Shown here: one piece after another, positions 1-64,000 of the stretch
Position numbering within the stretch: position 1 is the first letter of the stretch
Layout: every line of letters starts with the position of its first letter
Source of the DNA: an uncultured Gemmatimonadota bacterium
GTDB lineage: Bacteria > JAAXHH01
Direction: 5' to 3'
Assembly: GCA_951812955.1 (NCBI GenBank)
Contig: OX638340.1
Span: forward strand, 2,848,001 to 2,912,000
DNA length: 64,000 bases
Program-made: the position numbers and the translations under genes
The notes under the pieces: generated by a model
What the model was told of the DNA's origin: nothing
Seen by the model: the letters and a program-made list of their open reading frames with translations, nothing else
Databases searched by the model: none

Positions 1-603
1 CACGATGGCTGGCTGGATATCTTCGCGGCGAACGGCCATGTGATCGACAATATCTCCCTGTTCGATCCGACGGTGACTTACGCGCAGACCAATCAACTGT
101 TCCGGAACGAAGGAAACGGGGTTTTCACCGACGTCAGCGCCGGCGCCGGCGCTCCCTTCCACGTGGAGCGCGTGCACCGCGGCGCGGCCTTCGGAGACGT
201 GGACAACGACGGTGACGTCGATATCCTGGTCACCACCGTGAACGACGTCCCACTGTTGTTGCGGAACGACGGGAACGAGCGGCCCGGTGGAAGCGGCGGT
301 CCCACCAGTCTGCTCGTCGCCACCGAGGGCGTCCAAAGCAATCGCAACGGGATCGGTGCGCGCGTAACCGTGGTCACGGATGCCGTGCGCCAGTCGCGGG
401 AAATCCGAAGCGCCTACAGCTACCTGGCGGCCAATGATCTCAGGGCGCACTTCGGGCTAGGTGCGCATGACGGGGCGGATTCGGTGATCGTGGACTGGCC
501 GACCGGCACAAGGGATGTCGTAACGGGAGTCGATGGCGGCCAGTGGATCACGATCCGCGAAGGCGCAGGTATCGTCTCGCGAACGCCACTTCGCCCGCGT
601 TGA
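1..603 (+). CDS. C-terminal part (5' end outside window) of ASPIC/UnbV-domain FG-GAP repeat protein (CRTAC1 family)
   Basis: Frame +1 is open from base 1 (HDGWLDIFAANGHV...) and joins the listed ORF 40..603. It has a DNDGDVDIL FG-GAP-like calcium-binding motif and a C-terminal UnbV/ASPIC signature (NRNGIGARVTVV...SYLAANDLRAHFGLG...VIVDWPTG). Confidence 0.7.
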   Translation, partial: HDGWLDIFAANGHVIDNISLFDPTVTYAQTNQLFRNEGNGVFTDVSAGAGAPFHVERVHRGAAFGDVDNDGDVDILVTTVNDVPLLLRNDGNERPGGSGGPTSLLVATEGVQSNRNGIGARVTVVTDAVRQSREIRSAYSYLAANDLRAHFGLGAHDGADSVIVDWPTGTRDVVTGVDGGQWITIREGAGIVSRTPLRPR

Positions 604-1996
604 AGAACCCGGTCGCCCATAACGCCGCCGGGTAGGCCGCGATCAGGCCCACTTCCCAGGACCAGGTTCCGCCTAAAAGAACCCGCGCCGCGTACAGCAC
701 CCCGCACACGAAGATCACCTTGAGCAGACGTATATACTCGTAGGGTATCGGGTAATACCTTCGGCCCGCCAGATACAACCCGGCCACCATCACCGCGTAG
801 GCGGCCGCCGAGGCCGCGGCCGCCCCGTACATGCCGTAATCGGGGATAAGCCAGAGATTCGTCAGGATGCATACCAGGGCGGAAGCGGCCGTGATGAAGG
901 GGAGCAGGATGGTCTTCTTCTCCAGGTAGACCCCCACGGTCAAGTTGACGTAGATCCCATACAGTACGTAGGCCGCGAGCAGGATCGGCACGACGCCGAT
1001 CCCATCCCAGTACGATTCCGCTATGAGGGTATAGCCACCGATCGAAAGGCGGACCAGGTCGTCGATCAGGAAAGACAGCGTCAGGAAGATGCCGCCCGCT
1101 ATGGCCAGGAAGTAGGTCAACACGCGGGCGAACAGCGGCCTGGGGTTTTCCTCCCTGGAAGTTTCCAGGAAGAATGGCTGCCAGGCCTGTCTGAACATGG
1201 TGACGAAGATGAGCATGCCGACGCCAAGCTTTCGGGCCGCATGGTAGATACCCAGGGTCTCCGTGCCGGACATTCGTTCCAGCATCAGGCGGTCGATGGT
1301 TTCGATGATGATGATGCAGGCGCCGGCGGGCACGTAGGGCAGTCCGAATTTCAAGAGCCGCCCCATGGTTTCGCGAGACCAGGTGAAGGACATGTGCCGC
1401 AACGTAACGCCCGCCAGGATGAGGAAAACGATCCCGGATCCCGCGATATTGCTGATCAGAATCCCCTGCAGCCCCATGTCGAGCACGATGACGAGGTAGC
1501 AGTTTCCGCCCAGTTCGATCATCACCTTCATCAGCTTGAGGGAGGCGAACATCGTGGCCTTGCCTTCTCCCCGCAGCCGAGCGAACGGTATGGCGTTCAG
1601 GGCATCTAGCGCCAGGACCGCGGCGGCCAGCTGGATGTAGGAGGTCAGGGAGGCGGAAACAGCGACAAGGGGCGCTATCCTGGCGGCGAACAGGACGATG
1701 ATCACGCCGAGCCCGACCGAAGTGCACAGCATGGTGAGGTAGCCAGTGCTCAGCGTATCCCGTCTGCGGCCCTCCGCGAGTACGTAGTACCTCAGAAAGG
1801 CCGAATCCATGCCATAGAGGAAGATTACGTTCGTCAGCGCGATAAAGGTATATACGAGACCATAGTAGCCGAATTCCTCCACGGGCATTACATGGGTGTA
1901 TACCGGCACCAGCAGATAGGCCATGGATCTGCCGAGTACGTCGCTGAGACCGTAGATCGCCGAATGGGTGGTGAGTCTTTTGAGGCCTTGAAACAT
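548..1996 (-). CDS. polysaccharide biosynthesis/MOP-superfamily flippase (Wzx-like) integral membrane protein
   Basis: ORF 548..2170 translates to a protein with about 12-14 hydrophobic helices, glycine-rich loops and MOP flippase-like composition. I set the start at internal Met MFQGLKRL (residue 59 of the ORF, 1994-1996); upstream residues look like non-coding read-through. Its 3' end overlaps the convergent ASPIC gene by 56 bp. Confidence 0.7.
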   Translation of the reverse strand: MFQGLKRLTTHSAIYGLSDVLGRSMAYLLVPVYTHVMPVEEFGYYGLVYTFIALTNVIFLYGMDSAFLRYYVLAEGRRRDTLSTGYLTMLCTSVGLGVIIVLFAARIAPLVAVSASLTSYIQLAAAVLALDALNAIPFARLRGEGKATMFASLKLMKVMIELGGNCYLVIVLDMGLQGILISNIAGSGIVFLILAGVTLRHMSFTWSRETMGRLLKFGLPYVPAGACIIIIETIDRLMLERMSGTETLGIYHAARKLGVGMLIFVTMFRQAWQPFFLETSREENPRPLFARVLTYFLAIAGGIFLTLSFLIDDLVRLSIGGYTLIAESYWDGIGVVPILLAAYVLYGIYVNLTVGVYLEKKTILLPFITAASALVCILTNLWLIPDYGMYGAAAASAAAYAVMVAGLYLAGRRYYPIPYEYIRLLKVIFVCGVLYAARVLLGGTWSWEVGLIAAYPAALWATGFFNAGEVAFARRYLRLRGS

Positions 1997-2451
1997 GGAT
2001 CGCGGTTTGAGGACGGTCAGGGTTCTCGAAGCCTCGGGAGGGGATCGACGGTTGCTCAGTCCAGGTGGCCCGCACCGTGAGTTCGCCCGCTGGCTGGCCG
2101 TGTGCACGTATGTGGAAACCAGGCGCCGAGCACCGTAATGGTACCTCCGACTGCCCGGGACGTCAAGCACTTACGGCGGCGTTGCCTCGTCGGGGAGACC
2201 CTTCGTAGCCGCACGGGCCGATTTCAGTATTGCACGCGAATGACCGAAAAAGGTTCGTTGTTACGGTGCAGGTCATTATCTTGTCGAGGTGCTGCGCGGT
2301 CGGCCGACGCGACGGTACGTGGCAGGTAGACGTGCCGGTACGTGGTTGGTAGATGCGCCAGTACGTGGCCGTAGCAGCCCGTCACCGTGTAGGTCCGTGG
2401 CCGTGCCCCGTCCACCGGGATGGTCAGTATATTCTACGAGCAGGTGTGCTG

Positions 2452-3195
2452 ATGTCGGAAGTCATCTACGGGCGGAACCCGGTCAGGGCAGCCCTCCAAG
2501 CGGGCCGCAGCCTCAACCGGATCTTCATCGCCGATGGGGTTTCGCGCCAGGACGTGGGCGATATCCTGGAACTCGCCCGGAAGCAGGGCGTCGTCTACCA
2601 GTTTACGGACCGCCGCCAGTTGGACGGTTTGACCGATGGCCGGCACCAGGGCATCGTTGCCACGGTGGCCGGACAACAGTATGCCGAACTGGCCGATATC
2701 CTGGCATCGGCACGGCGTTCCGAATCTCCCCCCTTCCTGGTCCTGCTGGACGGCATACAGGATCCCCACAATCTCGGAGCGATCATACGGACAGCGGATG
2801 CCGTACGCGTCGACGGCGTCGTGATTCCCCGGAGAAACGCGGCGGGTCTGACGGCGGCCTCTGTCAAGGCTTCGGCCGGGACCAGCGCCCATGTGCCGGT
2901 CGCGCGGGTGGCGAACCTGAACAACGCCATGCAGACGCTTCGTGAAGAAGGAGTCTGGCTCATGGGCCTGGCGTCGGACGGCCCTTCACTTTTCAATAGA
3001 GTGGACTATACCGTACCCATAGCGCTCGTCATAGGCGGCGAGGGTAAGGGGCTGAGGCCCCTGGTCCAGCGCAACTGCGACGAGGTGGTACGGCTCCCCA
3101 TTGCTGGGCACGTGGATTCGCTTAACGTATCCGTGGCGGCGGCCCTCGTGCTGTACGAAGTCTTTCGTCAGCGTATGGGTATAGGGGACGGGTAG
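2452..3195 (+). CDS. rlmB: SpoU/TrmH-family 23S rRNA (guanosine-2'-O)-methyltransferase (RlmB-like)
   Basis: MSEVIYGRNPVRAAL N-terminus, a SPOUT methyltransferase core (LVLLDGIQDPHNLGAIIRTADA ... LVIGGEGKGLRP ... SLNVSVAAALVLYE). Start taken at the internal Met; the ORF track's upstream extension is Arg/Pro-rich junk. Confidence 0.8.
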   Translation: MSEVIYGRNPVRAALQAGRSLNRIFIADGVSRQDVGDILELARKQGVVYQFTDRRQLDGLTDGRHQGIVATVAGQQYAELADILASARRSESPPFLVLLDGIQDPHNLGAIIRTADAVRVDGVVIPRRNAAGLTAASVKASAGTSAHVPVARVANLNNAMQTLREEGVWLMGLASDGPSLFNRVDYTVPIALVIGGEGKGLRPLVQRNCDEVVRLPIAGHVDSLNVSVAAALVLYEVFRQRMGIGDG

Positions 3196-3405
3196 AGCCG
3201 TTCGATACCCCGAAGACGGCACATGCCGTGAGACCTCACCTCTGGCGGACTCGAAGAGCGTGAACCTGAAGACTTCGCGCAGGCCGTCCTTATCCTACAA
3301 AACGGTTGACACAGCGGCCTCGCGGGGTTATGCTACCGCCTTGGTTTTTTTGGCATATTGACATGAGAGCAGGGACAAAACGAAGTAAAGGAGCGCGGTA
3401 GCTTT

Positions 3406-6108
3406 ATGGCGAAACATGTGTACTACTTTGGTGGCGGCGAGGCGGACGGAACCGCGGACTTGCGTGAGCTTCTGGGCGGCAAGGGCGCCAATCTGGCCGA
3501 AATGAGCCACCTGGGGATTCCCGTACCCGCGGGCTTTACCATCTCCACGGAAATCTGCACCTATTTCTACGATAACGATCGCCAGTATCCGGCGGACCTT
3601 GACGAGCAGATCCAGCAGGCTATGGGACAGGTCGAGGCCGTCATGGACGCCGGTTTCGGCAGTCCCGAAAACCCGCTGCTGGTGTCCGTCCGGTCCGGAT
3701 CCCGTTCATCCATGCCCGGCATGATGGACACCATTCTGAATCTCGGCCTGAACGATGTAACCGTGCAGGGACTGATCGCGCAGTCGGGCGACGAACGTTT
3801 CGCCTACGACAGCTACCGGCGTTTCGTACAGATGTACGGCGACGTGGTCATGGGCGTGCGTCCGACGGACGATGAAGATCGCGATCCCTTCGAGGCGTTG
3901 CTGGAACGCAGAAAGGTCCGTGTTGGCGTCACGCAGGACGTGGAGCTCGGGGCCGCCGACCTCAAGGCGCTGGTCGCCGAATTCAAGGACGAGATCAAGG
4001 CGCGCACGGGCGCCGACTTCCCCGACGACCCCCGCGAGCAACTCTGGGGCGCCATAGGCGCCGTGTTCGGCTCGTGGCACAACGAACGCGCCGCGGTGTA
4101 CCGTAAGCTGAACAACATCCCGGATGAATGGGGCACTGCTGTCAACGTACAGGCCATGGTCTACGGCAACATGGGCAACGACTGCGCTACGGGTGTCGCT
4201 TTCAGCCGCGATCCCGCGACCGGCGAGAAGCGGTTCTACGGAGAATATCTCATCAACGCCCAAGGCGAGGACGTCGTGGCGGGTATTCGGACGCCCAGGC
4301 CAATCGAGCAGTTGCGTGAGGAAATGCCGGACGCCTACGATCAACTGGTCCGGATCTGCGATACGCTGGAGACCCATTACAAGGACATGCAGGATATCGA
4401 ATTCACCATCCAGCGCCACAACCTGTGGATGCTGCAGTGCCGGGTCGGGAAGCGTACCGGTTTCTCCGCCATCACGATCGCGGTGGACATGGTGAAGGAA
4501 GGCCTGATCGACGAGAAGGAAGCCCTGCGGCGCGTGGAGCCCGACCAGTTGGACCAGTTGCTGCGTCCCGTATTCGACGTGGAGGAAAAGCGCCGTGCGG
4601 AGAACGAGGGGCGGGTCCTCGCCCGGGGCCTCAACGCAGGTCCGGGCGCGGCGGCGGGCAAGGTGGCTTTCAATGCGAACGACGCCGAGACCTGGGCGGA
4701 CCGCGGTGACCAGGTCATCCTGGTCCGTATCGAGACGTCGCCCGAAGACATACGCGGCATGGACGCGGCGACGGGCATCCTGACCGCCCGGGGCGGCATG
4801 ACGAGCCACGCGGCGCTGGTCGCCCGGCAGATGGGCAAGGTCTGCGTCGCCGGCTGCGGCGAGCTGGACATCGACTACGCCACCCGGACAATGCGCGTCG
4901 GAGACCAGGTGATCAACGAAGGGGATTTCATCTCCATCGACGGATCCACCGGGGAGGTCATTGCCGGGGCCATCCCGACCATTCCCTCCGAAGTGCTGCA
5001 GGTCCTGTTGCAGAAATCCATGTCGTCCGAAGAATCGGAGGTCTATCAGCGTTACGAAAGCTTGATGGCCTGGGCGGACCGGTACCGCCGGCTGAGGGTG
5101 CGGACCAACGCGGATCAGCCCGATCAGTCGGCTACCGCGCGCGTCTTCGGCGCCGAGGGCATCGGCCTGTGCCGGACGGAGCACATGTTCTTCGAGGAAG
5201 ACCGGATCGACTCGGTTCGGGAAATGATCCTGGCCGATGACGAGGCCGGTCGCCGGAAAGCGCTGGCCAGGCTGCTGCCGATTCAGAGAAGCGATTTCAC
5301 CGGGATCTTCGAGGTCATGGACGGCTATCCCGTCACGATACGAACGCTCGATCCACCCCTGCACGAGTTTCTGCCCCACGATGCAGAGGCTATTGCGCAG
5401 CTCGCCGCGCAAACGGGGGTGCCCGTGGAGCGTTACCACCGCAAGCTGGAAGACCTGCGGGAAGCCAATCCCATGCTCGGCCATCGCGGCTGCAGGCTGG
5501 GCATCGCCTTTCCCGAGATCACCGAAATGCAGGCCCGTGCGATTTTCGAAGCCGCGACCGACTGCCTGAAACGCGGCATCAAGGCCATCCCCGAGATCAT
5601 GATCCCGCTGGTCGGACACCTCAATGAACTGCGCCTGCAGGCCGATGTCGTCCGCGCCGCGGCCCGGGCTGTGCAGGAAGAGACCGGCGTCGAGGTGGAC
5701 TACCAGATCGGCACGATGATCGAACTGCCGCGCGCCGCGCTGACTGCCCACGAAATTGCGGAAGAAGCGGAGTTCTTCTCTTTCGGGACCAACGATCTGA
5801 CCCAGACGACCTTCGGGCTATCCCGCGACGACGCGAAGTTCATACCCGACTACCTGCATGCCGGAATCTGGCCGGAAGATCCCTTTGTCAGTATCGACAG
5901 CAGCGGCGTCGGCGAACTGGTGAAAATCGGCGTCGAGCGGGGCCGGGCCACGCGAGGTGGCATGAAGGTGGGTATCTGCGGCGAACACGGCGGCGATCCC
6001 GCCTCGGTCGAATTCTGCCACGGCGTGGACCTGGACTATGTGAGTTGCTCCCCGTACCGCGTCCCCATCGCCTGCCTGGCGGCCGCACGGGCGGCGCTCG
6101 CGGAATAG
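3406..6108 (+). CDS. ppdK: pyruvate, phosphate dikinase
   Basis: 900 aa with [11 protein letters not shown]...[10 protein letters not shown], a phosphohistidine domain ([15 protein letters not shown]) and a C-terminal PEP-utilising TIM barrel ([14 protein letters not shown]). AAGGAG lies 8 nt upstream of the ATG. Confidence 0.95.
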
Positions 6109-6322
6109 GGCGCCTGGTTCGCAGGTCCGCACCTTTGTTCCGCTTAGCAGCGGTGCCTGGCGTCTGCCCCCGGTATGCGCTGTCCGAATAGGGTACCTGG
6201 ACCGGTTATCATCGCCCGCCTGGCCGCGACCCGGGCGGCGCCGTTCCGGCCAGGGGCCAACGTAAGCAACTTCTTTCTCTTTGCGCGGAAGTAACGGCGG
6301 CTTGCCGCGGAATTCCGGTAAC

Positions 6323-7468
6323 ATGTGGGAACTCTTCTGGCGATTCCTGGCCCTGGGATGCATAAGCTTCGGCGGTCCCGCCGCCCATCTGGGGTATTTC
6401 CGAACCGCATTCGTGGAGCGGTTGAAGTGGATTGACGAAGCGGCCTACGGCCGTCTCATCGCCCTGAGCCAGTTCCTTCCCGGCCCATCTTCCAGCCAGG
6501 TCGGTTTCGCCATCGGATACCAGCGGGCGGGCGTCGCGGGCGGCGTCGCCGTGTTCCTGGGTTTCACGCTGCCGTCGTTCGTGCTTCTTTACCTCCTCGC
6601 GATGGCTGGGGGTACGCTGACGGACACGGTCTACTTCGGCGGATTCGTCAAGGGGTTGAAACTGCTGGCCGTGGTCGTGGTCGCAGACGCCGTCCTGGGC
6701 ATGTATTCCACCTTCTGCAAGGGCCGGCTGACCGGTGCGCTCTGCGTATTGACCGCCTCGGCCCTGTTGGTCGCCCCTTCGATGGCTACCCAGTTCGCGG
6801 TCCTGGCGGCCGGTGCGCTGGTCGGCTGGCGCTTGCTCCGCGCTCCGGAGACGCCGGCCGGTGGCAGACTCCGGTTCTCCTGGCTGCCGCTGACGCTCTT
6901 TTTTCTGCTCCTCATCGGTCTGCCGTTCCTGGCGGGCCTGTCGTCGAAACTCGATCTGCTTTCACGTTTTTACCAGACCGGAAGCCTGGTATTCGGCGGC
7001 GGACACGTCGTTTTGCCCTTGCTTCAGCAGACCGTAGGCGAAGCGCTTTCCATCGATCGCTTCCTGCTCGGCTACGCCGCCGCCCAGGCCATTCCCGGTC
7101 CCATGTTCACCCTGTCCGCCTTTCTGGGCGCGGAGATGACCCCGGACCAGGCGCTGGCTGGCGCGTTGATCGCGGTCCTGGGGATCTTCCTGCCGGGATT
7201 CCTGTTGATCATGGCCTTTCACGATACCTGGGAGACCCTGGCGCGGAAACCGGGCGCGGCCGGCGCCGTCGCGGGGGTCAACGCCGCGGTGGTCGGGCTG
7301 CTGCTGGCGGCACTATACCAGCCCGTGTTCGTCAACGCCGTCTTCTCGCCCCTGGATCTCTCGCTCGCAGTTGTCGGGTTTTTCATGCTGCGGGTGATTC
7401 GATTGCCGATACTTCTGCTGGTGACGTTTTTCGCCGCTGCGGGTATTCTGGTTGCGGTTCTGGGTTGA
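6323..7468 (+). CDS. chrA: chromate transporter ChrA (CHR family, two-domain)
   Basis: MWELFWRFLALGCISFGGPAAHLGYF and a second half with FGGGHVVLPLLQQ, the typical duplicated ChrA domains. Strongly hydrophobic. Start taken at the internal Met of ORF 6281..7468. Confidence 0.8.
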   Translation: MWELFWRFLALGCISFGGPAAHLGYFRTAFVERLKWIDEAAYGRLIALSQFLPGPSSSQVGFAIGYQRAGVAGGVAVFLGFTLPSFVLLYLLAMAGGTLTDTVYFGGFVKGLKLLAVVVVADAVLGMYSTFCKGRLTGALCVLTASALLVAPSMATQFAVLAAGALVGWRLLRAPETPAGGRLRFSWLPLTLFFLLLIGLPFLAGLSSKLDLLSRFYQTGSLVFGGGHVVLPLLQQTVGEALSIDRFLLGYAAAQAIPGPMFTLSAFLGAEMTPDQALAGALIAVLGIFLPGFLLIMAFHDTWETLARKPGAAGAVAGVNAAVVGLLLAALYQPVFVNAVFSPLDLSLAVVGFFMLRVIRLPILLLVTFFAAAGILVAVLG

Positions 7469-7476
7469 ACAGTTAC

Positions 7477-8322
7477 TCACGACCAGTCCCCGCAACCGAG
7501 AAACGTCATGTGCTTCCCGGCCTCGTACGCGGGAAACTTCCGATAGGTGTTGATTCCTTCGACGGGACTGCCGCGGAACAGGAAAAGACAGGGCCACTCC
7601 CGCGTGACCTTCGTCGTCGCGGGCATGTACTGGATCGAGCCGCCCCGCCTCCACGCGTTGCTCTCGTTCGGATTGGAACCATGCAACAGCAGCGGGTGAT
7701 GGACCGAGACGTCTCCGGGCGACAGGACCAGGTCGACCGCCTGGCTTTCGTCGAACGCTTCCGGATCGGCCTGGTTGAGGATGTAGTTGTCTGTGCTCTC
7801 CGGGGAGTGGCTGTGCAGACCGGATCTGTGCGATCCGGGGATCACGCGGACACAACCATTGGAGGGCAACGAGGCGGTGATGGCGAACCAGACGGTAATG
7901 ACCTCCAAGGGCTCGAGGGGCCAGTAGTGGCCGTCCTGGTGCCAGTGGACGCCCCTGCCCCTTCGGGGCGGCTTGCAGATGTAATCCGCCGCGAAAAAGG
8001 CCACGTTCGGACCGACCAGGGCTTCCGCCACGTCCAGCAGGTTGCGGTCGCTGAGGAAACGCACCCAGAAGGGATCGCCGGCTATGAGCCAGTGTCCCAA
8101 CGATTCGGGAGGCAGATCGGGGTGGCGGTCCATCAACCAGTCGATATGCCGGTCCGCCTCTCGAATCAGTCCGGCGGGCAGGACATTACGCACGATGACG
8201 AAGCCGTCCCGTTCGTAGTCTTCTCCGATGTCCTGAATTTGTGGATAAGTAAACTCAGCCACGCAGTCTGACCTCGAGTACGGACGGTCGATCCCTGTCC
8301 GGAAGACCGTCCGCTGATCCAA
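7477..8322 (-). CDS. phytanoyl-CoA dioxygenase (PhyH) family Fe(II)/2OG oxygenase
   Basis: HWHQDGHYW (H-x-D) and VIPGSHRSG (second His) motifs. The start may be the GTG at about 8262 (VAEFTYPQ) rather than the ATG at 8322. Confidence 0.8.
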   Translation of the reverse strand: MDQRTVFRTGIDRPYSRSDCVAEFTYPQIQDIGEDYERDGFVIVRNVLPAGLIREADRHIDWLMDRHPDLPPESLGHWLIAGDPFWVRFLSDRNLLDVAEALVGPNVAFFAADYICKPPRRGRGVHWHQDGHYWPLEPLEVITVWFAITASLPSNGCVRVIPGSHRSGLHSHSPESTDNYILNQADPEAFDESQAVDLVLSPGDVSVHHPLLLHGSNPNESNAWRRGGSIQYMPATTKVTREWPCLFLFRGSPVEGINTYRKFPAYEAGKHMTFLGCGDWS

Positions 8323-8528
8323 AGAACTGCTTGCGGTAAACCTTATTAATGACGATTAAACTAGAACATTACATCCGGGACAAGTTTATTGTATACATAC
8401 CGTTCGTACTGCGGATTTTTAGTAGGATGTGCCGAGTGAATCCGTTGATGACCAACCGGTTCCATACCATTTAGCAATCAGGCCGCGTTTCTGATTTTAA
8501 AATCTTTGCCCTTACCAGAGTAAAACAC

Positions 8529-10244
8529 ATGCGACGAACCATCCCATATCTTTTCCTGCTCGTGTTTCTTTCGGCTCCGGACACCTTCGCCCAGCATGTC
8601 AACGCCATCGGCGTCGAGTTACCCAAAGACGCCGCGCCGCCGGAACGGCAGCGGTTGCGGTTCTTCGAGATGGACGGGACGTACATGGAATGGTTCAAGA
8701 CCATTTACAAGCGCAGTCCGGCCACGAATCTCATTGGCGAGCCGCTGGTACGCCAGGACCATAACTACGACCTGGTGCCGGCCGCCGCCAAATCCTGGGA
8801 GGCCACACCGGACGGATATACGTGGCTGTTCCACCTGCGCTCCGGAATGCAGTGGGACGACGGACGGCCCTTCAACGCCCATGACTATGTCTTTACCTTT
8901 CGCCGGGGAGCGGACCCGGACAATGCCTACGACTTCGAGTGGCATTACCGCATCATCAAGAACTGGAGCGCCGTGGTAGCCCGGCAACTGCCCGTCGATT
9001 CGCTCGGCGTCGAGGCCATAGACGATACGACACTGGCCGTGCATACCGAGCAGCCCGTACCCTACCTGCCCTTCAATCTCATTATGAGCTGGGCTTCGCC
9101 GGAACACGCGGTGGCCAAGTACGGCGATGAATGGTCGACCCGGGCGGAGACCCATGTTTCATCCGGCCCGTTCAAGGTCTCGGAATGGCGCAAGAACGAG
9201 GTCATCGTCCTGGACGCCAATCCGATGTATCGGGGTTCGATGCCGCCCTTGCTCGACCAGGTGATCATCCGGGTGTTCTCCCAGTCGGCCCAGCCGCTCA
9301 TGCTGTCGGCATATACGGCCGAAGAGGTGGACATGATCCTCCTGTCCGGCCAGGCGTCTCTGGGCCGGGTAAAGAGCGACCCGGTGCTCCGCCACGAACT
9401 GCATTCCATGGTAAACTTCGTCACTTTTTACATGACCATGGATACGTACAATCCGCCCTTCGACGACCTGCGGGTACGGAAAGCCTTCGCCCATTCCATC
9501 GATCGGACCGCCCTGATGGACTCCGCCCTGAAGGACGTGGGTGTGGCGGCCTACAGTATGCTGGCTCCCGGTTTCCCCGGTTCGAAACCAGAGGCATTCC
9601 GGAATACGTTTCCTTACGATCCCGAACGCGCCAGGCAGTTGATGGCCGAAGCCGGATACCCCGACGGCAAGGGGTTTCCCCAGGTCGATCTCTGGATCCG
9701 CGCCCACGATGTCCAGTCCACCCGCCTGCCCGCCGAGGCCATCCAGGCGATGATCGCCGACGCGCTGAACGTACGGGTCGGAGTGCGGGTGATCGAACGA
9801 AAAGTGTTCACGGACGGCTTGAACAACCACGAGGTAACACTGGCCCTGGTGGCCTACAGCCAGGACTTCCCGGATCCGGCCAATCTGCTCGGGCTATGGC
9901 GGTCGAGGGGGCGTCACGCGTGGCACGACGAGACCTTCGAACGGCTGATTCACGAGGGCAACGAGTTCATGGGATCGCCCGAAGAAAGGTACGCCATCTA
10001 CCACGCAGCAGAGCGCAGGCTCGTGGAGGACGTGGGCGGCATCTTCCTCTGGTTTCCCGTGGAGCACCGTCTGTGGAAACCCGATTTCTACAGCCCTACC
10101 CTTCTTCCCAACCGCCTCGGCATGGAAGTCTGGTCCAACCTGACCTGGATGAACGGATATTTCAGGAATACGGATCGGGCGGCAGCGGTGGATCGGCCGG
10201 GCAACCGCGGCCTCTGGGACTGGCTGAAATCCGCCCTGGACTGA
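8529..10244 (+). CDS. ABC transporter substrate-binding protein, family 5 (peptide/nickel/opine-type), secreted
   Basis: N-terminal signal peptide MRRTIPYLFLLVFLSAPDTFA. The 571-aa length and conserved SBP_bac_5 segments fit. No cognate permease or ATPase genes are adjacent, so it is an orphan SBP. Confidence 0.8.
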   Translation: MRRTIPYLFLLVFLSAPDTFAQHVNAIGVELPKDAAPPERQRLRFFEMDGTYMEWFKTIYKRSPATNLIGEPLVRQDHNYDLVPAAAKSWEATPDGYTWLFHLRSGMQWDDGRPFNAHDYVFTFRRGADPDNAYDFEWHYRIIKNWSAVVARQLPVDSLGVEAIDDTTLAVHTEQPVPYLPFNLIMSWASPEHAVAKYGDEWSTRAETHVSSGPFKVSEWRKNEVIVLDANPMYRGSMPPLLDQVIIRVFSQSAQPLMLSAYTAEEVDMILLSGQASLGRVKSDPVLRHELHSMVNFVTFYMTMDTYNPPFDDLRVRKAFAHSIDRTALMDSALKDVGVAAYSMLAPGFPGSKPEAFRNTFPYDPERARQLMAEAGYPDGKGFPQVDLWIRAHDVQSTRLPAEAIQAMIADALNVRVGVRVIERKVFTDGLNNHEVTLALVAYSQDFPDPANLLGLWRSRGRHAWHDETFERLIHEGNEFMGSPEERYAIYHAAERRLVEDVGGIFLWFPVEHRLWKPDFYSPTLLPNRLGMEVWSNLTWMNGYFRNTDRAAAVDRPGNRGLWDWLKSALD

Positions 10245-10366
10245 GCCTAAAACTCCGCGGAATTAAAACGAATGGCTTGAGTTACTGTTCCGATCAAACC
10301 AATATCGTGTAGTTTGGTCCGTTGTGGTCTCTTTCGTGTCACTATGGTGATGACGCGCGCGGCATG

Positions 10367-11584
10367 CTACGCGGTGCGTGAAAAACGTTCCAGCGCCGCG
10401 TCGTCGATCCGGACGCCCAGACCGGGATCGTCGGTTACTGGAAACGCGCCGTCGACAGGTTGCGGGGCTTCCAGGGCGTAGCGGCATCTCGTGGGATAGG
10501 ACTCGTGGCCGTGTTCCATGATCAGGAAGTTGGGGATGGCCGCGGACAGCTGGATGGTCGCGGCTATGGACAGCAGGCCACCTCCTCCAATGTGGGGTGA
10601 CACGGGGATGTTGTAAGTCTCCGCGAGCACGGCGATGCGTTTCCCCTCGGTCAGCCCCGTACGGCCGATATCCGGCATCACCACGTCGCAGGTCCTTCTT
10701 TCGAAGGCTTCCCTCATCTCGAAACGGGTGCGGTACCACTCTCCGTTTGCGACGTGCATGTCCAGCGCCCGGGTAACGGCCGCGTGGCCTGCCAGATCTT
10801 CGGGCAGGATAGGCGCCTCCAGCCAGTATACGTCCAATGCTTCCAGTTCCCGGCCCAGCCTGATGGCCCCGGCCACGTCGAATTCGGTGTGGACGTCCAC
10901 CATGACGGCGATGTCCTGACCGACGCGATCGCGGACGGCCGCGGCGATGGCGACTGTTCCTTTATGGTCACTCGCCGGGGAGAGTTTCAGTCCACGGTAA
11001 CCTGCGGCCACGAGACTCTCGGCCCGGTCCGCCGCGCTCTTGGGGTCGCGTCCGGCGCATCCCGAATAAAGCTCGATCCGATCGCGAAACCGACTCCCGA
11101 GCAGTTTATGCACCGGCATGTCCAGCGCCTTGCCCTTCAGGTCCCACAGGGCGATGTCGCAAGCGGCCAGGGCATCGACATAAAAACCGGTCGGATGTCC
11201 CCTTTCCCGCATTCCGTCGAAGAGGCGTTGCCACAGGAACTCCACGTCGAAGGGGTCCGCACCGATCAGTGCGGGGCGGCACAGGTCTTCCACGATGGTC
11301 CGCGTGGTACCTGGCAATATCGGACTTTGCCCTTCGCCGTAGCCGACGAGGCCTTCGTCGGTCGTTACGCGCACCACCAGGGTCTCGTGCATATCCGACT
11401 TGAAAGCGTGTCTGGCCTCCGGTATGAAATAAGGGGAGGACGCGCCGGGCTCAGCGGAATTGTCGCCGTGCGCACCGGGATCGGCGGAGTTGCCGCCGCG
11501 CGTATCCGTATCGCGGCCGTGCATATTCGGGTCCCCTTCTTTCGAGATACGTATAGCGAAAGCTTCGACGTTCGAGATTCTCAT
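10367..11584 (-). CDS. enolase-superfamily enzyme (mandelate racemase/muconate lactonizing enzyme family; acid-sugar dehydratase-like)
   Basis: MR_MLE N- and C-domains (KLSPASDHKG...MVDVH...YWLEAP...DVVMPDIGRTGL...SPHIGGG). Start at MRISNVEAF with AGGA 6 nt upstream. Carries a low-complexity N-terminal insertion. Confidence 0.85.
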   Translation of the reverse strand: MRISNVEAFAIRISKEGDPNMHGRDTDTRGGNSADPGAHGDNSAEPGASSPYFIPEARHAFKSDMHETLVVRVTTDEGLVGYGEGQSPILPGTTRTIVEDLCRPALIGADPFDVEFLWQRLFDGMRERGHPTGFYVDALAACDIALWDLKGKALDMPVHKLLGSRFRDRIELYSGCAGRDPKSAADRAESLVAAGYRGLKLSPASDHKGTVAIAAAVRDRVGQDIAVMVDVHTEFDVAGAIRLGRELEALDVYWLEAPILPEDLAGHAAVTRALDMHVANGEWYRTRFEMREAFERRTCDVVMPDIGRTGLTEGKRIAVLAETYNIPVSPHIGGGGLLSIAATIQLSAAIPNFLIMEHGHESYPTRCRYALEAPQPVDGAFPVTDDPGLGVRIDDAALERFSRTA

Positions 11585-11588
11585 GATT

Positions 11589-12827
11589 TCAATCCTCGGG
11601 CCGTTCACCGGCGGGCGCCATCTTCACCAGCCTGGGTTCGAAGCGGGCCACCACTTCCACCAGGTCGGTCTGCGCCGCCATCACCTCTTCGATATTCTTG
11701 TACACAAAAGGGACTTCGTCGAGACCGGCGGACATGAGCGTGACGCCTCTCTCCCGGAGGATCCGGTTGGCGTCCTGCCAGTTCAGGCTCCTGATCGCCC
11801 GTTTCCGGCTCATCACGCGGCCGGCGCCGTGGGCGGCCGAATTCATGGCGTCCCGGCTCCCCTTCCCACGGACCACGAAGGCGGGACTCGCCATCGAACC
11901 GGGTATGATGCCCAGCACGCCCCGGCCGGCCGGCGTAGCGCCCTTCCGGTGTACCACTGCTTTCCGGTCCGGACGCTGGCCGGGGACGGTGATTCTTTCC
12001 TTCCACGCGAAGTTATGGTGGTTTTCCAGGTCAAGCAACACTTCCGCGCCGAGATAACCGGCCATGTGGCGGTGTATGCAGGCGTGGTTGGCCGCCGCGT
12101 AGTGTCCCATGAGCTCCATGGCCGCCCAGTACTCCTGGCCCGGTTCGGTGTCCAGGTCCAGCCAGGCGAGATGGCGCTGCTCTTTGGACAGCCCGGGACG
12201 CAGGGACATGGCCAGCCTGCTGTAATGGGAGGCGACCATGGCGCCGGTCCCCCGGCTGCCGCTGTGAGAAAGCAGGGCGAGGTAGGCGCCGGTATCCAGC
12301 CCGTTCAACGGTTCGTTCAGGGTCAGTTCACCGAATTCGACGAAATGGTTGCCGCTCCCACTGGTGCCCAGTTGGCTCCAGGCCTTGTCCCTGGCCTTGC
12401 GCGTCACGGGAGATACGGACCAGTTCCGGTCAAGGACCGGGTGACTTCGGCGTTTCTTGAAACTGGATCCGACGCCGAAGCGTGTCTCCGCGGAGATGGC
12501 CTTTCTGAGCCGGTCCGTTCCCCGGTCCTGGCGCAGCGTGTCCAGGGGCATGTCCAGGACGGTCAGTTTCATCCGGCAGGCGATGTCGACGCCCACGGCG
12601 TAGGGAATGACCGCGTTGTCTGTGGCCAGCACGCCGCCGATGGGCAGGCCGTAACCCACGTGGGCGTCCGGCATCAGCGCGCCGGCCAGGGCCACGGGCA
12701 GGGAACAGGCCCGTTCCATCTGCTGGACCGACTGCGCGTCCAGGTCCCGCCCCCACTGCCGATAGGGTATTTTTTTTGGCACTTGCCGCGTTCCTGGATA
12801 AGGGTCCGCAGTCCATACCGCGCGCAT
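11589..12827 (-). CDS. rtcB: RtcB-family RNA ligase homolog (3'-phosphate/5'-OH ligase family)
   Basis: 412 aa with RtcB signatures PDAHVGYGLPIGGV, GSGNHF, AHGAGR and HNF. There is an 11-bp gap to the upstream TauD gene and a 4-bp gap to the downstream enolase-family gene. Confidence 0.8.
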   Translation of the reverse strand: MRAVWTADPYPGTRQVPKKIPYRQWGRDLDAQSVQQMERACSLPVALAGALMPDAHVGYGLPIGGVLATDNAVIPYAVGVDIACRMKLTVLDMPLDTLRQDRGTDRLRKAISAETRFGVGSSFKKRRSHPVLDRNWSVSPVTRKARDKAWSQLGTSGSGNHFVEFGELTLNEPLNGLDTGAYLALLSHSGSRGTGAMVASHYSRLAMSLRPGLSKEQRHLAWLDLDTEPGQEYWAAMELMGHYAAANHACIHRHMAGYLGAEVLLDLENHHNFAWKERITVPGQRPDRKAVVHRKGATPAGRGVLGIIPGSMASPAFVVRGKGSRDAMNSAAHGAGRVMSRKRAIRSLNWQDANRILRERGVTLMSAGLDEVPFVYKNIEEVMAAQTDLVEVVARFEPRLVKMAPAGERPED

Positions 12828-12838
12828 TGCGCGGCGGA

Positions 12839-13729
12839 TCAGAAACCGGCGATCTGGCGGCCGCCGAAGGTCAATCGGTACATGAGCCGTTCATAGCGCG
12901 TATCGTCGAAGGGCGTCGGGGCGTGCAGCGTACACCGGTTGTCCCAGACCACCAGATCGCCCGGGCGCCATCGGTGCATGTATGTGTATTCATCCTGCGT
13001 CGCATGCTCCTGCAGGCCATACAGCAGCGCCTCGCCCTCCGACTTTTCCAGACCCTCGACGGACTCAATGTGGCAGAGGGGGAGATAGAGCGATTTCCGA
13101 TTGGTCTCCGGATGCCGGGCGACCAGGGGCCGGACAATCGGGGGAAACTGCTCGAGGAGCGCCTTGCTGAGCGGTGGCCGGTGCCGGTTTTTCTTCCTGA
13201 GCAGTTCGTTTAGATGATTGTAGGAATGGACGGTTCGGATGGAGTCGATGCGTGCCTTGACGTCGTCCGGCAGGCCCTCGTAGGCCGCGGTCATCCCCGC
13301 GAAGCCCGTCTCCCCGCCCTCGGGAGGCGTGCGTACGCAGAACAGGCAGGAACCGGCCGGCTGGGGATGGCGGAATGAATCGTCCATGTGCCACAGCAAC
13401 GGCGGTGGGTCCGCCTGGATGAAAAGAGCGGTGTGCATGCCGTCCTTCCTGGCATTGCCGATCCGCAGTATGTCGGGATAGTGCGGCACCAGGAAATCCG
13501 GATCGTATTTCTCGTTTCCCTCCGGCGTCCCGAAACGGGTCACGAATCTCAGGAGATCGGCGGGATCGATATGGCCTTGATCACGGATGAGGATCAATCC
13601 ACCCGCTTCGTGAAACGCGGCAATGGCCTGGTTGACCATGGTTTCATCGAGCCTTGCGAGATCCAGGCCGTCGAGTTCGGCTCCGAAACCGGACCGGGTA
13701 ATCGGGATGCAATTGGTTTGTGTGATCAT
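12839..13729 (-). CDS. TauD/TfdA-family Fe(II)/2-oxoglutarate dioxygenase
   Basis: MITQTNCIPI...WHMDDSF...LYLPLCHIES...VVWDNRCTLHAPTPF is typical TauD architecture. Start at the internal ATG (13727-13729) with GGAG upstream; the 198 residues before it in the track ORF are Arg-rich junk. Confidence 0.85.
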   Translation of the reverse strand: MITQTNCIPITRSGFGAELDGLDLARLDETMVNQAIAAFHEAGGLILIRDQGHIDPADLLRFVTRFGTPEGNEKYDPDFLVPHYPDILRIGNARKDGMHTALFIQADPPPLLWHMDDSFRHPQPAGSCLFCVRTPPEGGETGFAGMTAAYEGLPDDVKARIDSIRTVHSYNHLNELLRKKNRHRPPLSKALLEQFPPIVRPLVARHPETNRKSLYLPLCHIESVEGLEKSEGEALLYGLQEHATQDEYTYMHRWRPGDLVVWDNRCTLHAPTPFDDTRYERLMYRLTFGGRQIAGF

Positions 13730-13845
13730 GGTGGAGACGAACTCCGGTACGGTCAGGTGACTGGAAGGGACGCTCCGCACAGCGCAATTTCCCGCGACCG
13801 TGCAGCGCGATTTTCTGCTCCGCACAGCGTAGTGTCCCGCTCCGC

Positions 13846-14934
13846 TCAGCGCAGTTTCCCGCGGCCGAGAATAGGCCATACGGTCTCGACGACCCCGTTG
13901 CGGATTCCGTAGAGGTGGTCGTGAAGAAACAGGGTGACGTCGGTGTAGGCCACCATGAGGTCGAGTTTGTCGCCGACGGCGATTTCGTGATTTGGACTGT
14001 TGAAGGTCACGGTGCCGTGTTCCGCCGACATGCGCACGCTCTTTACGTCTTCGACGCCCACCGGCATGGGCATGCCGAACCACGCGGGCACCGTCTTGAA
14101 CCCGGCGTCCACGATTAGCCGGTCCGGTTCGGGGCGGCTGGTGACCGAAACGTGCACGTATATCGCCGGGTCGGTCCGAACCCCCCAGAGGGAATACATC
14201 ACGTCGTTGAAGATCGCGCCGCCCGCCTGGATCTCGGTGATCCCTTCCAGGTCGGGTGTAACCGACAGTGTGCCGCTTCCTCCGCCGCTCACGATGTCGC
14301 AGGGCAGTCCCGCGGCCCGGCACCGTTCCGCGGAATCCACGAGGTCTCCCACGGCCCGTCTGATCTCCCCGTGTTTCCAGTCGGAGCCTTCCTCCACGCA
14401 GGCATGTCCCTCCCAGGCCATGACGCCCCGGAATCGCAGGCCTGCAGTCTCGTGGACCTTGCGGGCGAGTGCGACGACCGCGTCACCGGGCCGGACTCCG
14501 GCCCGTTCCATGCCCGTGTTCAGTTCGATGAGCACGCCGACTTCGACGCCGGTTTCGACCGCGGTGCGACCCAGGTCCACCAGCGTGGCGTCGCTGTCGA
14601 CGGCGACTTTCACGTCCGCCTGCCTGCAGAGATGGGCCAACCGGGTGTATTTCGGCGGACCCACCACCTGGTTGGCGATCAGGAGGTCCTCGACGCCTCC
14701 CGCGACCATGACCTCGGCCTCGCCGAGCTTGGCGCAGGTGACCCCGATCGCGCCGGCCTTCAACAATCTGTGGGCAATTGCCGGGATCTTGACGCCCTTG
14801 ATGTGCGGGCGCCAGTCCACGCCGGCCTCTTTCAATCGATTCCCCACGGTTCGAATGTTGCTTTCGAGGCGATCCAGGTCTACCCACAGCACCGGGGTAT
14901 CCAGATCCTCCTTATGTATTCCGATCTCGTCCAA
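13846..14934 (-). CDS. DSD1-family PLP enzyme (alanine-racemase-N-like; D-serine dehydratase / D-threonine aldolase-like)
   Basis: 362 aa, N-terminal alanine racemase-like TIM barrel (PHIKGVKIPAIA, the Lys is the PLP lysine) and a C-terminal D-serine-dehydratase-like beta domain. Confidence 0.75.
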   Translation of the reverse strand: MDEIGIHKEDLDTPVLWVDLDRLESNIRTVGNRLKEAGVDWRPHIKGVKIPAIAHRLLKAGAIGVTCAKLGEAEVMVAGGVEDLLIANQVVGPPKYTRLAHLCRQADVKVAVDSDATLVDLGRTAVETGVEVGVLIELNTGMERAGVRPGDAVVALARKVHETAGLRFRGVMAWEGHACVEEGSDWKHGEIRRAVGDLVDSAERCRAAGLPCDIVSGGGSGTLSVTPDLEGITEIQAGGAIFNDVMYSLWGVRTDPAIYVHVSVTSRPEPDRLIVDAGFKTVPAWFGMPMPVGVEDVKSVRMSAEHGTVTFNSPNHEIAVGDKLDLMVAYTDVTLFLHDHLYGIRNGVVETVWPILGRGKLR

Positions 14935-15145
14935 AGTTCGTTCCTCTCTTGTGGCCTTTACTGATCCAGTCGTCGATCAACCTTAACCTCGACAGCGGAT
15001 TCCGACAGAAACAGATATTACACAGAACTGATTATTCGTGATTTTCAAAGCTATGCAGACTGCTAATTGTGTATCATATCGGTACCGCCCGTCAAGGACG
15101 TTAAGCGTGTCTCGGCTGACGGCCGCAATCCTTCTTTCCCGCGGT

Positions 15146-16576
15146 TCAACCCCGGTACCGAACATCCTTGTAAGGTGAAACCAGGGGTTCGTCCGGACAG
15201 TGCAGCCTGCCCTTTACCACCCATCCGCAGTCCCGCGCCTCGAGTTCCGCCACGAGAAGGCCCTGCCAGGCTTCGATCTCGTCTCTGAAGGCCGGATCGT
15301 TCACCATGTTCCGGCACTCGCCGGGGTCCGCGTCCAGGTCGAAGAACTGTTTCCGGCCGATGCGCGGCAGCCAGACGAACTTCCGATGGCCGTCCGTCAC
15401 GTACTGCATTTCCTGTTCGGGCGAATAGCACCAGCAGTGCTCTCCGTGAATGTGGGTTCTCCAGCCGTCCGCGTTACCCCGGATTAATGGAAGCAGGCTG
15501 TGCCCGGTCACGGTGGGCGGCCTGTCCACGCCGGCCGCGTCCAGGATCGTCGGCATGATGTCGCGAAGTTCGGCCACGCCATCGGCGACGGGTGACGTCA
15601 CTTCCTCGCTCCACCCGGCAGGCGGGGAGATGATCAGCGGTATCCTCGCGCTGCCCTCGTAGGCGTAGGTCTTGCGCCAGAGATGGTGATCTCCGACCAT
15701 GTCGCCGTGGTCGGACGTGAAGACGACCCAGGTGTTGGACCAGGCCTCCGGCTCGTATCGATCCATCCAGTTCTTGAGACGCCCGATCTGCGTGTCGATG
15801 AACGAGATCTCTCCGTAATAACCGGACCTGCCGCGATGTATGCGCTGATCCGACTGCCTGCCCCGCCACGCGTTCACGTCCGTTGCGTCGAAGGGCACGT
15901 CGTGCATGTCCGCCCAGTCGCCGATGAACGGCGGCGGGGTCTCCCGGTCGTGGTACAGGTCGAAGTACCAGCCGGGGGGGACGTACGGCGAATGAGGCCG
16001 GGCGAAGCTGACATTGAGAAAGAAGGGTCTCGAACGGTCCCGCTGCGAAATGTAATGGATCGCCCGGCTCATGGTCCATGCGGTCGGATGAAGGTATTCC
16101 TCCGTGTGCCAGGGGCGTCCGATCCAAGCATTCCAGTTGACCCCGTGATCGTCCGGTGTGATGTCCCGTTTTTTTTCCCGGTCGAACCACTGGCGGTATT
16201 CGTCCCGCAGGCCCTGGGCGAACATCCGGCCGGATTCATCCAGCTCCGCCGACTGAAAACCCATGTCCGCCCGTTGCGGAGAGAAGTGTCCCTTGCCCAC
16301 CAGGTGGGTCGCATACCCGGCATCTGCCAGCGTGCCGGCCAGGGTATGAGGGAAGTCGTTGGGTATGGGCCCCTGTCCCCGCCCCATACCGAGGACGCCC
16401 GTGTGCCACTGGTCCATGCCGGTCATCACGGTCGACCGGGCGGGTATGCAGGAAGGTACCGCGGTGTAAGCGTGGGGAAACCGCGTGCCCCGCGCGGCCA
16501 GGTGATCCAGGTTCGGGGTTTCCACCACGGGATGCCCGTCGCAACCCAGACTGTCTCCGCGCATCTGGTCCGCCAT
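15146..16576 (-). CDS. sulfatase (formylglycine-type arylsulfatase family), probably cytoplasmic
   Basis: NVIFIMADQMRGD, the sulfatase signature region AVPSCIPARSTVMTG and GKGHF. Start is uncertain: ATG MADQ at 16574-16576, or a GTG at about 16601-16603 with AGGAG upstream. The longer ORF in the track has no signal peptide. Confidence 0.8.
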   Translation of the reverse strand: MADQMRGDSLGCDGHPVVETPNLDHLAARGTRFPHAYTAVPSCIPARSTVMTGMDQWHTGVLGMGRGQGPIPNDFPHTLAGTLADAGYATHLVGKGHFSPQRADMGFQSAELDESGRMFAQGLRDEYRQWFDREKKRDITPDDHGVNWNAWIGRPWHTEEYLHPTAWTMSRAIHYISQRDRSRPFFLNVSFARPHSPYVPPGWYFDLYHDRETPPPFIGDWADMHDVPFDATDVNAWRGRQSDQRIHRGRSGYYGEISFIDTQIGRLKNWMDRYEPEAWSNTWVVFTSDHGDMVGDHHLWRKTYAYEGSARIPLIISPPAGWSEEVTSPVADGVAELRDIMPTILDAAGVDRPPTVTGHSLLPLIRGNADGWRTHIHGEHCWCYSPEQEMQYVTDGHRKFVWLPRIGRKQFFDLDADPGECRNMVNDPAFRDEIEAWQGLLVAELEARDCGWVVKGRLHCPDEPLVSPYKDVRYRG

Positions 16577-16836
16577 GATGAATATGACATTGGGAAGGGA
16601 CACGGAAGTTCGCTCCTGGTTCAACGTAACGTTACAATGGAGACATCGGGGCCGGGCTTCATAACTTATACTCCATCCGTCTTCTGTCAAGAATCGCCGT
16701 GCCCGTGCGATGGCCGGTGCGCCCGCGGTTAAACCCTTAAACCGCTTGACATTGGGCTTATCTCTTTCACATTTCACTGATGACCTGAAAACGGAAGTCT
16801 GGACAGGATGGCCCTGTACAAGGAGGCATACGCCCT

Positions 16837-18051
16837 ATGGCTGCGCGTGAAAAACCCATTTCCGACGAAGAGCGGGCTTTCTGGGCGGATATACGCCGTC
16901 AGTTCTACCTCGAGGACGGCGTGACTTTCCTCCAGGGCGGTTCGGTAGGTCCGTCCGCGAAGCCCGTGATCGAGCAGGTGATCGATTGGTTGCGCCAGGT
17001 GGAGGCGAATCCGCTTTACAACCAGCGTGAGCAGGTCATGGGGTCTCGGGTCGAGGCGGCCCGCGAAAAAGCAGCGCATTTCACCGGTGCTTCGGCCAAA
17101 AACGTGGCCCTGGTGCTCAACACCACGATGGGCATGAATGTACCCGCCCGCGGACTGCCCCTGCAGCCCGGCGGCGAGGTGCTGATGAGTGACCAGGAAT
17201 ACCCCTCGGTCCAGCGCATGTGGGAGCACATGGCCAGGACGCAGCACGTCCTGGTCCGGAAGGTTCCGCTGCCCACGCCGCCCGATTCGCCGCGAGAGAT
17301 CGTAGACGCCTTCGCCGCCCATATCACACCGCGGACCCAGGTCATGGTCTTCTCACACGTCTATTGCACCACCGGTCTCGTGGCGCCGGTCCGCGAACTG
17401 ACTGCCCTGGCCCATGACCGCGGCGCGGTCGCCGTGGTGGACGGCGCGCACGCGGTCGGGATGGTCCCGGTCGACATCGAAGCCTGGGGATGCGATTTCT
17501 ACGCGAGCAGCACGCACAAGTGGCTGCTCGCGCCCAAGGGCACGGGAATCGTATACGTGGCCGATCCTTACCTGAGTTCGCTACCGGCGCCGATCCTGGG
17601 ATACAATACGGCGCCGTTCAGCCACGCGAGACGATTCGACGTGACGGGGACCCACGATACGACCCATTTCGCCGGACTGGGCGCGGCCATCGATTACCAG
17701 CAGGACATCGGATGGGAAGACCGGATCCGGCCCTACTGCCTGGGCCTGGCCCGGTACCTGCGCGAACTGGTCGAGGAGGAGATCGAGGGCGCCCGCATGA
17801 CCGTGCCGCCGGGCTCCGAGATGTCGGGGTTTCTGACCTCCTTCACCATAGACGGGTGCAGCCTCCACCGCATCGTGCAAATCATGTGGGAGGAATACCG
17901 CATCCAGATCGCCGCGACCCGTGCGGGCGATCTACCCGTCTTCCGGATTTCCACCCATTTCTACGACAGTTACGAGGATATCGACCGGTTCATCGATGCG
18001 TTGAAGACCGTGCTTGCCACCCGGCGCGACGAAGTCTTCGAAGACCGGTAA
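16837..18051 (+). CDS. class-V aminotransferase-fold PLP enzyme (isopenicillin-N epimerase / cysteine desulfurase-like)
   Basis: 404 aa with SSTHKWLLAPKGTG (PLP-lysine motif). AAGGAGG lies 8 nt upstream of the ATG. It is divergent from the sulfatase gene. Confidence 0.85.
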   Translation: MAAREKPISDEERAFWADIRRQFYLEDGVTFLQGGSVGPSAKPVIEQVIDWLRQVEANPLYNQREQVMGSRVEAAREKAAHFTGASAKNVALVLNTTMGMNVPARGLPLQPGGEVLMSDQEYPSVQRMWEHMARTQHVLVRKVPLPTPPDSPREIVDAFAAHITPRTQVMVFSHVYCTTGLVAPVRELTALAHDRGAVAVVDGAHAVGMVPVDIEAWGCDFYASSTHKWLLAPKGTGIVYVADPYLSSLPAPILGYNTAPFSHARRFDVTGTHDTTHFAGLGAAIDYQQDIGWEDRIRPYCLGLARYLRELVEEEIEGARMTVPPGSEMSGFLTSFTIDGCSLHRIVQIMWEEYRIQIAATRAGDLPVFRISTHFYDSYEDIDRFIDALKTVLATRRDEVFEDR

Positions 18052-18161
18052 TAGCTTGGCAATTCGGCACGCGAAGCGAAACGCTCCTTGAGAGCGGTCC
18101 GAAGCGAACAAGCTGTCCTGTCCCTGCCGACCCTGCCGTACGCGCGCAAGGTCCCGATCAC

Positions 18162-19547
18162 ATGTTCAGACTCGAATTCGACCGCGGGACCATCCTGGTG
18201 CATGGCGACAGAGCCACGGTGGCCGAGTTGAAGCTTCCGGGCTGCGCCTTTGACCGGCGGGTGTCGCTTTACCGAGCTCCGGCACGGCATTACCGCGAGA
18301 TCATAACGCGGCTGGCCGACCGGGGATTGACTTACCGGGACGACGCCCGGTCCTACGGCAAACTGGACCTGTCCTTTCAGTCGGACCGGTCTCCCTTCCC
18401 CTATCAACAGGAAGCGGTAGACGCCTGGTGGCAGGCGGGCGGCCGCGGCGTGGTCGTGCTGCCGACCGGGGCGGGAAAGACCTTCGTCGCACTGATGGCG
18501 ATGGCGCGGGTCCAGCGCGGCACGCTGGTAGTCGTGCCTACCATCGACCTGATGCAACAGTGGTACGGCGTGATCTCCAGCCAGTTCGATATCGAAGTGG
18601 GACTGATCGGCGGTGGCTACTACGACGTCGAGCCGGTCACCGTGTCCACCTACGATTCCGCGTACCTGCATATGGAACGGTTCGGCCACCGGTTCGGCCT
18701 GGTGATCTTCGACGAATGCCACCACCTGCCGGGACCCTCCTATCTGATGACGGCCGACCTGTCGCTGGCGCCTTACCGGCTCGGGCTGACGGCCACGCTC
18801 GAACGGGAGGACGGCGCGGAACACCAGTTGAAGGACGCGATCGGAGAGACCGTCTACCGCCAGGAGATCCGCGCGCTAAGCGGGGAATACCTGTCCGGCT
18901 ACGAAACGATAAAAGTCAGTGTGCGCCTTTCCCCGGAAGAACGCGAGGAATACCAGGAGGAAAGGAATACCTACCGCGCGTTCCTGGACAGCCACCGGAT
19001 CTCGTTGTCCGGGCCAAATGGATGGGTCCGTTTTCTGGCGGCGACGTCCCGCAGCGAAGAAGGCCGCCGGGCATTCACGGCCTACCGTACCCAGAAGGCC
19101 ATCGCCCAGGGTTCACAGGCAAAGCTGCGCGTGCTGGAAAGATTGATCCGGCAGCACCGCCGCGACCGCATGCTCATCTTCACCAGCGACAACGAAACGG
19201 TCTACCGCATATCGCGCCGGTTTCTCATTCCAGCCATCACGCACCAGACCAAGGTGAAGGAGCGCCAGGAATTGCTGGCGGCGTTTAACGCCGGTGAATA
19301 CCCCTTCCTGGTCACCTCCCGCGTACTGAACGAAGGGGTCGATGTCCCCGAGGCCAACGTGGCCGTGGTGCTGTCCGGTTCCGGTAGCGTAAGGGAACAT
19401 GTACAGCGTCTCGGCCGCATTCTCCGGCGTGTCGAGGGGAAGCACGCGATCCTGTACGAACTCGTGGCGGAGCAGACGGGCGAGGAATACGCGAGCTCGC
19501 GGCGAAGGCAGCACAGCGCCTACCGGAAAGCCCCGGAAGGGAGGTAA
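18162..19547 (+). CDS. XPB/Ssl2-like superfamily-2 DEAD/DEAH-box helicase
   Basis: Walker A VLPTGAGKT, motif II DECHH, a C-terminal helicase domain (LIFTSDNETVYRIS...TSRVLNEGVDVPEANVAVV...QRLGRILR) and an N-terminal damage-recognition-like domain. Start at MFRLEFD; the track ORF's upstream part is junk. Confidence 0.8.
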   Translation: MFRLEFDRGTILVHGDRATVAELKLPGCAFDRRVSLYRAPARHYREIITRLADRGLTYRDDARSYGKLDLSFQSDRSPFPYQQEAVDAWWQAGGRGVVVLPTGAGKTFVALMAMARVQRGTLVVVPTIDLMQQWYGVISSQFDIEVGLIGGGYYDVEPVTVSTYDSAYLHMERFGHRFGLVIFDECHHLPGPSYLMTADLSLAPYRLGLTATLEREDGAEHQLKDAIGETVYRQEIRALSGEYLSGYETIKVSVRLSPEEREEYQEERNTYRAFLDSHRISLSGPNGWVRFLAATSRSEEGRRAFTAYRTQKAIAQGSQAKLRVLERLIRQHRRDRMLIFTSDNETVYRISRRFLIPAITHQTKVKERQELLAAFNAGEYPFLVTSRVLNEGVDVPEANVAVVLSGSGSVREHVQRLGRILRRVEGKHAILYELVAEQTGEEYASSRRRQHSAYRKAPEGR

Positions 19548-19550
19548 GGC

Positions 19551-20801
19551 ATGCTGACGGGTGACCTCCTCCGCGTCCGTTTTCGTAAGGGCCGGATCCA
19601 TCTTCCCTATATCGATGATCAGGATCCCGATCACCTCGGGATCGCCGAAACGCTGATCCGGATTTTCGAAAACCACGAGGGCGGAACCCGCCAGGAACTG
19701 GATGAAGAGCTGGCGGATACGACCGGCAGCGGGACGGAATTCCTGTTTCATCGCGGACTGGCCAAGTTGCTGCGGGACCGCTGTACGTTCGAGTCGGCGT
19801 CACCCGTCGACCCTGCGGATCTTCGAAGGCGGATCTTCGCGGCCGCTGCCGCGGCATACAGCACGGATCAGGTCCGCATCGACCGGGAGGCCATTCTGGC
19901 CGCGGCGGGTGCGCCGGACGCCCTGGATGTCACGCAGGTGGAAGGAACTTTCTACGCCGATCTGAAGGAAGCCGAACGGCTCAAGTCATTCAAGCCCTGT
20001 ACGCCCGGATGGCTCTTGAGCAGGTACAACGTCGCCCTGGCCCAGGCCGCCCTGCTGCGGGCATCCGGAATGGATATGCTCGTGGAAGGAGAAAGTCCGG
20101 CCCGTTATCGTGAACTCTTCCGCAAGATGAAGTTCTTCCGCCTGCTCCACGAAATCCGGCAGACCGGTCCGGGGAAATACCACGTTCACGTTGACGGTCC
20201 CATGTCGCTCTTCAAGTCATCCCAACGCTACGGACTGCAGATCGCCCAGTTTCTCCCTTCCGTGCTGCACTGCCAAACCTGGCAAATCACGGCTTCTATT
20301 GTCTGGGGCGCCGCGCGCCGTGAAGGTGTATTGAAATTGACGCCTGAAACGGGGTTGAAACCGGTAGGCCCTTCTACGGGACAGTGGATACCCGAAGAGG
20401 TGGCCTGGCTCGAAGACCGGTTTAACCGGCTTAAAACGGATTGGCGCATTTCGGCCGGGACGGACGTCATCGACCTGGGCGGCCAGGGTGTACTGGCTCC
20501 CGAGTATATCCTCACCCATCTACCCACCGGGATGAGCGTATACCTGGAATTCCTCGGATACTGGCGCTCCGAAGGTGTGAGGACGCGCCTGGAACTGCTG
20601 GGCAGATACGGCCCTCCGAACATGATCCTGGCGATTTCCGCGGAACTGGGCGTGGATGAAGAAGCATCGACGGATATTCCCGGCGAGGTCTATGCGTACC
20701 GACGGACACCCGTCGCCCGCGACATCCTGAAAATCCTGGAAAACATGGTTAAAACCCATCCAGGCGCATCGGCGGGAACCCTGGATTTGTTCGACCCCTA
20801 G
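19551..20801 (+). CDS. DUF790-family protein (Bax1-like nuclease partner of XPB)
   Basis: 416 aa, translationally coupled (3-bp gap) to the XPB-like helicase, with AGGGAGG upstream. Size and position match the DUF790/Bax1 proteins encoded beside XPB in archaea and actinobacteria. The family assignment rests on recall of that family and its gene context, not on a verified motif. Confidence 0.6.
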   Translation: MLTGDLLRVRFRKGRIHLPYIDDQDPDHLGIAETLIRIFENHEGGTRQELDEELADTTGSGTEFLFHRGLAKLLRDRCTFESASPVDPADLRRRIFAAAAAAYSTDQVRIDREAILAAAGAPDALDVTQVEGTFYADLKEAERLKSFKPCTPGWLLSRYNVALAQAALLRASGMDMLVEGESPARYRELFRKMKFFRLLHEIRQTGPGKYHVHVDGPMSLFKSSQRYGLQIAQFLPSVLHCQTWQITASIVWGAARREGVLKLTPETGLKPVGPSTGQWIPEEVAWLEDRFNRLKTDWRISAGTDVIDLGGQGVLAPEYILTHLPTGMSVYLEFLGYWRSEGVRTRLELLGRYGPPNMILAISAELGVDEEASTDIPGEVYAYRRTPVARDILKILENMVKTHPGASAGTLDLFDP

Positions 20802-20846
20802 GCGGGCATAAATGGGTTGATTTGTCCGTCCGGCGCGTTTAAGGTT

Positions 20847-23576
20847 ATGGCCATGTCGTCCCATCCCTCCATTTCCGTTTCGTCACCCTGGATTACCCGT
20901 GGTTTCGAGGCGTTCCGCCAGGGAACCTTCGGCAATGGCGGCCAGAATCTCTACGTGTCCCGAGCTGGTGTCCTGCAGCGCATACACCAGTTCGACCTGG
21001 ACCGCGACGGCCACGTCGACCTCGTCTTCTGCAACAGTCAGAACCACGGTGAAAAGCCTCCGGTAACCGTGTACCATGACGTACTCGGCCAGACCGCTTC
21101 CAGGTCCCTTCCATCCGACGGCGGAAGAACCGGAGTCGTCGCCGATCTGAACGGGGACGGATACGACGACCTGGTCGTCGGCATGTTCTACAACGGGATC
21201 CGGCGGGACCTCAACGCGTATCTGTACTACGGCGGTCCGGACGGGTTCGGCGAGCGGCGCGTGCAGTACCTGCCTGTTCCTTTTTGTACTTCGGTTGCCG
21301 CCGGGGATTTCGACGGGGACGGGCTGCCGGACCTGGCCTTCGTTTCCGACGGCGGCGTGCGGCTTTTCCTCCAGACTTCGTTGGGATTCGAGCCTAAAAG
21401 ATACCGGGATCTCGACATAGCGGCCAACCAGGTCGCGTCCGACGACCTGGACGGCGATGGTTACGCGGACCTGGTCGTGCGTGCCGCGGAGGGATTGGTC
21501 AGTATATACTGGGGTGGTCCGGACGGGTTAGACCCGGACAGATCGTCTCAGATACCCATCGATGCCGACCCGTCGGAAGAACCGGATTCAGGCCATGACG
21601 GTTATCCCGAGGATGTCGATCCCGCCGTTCCGCTGGTATCCGTTGTCAGAATCCACGACATCCCCCACGTATTCGTCGCCCGAGCCGCTGCGGCATGCCT
21701 GGCGCCATTCGATAACAGCCGGGAACCCGGTCCACCGCTACGCCTGCCTTGCCGCAATGCGCTTGCCGTTGCCGCGGGCGACCTGGACGGGAACGGTCGG
21801 ACCGACCTGGTCGTGGCCTGCCGGGACCGGCACAATGGGGCGGAGTGTTCGTGGGTGTACCGCGGAACGGTGGACGGTTTCAACGACGCGCACCGTACCG
21901 CGATTCCGAGTCTATTCGCCTGTGACGCGGCCCTGGACGACCTGGACGGGGACGGTCGGGATGAAATCGTTATCTGCCAGACCCACACGCCGGAAAGCTA
22001 TACGTCGGAATCCCGCGTGTACTGCTGGACGGGGGAGGGATTGTCGGCGCCACGGGCCCTGGAGACCCACGACGCCCGGCGGGTACTGATGGCGCGAGCC
22101 CCGGACGATCCCAGGCCGCGGGCCGTCTTCATCAACCAGTTCAGCAGAAACCTCATGGGGGATATCCCCGTTTACATCTATCACGGCAGTCCGGATGGCT
22201 TTTCAGAGGGAAACCGGCAGGAAGTCGCGGGCTGGGGGTCGGTCGAAGCGCTCCGCTGCGACGTGAACGACGACGGGCTGCCGGACTTGATCCTGGCCAA
22301 CGCGTCCGAGAACTCGGTGCGGCAAGATCCCGGATCCTACGTGTACTTCAATCGTGCCTGTACTTTCGGGAGCGGACCCAACCTGCGCCTGCCCACCGTC
22401 CGCGCCCACGGGGTGTGTTGTGCGGATCTTGACCGGGACGGGTATCTCGATCTCGTCTTCTGTGGATTCGACAATCCGGACATCGTGATATTCTATGGAA
22501 GCCAAGACGGGTTCGACACCGAAAACACTGAGCGAATCCGGCTCGAATACGAGGGCGTCGTCTACAAGGACCCTCGATGGATATTCCTTGTAGACCTGAA
22601 TGGCGACGGCTGGCTCGACCTGGTCGTGCCGCAGATCGCGGACGATTACAGCTTCATCCTCTGGGGCGGACAGGAAGGGTTCAGTATGGACCGATGCCAG
22701 GCGCTTTCTGTCTGGCACGGCGCGTGCGCCCGGGCGGCGGACCTTAGCGGGAACGGGTATCCCGACCTGGTCATCGGCGGCCACGAACCTTCCCACGGGG
22801 CCCCCCACGATTCCTTCGTGCACATCTACTGGAACGGTCCGGACGGCCTGCGCGAGGACCGTCGCACCCTGTTGCCCGGCAACGCGGTAAATGCCATGTC
22901 GATCATGGATTTCAACGGGGACGGGTTGCTCGATCTCTTCATCTGCTCCTACCACGACAACCGGGTACGGGACATCGATTCCTTCATTTACTGGAACCGG
23001 CCCGATCTCGGTTTTTCTACCGACGATCGCACCCGGCTGTTCACCCATTCCGCGTCGGGTTGTATGGCCGCCGACTTCGACGGCGACGGTTATGTCGACC
23101 TCGCCATCGCCTATCACAAGGTTGAAGGCGACCACGTAGGCTTCTCCGCCGTCTGGTGGAACGGCTCGGACGGGTTCGACTCTCGACGGGTGACCCGCTT
23201 GCCCACGAACGGCCCCCACGGCATGACCGCCGTACAGCCTGGAAACATGCTGGACGCGGGTCCCGAAGAATACTACGTCTCCGCGCCGCACGAGATGCCC
23301 CATGGCCAGTCCGTCACCGCCATCGCCTGGGAAGCGGAATACGGACCCGGGACCTGGGTGCGCGTCCAGATCAGGCGGGCGGATACGGCGGAGGCGCTGA
23401 ACTGCGCCACCTGGCAGGGATCGTCCGGAGATGATTCCTGGTACAGGCGGCCTGGCCCGGTGTCGTTGCCGGGTGAAGACACCGGGGCCCGGTGGATACA
23501 GTACCGCCTCGCGCTGGGTGCGGAAAACGGAGGCAGTACGCCCAGGGTAACAGAAGTCCGGATCGAAACAGATTGA
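20847..23576 (+). CDS. large FG-GAP/VCBS repeat beta-propeller protein (integrin-alpha-like)
   Basis: At least 12 repeats of the D-x-D/N-G-D-G-x-x-DL motif spread across about 910 aa. No N-terminal signal peptide is evident. The start is ambiguous (ATG at 20817, 20847 or 20853). Confidence 0.75.
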   Translation: MAMSSHPSISVSSPWITRGFEAFRQGTFGNGGQNLYVSRAGVLQRIHQFDLDRDGHVDLVFCNSQNHGEKPPVTVYHDVLGQTASRSLPSDGGRTGVVADLNGDGYDDLVVGMFYNGIRRDLNAYLYYGGPDGFGERRVQYLPVPFCTSVAAGDFDGDGLPDLAFVSDGGVRLFLQTSLGFEPKRYRDLDIAANQVASDDLDGDGYADLVVRAAEGLVSIYWGGPDGLDPDRSSQIPIDADPSEEPDSGHDGYPEDVDPAVPLVSVVRIHDIPHVFVARAAAACLAPFDNSREPGPPLRLPCRNALAVAAGDLDGNGRTDLVVACRDRHNGAECSWVYRGTVDGFNDAHRTAIPSLFACDAALDDLDGDGRDEIVICQTHTPESYTSESRVYCWTGEGLSAPRALETHDARRVLMARAPDDPRPRAVFINQFSRNLMGDIPVYIYHGSPDGFSEGNRQEVAGWGSVEALRCDVNDDGLPDLILANASENSVRQDPGSYVYFNRACTFGSGPNLRLPTVRAHGVCCADLDRDGYLDLVFCGFDNPDIVIFYGSQDGFDTENTERIRLEYEGVVYKDPRWIFLVDLNGDGWLDLVVPQIADDYSFILWGGQEGFSMDRCQALSVWHGACARAADLSGNGYPDLVIGGHEPSHGAPHDSFVHIYWNGPDGLREDRRTLLPGNAVNAMSIMDFNGDGLLDLFICSYHDNRVRDIDSFIYWNRPDLGFSTDDRTRLFTHSASGCMAADFDGDGYVDLAIAYHKVEGDHVGFSAVWWNGSDGFDSRRVTRLPTNGPHGMTAVQPGNMLDAGPEEYYVSAPHEMPHGQSVTAIAWEAEYGPGTWVRVQIRRADTAEALNCATWQGSSGDDSWYRRPGPVSLPGEDTGARWIQYRLALGAENGGSTPRVTEVRIETD

Positions 23577-23618
23577 CGGATTGGCAGTCTGTATTGCGGC
23601 CGGAAGGGAAAGTGACAG

Positions 23619-24479
23619 ATGCGCGCAGAACAGGTCGTCCTCGACTCATTGCGCCAGTGGGCGGAAGAGCATGACAACATCCGCGGCATGGTCCTGACGA
23701 GTTCCCGGGTCAACGAAGACGCGGTCCTGGACCTGATGTCGGACTACGACGTGGAGGTCTATGTGACCGACCAGCAGTGTTTCGCGGGGGGCGATGAATG
23801 GCTGGAGGCATTCGGCCCCGTGTTAATACGTTGGCCTGCGTGCCCTGCCTGGGACGAGGAGGGCGGGTTGTATCGCCTTGTGATCTATGAAGACGGCGTA
23901 CGGATCGACTGGGGAGTAAAAAAGGTTGAGCAAATGAAAAGGTTCAATGGTCCTTCCCAACCCTACAGAGTGCTGGTGGACAAGGACCGGCGCGTCGAAA
24001 ACCCGCTCCAGACGAGTTATGCCGGTTTCAACATCACCCGGCCTTCGAAGACAGAATTCGATTCGATGATGCATGACTTCTGGTGGGACCTCACCTACGT
24101 GGCGAAAAGTCTCTGGCGCGACGAAATTTACTGGGCGAAGTACATGTATGGCAGACGGCACTTCAAGGAGCTCGAAAAGGTCATCGAATGGTACATCGGC
24201 ATGCATCACGAATGGTCTGTCAACACCAACAAGCACGGCCGGTGGTTCAAGCGGTACCTGGACGAAGATACGCTGGAAGAAATCGATTCCACCTTTGCGG
24301 GCGCGGATATCAAGGAAAACTGGACCGCGCTGTTCAACATGACCCGGCTGTTCAGGCGGCTTTCCGTCGCGGTCGCAGATGAACTGGGTTTCGATTACCC
24401 CCATGATTCCGACCGGCGCGTTACGGCGTACATGGACAAGATCAGGCGCCTGGACCGGGACGCGGAGGATTTCGTATGA
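23619..24479 (+). CDS. aminoglycoside 6-nucleotidyltransferase ANT(6)/AadK-family protein
   Basis: 286 aa, collinear with ANT(6): LTSSRVNEDAVLDLMSDYDVEVYV and FWWDLTYVAKSLWRDEIYWAKYMYG match conserved ANT(6) blocks. Confidence 0.7.
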   Translation: MRAEQVVLDSLRQWAEEHDNIRGMVLTSSRVNEDAVLDLMSDYDVEVYVTDQQCFAGGDEWLEAFGPVLIRWPACPAWDEEGGLYRLVIYEDGVRIDWGVKKVEQMKRFNGPSQPYRVLVDKDRRVENPLQTSYAGFNITRPSKTEFDSMMHDFWWDLTYVAKSLWRDEIYWAKYMYGRRHFKELEKVIEWYIGMHHEWSVNTNKHGRWFKRYLDEDTLEEIDSTFAGADIKENWTALFNMTRLFRRLSVAVADELGFDYPHDSDRRVTAYMDKIRRLDRDAEDFV

Positions 24480-24614
24480 AGACTGGTGTAATTTTTTATA
24501 GCGGTTATTCGAACTGACATATTGTACAATTGTACAATAGGCAAGCACGAGCAGGTAAGCTGGTTCTGTTAGACTATTCACCATTTCAGGGTACATAATA
24601 TCGGAGAACCCAAG

Positions 24615-26153
24615 ATGAGGGCACTGCTCGAGAAACTGAATATCGAGGCACTGAACGCCGGGGCCTGCACGGGGATGGACGGCTGGATTCATGGCGAGGG
24701 GCCGATTCTGACGTCATACAACCCGACGACCGACGAACCGATCGCGGGCGTGCGGCAGGCGACACCCGAGGTTTACGACCGGGTAATCGAACACGCCCGC
24801 GGGACCTTCGAGGACTGGCGGATGATACCCGCTCCCAAGCGGGGCGACATGGTACGGGACCTGGGCAATATACTGCGGGCGTACAAGGAACCGCTGGGTG
24901 AACTCGTTGCCCTGGAAATGGGAAAGATCCGCGTGGAAGGCATGGGGGAAGTCCAGGAGATGATCGACATCTGCGATTTTGCCGTCGGCCTTTCGCGCCA
25001 GTTGTATGGACTGACCATCGCGAGCGAACGGCCCAGTCACCGCATGAGCGAGCAGTGGCACCCGCTGGGGGTGGTCGGCATCATTTCCGCCTTCAACTTT
25101 CCGGTCGCGGTCTGGTCGTGGAACGCTTCCCTGGCCTCGGTGTGCGGCGACGTCACCGTGTGGAAGCCCAGCGGGCAGACGCCCCTTACGGCCGTAGCCA
25201 CGCAGCACCTGTGCAACCGGGTCATGGCGGACCACGGCGTGGACGGCGTGTTCAACCTGGCCATCGGGCGCGGCAGCGACGTGGGCAATCTCATGATCGA
25301 CGACGAACGGATCCCCATCGTTTCCTTCACGGGTTCTACCGCCACCGGCAAGACTGTGGCCTCGCGGGTCGCGTCCCGTTTCGGCAAAACGATTCTGGAG
25401 CTGGGCGGCAACAACGCGATCATCGTAACCGAGAACGCCGACCTGGAACTGGCTGTGCCCAGCATCGTGTTCGGCGCCGTGGGGACGGCCGGACAGCGGT
25501 GCACGTCCACGCGGCGTATTATCGGGCACAGGAGCCTGACGTCAACCCTGATCGATCAGCTGGCCCGCGCATACGCACAGGTTCCAATGGGAGATCCTGT
25601 CGATGACACTACCCTCATGGGACCGCTGGTCACGGCCGACGCGGTGGACGACATGATGCAGGCCATCGAGCAGGCGAAATCCGAGGGCGGCGAGGTGATA
25701 ACCGGTGGCAACCGTCGTCCGGACCTGGGCTCCAATTTCGTCGAGCCGACGATCATCCGCATGCCAGCACAGACGGATATCGTGAAGCAGGAGACTTTCG
25801 CACCGATACTCTATATCCTTGAGTATGATACCATGGACGAGGCCCTTATCCTGCATAACGACGTGCCCCAGGGCCTGTCGAGCGCAATCTTTACCGACAG
25901 CCTGCGCCAGGCGGAACGCTTTCTCTCCGCCGGGGGATCGGATTGCGGCATCGCGAACGTGAATATCGGCACTTCGGGCGCCGAGATCGGCGGGGCCTTC
26001 GGCGGCGAAAAGGAAACGGGAGGCGGGCGCGAGTCGGGTTCGGACGCGTGGAGAGCCTACATGCGCCGCCAGACCAATACCGTCAACTGGTCGACCGATC
26101 TCCCGCTGGCCCAGGGGATCGAGTTCGGCGCCGGTGAATCGGACGATGACTGA
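24615..26153 (+). CDS. ALDH7-family aldehyde dehydrogenase (alpha-aminoadipic semialdehyde / piperideine-6-carboxylate dehydrogenase-like)
   Basis: 512 aa with an ALDH fold and ILELGGNNAIIV (the ALDH7 variant of the ELGGK motif), a catalytic Cys region (GQRCTSTRR) and about 510 aa of ALDH7 collinearity. Confidence 0.9.
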   Translation: MRALLEKLNIEALNAGACTGMDGWIHGEGPILTSYNPTTDEPIAGVRQATPEVYDRVIEHARGTFEDWRMIPAPKRGDMVRDLGNILRAYKEPLGELVALEMGKIRVEGMGEVQEMIDICDFAVGLSRQLYGLTIASERPSHRMSEQWHPLGVVGIISAFNFPVAVWSWNASLASVCGDVTVWKPSGQTPLTAVATQHLCNRVMADHGVDGVFNLAIGRGSDVGNLMIDDERIPIVSFTGSTATGKTVASRVASRFGKTILELGGNNAIIVTENADLELAVPSIVFGAVGTAGQRCTSTRRIIGHRSLTSTLIDQLARAYAQVPMGDPVDDTTLMGPLVTADAVDDMMQAIEQAKSEGGEVITGGNRRPDLGSNFVEPTIIRMPAQTDIVKQETFAPILYILEYDTMDEALILHNDVPQGLSSAIFTDSLRQAERFLSAGGSDCGIANVNIGTSGAEIGGAFGGEKETGGGRESGSDAWRAYMRRQTNTVNWSTDLPLAQGIEFGAGESDDD

Positions 26154-26223
26154 CCGGAAAAAACCTTACAGCGTTTCACGAGTCAACAAGAGGAACGGAA
26201 ACCGACCATAGGGGGGACAACCT

Positions 26224-27093
26224 ATGTCATCCAACGGGGCGTTTATCATAGACAAGAACCTGGGCGCGCGCCTGGACGAGACCCAGGCGGATCTGCCGAA
26301 GGCCAATTCCGATGGCGAAGCGGTCGTCCCGCCGACGGATGAACAGAAATACCTGTTCGACAAGGACGGCTGGCTCCTGTTGCCCGGGGTGCTGTCCGAG
26401 GCCGAATGCGTGGAGATGCGGGCGTTCTGCCTGCAGTTGCACCATGATCCGGAGTCCATCCCCGAACCCGAGCGTTCTGTCCTCGGCGGACCATTACAGC
26501 GCCTGACGGACCACCCATTGGTGGTGGGTTTCATGAACGAATTTCTGGCCTACCCCGGCCTGTCCAGCCAGATTTGCTACGGTTTCCGTCAGGAATCTGC
26601 CAGTTTATTCTACCGGGAATCCGGTGACGGCGCCTTCGGCCCTCATAACGGCAACGGCATGCTGCGTTTCCCGGGCGACTCCCATCTCTACCGCTGTATT
26701 CCTGGCAAGGCCAACTCCGCGCTGACAAGGGTGGTCTGGGAACTGAACCCGGTCACGGAGGGGAACGGAACGCTGCTGGTATCCGGAAGCCACAAGGCCG
26801 TCTTCCCCGCGCCGCCGTCCATACAATCGCCGGACTCGCCGATCTGGAACACCTATACCTGTCCGCCAGGATCGTTGATATTCTTCACCGAGGCCCTCAC
26901 CCACAGCGGCAGGCCCTGGATCGACGAGGAGCATCCGCGGATCGCCGTCTTCAGTTGCTACAACTCTGTCAACAGCAAGTGGCACAACTGGGACCCGCAC
27001 CCCGAGCTTCTTGCTTCCATGCCGCCCCTCAGACAGACCCTCTACCGTCCGGTTCACGTGGCTGGCAACCTGGTGGGTGGCGAGGTACACTGA
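26224..27093 (+). CDS. PhyH-family Fe(II)/2OG oxygenase with an H-x-G variant of the first iron-binding motif
   Basis: FDKDGWLLLPGVL start, GPHNGNG where paralogs in this window have WHQD, and VSGSHKAVFP as the second His motif. Confidence 0.75.
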   Translation: MSSNGAFIIDKNLGARLDETQADLPKANSDGEAVVPPTDEQKYLFDKDGWLLLPGVLSEAECVEMRAFCLQLHHDPESIPEPERSVLGGPLQRLTDHPLVVGFMNEFLAYPGLSSQICYGFRQESASLFYRESGDGAFGPHNGNGMLRFPGDSHLYRCIPGKANSALTRVVWELNPVTEGNGTLLVSGSHKAVFPAPPSIQSPDSPIWNTYTCPPGSLIFFTEALTHSGRPWIDEEHPRIAVFSCYNSVNSKWHNWDPHPELLASMPPLRQTLYRPVHVAGNLVGGEVH

Positions 27094-27193
27094 GCGTGGT
27101 TTCGATCAGGGTGCCGGGGAACTGGGATTGCCGATCAAACAGGGATTGCCGATCGAACATGGGAGGCCCTGAAGAAAGGGAAGGCCGGCGTAT

Positions 27194-36447: not shown

Positions 36448-37430
36448 GGCGCTTCCCGGTACGCGTGTCGGGCGGCCGTCCCGCGATCGGGCCACGGTGC
36501 GGCGGCGGCTTCCTGCTCCGCTTCGTCCACCTCGGATTTTATGTCGGATTCCATGCGATCCAGGTCGGATTCCGTCATCGTTTCATCGGACAGGATGCGG
36601 CTTCGAAACATCTTGATGGGGTCCTTCTCCCGCCATGCCGCGACTTCCTCCTCGGTGCGATACACACCGGTGAGACCCATGCCCTCGGCGTGGGGCCGCG
36701 TGCGGTAGGTCCTGGCCTCGATGAGGGTCGGACCTCCGCCGTCCCTGGCGCGTCGAATGGCCCGGGAGGCCGCCTCGTGCACGGCCAGCACGTCGTTGCC
36801 GTCCACTGTCACACCCGGGATACCGTAGTTTTCCGCGCGCGGTGCGACCTCAGGATTCCTGGACGCGTGGGAAAAGGGAACCTCGGTCGCGTAAAGGTTG
36901 TTCTCGCAGACGAACAGCGCGGGCAGATCGTAGATGGCGGCCAGGTTGAGGCCTTCGTGAAAGGCGCCGTTCCCCACGGCCCCGTCGCCGAAGAAGGCGA
37001 CCCCGACACTGCCGTTCCCCAGTAACTTGGCGCTGTACCCGGCGCCGGCGGCCTGCAGGATGCAGGGACCTACGATGCCGCTGGTCCCCATGAGGCCGAT
37101 CTCCGGGGCGAAAAGATGCATGCTCCCGCCACGGCCATGGGATACGCCAGTTTCCCGGCCATACAACTCCGCGATGAGCGCGACGGGGGAGACCCCTTTG
37201 GCCAGCGCGTGGCCGTGGCCCCGGTGGGTGCTGAAGACCGCGTCATCCTCGGATAGCGAGGCGCAAACCCCGGCGGCGACGGCTTCCTCGCCGACATAGG
37301 TATGGCACGCGCCATGAATGAGTCCCGCCATGAAAGACCGCGCCAGCCGTTCTTCCACGGTCCGTATCGTGAACATGGTCCGGTACAGCCATCGGTGAAG
37401 CTCGAATCGCTCCCCTGCATCGCTTTGCAT
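36444..37430 (-). CDS. 2-oxoacid dehydrogenase E1 component alpha subunit (TPP-binding; acetoin/pyruvate/branched-chain type)
   Basis: TPP motif GDGAVGNGAFHEGLNLAA...NN and HRGHGH; 328 aa. Confidence 0.9.
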   Translation of the reverse strand: MQSDAGERFELHRWLYRTMFTIRTVEERLARSFMAGLIHGACHTYVGEEAVAAGVCASLSEDDAVFSTHRGHGHALAKGVSPVALIAELYGRETGVSHGRGGSMHLFAPEIGLMGTSGIVGPCILQAAGAGYSAKLLGNGSVGVAFFGDGAVGNGAFHEGLNLAAIYDLPALFVCENNLYATEVPFSHASRNPEVAPRAENYGIPGVTVDGNDVLAVHEAASRAIRRARDGGGPTLIEARTYRTRPHAEGMGLTGVYRTEEEVAAWREKDPIKMFRSRILSDETMTESDLDRMESDIKSEVDEAEQEAAAAPWPDRGTAARHAYREAP

Positions 37431-37584
37431 AACCTGCTCCGGCTAAAAAACTTGCCTGTTGTACAGGCGCCTTTAAATTGGGTCGAGAGTATTCCAAAAT
37501 ACAGACAGATCTTCATAGCTGGCAAGGGTGATTTTCCCAAACCAGGAAGGCGTGTCCCGGCTCGGTGCTGAAGGGAGATTTATC

Positions 37585-38370
37585 ATGTCTGCGGCACAAT
37601 CGGAAGCCCATCGTGGACTGACCATCGAAGCGGTCGGAGCGTTCCAGGACCAGGGGTTCCTGGTAGCCGGAAAATTGCTAGAGGACGATCACGTGGAAGT
37701 ACTGCGTGCGGAGTACGACCGCTTATTCGAAACGGCGCGTGAGAGCGGCCGTTACCGCAACCTTTCCATCGACGATACGGAAGACAAGAACCGGAAGAAC
37801 AGAGCCCGGACGCAGATGCTTCAGATCATGCAGATGTGCGAACGCAGCATCGAGTTCAGAAGACTGTTGTATCATGAACCCATCCTGGACATCGTCGAAT
37901 CACTGCTGGGACCCAATATCCAACTTTTCCACGACCAGGCGCTATACAAGCCGCCTCGTCAGGGCGGTCCCGTCTTCTGGCACCAGGACAACGGTTACTG
38001 GCAGTGCTCGCCAGCCAATCTGGTCAGCTGCTGGCTCACGCTGGATGACGTGGACGTGTCGAACGGGGCCATGCACCTGATTCCCGGGTCGCACCGGCAC
38101 CTGGTCTCCCATGAACGATCGGCCGAAACCAGCGCCCTGCTCGACCTCGGCGACCAGGCGGCTACGCAAAAGGCGACCGTGGTCGACCTGCCCGCGGGCG
38201 GCGCCATGTTCCACCACTGCCAGACCATGCACCACACCCCGGAAAACGTCACCGACCGGCCGCGCAGGGCTTTCGCCATCCATTACATGACGCCCGGCAC
38301 CAAATCGATCAGGACCGGGGACTACCTGGACGTATCGTTCTCCCGTCCTATGTTGCGGATGAGGGTGTGA
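37585..38370 (+). CDS. PhyH-family Fe(II)/2OG oxygenase
   Basis: FWHQDNGYW (H-x-D) and LIPGSHRH. Start at MSAAQSEAH with GGGAGA upstream. Divergent from the E1 alpha gene. Confidence 0.8.
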   Translation: MSAAQSEAHRGLTIEAVGAFQDQGFLVAGKLLEDDHVEVLRAEYDRLFETARESGRYRNLSIDDTEDKNRKNRARTQMLQIMQMCERSIEFRRLLYHEPILDIVESLLGPNIQLFHDQALYKPPRQGGPVFWHQDNGYWQCSPANLVSCWLTLDDVDVSNGAMHLIPGSHRHLVSHERSAETSALLDLGDQAATQKATVVDLPAGGAMFHHCQTMHHTPENVTDRPRRAFAIHYMTPGTKSIRTGDYLDVSFSRPMLRMRV

Positions 38371-38395
38371 GGAAACGCGTTACAGGGAGATTTTC

Positions 38396-39238
38396 ATGAC
38401 GGAGAAACACCGGTGGGAACCCCTCGCCCCGGACCTGGAATCCATCCTGGCCGCCGAAAGCGATCCGCTCCTGGCCCTTTCGGAGGGCCGTATCCCCGCG
38501 ATCATATGCCGGCAGGCCTATGCGCCCGCTCACTGCCAGGCGTTGATCAAGCGGTTCATCGATCGCGGGCTGATGCGGGACCCCGACGATCCGGAGGCCG
38601 CGGCAACAGATAACCGCACGAGGATAGACATCGGGACCAGCCTGGCGAACCGGGGTTCGGACAAAGAGGCTTTTCTTAATCACGCAGTCGGCACGCGCCT
38701 TCTGTACGAGACCCTGTTCGATGGCTATGACGATCCGGTGAAGCTGCTGTACGGGGTGCTGGACACGCTCGCGGGCGAAAAGCGCGCTATGACCGCGCGG
38801 GAGCCGGACGGCCGCAAGTATGGTCCGGCCATCTTCCGAATCCACTACGGCGGACATACCTACAAACCCCACATCGACCACGTCACGCTCCGCGAGAAGC
38901 GGTTCGACTACGACGTGACCCGGTTCGGCCACCAGTTCGCCGGGGTCCTCTGCTTCCAGAATGCACTGCACGAGGGACGCAGCACCCAGGCCATCCTGCA
39001 CCGGTGCATGTGGACGCCCGAGGTGGAGGAATCCATCGAGACCGATACCTTCCCCGACTACGCCCGGCGCAACGGCGTCAGCAGCTACACGGTCGACCTC
39101 GAGCAGGGTGACCTCTACTTCTTCAACACCCGCCTCATCCACGAGGTGCCGGCCGTGGAGGGCGATCAGCCGCGCATCGTCCTCGCCACTTTCATCGGCT
39201 ATTCCCCCGACGACCCTGAAGTCTACGTCTGGTCGTGA
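38396..39238 (+). CDS. putative Fe(II)/2OG-dependent oxygenase of an unassigned family
   Basis: KPHIDH (H-x-D) and a later TRLIHEV His in a predicted cupin-like context. No confident family assignment from sequence alone. Confidence 0.4.
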   Translation: MTEKHRWEPLAPDLESILAAESDPLLALSEGRIPAIICRQAYAPAHCQALIKRFIDRGLMRDPDDPEAAATDNRTRIDIGTSLANRGSDKEAFLNHAVGTRLLYETLFDGYDDPVKLLYGVLDTLAGEKRAMTAREPDGRKYGPAIFRIHYGGHTYKPHIDHVTLREKRFDYDVTRFGHQFAGVLCFQNALHEGRSTQAILHRCMWTPEVEESIETDTFPDYARRNGVSSYTVDLEQGDLYFFNTRLIHEVPAVEGDQPRIVLATFIGYSPDDPEVYVWS

Positions 39239-39240
39239 AC

Positions 39241-39804
39241 CTACAGCCTGCTATCCCACAGCGGCTCGTCCACCCCCCGTTCCTTGTTTTCGTATCGTGA
39301 CATGACGAAGAGCAGGTCGGACAGCCGGTTCAGGTAGGCCAGTACGAATCCGCCGATCGCCTCTTCGCGGGACAGGGCCGAAACCTCCCGTTCCGCCCGC
39401 CGGCAGACGGTACGCGCCAGGTGGAGGAACGCAGCCCCCGGAGATCCGCCGGGCAGGATGAAGTTCTCCAGCGGTCCGACGACGGGATTCAGTTCATCGA
39501 TAATCACTTCGAGATGCTTGACGTGGCGAGCTTCGATCAGCGGTATCTGGTACTTCGCTTTGTCCTCCTCGGTGAAGCACAGGTCTGATCCGAGGTGAAA
39601 GAGCTCGTTCTGGATGACGGGCAGCACTTCTGCGAGTCGCGTAGCCAATCCGTGGGCGAGGGCGATGCCGATGACGGAATTTAGTTCGTCCACGGTGCCG
39701 TAGCTCGCCACCCGGGGCGAATCCTTGGGTACGCGCTGCCGGCTGCCGAGCGCGGTCGTACCGTCGTCGCCTTTGCGGGTGTATATCTTCGTCAACCTGG
39801 GCAT
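39241..39804 (-). CDS. pduO: ATP:cob(I)alamin adenosyltransferase, PduO/MMAB type
   Basis: [17 protein letters not shown]...[15 protein letters not shown] is the canonical PduO-type N-terminus. AAGGAGG lies 4 nt upstream of the internal ATG; the track ORF's 33 upstream codons were discarded. Confidence 0.85.
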
Positions 39805-39856
39805 GAGACCTCCTTGATTCAGATGCGGCGTTTTCGATTGACGCGCCGCCGCCGGT

Positions 39857-40873
39857 TCAGACCCGGCGTTGCCGGTGCAGCAGGTACAGGAAAAATGGCG
39901 CACCGAGTAACGTAGTCAGTATCCCAATGGGCAATTCGGCCGGCGCCATGGCCGTCCGGGCGACCAGGTCGGCCAGGACCAGCAACAGCGCGCCTGCCAG
40001 CGCGGCCATGGGCGTCAGGATGCGGTAGTCGGGTCCCACGATCAGCCGGACCATGTGCGGCGCCAGGAGCCCGACGAAACCGATGATGCCACTCACCGAA
40101 ACCGCGGCCGCGGCGAGGCCGGCCGCCGCCGCCAGCAGAACCAGTTTGACCCGTTCGACGTGCACGCCCAGCTGGGACGCCTGTTCGTCCCCCAGGAGCA
40201 GTACGTTCAGTTCCCGCGCGTACACGAGGACGATGGTCAGCCCCACCGCCGCGTAGGGCAATAGCATCCATACGTGATCCCATCTCCGGGCGGACAGGCT
40301 GCCCATGAGCCAGAAGAGCATCTGGCGCTGGTTCTCGCCGCCCATCACGAGCATGTAGGACGTGAAGGAGGTCGCCATGGCGCCGATGGCGATGCCCGTG
40401 AGGAGCAGGGTGGTCGACGCGACGCGGCCACCACGACGCGAGAAAGCGTATACCGCCATGGTTACGGCGAGGGCGCACATGAAAGCCAGAACGGATACCG
40501 CGTTCAGCCCGAACATCCAGAATTCCAGTTCCAGGGCGACCGCGGTCGTGGCGCCGAGTGCGGCGCCGGCCGATATGCCCATGATGTAGGGATCGGCCAT
40601 GGGATTCTGGAAGAAGCCCTGCATCACCCCGCCCGAACTGGCCAGGGCGGCCCCGACCAGCACGGCGAGGAGCGTTCTCGGCAGCCGGATCTCCCATACG
40701 ATCGTATTGGTCGCGGAATGTGCCGTCTCGATCACCCCGCCCGGCCAAAGGTTATCCGCCAGTACCTGCAGCACGGTTCCGGCCGGGATATACACCGCGC
40801 CTACGCCCATGGAAAGCACACAGGCGGCGAAGAGGATCGCGGCGGTCAATGCCAGGACAATGGATCTGTTCAT
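39857..40873 (-). CDS. FecCD-family ABC permease (vitamin B12/iron-siderophore type, BtuC-like)
   Basis: 338 aa, 9-10 TM helices and the conserved FecCD block ([19 protein letters not shown]...[11 protein letters not shown]). Confidence 0.85.
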
Positions 40874-40888
40874 CGCCTCTCCAGTCCG

Positions 40889-41674
40889 TCAGTCGCCCGG
40901 CTTCAGGATGATCTGGGGCGAACCCGAATAGGGGCTTTTTATGACGGTCACGTCGGTCTCGAAGACCGCTTTGATGTGCCCGTGGGTGAGGATGTCCTCC
41001 GGCGGCCCGTCGGCGTAGGTGCGTCCGTCTTTCAGCATGAGGAGCCGGTGGCAGTATTCCGAAGACAGGTTCAGGTCGTGGGACACGCACAGGACCGCGA
41101 GTCCGTCGCTTGCGCATACGTGGCGCAGCAGATCGAAAACCTCTACCTGGTGGTTCAGATCCAGGAAGGAGGTCGGTTCGTCCAGCAACAGGATCGAGGG
41201 CTGTTGCGCCAGCGCCCGGGCGATGATAACCCGCTGCCTTTCTCCACCGGACAGTTCGTGGATAGGCCGGTCCCGGAACAGGAAGCAGTCGGTCCGGCGC
41301 ATGGCTTCGAGGGCGATTTCCCGGTCTTCCGGACCTTCTTTTCGGAAGCGCTTCAGGTGCGGCGTCCTCCCCATCATGACGAGTTCGAGCGACGAGAAGG
41401 CAAAAGTCGCGGGCGTCAGCTGGGGGATGACGGCGATCTGCCGGGCGATTTCGCGGACGGTGTAAAGTTGAAGCGGCCTGCCATACAGCTCGATTTGTCC
41501 ATGGCTCAGTGGTAGAATGCGCGTGAGCGCCCGGATCAGCGTGCTCTTGCCGGAGCCGTTCGGTCCGATCACGCCCAGCATCTCGCCCTGGTGCAGGTCG
41601 AAGGTCAGGCCTTCCAGTACCGGGCGCCGATCGTACCCGCAGGACAGGTTCTCGACTTTAATGGCCGTATCCAA
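40889..41674 (-). CDS. ABC transporter ATP-binding protein (BtuD/FecE-like)
   Basis: Walker A GPNGSGKST, signature LSGGERQRV, Walker B ILLLDEPTS. First gene downstream of the cobalamin riboswitch. Confidence 0.85.
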   Translation of the reverse strand: MDTAIKVENLSCGYDRRPVLEGLTFDLHQGEMLGVIGPNGSGKSTLIRALTRILPLSHGQIELYGRPLQLYTVREIARQIAVIPQLTPATFAFSSLELVMMGRTPHLKRFRKEGPEDREIALEAMRRTDCFLFRDRPIHELSGGERQRVIIARALAQQPSILLLDEPTSFLDLNHQVEVFDLLRHVCASDGLAVLCVSHDLNLSSEYCHRLLMLKDGRTYADGPPEDILTHGHIKAVFETDVTVIKSPYSGSPQIILKPGD

Positions 41675-41699
41675 GCTGTATCACCCCGAGATTTGGCAC

Positions 41700-41980
41700 A
41701 AAAAAACCAGCCGCTCCATGTTGGAAGGGCTGGGTCGGGACGGCAGGCATGCGCATCCGGGCTCGGCCTCTCTGCTCACGGAGAAGCGTTCGCACAGCCT
41801 GCAGGCAGGTCTCCTGACTGACGGATCGTCCTACTCCTCAAGTCTTCCCGCCGGCCATTTGGCTTAGCCTAACCGGCAGTGACGAGTTTGAGTTTCGTCC
41901 CCGAACACAGTGGCGGGACCGTGATGGATTCGCACCATCTTCCCTTTTCAGCGTTCTAGCTAACCGCCACCTGCGGCTGT
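41700..41980 (-). promoter_or_regulatory. cobalamin (AdoCbl) riboswitch in the 5' leader of the btuCD-like/pduO operon
   Basis: The minus strand reads GGTGGCGGTTAGCTAGAACGCTGAAAAGGGAAGATGGTGCGAATCCATCACGGTCCCGCCACTGTGTTCGGGGACGAAAC. This carries the conserved GGGAAG...GGTG..AATCC...CGGTCCCGCCACTGT core with the B12 box GCCACTG. It sits immediately 5' of the first transporter gene. Confidence 0.8.
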
Positions 41981-42078
41981 ATTCGATTGTCCTTTCAATT
42001 TACAGGATAGCGGAAATACCGCAATGCAAATTCTCCTTCGGACCTCGAGTCGTACGATGTATGAGGATAGAACGATAG

Positions 42079-42107
42079 TTGAATTGCACGGCTGGAACGG
42101 TTATAAT
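42079..42107 (+). promoter_or_regulatory. sigma70-like promoter (TTGAAT-N17-TATAAT) upstream of the CbiZ-like gene
   Basis: Read directly from the sequence: TTGAAT at 42079-42084, a 17-nt spacer, TATAAT at 42102-42107, about 60 nt upstream of the ATG at 42168. Confidence 0.5.
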
Positions 42108-42167
42108 CTAACCTTACACGAATGGTTGGCGGCAATGATCGTCGAGTTATGATCCACGCGTCCAGAG

Positions 42168-43298
42168 TTGAAGATGAAAGCGTTACTTGATCGCCACGAG
42201 CATTACGTGCTTGAAAGAGATGGCCGTTTTCTCGTCGCGGCATTGCAGTCGCCCCACCAGGTGCTGAGTACCTCGGTCTGCGGCGGCGGAATGACCGACC
42301 GGGTCCGGTTTATCGTGAATCACCAGAGCTGCGAGGGCCAGGGCCACGGTGATCGGTTCGAATGGATGAATGAACTCGGCGAGCCCGGATACCATCGGCA
42401 CGTATGCAATGAACTCGGACTGGAACCCGAGGCCGTCGCGATGATGGGCACGGCCGCCAACATGAACTATGCCGCCCGGATCGTGGAGACCTTTGCGGAA
42501 TTGCGCGTATGCGCCGTCGTTACCGCCGGAGTCGAGGGCAACGCCGGCTGCGCGGGCGATCCCGCGAACTGGCATGAGACCGAATCCGGCCAGATGGAAA
42601 GACACCCCCACGACGGTACGATAAACACGATGCTGCTCATCAACTGGCCGCTTACGCCCGGCGCCATGGCGCGAGCGGCCGTCACCATGACCGAAGGCAA
42701 ATCGGCCGCCCTCCAGGAGCTTGCCGTTTCAAGCCTGTACTCCCAGGACCTGGCGACCGGGACGGGCACGGACCAGTACTGTATCGCCGCTCCGATGGAC
42801 GAAGCGAAACGGCCCAAGGCCCGGGCGGGACATCACGCAAAACTGGGCGAACTGATCGGCAGGTCCGTCCGCAGGGCGACCCTGGAAGCGCTTCGGTGGC
42901 AGAACGGACTGGAGGCGTCGAGCACCCGGAGCCTGTATCATGCGCTGAAACGGTACGGAATCAAGGCGGACCTGTTTCTGTCCGCCATGGAAAGCCGCCT
43001 GGAAGCGGACGAGTTAGCCTTTTTTGACAAAAACATCCGATCGGTCATCCACGATCCGGGCGTTTCGGCCGCCGCCTACGCCTTCGCGGCAGTATGGGAC
43101 CGACTCAGGCACGGAACGCTCTCCCCAACGCTGGCCGCACCGTTATTGCGACAGCAGGCCGCGGTGCTGGCGTCCTCGCTGGCTGCGAAACCCGAAACCT
43201 GGCCGACCTGTTACGAACAACTCGTCGTCCATGAAGACGCATTGCTGGATACCGTCTACGACGCGATAGCATTGGGATGGCGTCTCAAATGGACCTGA
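42168..43298 (+). CDS. adenosylcobinamide amidohydrolase CbiZ-like protein with a C-terminal Ala-rich extension
   Basis: N-terminal approx 250 aa resemble the CbiZ family. Context fits: B12 riboswitch, btuCD-like, pduO, and cbiB overlapping downstream. The C-terminal approx 120 aa have no recognisable domain. Family call is from recall and context, so moderate confidence. Confidence 0.5.
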   Translation: MKMKALLDRHEHYVLERDGRFLVAALQSPHQVLSTSVCGGGMTDRVRFIVNHQSCEGQGHGDRFEWMNELGEPGYHRHVCNELGLEPEAVAMMGTAANMNYAARIVETFAELRVCAVVTAGVEGNAGCAGDPANWHETESGQMERHPHDGTINTMLLINWPLTPGAMARAAVTMTEGKSAALQELAVSSLYSQDLATGTGTDQYCIAAPMDEAKRPKARAGHHAKLGELIGRSVRRATLEALRWQNGLEASSTRSLYHALKRYGIKADLFLSAMESRLEADELAFFDKNIRSVIHDPGVSAAAYAFAAVWDRLRHGTLSPTLAAPLLRQQAAVLASSLAAKPETWPTCYEQLVVHEDALLDTVYDAIALGWRLKWT

Positions 43299-44254
43299 CG
43301 GTACTCGCACCGGATCCCGTGCTGATAATTTGCGCGGTCGTGCTCGACGGCATCCTGGGCGATCCGGTTTACCGGTGGCATCCGGTACGCCTCATGGGCC
43401 ATACGCTCACCGTGCTGGAGCGCGTGCTCCGGCGGATAGGACTGGATGGGTACGCCGGCGGATGCATGCTGTTCCTGGTGCTCTCCGTGTTCTGGGTAGG
43501 CGTCAGCGCGGCATTGGCCCTCGGATTACACGATCAGCATCCCGCCCTGAACGGGATCTACCAGATTTTCGTGATTTACAGCATGGTGGCGCTCAGGGAC
43601 CTCTGCCGCCACGGCCTGGCCATCGATCGCGCCGGAGACCTCAAAGGCGCGCGGCGGGCCGTGTCCATGCTGGTCGGTCGGGATACCTCCACCATGGACG
43701 CCGCGGCCTGCGGGCGCGCGGGCATGGAAAGCCTGAGCGAGAACGCGGTGGACGGCTTCATTGCGCCACTGTTCTGGTATGCCCTGCTGGGATTGCCGGG
43801 CATCGTGCTTTTCAAGGTGATCAGCACGATGGATTCCATGGTGGGATACCGGACGCCCCGGTATGCGGCCTTCGGCTGGTGCGGCGCGCGGCTGGACGAC
43901 CTGTTCAATCTCATCCCCGCCCGGCTCACCTATCTGCTGATGGCGGTGATCGCGTTTCTTCTGCCTGGATATTCAGGCCGCAAGGCCCTGTTTGTGGGTT
44001 GGCGGCAGCACGCGCAGATTCCGGGTCCGAACTCCGGTTGGAGCGAAGCATCGGCGGCCGGCGCTGTGCAGCGGCGGCTGGTCGGACCGGTCCTGCAGGA
44101 CGGGGAGCTGGTTACCGAGGTCTGGATCGGCGACGCAGGCGACCCGGAAGGCGGCCAGGCCGGCGATCTGCGCCGCATGTGCCTGTTCGTGGTGGTTACC
44201 TGTTCGCTGACCACCGCACTCGCTGTTCTGGTCCTGGTCGTGCTGGCGAATTAA
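43277..44254 (+). CDS. cbiB: adenosylcobinamide-phosphate synthase CbiB/CobD
   Basis: HPVRLMGH...LVGRDTS...GYRTPRYAAFGW, the conserved CobD/CbiB membrane-protein blocks. Overlaps the CbiZ-like stop by 22 bp. Confidence 0.85.
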   Translation: MASQMDLTVLAPDPVLIICAVVLDGILGDPVYRWHPVRLMGHTLTVLERVLRRIGLDGYAGGCMLFLVLSVFWVGVSAALALGLHDQHPALNGIYQIFVIYSMVALRDLCRHGLAIDRAGDLKGARRAVSMLVGRDTSTMDAAACGRAGMESLSENAVDGFIAPLFWYALLGLPGIVLFKVISTMDSMVGYRTPRYAAFGWCGARLDDLFNLIPARLTYLLMAVIAFLLPGYSGRKALFVGWRQHAQIPGPNSGWSEASAAGAVQRRLVGPVLQDGELVTEVWIGDAGDPEGGQAGDLRRMCLFVVVTCSLTTALAVLVLVVLAN

Positions 44255-44288
44255 ACGCCGTGCCAGGAAGTTCGCGGTTTCCGGGCCC

Positions 44289-45299
44289 TTACCTGACCAC
44301 CCCATAGAACCGCGCCAGGAATCTTGCCGGAACAAACAGGGAAAAAAGCAGCCGCAGGAGCCAGGTCAGCAACAGCGTGCGAACCGGCCCACGGCGTTCC
44401 CAGCGCCGTGCGGAAGTAAGCACGGGTTCGTCGATCCAGTCCAGTCCGCCGGCCTTCTTCAGCCGGTCGGCGAATCGGGCGTCTTCAAAGACCGGGATCC
44501 CTGGAAATCCGCCCACTGTCTCGAAGGCCTCCCGGGTGGTATAAATCGCCTGATCGCCGTAGGTAATACCCAGGAAGCGCGAGCGGAAATTGGTTCCCCC
44601 CGCGATCCACCGGTATATCCGGCTTGCATGGGCAATGTCGAAACGAAACCTTCCCCCCGCCTTGCCGCGTCCGAAGATCGATTCAGCTACCAGCTCCCGC
44701 CAACGGTTCGGAAGCCGGGTGTCTGCGTGAAGGAAAAGCAGCACGTCTCCGGACGAGGCCGCGGCACCCTCGTTCATCTGGACCGCACGGCCCGGTTTGC
44801 CCAGCTCGACCAAGCCTACCTCGGAACGTGACCGGACGATTCCCGCCGTTCCGTCGTCGCTTCCGCCGTCCACGACGATAATCTCCAGTCCATCTGAAAC
44901 GTCCGGCAGGCCACTGCGGCCCAGTCCGCCCGATCCGCCCGATTCGCCCAGAGCGCCTCGCAGGCCCGATCCGCTCGATCCGCCCGATTCGCCCATCACG
45001 CCTCGCAGGCCCGATCCGCCCGATCCGCCCGATCCGCCCGATCCGCCCAAACCGCCTGATTCGCCCTGTCCGCAATCGAACTGGTCCAGGCAGTCTCCGA
45101 TGGTCGTGGCTTCGTTGAGCGTGGGGATGATGATGCTGACGCGGAGGGGCTTGGCCAATCGTGCTTTCGCGCGTCTCGAGGTCACGTGATCGGAGGATGC
45201 GTTCCCGCGTCCGGACTTATCGAGCGGCGTCTGAGATGTTGAAGGCGATGCGCGCGACTTACCCGAGGGTTCGTTCCAATGCCCGGATGAAGGCTTCAT
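44289..45299 (-). CDS. family-2 glycosyltransferase with an internal Gly/Ser-rich tandem-repeat insertion
   Basis: LRVSIIIPTLNEA and LEIIVVDGGSDDGT (GT2 Rossmann/DXD region) are separated by approx 50 residues of GESGGSGGSGGSG/LRG repeats encoded by 9- and 45-bp tandem DNA repeats. Start uncertain: M at 45297-45299, or a GTG/TTG closer to LRVSIII. Confidence 0.65.
   Translation of the reverse strand: MKPSSGHWNEPSGKSRASPSTSQTPLDKSGRGNASSDHVTSRRAKARLAKPLRVSIIIPTLNEATTIGDCLDQFDCGQGESGGLGGSGGSGGSGGSGLRGVMGESGGSSGSGLRGALGESGGSGGLGRSGLPDVSDGLEIIVVDGGSDDGTAGIVRSRSEVGLVELGKPGRAVQMNEGAAASSGDVLLFLHADTRLPNRWRELVAESIFGRGKAGGRFRFDIAHASRIYRWIAGGTNFRSRFLGITYGDQAIYTTREAFETVGGFPGIPVFEDARFADRLKKAGGLDWIDEPVLTSARRWERRGPVRTLLLTWLLRLLFSLFVPARFLARFYGVVR
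44915..45070. repeat. in-frame tandem repeats (CCGATCCGC 9-mers nested within two approx 45-bp units) inside the GT2 gene
   Basis: Read directly: cgatccgcccgattcgcccagagcgcctcgcaggcc then cgatccgctcgatccgcccgattcgcccatcacgcctcgcaggcc, followed by (cgatccgcc)x4-5. Confidence 0.8.
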
Positions 45300-46602
45300 T
45301 TTCTTCTCTCGAACCCGTCGAAACCCGGATGTGGTTCGGTGACGCCCACTGGCCGGCGCCCGCGCGGACCATGACCCGCCTGGACCATAACGAACGCACG
45401 ATGCGCTGCGTCTCCCGCCCGAAATCGGCCCAGAGAAAGCACGCGTGGCTGGGCACGACCCGGGCGCCCAGTCGCTCCAACTCGGCCGTGAGGTAATCGT
45501 TGCCTTCCCATACGGCCTGCAGGGACCGCTTGACGTGTTCATCGTCACCGAGGGCCGCTGCGGCCGCGTGGACGGACAGGACGTTCCGGCCGAGGAGTCC
45601 CATGGAGAAAGGCGCCAGCCTGTAGATCACGTCCCGATGCGCGATGGCATAGCCCACGCGGATGCCGCCGAGTCCGTACACCTTGGAGAACGTCCGGAGC
45701 ACGATCACGTTTTCCCGTTCCTTGGCGACTTCGATGAAATCCCGATATTCCGGGTCACGGACAAAGTGAACGTAGACCTCGTCAATGGCCACGAGGACAT
45801 GCGGCGGCACCCGGTCGATGAAGTCCAGGATCCGATCATGGGGCAGCAGCGCTCCGGTGGGGTTGTGGGGGTTGCAAATGATGACCAGGCCTGTGCTTTC
45901 GCCGATCCGCTTCCCCATGTCTTCGAGATCGTGGTTTCCGTCCGGCAACACGGGCGACCGTTGCGACTGCACCCCGTGGCCGGCGTCGCGGAGTTCGTCG
46001 CCGACGCGGGTAACCTGGCCGTAGGAAGGGAATGCTTCCACGACTTCGCCGTGTTTCATCAGGGCCTGCAGGGCCAGGATCTGGAGTAGTTCGGTCGTTC
46101 CCACACCAAGCATCAGGCCGTGGCGCTCGCCTGTCGCCTTGAAATCGAAGCCCGACGGGCGGGGAATGTCCAGGCCGTGGTGCCGGATGATCGCGTTTTG
46201 CAGGGTGGTCGTGTAATCATACCGGTTCATCCAGTCCTGGTGGCGCAGCACGGCTTCTATGGCCGCCGGGGACGCGCCCAGGGGGTTTTCGTTGAAGGCG
46301 AGCCGGACGCGGCCCGGTTCGACTCCCACGCCCTTTACATCCGTGGGTTGACGCCCGGAGAGCTGGGCAGCTACCGATTCGGGTGCATGCGGTCCGCCCA
46401 GTCCCGCCACCAGCGCTGCCGCGCCTGTCAGTCCACCCCGGAGGAAATCTCTCCGTGATACGGGCTCGTCCGGCGGGTATCCGTCCGGCAGGAATCCGAA
46501 TGAATGGACGGACTCGTCTAGTCTTTCTGGGGAAGGCACAGGGTAGATCCATCGGTATGGGTGAATGCGCGGCAACCAGGTTCTAAGCGGACAGCGCGTC
46601 AC
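45259..46602 (-). CDS. class-I/II aminotransferase (HisC/CobD-like) carrying a twin-arginine (Tat) signal motif
   Basis: SRRDFLRGGLTGAAALVAGLGG...AQL is a Tat-like signal. The mature part has FNENPLG, the PLP-Lys motif SKVYGLGG and IRVS. The n-region before RR is unusually long (48 aa) if the ATG at 46602 is the start. Confidence 0.7.
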   Translation of the reverse strand: MTRCPLRTWLPRIHPYRWIYPVPSPERLDESVHSFGFLPDGYPPDEPVSRRDFLRGGLTGAAALVAGLGGPHAPESVAAQLSGRQPTDVKGVGVEPGRVRLAFNENPLGASPAAIEAVLRHQDWMNRYDYTTTLQNAIIRHHGLDIPRPSGFDFKATGERHGLMLGVGTTELLQILALQALMKHGEVVEAFPSYGQVTRVGDELRDAGHGVQSQRSPVLPDGNHDLEDMGKRIGESTGLVIICNPHNPTGALLPHDRILDFIDRVPPHVLVAIDEVYVHFVRDPEYRDFIEVAKERENVIVLRTFSKVYGLGGIRVGYAIAHRDVIYRLAPFSMGLLGRNVLSVHAAAAALGDDEHVKRSLQAVWEGNDYLTAELERLGARVVPSHACFLWADFGRETQRIVRSLWSRRVMVRAGAGQWASPNHIRVSTGSREENEAFIRALERTLG

Positions 46603-46611
46603 AGACTGGAG

Positions 46612-48870
46612 TCAGCTGCCGGGATTCTGGCCGAGATGATCGAAGACGTCTTCCGATACGCCACCGGGTTTCACGCCGGTTTCCCGTTCCACCCGGTCCA
46701 CGCCCTTTAACCTGTTGATGCGGACGATCAGGCGTTCCAGCTGGCTGAGATGTTCCACCTCGATGGTGAAATTTCCGTCCGCCAACCCGTCTGTGGAGTC
46801 CATCGCGGCGTGGGTGATGTTGATGCCGGCCTCCGTAATCGTCCTGGAAATCCCGTTGAGCAGACCGGGCCGGTCGTTTCCGTAGATACGCAGGCCGACG
46901 ACGAAGAACTGGTCCTTCTCCACGTCCCAGTGTACCTCGAGGCGCCGTTCCAGATCGTCCACGATATTCGAGCATTCCTTGTTGTGCACCGTCACGCCCC
47001 GTCCGCGGGTGATGAAGCCGATGATGGGATCTCCCGGAACCGGCTGGCAGCACTGGGCGAAACGGATCATCAGATTGTCTATGCCCGTGACCTTGACTCC
47101 GCCCCGAGAACGGCGCACCCTGTCCACGAACCGGGTCAGTACCGACGCTTTTGCCGGATCCTTTTCGGCATCGGGCTCTTCGGGAAGCAGCCTCTGGGCG
47201 ACCTGGGCCGCGGAATATTCGCCCCGGCCGATCGCGGCGTAGAGTCGACTCGCGTCAGTCAGCCCGAATTCCTTCGCTAAAGCCTCCAGCTCATCGGATA
47301 CCTTGCGCTTTACCTTCAGCCGCTTCAGTTCCCGGCCCAGCAGGTCTTCGCCCAGCCTGATGCTCTGTTCCAGCGTGGCCTTCCTGAACCACGACCTGAT
47401 CTTGGAGGAGGCCTTGGTCGTCTTGACGATATCGAGCCAGTACGAACTCGGGGTCTGGTGCGGTGAAGTGAATATGGTGACCGTGTCGCCATTGTTCAAC
47501 TTCCCGGCCAGCGGCGCGATGTTGCCGTTCACCTTCGCTCCGCTGCATTGGAGCCCGATGTCGGTGTGAATGGCGAAGGCGAAGTCCAGCACGCTGGCGC
47601 CCTGCGGCAGTTCCTTGAGATCCCCGCGCGGGGTGAATACGAAGATGGCGTCGTCGTAAAGGTCCATGCGCAGGTAACTCATGAATTCCTTCGGATCGGT
47701 CATGTCCGTCTGCCAGTCCAGCGCCTGGCTGAGCCAGTCTTCTCGACCCTCGCCGTCCGTGACCTCCTCCTTCCCTTCCTTGTAGAGCCAGTGGGCGGCG
47801 ATCCCCACTTCCGCGACCCGGTCCATCTCCCGCGTGCGGATCTGGATTTCGGCCGTTTCGCCGTTGGACGCGATGATCGTGGTGTGCAGGGACTGGTACA
47901 TGTTCATCTTGGGGCGGGAGACGTAGTCTTTGAAGCGGTCGAAAATCGGGGTGTAGAGGGTATGGATGATCCCCAGCGCGTGGTAGCAGTTGGGCACCGT
48001 GTCGGTCACGACGCGAAGCGCATGGAGGTCGTAGATCTCCTCGAAAGGACGTTGGCGGCGCTGCATTTTCGTGTAGATACTATGGAAATGCTTCGCGCGG
48101 CCGTTCACCGTGGCGTCGATACCCGCGTCCTTCAGCGCTTTGACGATAGGCTGCCGGATCTCGTCGATCAGTTTTTCCCGCTCCTCCCGTTTCTGGTCCA
48201 GCTTGCTCGCGAGGTCCCGGTACACATCGGGAGACAGGTATTTCAGGCAGAGGTCTTCCAGTTCGGACTTGATCTTGGCCATGCCGAACCGGTGGGCGAG
48301 GGGGGCGTAGATCTCCCGGGTTTCGAGGGAGATGCGCTGCTGCTTCTCCTCTACCAGGAAGGACAGCGTCCGCATGTTGTGAAGCCGGTCCGCGAGTTTG
48401 ATGAGGATGATCCGTACGTCCTTGGCCATGGAAACGAGCATCTTGCGGAAATACTCGGCCTGCAGCTCCTCCTGGCTTCGGAAGGACAGCCCGGTGATCT
48501 TGGTGACGCCGTTTACCAGGACGGCCACTTCCTCGCCGAACTCCGCTGCCAATTGCTCGATGGTAACGTCTTCCACGTCTTCCACGACGTCGTGCAACAG
48601 TCCCGCCGCTATGGTCACGGCGTCCAGTTGCAGACCGATCAGCGTAAGCACCACCTGCGTACAGTGCACCATGAAGGGTTCGCCGGACTTGCGGACCTGG
48701 CCGGCGTGATGCAGCATGCTGAAGTGATAGGCCCGTTCGATGAGGTCAAGCTGGATTTCCAGCGCTTCGTCGGAGTCGATCTCCGGATGTGAAATGGCGT
48801 ATTGTTCCAGCAAGACCTGGACCGGAACGATCGCGGAGTTCGAAATGGCGCTTTCAACCGTGGCAGTCAT
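46612..48870 (-). CDS. rel: bifunctional (p)ppGpp synthetase/hydrolase Rel/SpoT
   Basis: HD hydrolase domain (LLHDVVED), synthetase domain (RAKHFHSIYTKM...YQSLHTT), and TGS and ACT-like C-terminal domains; about 750 aa from the internal Met MTATVES. Confidence 0.9.
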   Translation of the reverse strand: MTATVESAISNSAIVPVQVLLEQYAISHPEIDSDEALEIQLDLIERAYHFSMLHHAGQVRKSGEPFMVHCTQVVLTLIGLQLDAVTIAAGLLHDVVEDVEDVTIEQLAAEFGEEVAVLVNGVTKITGLSFRSQEELQAEYFRKMLVSMAKDVRIILIKLADRLHNMRTLSFLVEEKQQRISLETREIYAPLAHRFGMAKIKSELEDLCLKYLSPDVYRDLASKLDQKREEREKLIDEIRQPIVKALKDAGIDATVNGRAKHFHSIYTKMQRRQRPFEEIYDLHALRVVTDTVPNCYHALGIIHTLYTPIFDRFKDYVSRPKMNMYQSLHTTIIASNGETAEIQIRTREMDRVAEVGIAAHWLYKEGKEEVTDGEGREDWLSQALDWQTDMTDPKEFMSYLRMDLYDDAIFVFTPRGDLKELPQGASVLDFAFAIHTDIGLQCSGAKVNGNIAPLAGKLNNGDTVTIFTSPHQTPSSYWLDIVKTTKASSKIRSWFRKATLEQSIRLGEDLLGRELKRLKVKRKVSDELEALAKEFGLTDASRLYAAIGRGEYSAAQVAQRLLPEEPDAEKDPAKASVLTRFVDRVRRSRGGVKVTGIDNLMIRFAQCCQPVPGDPIIGFITRGRGVTVHNKECSNIVDDLERRLEVHWDVEKDQFFVVGLRIYGNDRPGLLNGISRTITEAGINITHAAMDSTDGLADGNFTIEVEHLSQLERLIVRINRLKGVDRVERETGVKPGGVSEDVFDHLGQNPGS

Positions 48871-49048
48871 CTGGATACTCGCCCGGGCAGGTCCGACTGC
48901 CCGCTTGGAGTCGTTTAACAGGGACACGGGGCAACCGACACTGCTTCATGACCCGCGCATTCACCTGGAATAGCAAGCGAGTGTAACATCGCTTATTTAC
49001 AATAGGTTACCTTATATCATTATAGATAATGGACGTAAAGGTCCGATG

Positions 49049-50227
49049 TCAAGCCGGTTTTGGCCGGCCGGGAAACAGGAAAGCCGATACATCGTGGACG
49101 AAACGGTCGAAGGCGGATCTGTACGCCGGGCTGATGTGGTGGGCGTTCCGGACGTTCCTGATCATGGTGCGGGTCGCCGCCCCGCGCCGGTCGTAGACAG
49201 TGGGTAGCGGATCGCCCGTGGTAAAGGGAAACTCGTGTACGCCCAGGTCCAGACGCAGCACGTGCGCCGGATGCAGGTTCCATGCCGCCCTTTCGGCCGA
49301 TATGACCCGGTCGGCGGGGTTGACGACCAGCAGCAACCGGTCTCGCAGGATCTCCATGCGGTCTTTCAGCCCTTCGCCATGAATCAGTACCTCCGCAAGC
49401 CAGCGGGCAGGCGCCTCGACCAGTTTCCGGTGTCGGTCATCGACCGCATCGAGCAGAAAAGACCGTCCCTGAAGGTATGCCGATAGCCGATTCGCGGCCG
49501 CATCATCCATGATAAACAGACTTCCTGGCCGGATGCCGTCGAGGGGAGCGCCTGAGGCGAAGAGCGCTGCGCGGCCATTGGAAAACCGGCCGCCGGGATC
49601 GTCGAGCAACAGAATCAGGGCAAGGTAGCCGCCGGCCGAGTATCCCAGGAAACGCGCGCTTGCACCCGCTTTGCAGCCTTCGTGATCGCCCGCTTCGATC
49701 CGGTCCGCCAGGTCCACTGCGTCGAAATAGGACTGCAGTCCACCGAGCACGTAGCGTTCAGGCGCTCGGCTCAACCGTTCGCTAATGCGGCCATTGAAGG
49801 GACTTGTCTGTCCGTTCGCGGCCAGGGCGGCGCGCTGGGTGGCGATCCGGGTCTGGTCCTGCGAACTCCAGAGTTTCGACCGCCTTCCGACGTGGAAGGA
49901 CAGGGGGAAGAGTATGACGGGAATCCCGAGCCGCAGGGCGAAACTGGCGGCCCAGGGCAGCATTCTGGCGTAACTGCCCTCGTTCAGGCCGTGGAATATG
50001 ACCAGGACTTCATCGGCGCCTCCGGCGGGCAGGTCGACCGGCTCCACCATGAGGTAGTTGAATCCGCGATTCTCCGCGACATCCCGGTCTACCGGCACCA
50101 GCAGTCCGTTCCAACGGGATTCGAATCGCGGCCGGCGCAACCGGTAGCGTCCGTCGTCCACGGAGTCGCCGCCGGCCCGGTACAGCCTGTACAGCCTATC
50201 GGGCTCGTATACATTCCCGGGCATCAA
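49049..50227 (-). CDS. alpha/beta-hydrolase family protein (G-Y-S-A-G-G nucleophile elbow)
   Basis: 392 aa with VLVIFHGLNEG and FLGYSAGGYLALIL. Specific function unknown. Confidence 0.55.
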   Translation of the reverse strand: MMPGNVYEPDRLYRLYRAGGDSVDDGRYRLRRPRFESRWNGLLVPVDRDVAENRGFNYLMVEPVDLPAGGADEVLVIFHGLNEGSYARMLPWAASFALRLGIPVILFPLSFHVGRRSKLWSSQDQTRIATQRAALAANGQTSPFNGRISERLSRAPERYVLGGLQSYFDAVDLADRIEAGDHEGCKAGASARFLGYSAGGYLALILLLDDPGGRFSNGRAALFASGAPLDGIRPGSLFIMDDAAANRLSAYLQGRSFLLDAVDDRHRKLVEAPARWLAEVLIHGEGLKDRMEILRDRLLLVVNPADRVISAERAAWNLHPAHVLRLDLGVHEFPFTTGDPLPTVYDRRGAATRTMIRNVRNAHHISPAYRSAFDRFVHDVSAFLFPGRPKPA

Positions 50228-50582
50228 TCCTTCTCCTTGAGGCGCCGCCTACCGGTCGGATCCGGCGAATCCAAACGGGGCCGACGTGCATATCCAGGAT
50301 CTCCCGGGGCCGACGTGCACATACAAGACCACCGGCGCGTGACCCTCCGCTCGATCCTGGCCGGTAACGTCCTGTCCGTTTTCATCAACTTCACGAGCTA
50401 TTTCATCGAGGTGATCACCACTCCGTACTATTTTGCTTCACCCGAAAATCAATGGAAAGCGATTTTCTTCCAGCCGGTTCCCGGGGCAGGGACATCGGAT
50501 CCATGGCTGGTAGCGGTTCAGGTCGGCCATTTCACGTGGCTTGTGAGGGTATGGGAAATGTTACGACCCGTGACGAATAGAA

Positions 50583-50612
50583 TTGACATTCGGGTATCTA
50601 AACCCATATAAT
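50583..50612 (+). promoter_or_regulatory. sigma70-like promoter (TTGACA-N18-TATAAT) upstream of korA
   Basis: Read directly: TTGACA at 50583-50588, TATAAT at 50607-50612, about 50 nt upstream of the ATG at 50663. Confidence 0.5.
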
Positions 50613-50662
50613 CAAATGATTTTGCGGATTTAATCCGACCTGGCGGTCGAGAAGGGTATTTC

Positions 50663-52399
50663 ATGGATCAACTGGACCTTACCATTCGCATAGCCGGAGA
50701 GAACGGTGAAGGCGTGCTTACCGTGGGCGACGTGCTGGCAGAAGCGCTGGCCCGGTCGGGTCTGCACATCTACACTTTCAAGAATCTCCCGGCCGAGATC
50801 AAAGGCGGCGCATCCATGACGCAGGTCAGGGTGCAGGATACCCCCGTCCGCTCGCCGGGCGACGCCCTCGATATCCTGATGGTCTGGAACCAGGAGAACT
50901 ACGACATCCACGTGGGCGAGGTGAAGCCCAGCGGCGTCGTGATATTCGATCCAGATGAATGCGAGGCGGACGAAAGCCTGGCGCTTACCCAGATCGCCGT
51001 CCCGCTTCAGAAGATCACGAAAACCGTCATCAAGACGATGAAGTCCAAGAATGTGCTGGCCTTCGGGATCCTGACCACGTTCCTGGGCATTCCCGTCGAA
51101 GCCGCGAAGCAGATGGTGGCCGAGAGTCGTTGGGGCCGGCGCAAAGAGTTCCTCGAGTCAAACATCAACGCCCTGAAGCAGGCCTACATCTACGTCGCCG
51201 ACAACGATATCGATCTGGGGCTCAGCGTCCCGGTAAACCAGAGGAACGGCCACGCCCAGCTGATCATGACGGGGAACGACGCGCTCTGCATGGGCGCCCT
51301 GGCCGCCGGTTGCCGGTACTACGCCGGATACCCCATTACACCCGCCAGCGACGTGATGGAGACACTTGCGAAAGCGATGCCCAGGGTGGGCGGCGTCCTG
51401 ATGCAGACCGAAGACGAGATCGCGGCCATCACCGCGTCCATCGGGGCTTCCTTCACCGGCGCGAAGGTAATGACCGCCACCGCGGGACCGGGTCTGTCCC
51501 TCATGGTCGAGGCCCTTGGCCTGGCGACCATGGAGGAGATCCCCATGGTTGTCGTGGACGTCCAGCGCGGCGGACCGAGCACCGGCATGCCCACCAAGAC
51601 CGAACAGTCGGACCTGAATCTGGCCATATACGGAGCCCACGGCGAAGCGCCGCGCATCGTGATCGCGGCGACCAATACCGAGGACTGTTTCTACACGGCG
51701 GTCAAGGCTTTCAATCTCGCCGAAAAATACCAGACGCCGGTCATCATGCTCAGCGACCAGCATCTCTCGCAGCGTGCGCAGGTCATGTCTCGTCCCGATC
51801 TCAGCCGGATCGAGATCGTCGAGCGGAAACAGCCCGAAGTAAACGGCAGTGTTTCTCCCCAGGAATTCGACCGGTACGAGATGACCGACGACTACGTTTC
51901 CCCCATGCCGTTGCCGGGCCGCCACGGACAGCACTACGTGGCGACGGGCCTGGAGCACGACGAGCACGCCCATATCGACTACTCGCCGGAAGCCCATATC
52001 CGGATGACTGAAAAACGGCATCAGAAAATCGAATCCGCGGTGAACGAGCCCGGGTTCGTACAGCGGTACGGCGCGGAGGACGCCCAACTCGGGCTGATCG
52101 GCTGGGGATCGTCGGAAGGCCCCATACTGGAAGCGCTGGACCGGACCCTGGCGAAGGGGTACAAGGTCGCCGCTCTGATATTCAAGATGTTGCAACCCCT
52201 GCCGGAAAAAGAAGCACGCGCCTTCATCGAATCCATTCCGGTAGTCTCGGTAGTCGAGCTGAACGCCAGCGGGCAGTTCGCAAACTACCTGCAGGGACGC
52301 CTGGCCGTTTCCCTGAAGCGGTTCAACATCATTACGGGACTGCCCTTCAAGGCGGGCGACATCGAGGAATACATCGAAGGAGTGCTGCAGTATGGCTGA
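50663..52399 (+). CDS. korA: 2-oxoacid:ferredoxin oxidoreductase alpha subunit (fused gamma+alpha domains, KorA-like)
   Basis: N-terminal POR gamma-like domain (IRIAGENGEGVLTVG) followed by the POR alpha domain (GNDALCMGALAAGCRYYAGYPITPASD); 578 aa. Confidence 0.85.
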   Translation: MDQLDLTIRIAGENGEGVLTVGDVLAEALARSGLHIYTFKNLPAEIKGGASMTQVRVQDTPVRSPGDALDILMVWNQENYDIHVGEVKPSGVVIFDPDECEADESLALTQIAVPLQKITKTVIKTMKSKNVLAFGILTTFLGIPVEAAKQMVAESRWGRRKEFLESNINALKQAYIYVADNDIDLGLSVPVNQRNGHAQLIMTGNDALCMGALAAGCRYYAGYPITPASDVMETLAKAMPRVGGVLMQTEDEIAAITASIGASFTGAKVMTATAGPGLSLMVEALGLATMEEIPMVVVDVQRGGPSTGMPTKTEQSDLNLAIYGAHGEAPRIVIAATNTEDCFYTAVKAFNLAEKYQTPVIMLSDQHLSQRAQVMSRPDLSRIEIVERKQPEVNGSVSPQEFDRYEMTDDYVSPMPLPGRHGQHYVATGLEHDEHAHIDYSPEAHIRMTEKRHQKIESAVNEPGFVQRYGAEDAQLGLIGWGSSEGPILEALDRTLAKGYKVAALIFKMLQPLPEKEARAFIESIPVVSVVELNASGQFANYLQGRLAVSLKRFNIITGLPFKAGDIEEYIEGVLQYG

Positions 52400-53339
52400 A
52401 GTCCGTACGGCCGACGCCGAAAAAACCGGGACGACGGAACGGTCCGGTGATGAAGGCCGGGTAGTCAAGCGTAAGCTCAAAGACTACAGGAGCGAAGTAA
52501 AGCCCACATGGTGCCCCGGCTGCGGAGATTTCGGTGTGCTAGCTGCTCTGCAGCGCGCGCTCGCTGAACGGGACCTGGATCCGAAGGACGTGGTCATCGT
52601 ATCCGGGATCGGCTGTTCCGGCCGTCTCCCCGAATTCGTCAACGCCTACGGTCTGCACGTGGTGCACGGGCGGGCGCTGCCCGCCGCCCAGGGCGTCAAG
52701 GCGGCCAATCCCGATTTGACGGTCATCGCCGTTGGCGGCGACGGCGACGGGTTTGCCATCGGCGGCGGTCACGTGCCCCATGCCGTGCGCCGCAACCAGG
52801 ACATCACCTACATCGTCATGGACAACCAGGTTTACGGACTGACCAAGGGCCAGCCGTCACCGAGCACGCCCACGGGGATGCAGGCGTTGCGCCGCAGCGT
52901 TTCCATGCCCAAGATGGCGCCTTACGAAGGGGTGCTGGAAGGCCAGTTGAACATCCTGGCCATGGTGATCGTCTACGGCTGCAGTTTCGTCGCGCGCACC
53001 TTCTCGAGCCAGGCGACGGAAATGGCGAAAACCATCGGCCGTGGACTCGACCACCCCGGATTCGCCTTCGTCCACGCGATGAGTCCCTGCCCCACCTTCT
53101 ACAACACCTACGATCCCTGGAAGGAGTCCTTCATGCCTTTGCCGGAAGGCTGGGACACCGGCGACCGGATCAAGGCGATCGACATGGCCATGGAAGAGGT
53201 GGGCGACGGAGTTTTCCACAGCGGCGTGTTCTTCCAGGAAGAGTACCGCACCTATACCGACAAGTTGCAGGACGTATACACCAAGGCTTATGGGGACGAG
53301 CAGGCGACCATAGACGCCTTGATGGACCAGTACGCCTGA
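52392..53339 (+). CDS. korB: 2-oxoacid:ferredoxin oxidoreductase beta subunit (TPP-binding, KorB-like)
   Basis: WCPGCGDFGVL...GIGCSGR...VIAVGGDGDGFAIGG is the TPP-binding motif. It overlaps the korA stop by 8 bp, indicating translational coupling. Confidence 0.85.
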   Translation: MAEVRTADAEKTGTTERSGDEGRVVKRKLKDYRSEVKPTWCPGCGDFGVLAALQRALAERDLDPKDVVIVSGIGCSGRLPEFVNAYGLHVVHGRALPAAQGVKAANPDLTVIAVGGDGDGFAIGGGHVPHAVRRNQDITYIVMDNQVYGLTKGQPSPSTPTGMQALRRSVSMPKMAPYEGVLEGQLNILAMVIVYGCSFVARTFSSQATEMAKTIGRGLDHPGFAFVHAMSPCPTFYNTYDPWKESFMPLPEGWDTGDRIKAIDMAMEEVGDGVFHSGVFFQEEYRTYTDKLQDVYTKAYGDEQATIDALMDQYA

Positions 53340-53456
53340 GTCAGCAGGTCCGTCCCGTTTTCCCGTTCCGCCCGTTCCGCCCGGTCCTTCCCGATCTTCC
53401 CGTATTCTCGGCGACGCCCGTTCCACCCGGTACGGGCAGCTTTTACTCCCAAATCC

Positions 53457-54314
53457 TTACCGAAACACGACGGTACGGCGTCCGTTGATCAATACGCGCC
53501 GCTGGATATGGTAGTGTACGGCCCGCGCCAGGACGATCCGTTCGATATCGTGTCCAACCGCCGTCAGTTCCGCCGGCGACATGCGATGGGTCACGGCTTC
53601 CACATCCTGCTCGATGATCGGCCCCTCATCGAGATCGGCCGTCACGTAGTGGGCGGTCGCGCCGATCAGCTTTACGCCGCGCCGGTGAGCCTGGTGGTAG
53701 GGCCGGGCGCCCTTGAAACCGGGCAGGAACGAATGGTGAATGTTGATGATGCGCCCCACCATCCTGTCGCACACCTCGGGACCGATTATCCGCATGTATC
53801 TGGCCAGCACGACGAAATCGATGTTGTTCTCCTCGATCTCGTCGATCAACCGCTCCTCCTGCTCCGCCTTGTTCTCGGGCGAAATCGGCAGGTGCAGAAA
53901 GTCGATGCCCGATTCCTTCGCCAGTTGCCCGGCGTCGGTATGGTTGGAGATGATCAGGGGGATATCCAGCTGAAGCTTGTCCATGCGCGTGCGGTTCAGC
54001 AGGTCCAGCAGGCAGTGCAGATCCCGCGACACCATGATCAGGGCCCGGGGCCGCGTGTCGTCGGCCGTCAGGTCCCACTGCATTTCCAGTTCCTCCGCCA
54101 GTGGAGCGAAGGTCCTCCACAGGGAACCCAGGGTTACCTTGCCGCCGAAATGCACGCGCATGAAGAACCGCTCGCTGTACGGGTCGATGTACGTATCGCT
54201 TTCGATAACGTGACATCCCTGTTCCGAAAGCCAGCGGGTCACGGTGTAGATCAATCCGGTTCGCTTGGGACAGGACAGGGCCAGCAGGAAGTTCTTTACG
54301 GTGCGTGCCTTCAT
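53457..54314 (-). CDS. purU: formyltetrahydrofolate deformylase
   Basis: N-terminal ACT domain plus a formyltransferase domain (IINIHHSFLPGFKGARPYHQA...ATAHYVTADLDEGPII). Confidence 0.9.
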   Translation of the reverse strand: MKARTVKNFLLALSCPKRTGLIYTVTRWLSEQGCHVIESDTYIDPYSERFFMRVHFGGKVTLGSLWRTFAPLAEELEMQWDLTADDTRPRALIMVSRDLHCLLDLLNRTRMDKLQLDIPLIISNHTDAGQLAKESGIDFLHLPISPENKAEQEERLIDEIEENNIDFVVLARYMRIIGPEVCDRMVGRIINIHHSFLPGFKGARPYHQAHRRGVKLIGATAHYVTADLDEGPIIEQDVEAVTHRMSPAELTAVGHDIERIVLARAVHYHIQRRVLINGRRTVVFR

Positions 54315-54494
54315 GTATGGAGACCGTTACCGTGGGTATATGTAATGTTTACGTGCCGCGTTTCCTCTTCGGAGGGAATCGATCAATGATGAAGAGGACA
54401 TGAAGGCGAACCCTCCCGCCGGGTCCGGTTGCCGTGGATCGGCGGGCGAGAGACTGGCCGGGCGTCGACGAGCGTCACGCCCGGTGCGTTTCCG

Positions 54495-54740
54495 TCAGTC
54501 GTCCTGGAAGAAGTCCGCGTTGATCTGGATATAGTTCTGCCAATCATCCGGGGTATCTTCTTCGGCAAAAATGGCCTCAACAGGACATTCCGGCTCGCAG
54601 GCGCCGCAGTCTATGCACTCTTCAGGATCGATGTACAGCATGCGTTCGCCGTCCTTGGTGTGAATGCAATCCACCGGGCATACATCGACACAGCCCTTGT
54701 CCATTACGTCAATGCATGGCTCTGCGATTATGTAGGTCAT
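54495..54740 (-). CDS. fdxA: 7Fe ferredoxin (FdxA-type, [3Fe-4S][4Fe-4S])
   Basis: MTYIIAEPCIDVMDKGCVDVCPVDCIH...CIDCGACEPECPVEAI, 81 aa from the internal Met; the upstream 35 codons of the track ORF were discarded. Confidence 0.85.
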   Translation of the reverse strand: MTYIIAEPCIDVMDKGCVDVCPVDCIHTKDGERMLYIDPEECIDCGACEPECPVEAIFAEEDTPDDWQNYIQINADFFQDD

Positions 54741-54935
54741 ACGAGACTCCTCGCTAAACACGGCTTTCTGAAACAATTCGGCTTCGCGGATGCGTCGCAT
54801 CAAGTGTCGGCAGGACAGAAAACCGGTCAATGGTTCCGCCGCCAAAAATACCGTTATATTATAGCCGGACCGGCGTGGCGTGTCAAGCCTGAAATCGATT
54901 GACCGCCGGGCTGTTCTTCGTTAAGTTCAAAGGCC

Positions 54936-55619
54936 ATGCCACCGTCCGCCGTACCCGCCGACTTGGCCCGCCGTTACGACGTCTGTTTCAAGTCCATAGC
55001 CATTGGAAAGTGGGTGACTCTGGACATTCTGGCGGTACGCGATCCGGACGTGCTCATAGACGAAATCGACCCGGAATGCTACGATGAGGATGAACGCCTG
55101 CCCTACTGGGCGGAGATCTGGCCCTCGGCGATCGGTCTCGGCCGCCACCTGTTCGAGTATCCCGCTCCCCCCGGTTCAAAGATCCTGGAACTGGGCTGCG
55201 GCATCGGAGTGGCCGGTATCGCGGCGGCCGCGGCCGGACTGGTGGTCACCGCGTGCGACTACGAAGAGGACGCCCTGGCCTTCGCCCGGCACAATGCCCG
55301 GTTGAATGCCCTGAACGCGCGCGTATCCTTCCGCTTCCTGGACTGGAGAAACCCGGATCTCGACCGCAAGTACGCCATCATTATCGGTTCGGACATTCTT
55401 TACGAACGGCCAAATCACGAACCGATCCAGCGCTTGCTCAACGACACGCTGGAACCGGGCGGCATGTTTCTCGCGAGCGATCCCGGCCGCCGTGCGGCCA
55501 CCCCATTTGTCGAATCCATGATAGCCCGGGGATACCGACACAGCGCGCAGCCTCGAAGGATAAAGTTCGAAACGAATGACAACCGGATCATCGTTCACCG
55601 GTTTATGAAAGAGGCCTGA
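54936..55619 (+). CDS. class-I SAM-dependent methyltransferase (Methyltransf_16 / protein-lysine MTase-like)
   Basis: ILELGCGIGVAGIAAA is SAM-binding motif I; there is an acidic residue after beta2 (TACDYEED); 227 aa. Confidence 0.7.
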   Translation: MPPSAVPADLARRYDVCFKSIAIGKWVTLDILAVRDPDVLIDEIDPECYDEDERLPYWAEIWPSAIGLGRHLFEYPAPPGSKILELGCGIGVAGIAAAAAGLVVTACDYEEDALAFARHNARLNALNARVSFRFLDWRNPDLDRKYAIIIGSDILYERPNHEPIQRLLNDTLEPGGMFLASDPGRRAATPFVESMIARGYRHSAQPRRIKFETNDNRIIVHRFMKEA

Positions 55620-55645
55620 ATACGCAACCCCTGATTGGACCGGTC

Positions 55646-64000: not shown

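Follow-up and report, generated by a model that had tools for sequence, protein, structure and literature searches.

The stretch of 64,000 nucleotides of an uncultured Gemmatimonadota bacterium analyzed here (the window) encodes an archaeal-type XPB helicase/translocase and, immediately downstream, a Bax1 (DUF790) nuclease-family protein. We give a probability of roughly three in four to the reading that these two genes encode a bacterial XPB-Bax1 machine, produced from one transcript by coupled translation, with a likely role in accessory DNA repair or in the processing of stalled forks and branched DNA. The analysis shows the identities and architecture of the two proteins, the conservation of their motifs and interface residues and the linkage of their genes. 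Since both ORFs show strong full-length homology, neither is a chance ORF. Positions of the genes, domains and motifs in the window are listed below, with the basis of each assignment in brackets.

18146..18151, + strand: GCAAGG, a Shine-Dalgarno-like ribosome-binding element 10 nt before the XPB start codon
18162..19547, + strand: archaeal-type XPB helicase/translocase gene, 461 aa (PDB phmmer and Pfam matches)
18171..18347, + strand: damage-recognition domain (DRD), aa 4-62 (Pfam PF18458 XPB_DRD)
18462..18482, + strand: Walker A / motif I, PTGAGKT, aa 101-107 (translation)
18708..18725, + strand: motif II, FDECHH (DExH box), aa 183-188 (translation)
18789..18812, + strand: motif III, TAT, followed by the XPB-specific RED motif, R215-E216-D217 (AfXPB/StXPB alignment)
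18963..19085, + strand: thumb motif (ThM), about aa 268-308, long archaeal form (AfXPB/StXPB alignment)
19257..19274, + strand: HD2 helix KERQEL with E367/E370 (aligned to AfXPB EEREEIL)
19404..19427, + strand: helicase motif VI, QRLGRILR, aa 415-422 (translation; identical in AfXPB)
19539..19553, + strand: coupling junction of GGGAGG, TAA, GGC and ATG (sequence)
19551..20801, + strand: Bax1/DUF790 nuclease gene, 416 aa (Pfam, PDB phmmer, AF2/Foldseek)
19551..20000, + strand: Bax1 N-terminal domain, probable XPB-binding module (model secondary structure)
19824-19838, + strand: Bax1 R92-R93/F96, predicted XPB-binding residues
19953-19967, + strand: Bax1 Y135/D137, predicted XPB-binding residues
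20022-20030, + strand: Bax1 R158-Y159-N160, predicted XPB-binding residues
20058..20339, + strand: central beta-sheet domain of Bax1, about aa 170-263 (model strand/helix pattern; Bax1 fold match)
20397..20756, + strand: Bax1 C-terminal nuclease-domain segment (model topology; AfBax1 alignment)
20496-20507, + strand: Bax1 E318 in A-P-E-Y, putative nuclease acid
20544-20564, + strand: Bax1 E333 in L-E-F-L-G-Y-W, putative nuclease acid

The sequence-only reading had proposed an XPB-like SF2 helicase starting at 18162 from its GAGKT and DECHH motifs, and this identification held. The SF2 core motifs I, II (DExH), III and VI are all present and aligned with those of Archaeoglobus fulgidus XPB (AfXPB). 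A phmmer search of the PDB matched residues 4-453 of the helicase end to end with AfXPB (2fwr/6p66_A; E 1.5e-110) in an essentially gap-free alignment, and Sulfurisphaera tokodaii XPBII (StXPBII) was matched with E 4e-97. Pfam domains identified in the protein are XPB_DRD, ResIII, Helicase_C and ERCC3_RAD25_C, and the PF18458 XPB_DRD match (E 1.5e-16; 60.4 bits versus a cutoff of 26) covers profile positions 1-57 of 57. The RED and thumb motifs, suggested earlier as a check for a true XPB, were both found. LTATLEREDG in the helicase aligns with TATFEREDG of AfXPB, the RED motif corresponding to R205/D206/D207 of StXPB, and the ThM region has no gaps versus AfXPB and StXPB in an alignment of the sequences. 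Within it, R268, W288 and Y308 correspond to StXPB R258, F278 (the wedge residue) and W298, whose roles have been described (PMC7672443). Matches of the helicase to models of PbeA, the dnd restriction enzyme, RadD, Hef and UvrB (PADLOC, NCBIfam) were rejected as partial hits to the shared helicase core, far below cutoffs.

The NCBIfam model NF045503 for 'DNA repair helicase XPB' scored 239.5 bits against a cutoff of 610, in two stretches of its 548-position profile. On these scores the window helicase is outside that subfamily and is a short archaeal-type XPB instead of the longer type. Mycobacterium tuberculosis XPB (Rv0861c type; NF045503) is also a bacterial SF2 XPB-family ATPase with a RED motif, but it is longer than the window protein and has a eukaryote-like N-terminal domain. 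A 2012 paper describes it as eukaryote-like, without the DRD and the long ThM, and it is not known to have a Bax1 partner.

The longest ORF in the helicase frame starts at 17490, and this start was dropped due to its overlap with the aminotransferase gene at 16837..18051. Translation from the ATG at 18162 gives MFRLEFDRGTI, which is the start of the Pfam XPB_DRD domain (profile position 1). We assign the helicase start to 18162 because both the homology and a conserved ribosome-binding site begin there. The GCAAGG element is kept across an upstream alignment of 19 related syntenic loci, while the remainder of the 110-bp intergenic region before XPB is unconserved. No operator, SOS box or promoter was found conserved upstream of XPB in these loci, where the ribosome-binding site is the one conserved element. 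A hairpin at 18082-18096, also upstream of XPB, is specific to the window among the 19 loci.

Translational coupling with a second ORF of 416 aa beginning after 3 bp had been proposed, and the junction agrees with this description. A Shine-Dalgarno sequence (GGGAGG, 19539-19544) lies within the 3' end of the helicase gene, followed by the XPB stop codon TAA at 19545-19547, the 3-bp spacer GGC and the Bax1 ATG at 19551. The XPB and Bax1 ORFs share one reading frame.

The assignment of the second protein to the DUF790/Bax1 family was borne out by its sequence profile and by its predicted fold. Pfam DUF790 (PF05626) matched with E 1.1e-93 and 314.6 bits versus a cutoff of 28.8, with residues 1-396 spanning the whole profile (positions 1-387 of 387). 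Bax1 structures were matched by phmmer in the PDB, with E-values of 2.9e-26 for PfuBax1 (8gy8), 3.3e-24 for AfBax1 and 1.3e-19 for StBax1. When the AF2 model (pLDDT 84.1, pTM 0.76) was compared with the PDB using Foldseek, the 8 best matches were all Bax1 chains (E 2.5e-26 to 2e-21, TM 0.59-0.70), and the first match after them had an E-value of 7e-3. The model predicts an N-terminal domain of a beta-hairpin and two three-helix bundles, followed by a central beta-sheet domain that is the counterpart of the Cas2-like CRD in archaeal Bax1; boundaries of the latter were inferred from the description of AfBax1. About 14 residues follow the final helix that the model places in the nuclease domain, and a C-terminal dimerisation domain of the AfBax1 type appears to be absent. 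Two NCBIfam equivalog models of archaeal Bax1, NF053694 and NF053695, each have a cutoff of 500 bits and gave scores of 132.5 and 116.4; on these values the window Bax1 belongs to the family without being an equivalog of either archaeal seed group.

Residues that join XPB to Bax1 in archaea are, as judged from alignments, kept on both window proteins. Bax1 R92/R93/I95/F96 correspond to R86/R87/L89/F90 of StBax1, and mutation of StBax1 R86/R87/F90 weakens XPB binding (PMC7293015). Y135/D137/Y159/N160 correspond to Y131/D133/Y155/N156 of AfBax1. Conservation at these positions is high: R92 and F96 do not vary in a 28-sequence alignment, and in 81 bacterial Bax1 sequences no exchange occurs at D137, R158 or Y159 and N160 is kept in 80. 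On the XPB side, E367/E370 correspond to StXPB E357/E360 by a mapping extrapolated from an n+10 offset, and mutational data are available for these Bax1-contacting StXPB residues (PMC7293015). The salt-bridge pair of the S. tokodaii interface, formed by XPB E367/E370 and Bax1 R92/R93 in window numbering, thus appears to be retained. The roles of the Bax1 interface residues and the biochemistry of the archaeal complexes have been reported (PMC7293015, PMC7672443).

A check of the second protein for conserved nuclease residues of the PD-(D/E)xK kind had also been suggested, and two of the three acidic positions known from archaeal Bax1 are conserved. AfBax1 E275/D305/E318 align with D289/E318/E333 of the window Bax1. 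Across the 81 bacterial sequences, Asp outnumbers Glu by 71 to 10 at position 318 and Glu outnumbers Asp by 66 to 15 at position 333; both are acidic in all 81, with (E,E), (D,D) and (D,E) as the only pairings. The flanking residues P317, G336 and W338 are invariant. The D289 column, equivalent to AfBax1 E275, is variable among the bacterial relatives. Other acidic residues of the nuclease domain are E283, which is kept in 80/81 sequences, and E288/D289. Active-site geometry is incompletely mapped, since the first triad acid is variable and E283 is near-invariant instead. The window clade has Glu (E318) in place of the canonical catalytic Asp, and alanine at the equivalent Asp abolished nuclease activity in S. 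solfataricus XPB-Bax1. Judging from the alignment, Glu at this position could alter activity or metal preference.

This substitution, found in the window protein and its nearest relatives, might instead indicate that Bax1 serves chiefly as a regulatory or DNA-holding subunit and not as a catalyst, its nuclease site being weakened or unused in this clade. XPB would then be the working part, a duplex translocase that opens bubbles, restarts replication or removes stalled complexes. Bax1 also evolves faster than XPB, with identities within the clade of 70-83% versus 88-94%, and has a lower GC3 (0.70 versus 0.80, the XPB value resembling that of its neighbours). However, the two core positions remain acidic in every bacterial sequence, with D/E exchanges only, and the P, G and W beside them never vary, a pattern to be expected of a metal site that is maintained rather than decaying. 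We consider a mainly regulatory Bax1 unlikely.

For the catalytically active XPB-Bax1 machine that we favor, we infer complex formation, DNA substrates, cleavage and a physiological role as follows, taking the solved archaeal complexes as the guide. The N-terminal helical bundles of Bax1 would bind XPB at its thumb motif and its second motor domain to give a 1:1 heterodimer. [quoted passage not shown] Where the duplex is distorted or forms a bubble or fork, the strands would be parted by the RED motif together with W288 at the aromatic tip of the thumb. With the other strand held by Bax1, the C-terminal PD-(D/E)xK-type domain of this protein would cut near the junction of single-stranded and double-stranded DNA.

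Close counterparts of the pair are known, and the module found here is a new example of a kind already described. A. fulgidus XPB-Bax1 (PDB 6p66; AfXPB 2fwr) has an XPB of the same length and the same order of DRD, HD1, RED, ThM and HD2, a Bax1 with N-terminal XPB-binding bundles, central sheet and PD-(D/E)xK nuclease domain, and adjacent genes. While A. fulgidus is an archaeon, the window host is a mesophilic-looking bacterium, and the two Bax1 proteins share about 22% identity and differ in length (468 aa in A. fulgidus and 416 aa in the window). The C-terminal dimerisation domain of AfBax1 is not apparent in the model of the window protein, AfBax1 D305 and E135 are replaced by Glu and K139, respectively, and the first triad acid of AfBax1 (E275) is unconserved in the bacterial relatives of the window protein. 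S. tokodaii XPBII-Bax1 has been solved with forked DNA (6p4f/6p4o/6p4w), and its DNA-contacting RED/ThM residues are retained in the window, although StXPB has RDD where the window protein has RED. StBax1 shows weaker similarity to the window Bax1 (E 1.3e-19) and is an obligate homodimer via its C-terminal domain, which is not evident in the window protein.

RefSeq contains bacterial pairs, those of Deinococcus megaplasmids among them, annotated as 'DUF790 family protein' and 'DEAD/DEAH box helicase family protein', with the same two genes in the same order, overlapping or abutting, and a helicase of the same DRD-plus-core architecture. Deinococcus DUF790 proteins are about 30-34% identical to the window Bax1. 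The window pair is chromosomal and part of a stable syntenic block, whereas the Deinococcus pair is on a megaplasmid in variable context.

Linkage between COG3372 and COG1061 has been on record since 2005 and was noted again in 2012. Of the bacterial loci that were informative, 57 of 76, from at least 6 phyla, have XPB immediately 5' of Bax1 in the same orientation, the two genes abutting or overlapping (tblastn gaps -43 to +65), and in 8 further loci small insertions separate them. Relatives were retrieved from Gemmatimonadota/Latescibacterota, Planctomycetota, Acidobacteriota, Myxococcota, Zixibacteria and Deinococcota, and at least 571 genomic stretches were confirmed by a pattern scan to encode one. 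Among these retrieved relatives there was no sign of the actinobacterial XPB partner mentioned in the sequence-only reading. In Deinococcota, Planctomycetota, Acidobacteriota and Myxococcota, too, the partner helicase shows the DRD-plus-core architecture. Clustering of all ORFs from 80 loci identified no third gene conserved with the pair outside the syntenic clade of the window. The pair occurs in 12 records of Deinococcus megaplasmids and on haloarchaeal megaplasmids as well. On megaplasmids it sometimes adjoins transposases, TnpB, or HNH or NERD nucleases. The one repair-related context is that of a Deinococcus gobiensis plasmid, where the pair is immediately preceded by a spore-photoproduct-lyase family gene; this neighbour was present on one of six Deinococcus plasmids and absent from the other five. 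No experimental test of a bacterial XPB-Bax1 pair was found in the literature searched.

The description of the surroundings as metabolic, with no defence island, agrees with the gene content of the window. Neighbours of the pair encode a sulfatase, a class-V aminotransferase, an FG-GAP repeat protein, a nucleotidyltransferase, an aldehyde dehydrogenase and PhyH dioxygenases, and the 64-kb window is characterized by core metabolism, including PPDK, RelA/SpoT, a 2-oxoacid dehydrogenase and cobalamin salvage. Among the scanned genes of the window there was no methyltransferase, sensor or other defence gene, and no mobile genes were seen near the pair. The block of sulfatase, aminotransferase, XPB, Bax1, FG-GAP, ANT and ALDH genes is common to most of loci L002-L019, the aminotransferase being absent in three of them. 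It is retained in about 18 related genomes, which are Gemmatimonadota-like MAGs, several with sponge-style bin names. In this lineage the pair behaves like a stable core chromosomal gene pair.

The sequence-only reading had left a choice between a repair module and a nucleic-acid-targeting system, and the evidence leans to repair or DNA processing and against defence. A stand-alone immune helicase-nuclease cutting invading phage or plasmid DNA, by a logic like that of type III Res or helicase-nuclease defence pairs, would fit the patchy distribution in bacteria and the occurrence on Deinococcus and haloarchaeal megaplasmids, sometimes beside the mobile and nuclease genes mentioned above. The helicase core also scores against PADLOC PbeA (E 8e-60) and the dnd-associated restriction model TIGR04095, and a 'selfish character' was left open in the 2005 study in which COG3372 was first connected with SF2 helicases. 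However, the helicase matches reflect the shared SF2 core, Bax1 has no match in PADLOC-DB 2.0, and no single anti-phage system in that database has models matched by both proteins. There are no pbe or dnd genes nearby and no defence gene among the scanned genes of the 64-kb window, and a chromosomal block kept with XPB 88-94% identical is unlike defence islands with their fast turnover. Homologues were not detected by tblastn in 50,697 INPHARED phage records or by a pattern scan of IMG/VR. The DRD, RED and ThM are features of a repair motor that recognises distortions or junctions. An immune function of this kind is improbable. Its more specific form, a two-gene immune or anti-mobile-element nuclease that has spread horizontally across many bacterial phyla and onto megaplasmids, senses unusual structures in invader DNA and is not a repair system, seems to us very improbable; if true, defence biology would gain a further family, and the absence of repair phenotypes in archaeal XPB/Bax1 mutants, so far unexplained, would appear in a different light.

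We see next to no chance that the helicase is a type III Res subunit or a SNF2/RapA-type remodeller beside an unrelated ORF: ResIII (PF04851) is its best-scoring Pfam domain and a Deinococcus homologue has a sub-threshold SNF2-related match, but PF04851 is limited to the generic DEAD-like lobe (aa 78-215) while the entire protein aligns to AfXPB (E 1.5e-110) with DRD, RED and ThM, the helicase lacks the fused C-terminal endonuclease domain of a Res subunit, no Mod methyltransferase gene was found among the scanned genes of the window, and the adjoining ORF is a genuine Bax1.

The XPB-Bax1 pair of the window extends known biology and does not represent a new kind of system. Bax1 is still termed archaeal-specific in recent reviews, and contrary to this label an intact XPB-Bax1 module is widespread in bacteria. 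Cultivable carriers such as Deinococcus, planctomycetes and myxobacteria could serve as genetic systems for the role of XPB-Bax1, making its function testable in bacteria where the UvrABC pathway is presumably also present.

The pair consists of two adjacent plus-strand genes that follow an aminotransferase gene:

16837..18051, class-V aminotransferase gene
18162..19547, plus strand, XPB helicase gene (461 aa)
19551..20801, plus strand, Bax1/DUF790 gene (416 aa)

The longest plus-strand open reading frame in the helicase frame covers 17490..19547. The start at 17490 was rejected, as the first 220 codons lack homology and overlap the end of the aminotransferase gene. From the ATG at 18162 the protein begins MFRLEFDRGTI, which aligns from the first position of the Pfam profile for the XPB damage-recognition domain (DRD), and GCAAGG at 18146-18151, 5' of this ATG, is the sole conserved element of the 110-bp intergenic region among 19 related loci. 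The 461-aa product carries PTGAGKT (aa 101-107) and FDECHH (aa 183-188). At the junction, the helicase stop codon TAA (19545-19547) is followed by GGC and then by the ATG (19551) of the 416-aa frame, while GGGAGG (19539-19544) lies inside the 3' end of the helicase gene. ORF reading, translation and the Pfam start match bear out the coordinates, motifs, 3-bp spacer and lengths of the sequence-only reading.

Judged by its sequence, the helicase is of the short archaeal XPB type, since it aligns with the archaeal proteins and has the DRD, the RED motif and a gapless thumb motif. Its best match among all PDB sequences is Archaeoglobus fulgidus XPB (AfXPB), end to end over aa 4-453 (E 1.5e-110), and Sulfurisphaera tokodaii XPBII (StXPB) matches at E 4e-97, whereas eukaryotic XPB/Ssl2 reaches only E 1e-23 to 1e-27, split in two stretches. 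Pfam finds XPB_DRD and ERCC3_RAD25_C in addition to generic ResIII, DEAD and Helicase_C lobes. The XPB signature RED stands directly after helicase motif III (LTATLEREDG; R215-E216-D217), and the thumb motif of about 40 residues aligns with zero gaps to both archaeal structures. Residues R268, W288 and Y308 align with R258, the wedge residue F278 and W298 of StXPB, the roles of which have been described (PMC7672443). The XPB-like assignment is thereby upheld, and a Res or SNF2 reading is refuted. The NCBIfam XPB equivalog cutoff (NF045503) was missed, at 239.5 bits versus 610. The window helicase differs from M. tuberculosis XPB, which is of the long eukaryote-like type (M. tuberculosis XPB paper, 2012).

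The second protein, proposed from sequence to be DUF790/Bax1-like, is a full-length DUF790 protein (314.6 bits versus a cutoff of 28.8, profile positions 1-387 of 387). Bax1 chains of Pyrococcus, Archaeoglobus and Sulfurisphaera match it at E 3e-26 to 1e-19. An AlphaFold2 model built with 28 homologues (pLDDT 84, pTM 0.76) retrieved Bax1 chains as its top eight Foldseek hits in the PDB (E 2.5e-26 to 2e-21, TM 0.59-0.70), and no non-Bax1 PDB structure scored below E 7e-3. The protein seems to be without the C-terminal dimerisation domain of A. fulgidus Bax1 (AfBax1), because it stops shortly past the nuclease domain.

The nuclease triad of AfBax1 is E275/D305/E318 (DuPrez et al., PMC7293015). 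AfBax1 D305 corresponds to E318 of the window protein (A-P-E-Y, 20496-20507) and AfBax1 E318 to E333 (L-E-F-L-G-Y-W, 20544-20564). A search for conserved nuclease residues, suggested by the sequence-only reading, thus succeeded for two acids, both positions being acidic in all 81 sequences compared: at 318, 71 of them have D and the other 10 have E, and at 333, 66 have E and 15 have D. The outcome is less clear for the first acid of the triad: AfBax1 E275 falls on D289, a variable column in bacteria, whereas E283 is present in 80/81. P317, G336 and W338 are invariant in the same set. Glu at 318 is confined to the window, the related loci L001-L007 and L010, and one myxobacterial sequence. Within one clade the 318/333 combination is (Glu, Glu) in the window and these loci and (Asp, Asp) in L008-L009, L011-L019 and L022, and in most other bacteria it is (Asp, Glu). 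Conservative exchanges at a metal site that is being maintained would give such a pattern. The Asp-to-Glu change at the nuclease site and the faster evolution of Bax1 could also be taken to mean that Bax1 is a regulatory subunit only, but the strict retention of the acidic residues makes this improbable.

Archaeal Bax1 contacts XPB through its N-terminal bundles (DuPrez et al., PMC7293015). Interface residues are Y131, D133, E135, Y155 and N156 in AfBax1 and R86, R87, L89 and F90 in S. tokodaii Bax1, the latter with StXPB E357/E360 as partners (PMC7293015). The equivalents in the window Bax1 are R92, R93, I95, F96, Y135, D137, K139, Y159 and N160. In the alignment of 28 sequences R92 and F96 do not vary; among 81 bacterial sequences D137, R158 and Y159 are likewise constant, N160 occurs in 80 and position 135 is Y or F in 80. 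On the XPB side, E367 and E370 occupy the positions of the StXPB glutamates, a numbering that rests on the n+10 offset from the RED/thumb mapping.

Relatives were collected by a combined pattern and tblastn scan that took one genome per species and confirmed at least 571 stretches encoding a relative; when 1.84 billion cluster representatives were searched with an HMM, 3,091 family members passed E<=1e-3 and 1,234 of them passed E<=1e-30. The best 80 of these loci are all bacterial (Gemmatimonadota and 'Latescibacterota' MAGs, several with sponge-style bin names, Zixibacteria, Planctomycetota, Acidobacteriota and Myxococcota), and the closest relative among the matches listed is 'Gemmatimonadetes bacterium APA_bin_41' (96% identity). 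Seventy-six of the 80 have enough upstream sequence to count linkage: XPB lies directly 5' of Bax1 on the same strand, abutting or overlapping, in 57, is separated from it by a 0.2-1.2-kb insertion in 8, and is missing within 8 kb of a solitary Bax1 in 11. The helicase paired with Bax1 likewise combines a DRD with the core in Deinococcota, Planctomycetota, Acidobacteriota and Myxococcota. When all ORFs from the 80 loci were clustered, no third gene was seen to accompany the pair beyond the clade of the window.

Some planctomycete loci are arranged differently. Between XPB and Bax1, loci L055, L061, L075, L077, L080 and L068 (Gemmataceae and other Planctomycetota) carry one or two short ORFs that add up to 0.7-1.2 kb. 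The XPB frame of L068 is apparently split at DECHH (5680-6294 and 6287-7111), pointing to a frameshift or pseudogene. In Isosphaeraceae, including Tautonia sociabilis, Bax1 without XPB within 8 kb (L059 2998-5473, L060 6216-9248) is found just 3' of an ORF whose radical-SAM motif (CxxxCxxC; 'IPFCAHKCGYCDF') is HemN/HemW-like.

The pair belongs to a syntenic block ordered sulfatase, aminotransferase, XPB, Bax1, FG-GAP protein, nucleotidyltransferase and aldehyde dehydrogenase, retained in most of L002-L019 (the aminotransferase is absent from three). Across the clade, identity to the window proteins is 88-94% for XPB and 70-83% for Bax1; the ANT(6)-type gene of the block is far more variable than its neighbours (52-85% between genomes). 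Further features of the window are:

7477-8322 (minus), 26224-27093 (plus), 30402-31313 (minus), 37528-38370 (plus), 38396-39238 (plus), four PhyH-family Fe/2-oxoglutarate dioxygenases and one WelO5-like carrier-independent halogenase homologue, within 32 kb
11589-12827, minus strand, RtcB RNA ligase homologue
23619-24479, plus strand, streptomycin/ANT(6)-type adenylyltransferase, full-length PF04439 match (E 3.7e-75)
27194-30319, minus strand, fusion ORF of 1041 aa (APH-type phosphotransferase, M23 peptidase and class-III aminotransferase)
41786-41989, minus strand, cobalamin riboswitch (Rfam RF00174, 117 bits)

Otherwise the window is ordinary core chromosome, with pyruvate phosphate dikinase, RelA/SpoT, 2-oxoacid dehydrogenase E1/E2, 2-oxoacid:ferredoxin oxidoreductase, cobalamin salvage genes and a CCA-adding-type enzyme (PolyA_pol head domain). 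The metabolic setting outside any defence island described from sequence is confirmed, as no mobile or defence gene was found in the window. The RtcB homologue, surrounded by metabolic genes, precedes the pair by about 5 kb, and no connection between it and the pair was seen. The riboswitch is 5' of minus-strand genes including a FecCD-type transporter permease (39857-40873) and adjoins divergent cbiZ/cobD cobalamin salvage genes. The three-part architecture of the fusion ORF is unusual. The PhyH/WelO5-like genes, the sulfatase and the FG-GAP repeat protein (919 aa) may presumably reflect a host-associated lifestyle, for example that of a sponge symbiont.

A tblastn search of plasmids located the pair on 12 megaplasmids of Deinococcus and on about 30 plasmids of haloarchaea, under the RefSeq names 'DUF790 family protein' and 'DEAD/DEAH box helicase family protein'. 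On Deinococcus gobiensis plasmid P1 the gene immediately preceding the pair, in the same orientation, belongs to the spore-photoproduct-lyase family (L081 6501-7565); it is absent on five other Deinococcus plasmids, and surroundings elsewhere vary (transposases, topA or metabolic genes). Such megaplasmid locations, the patchy distribution, the resemblance of the helicase core to PbeA and dnd-associated enzymes and a caveat on selfish character in a 2005 paper could point to a defence system. We consider this unlikely, given that the synteny is stable and housekeeping-like, that XPB is highly conserved, that a companion methyltransferase or sensor and a PADLOC model matching Bax1 are lacking, and that the pair is absent from phages: neither 50,697 phage genomes nor IMG/VR yielded a homologue.

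With identity, architecture, conserved motifs and interface, and gene linkage observed, the evidence best supports a 1:1 heterodimer of XPB and Bax1 that would act as in the archaeal structures; we infer complex formation, substrates, cleavage and physiological role. The two proteins would be made from one transcript with coupled translation. Duplex DNA would be clamped between the XPB motor domains, its strands separated at a distortion or junction by the RED motif and thumb tip while XPB translocates along the duplex with ATP; Bax1 would hold the opposite strand, and its PD-(D/E)xK domain would incise near the junction. Where UvrABC and XPB coexist, UV repair is reported to be carried out by UvrABC. 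Accessory repair or branched-DNA processing may be the most economical role for the pair, a weakly grounded suggestion.

A link of COG3372/DUF790 to SF2 (SSL2-type) helicase genes was reported in 2005 and co-occurrence with ResIII and helicase domains across prokaryotes in 2012, and the archaeal XPB-Bax1 complex has been characterised structurally and biochemically (e.g. PMC7293015). The 2012 M. tuberculosis XPB paper stated that no such complex had been identified in bacteria at that date, and a 2026 review still terms Bax1 archaeal-specific; we found no experimental study of a bacterial pair in the literature searched. Because of these gene links, the characterised archaeal complex and the generic RefSeq bacterial annotations, the window pair is clearly a further example of an already known module. 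Two minor features are notable: in this clade Glu replaces the canonical catalytic Asp, and the chromosomal surroundings of the pair are stable and core-like. The main value of the finding is that it points to bacterial hosts for studying the in vivo function of XPB-Bax1.

Follow-up and report, generated by a model that had tools for sequence, protein, structure and literature searches.

A predicted HygX-type iron site in an H-x-G family of PhyH-superfamily oxygenases from uncultured sponge-associated bacteria

The H-x-G gene and its family

The window analysed here, a stretch of 64,000 nucleotides from an uncultured Gemmatimonadota genome, carries on its forward strand an open reading frame of 289 aa at 26224..27093 (stop codon included), taken from the ORF list and assigned to Pfam PhyH. 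The match to the PhyH model (PF05721) is weak but above the cutoff (27.1 bits against a cutoff of 22, E 6e-6). The family-model match and a PhyH-type double-stranded beta-helix fold together place the protein in the PhyH superfamily.

A word-based search returned 716 homologs at E<=1e-3, of which the best 120 are all at least 65% identical to the 289-aa protein, and an exhaustive search of cluster representatives gave 659 matches at the same threshold. The top-matching genomes belong to Latescibacterota, Poribacteria and Caldilineaceae associated with sponges and corals, and the hosts of the family are uncultured bacteria of sponges, corals and the water column belonging to these groups and to others. 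Orthologs that are 96-98% identical are found in sponge- and coral-associated MAGs labelled either Latescibacterota or Gemmatimonadetes.

Upstream of the H-x-G gene, on the same strand and separated from it by a gap of 70 nt, lies an aldehyde dehydrogenase gene (24615..26153, + strand) of the L-piperideine-6-carboxylate / 2-aminoadipate-semialdehyde dehydrogenase type. Its product matches Pfam Aldedh and the NCBIfam equivalog NF050084 with 776.8 bits against a cutoff of 730. A promoter-like site is present ahead of this gene at 24570-24599, and the + strand of the intergenic gap shows no terminator-like site, both being weak evidence. The dehydrogenase and the H-x-G oxygenase are probably co-transcribed and operon partners in this lineage. 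Convergent with the H-x-G gene is a gene for a fusion protein of 1041 aa (27194..30319, - strand), in which an APH-type kinase domain and an M23 domain are joined to a phospho-lyase of the class-III aminotransferase fold (Pfam APH, Peptidase_M23 and Aminotran_3; NCBIfam PRK06148, 1283.9 bits against a cutoff of 1128). The C-terminal domain of the fusion matches human ethanolamine-phosphate phospho-lyase (6TOR) at E 2e-155 and, at E 6e-99, the bacterial phospho-lyase 5G4I. The fusion gene is followed by one for a second local PhyH oxygenase (30402..31313, - strand; Pfam PhyH, E 3e-8), which carries a W-H-H-D motif.

The gene order in this lineage is therefore aldehyde dehydrogenase, H-x-G oxygenase, kinase/phospho-lyase fusion, canonical PhyH oxygenase and a DgaE-like PLP ammonia-lyase. 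This block was found only in Latescibacterota-type genomes, where the orthologs are at least 79% identical. Since the block is kept together with unrelated genes (ANT(6), FG-GAP), its conservation reflects synteny by descent.

Motif 1 lacks the acidic residue throughout the family

Motif 1 of the 289-aa protein, H141-N142-G143, is encoded by CAT AAC GGC at 26644..26652 on the + strand, and the proximal ligand of the iron is predicted to be H141. In the four PhyH-like paralogs of the window the motif is W-H-x-D in each case, namely WHHD at 30921-30932 (- strand), WHQD at 37978-37989 (+ strand), WHQD at 7933-7944 (- strand) and WHMD at 13382-13393 (- strand). The replacement of H-x-D by H-x-G, first pointed out in a sequence-only reading of this DNA, is thus borne out by the codons and by the paralogs.

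H141, N142 and G143 are invariant in all 29 close homologs (64-92% identity). A wider HMM alignment of 270 relatives, fragments included, has about 160 members that cover both motif sites, down to about 30% identity. Among these covering relatives not a single Asp or Glu was seen at position 143, which is occupied by G, A or V in all of them except for one Tyr in a partial sequence. The combinations of both motifs in the same alignment are H-G...E-H-R in 149 sequences, H-V...E-H-R in five and H-A...E-H-R in two. H-x-G is therefore a trait of the family, neither a one-off substitution nor a sequencing error.

The family profile aligns H141 to the H-x-D histidine of AndA (PHRD) and of EctD (WHSD), and G143 therefore occupies the position of the canonical carboxylate. 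The 289-aa protein lacks the canonical H-x-D/E...H facial triad, having G143 in the place of the Asp; in this respect it has the Gly or Ala instead of the triad carboxylate that is expected of a halogenase. Genome mining widely relies on H-x-G or H-x-A in Fe/2OG enzymes as a quick flag for halogenases.

HygX is the nearest relative of known structure

The closest match of known structure is HygX, the Fe(II)/2OG oxygenase of Streptomyces hygroscopicus responsible for the hygromycin B orthoester (PDB 4XC9/4XCA/4XCB/4ZPI). It is the best PDB match both with the single sequence (E 3e-4) and with the family profile (E 7e-20, against 1.7e-8 for the runner-up). In Foldseek, ranks 1-14 are exclusively HygX chains, and HygX stands at or near the top across both fold searches. 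According to a review, the iron site of HygX is an H-X-G...E-X3-H facial triad in which the acidic residue has been relocated, and Lys137 fills the gap left by the glycine beside the iron (PMC13374393).

In all alignments, E223-A-L-T-H227 of the 289-aa protein pairs residue by residue with E202-A-L-M-H206 of HygX. The register at motif 1 is ambiguous because HygX contains a second H-D-G, and we therefore built an alignment of the HygX family and then compared the two families profile to profile. From 86 collected HygX homologs, 23 spanning 30-100% identity were aligned. The residues that are invariant among them are H105, G107, E205, H209, R220 and the GSHK motif (chain numbering of 4XCB, which is the native numbering +3), and K140, i.e. 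native Lys137, is retained by at least 90% of the 23. The consensus of motif 1 in this family is L-H-N-G (L-H-[N/G]-G), HygX itself having H102-G-G104, while the His of its other H-D-G is variable within the same alignment.

The profile-profile comparison (hhalign) relates the two families with a probability of 99.87% and an E of 1.6e-31. It pairs H141 with H105, G143 with G107, R169 with K140, E223 with E205, H227 with H209 and R239 with R220 (chain numbering). The paired residues are the invariant cores of the two families, and the predicted non-canonical site as a whole is common to both. The 289-aa protein thus has H-x-G at motif 1, a Glu at position -4 of the distal His and a basic residue at the gap, which is Arg in place of Lys.

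Two other registers were considered and discarded. Single-sequence and profile-to-sequence alignments place His102 of HygX opposite E132 and leave H141 unmatched; E132 is not conserved, the profile-profile comparison disagrees, and this register is 9 residues off at motif 1 owing to a chance similarity between YGFR and YGLR. A MAFFT alignment that includes the paralogs takes the other H-D-G of HygX as motif 1, whereas only L-H-x-G is invariant in the HygX family.

Apart from the shared site, the two proteins differ considerably. They are no more than about 22% identical, and the gap residue is Arg (R169) as against Lys (K137) in HygX. The N-terminus of the 289-aa protein is extended by about 35 residues, among them a conserved 'FIIDKNLG', and its C-terminus is longer; past H-x-G, HygX carries about 6 additional residues, and the 289-aa protein about 9 ahead of the strand leading to H-x-G. 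The HygX gene lies in an actinomycete biosynthetic cluster for an aminoglycoside, whereas the present family is found in catabolic-looking neighbourhoods. No aminoglycoside or orthosomycin biosynthetic context was found around the H-x-G gene, whose neighbours are the aldehyde dehydrogenase, the kinase/phospho-lyase fusion, PLP enzymes and PhyH genes.

Predicted distal ligands and 2-oxoglutarate binding

Motif 2, E-x3-H, is located at 26890..26904 (+ strand) and comprises two predicted ligands, the relocated carboxylate of E223 and the distal His, H227. In every alignment, the distal ligand His of the solved PhyH-family enzymes pairs with H227 (F-T-E223-A-L-T-H227-S). Across 29-100% identity E223 is invariant and H227 near-invariant, two fragments aside; these fragments, P0159 and P0244, show Gly at position 223 in the HMM alignment and are possibly misaligned there. 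The polar residues that remain invariant or near-invariant down to 29% identity are H141, H190, E223, H227 and R239.

H190 belongs to the motif G188-S189-H190-K191 (26785..26796, + strand), which was earlier taken, as VSGSHK, to contain the second ligand His. The conservation of this residue is real; its role as distal ligand is not sustained, as GSHK represents the general GSH[KR] motif of the PhyH family and the ligand aligns with H227. The window's canonical HxD paralogs have GSHR at this place, and HygX has GSHK.

R169, encoded by AGG at 26728..26730 (+ strand), is the counterpart of Lys137 of HygX, with which it pairs in every alignment, and it is kept in at least 90% of an alignment of 54 sequences. 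R239 (26938..26940, + strand) is invariant and is the predicted Arg that binds the C5-carboxylate of 2-oxoglutarate. It stands 12 residues after H227, within the distance of about 11-12 residues beyond the distal His at which such an Arg was looked for. In human PhyH, Arg275 stands 11 residues after His264, and the 2OG-binding role proposed for R239 derives from structures of this kind.

The canonical PhyH-family hydroxylases, such as human PhyH, EctD, AndA, GriE and the proline hydroxylase H11, share with the 289-aa protein the fold, a GSHK-type motif and the positions of both histidines and of the 2OG-binding Arg. They differ from it in carrying H-x-D/E without a Glu at -4. Position -4 from the distal His is P, S, G, Q or C in the canonical HxD relatives, the four paralogs of the window included, and since these relatives lack a Glu there, H-x-G and E-x3-H can be said to occur together. 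A search among the 270 family sequences for revertants, that is H-x-D combined with loss of E223, found none. These observations suggest that the carboxylate has most likely been relocated from position 143 to E223, four residues before H227. The idea that the carboxylate comes from elsewhere, which had been raised as an alternative to a halogenase, is therefore upheld in principle, with E223, the residue that pairs with E202 of HygX, in the place of the SGDG that had been proposed as the source.

Structure models

An AlphaFold2 model made with 29 close homologs has a pLDDT of 77 and is poor around the motif, residues 144-155 being below 50. With 54 sequences that include distant representatives, the mean pLDDT rises to 91.4 and the pTM is 0.91. 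In the latter model a beta-bridge past strand 122-131 contains H141, E223 follows immediately after strand 217-222, and H227 lies in the next short strand. The assignment of H141, E223 and H227 as ligands is based on homology and conservation, while we infer the coordination geometry itself from the HygX structures as they are described in PMC13374393.

Proposed active site and alternative explanations

The complete set of residues of a relocated 2-His-1-carboxylate site suggests that the 289-aa protein is most likely an Fe(II)/2OG oxygenase of the PhyH superfamily, of the HygX type, and not a halogenase. In the proposed site, the iron would be bound by His141, Glu223 and His227, 2-oxoglutarate would be anchored by Arg239, and Arg169 would sit in the space vacated at Gly143. 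With three protein ligands, a bidentate 2-oxoglutarate and O2, no coordination site would be free for a halide. Hydrogen abstraction by the ferryl species followed by oxygen-centred chemistry would therefore be expected in place of chlorination, and the outcome could be a hydroxylation or, as in HygX, an oxidative formation of a C-O bond.

The sequence-only reading had raised a different explanation, a halogenase. On that view the protein would be a carrier-protein-independent Fe/2OG halogenase that accommodates a halide in the place vacated at Gly143, and the radical formed on the substrate would be captured by chloride or bromide. Halogenases of the SyrB2, CurA-Hal, WelO5 and BesD/HalB types have no replacement carboxylate and leave a halide site, whereas the 289-aa protein keeps E223. 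No alternative carboxylate is expected at the metal of a halogenase, yet the conserved E223 stands, by homology, at the exact position of E202, the relocated iron-binding Glu of HygX. Neither sequence nor fold places the protein in a halogenase clade: the family-profile search of the PDB gave no halogenase at E<=0.01, halogenases rank only 15, 24, 33 and 49 by fold, far behind HygX and the usual PhyH oxygenases, and the NCBIfam model TIGR01762 ('chlorinating enzyme') has no match at E<=1. The gene context is also catabolic or of a primary type and is not that of a natural-product cluster. Being outranked by sequence and by fold, and given the position of E223, a halogenase seems to us very improbable here.

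An iron site built from other ligands is hardly to be expected either. Such a site would use the carboxylate of Asp135 (in SGDG) or of Asp152, or would take His154 (in GDSHLY) as the His of motif 1, alternatives that had been put forward earlier as grounds on which a halogenase could be refuted; in that earlier text H141 and G143 were numbered correctly and the residues of GDSH were off by two (D150 and H152 for D152 and H154). D152 and H154 are indeed invariant among the close homologs (at least 64% identity), and the His with which H154 pairs in the HygX family (T-H-T-Y) is nearly invariant there. However, both residues are lost at 29-59% identity, unlike H141, E223 and H227, and D135 is D, E or Q even in close homologs. 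The H-x-D histidine of AndA and EctD and its HygX counterpart pair with H141, not with H154. The proposed substitutes are therefore either variable or restricted to a subfamily. H154 is probably important in another way, perhaps in the second sphere or in substrate binding. It could finally be argued that the triad has been lost altogether and that the protein is a non-catalytic, metal-free pseudo-enzyme or binding protein with a PhyH fold, as the absence of the canonical Asp and the weak Pfam score of 27 bits might indicate. Against this, the two His, the Glu, the 2OG-binding Arg and GSHK are strongly conserved across phyla, and the equivalent set of residues is catalytically active in HygX (PMC13374393), which makes a pseudo-enzyme extremely improbable.

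The relocated-carboxylate triad is already known, as a rare variant, from HygX. What is new here is a large uncharacterised family, abundant in the phyla of sponge symbionts, that has the predicted HygX-type site as its conserved signature. If the proposed site is correct, H-x-G alone is an unreliable flag for halogenases, and a relocated carboxylate (E-x3-H) must be checked as well. The family offers defined residues for mutation in a tractable enzyme of 289 aa, in which the effect of the relocated carboxylate and of the gap-filling basic residue on reactivity could be studied.

Neighbours in other lineages and possible substrates

The conserved neighbourhood in this window was considered as a pointer to the substrate and was set aside, as the block represents synteny by descent within one lineage and the neighbours change elsewhere. 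The gene directly upstream of the H-x-G gene, on the same strand, codes for a HemL-like class-III PLP enzyme in 25 loci of Poribacteria, and in a freshwater 'Zixibacteria' contig the oxygenase gene is followed by an aldo-keto reductase gene and then, downstream, by a fusion gene of the same type as in the window. Other H-x-G loci have neighbours of the GFO/IDH/MocA, sugar-dehydrogenase or sugar-isomerase type. The recurring proximity of class-III PLP enzymes suggests that the substrate bears an amine.

For several canonical PhyH-family hydroxylases the substrate is a free amino acid or a small polar metabolite. From the genomic context we infer that the substrate of the present enzyme is a small polar compound with an amine or hydroxyl group. 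It is conceivable, in a speculative vein and with rather low probability, that hydroxylation next to an amine is followed by phosphorylation, by elimination to an aldehyde and by oxidation of the latter, a sequence that would fit the arrangement of the aldehyde dehydrogenase and the fusion gene. A parallel is found in PhnY* and PbfA, where the PhyH-type enzyme yields a vicinal amino alcohol for elimination by a lyase of the class-III fold (PMC8154272). An example of such a route, likewise of low probability in this particular form, would lead from lysine through 5-hydroxylysine and 5-phosphohydroxylysine to 2-aminoadipate semialdehyde and 2-aminoadipate. In a route of this kind the hydroxylated product would be phosphorylated and eliminated by the fusion protein to give 2-aminoadipate semialdehyde, which would then be oxidised by the piperideine-6-carboxylate dehydrogenase. 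We regard it as rather improbable that the HygX-type enzyme opens an undescribed catabolic route for a host-derived amine, for example by acting on C5 of free L-lysine or on a hydroxylysine or amino-sugar derivative. If true, it would mean that lysine or hydroxylysine is degraded via 5-phosphohydroxylysine in sponge symbionts, and that the relocated-carboxylate triad is widespread in primary metabolism and no peculiarity of a single antibiotic enzyme.

Poribacteria are known for an extraordinary expansion of PhyH genes, the function of which is unexplained (PMC3909097). In 22 loci, all within the Poribacteria group described above, a divergent PhyH-HEAT protein, a relative of the second PhyH of the window, is also encoded; the product of 30402..31313 is 28-31% identical to the N-terminal domain of these proteins. 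A canonical PhyH gene lies directly upstream of the H-x-G gene in 14 loci, and at a related locus the canonical PhyH next to it shows a weak match to TIGR01762.

A possible gene trio in rearranged order across two phyla

The second PhyH gene of the cluster, which carries a WHHD motif, lies on the minus strand at 30402-31313. Its product shares 28-31% identity (E-values of 1e-12 to 1e-17) with the N-terminal domain of PhyH-HEAT-repeat fusions of about 460 aa. Genes for such fusions are found in 22 Poribacteria loci (within the series L039-L087, loci of other genomes carrying homologs of this oxygenase). There they point away from the H-x-G oxygenase gene and its HemL-like neighbour and lie upstream of both, about 2-4 kb from the oxygenase match. 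Since the WHHD-type PhyH of the window resembles the PhyH-HEAT proteins encoded near the Poribacteria oxygenase, the comparison of sequences suggests that the H-x-G oxygenase, a class-III PLP enzyme and a PhyH of this kind may form a trio conserved, in rearranged order, across two phyla.

Three further PhyH-like ORFs with the canonical W-H-x-D motif are present at 7477-8322 (minus strand), 12839-14323 (minus strand) and 37528-38370 (plus strand). The presence of three extra ORFs of this kind in one 64-kb window fits the expansion of PhyH genes described for Poribacteria, a phylum of sponge symbionts (PMC3909097).

Gene neighbourhood of the oxygenase

The plus-strand aldehyde dehydrogenase gene at 24615-26153 scores above the NCBIfam equivalog cutoff for L-piperideine-6-carboxylate (2-aminoadipate semialdehyde) dehydrogenase. 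A gap of 70 nt lies between this gene and that of the oxygenase, a promoter-like site precedes it at 24570-24599, and the two genes are probably co-transcribed.

On the other side, the oxygenase gene converges with a minus-strand gene (27194-30319) for a protein of 1041 aa belonging to NCBIfam PRK06148, a family named only 'hypothetical protein'. Three domains are present in this fusion, namely an APH-type kinase, an M23 peptidase-like domain and a phospho-lyase of the class-III aminotransferase fold. Its C-terminal domain matches human ethanolamine-phosphate phospho-lyase (E-value of 2e-155); for the kinase domain, no relative of known structure matches at E ≤ 1e-3. Within the 100-nt gap between the two convergent genes, two copies of an 18-nt unit (AACTGGGATTGCCGATCA and AACAGGGATTGCCGATCG, 89% identical) are arranged in tandem at 27120-27155; the repeat may serve to bind a protein or be what is left of a terminator. 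In one orthologous genome, OZ245326.1 (locus L012, 10868-16427), an insertion of about 5.5 kb separates these two genes, which otherwise lie side by side.

The plus-strand gene at 31388-32593 encodes the second deaminating PLP enzyme of the cluster block, a SelA-like protein of the DgaE family (D-glucosaminate-6-phosphate ammonia-lyase type). It scores below the family cutoffs and hints at catabolism of amino-sugar acids or hydroxy-amino acids. Two genes upstream of the HygX-like oxygenase, an aminoglycoside 6-adenylyltransferase-like gene of the ANT(6)/AadS family (23619-24479, plus strand) likewise scores below cutoffs, and its closeness to a HygX-like enzyme may be coincidence. Farther upstream, a Bax1/DUF790 endonuclease gene is located at 19551-20801 (plus strand); at L003, an orthologous locus, it is preceded by a gene for an XPB-type helicase.

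Oxygenase residues and the link to HygX

Searching with HygX as query led to P0356, a metagenomic protein of 255 aa with 31% identity to HygX, whose sequence (…LRLDHDYAMFLQPGGDGLYLHGGG…FTEALMHGT…) looks like that of a member of the wider family of our oxygenase. P0356 thus connects the two families, and it contributed to finding the correct motif-1 register, in which H141/G143 align with H102/G104 of HygX.

Among homologs of at least 64% identity, the invariant aromatic and arginine residues are W50, Y119, R122, R131, Y156, W172, W208, Y211, W232, Y246, W253, W256 and R275. Their number in the region of residues 50-256 of the ORF (26224-27093) is unusually large; pockets that bind carbohydrates or anions are frequently rich in aromatic and arginine residues.
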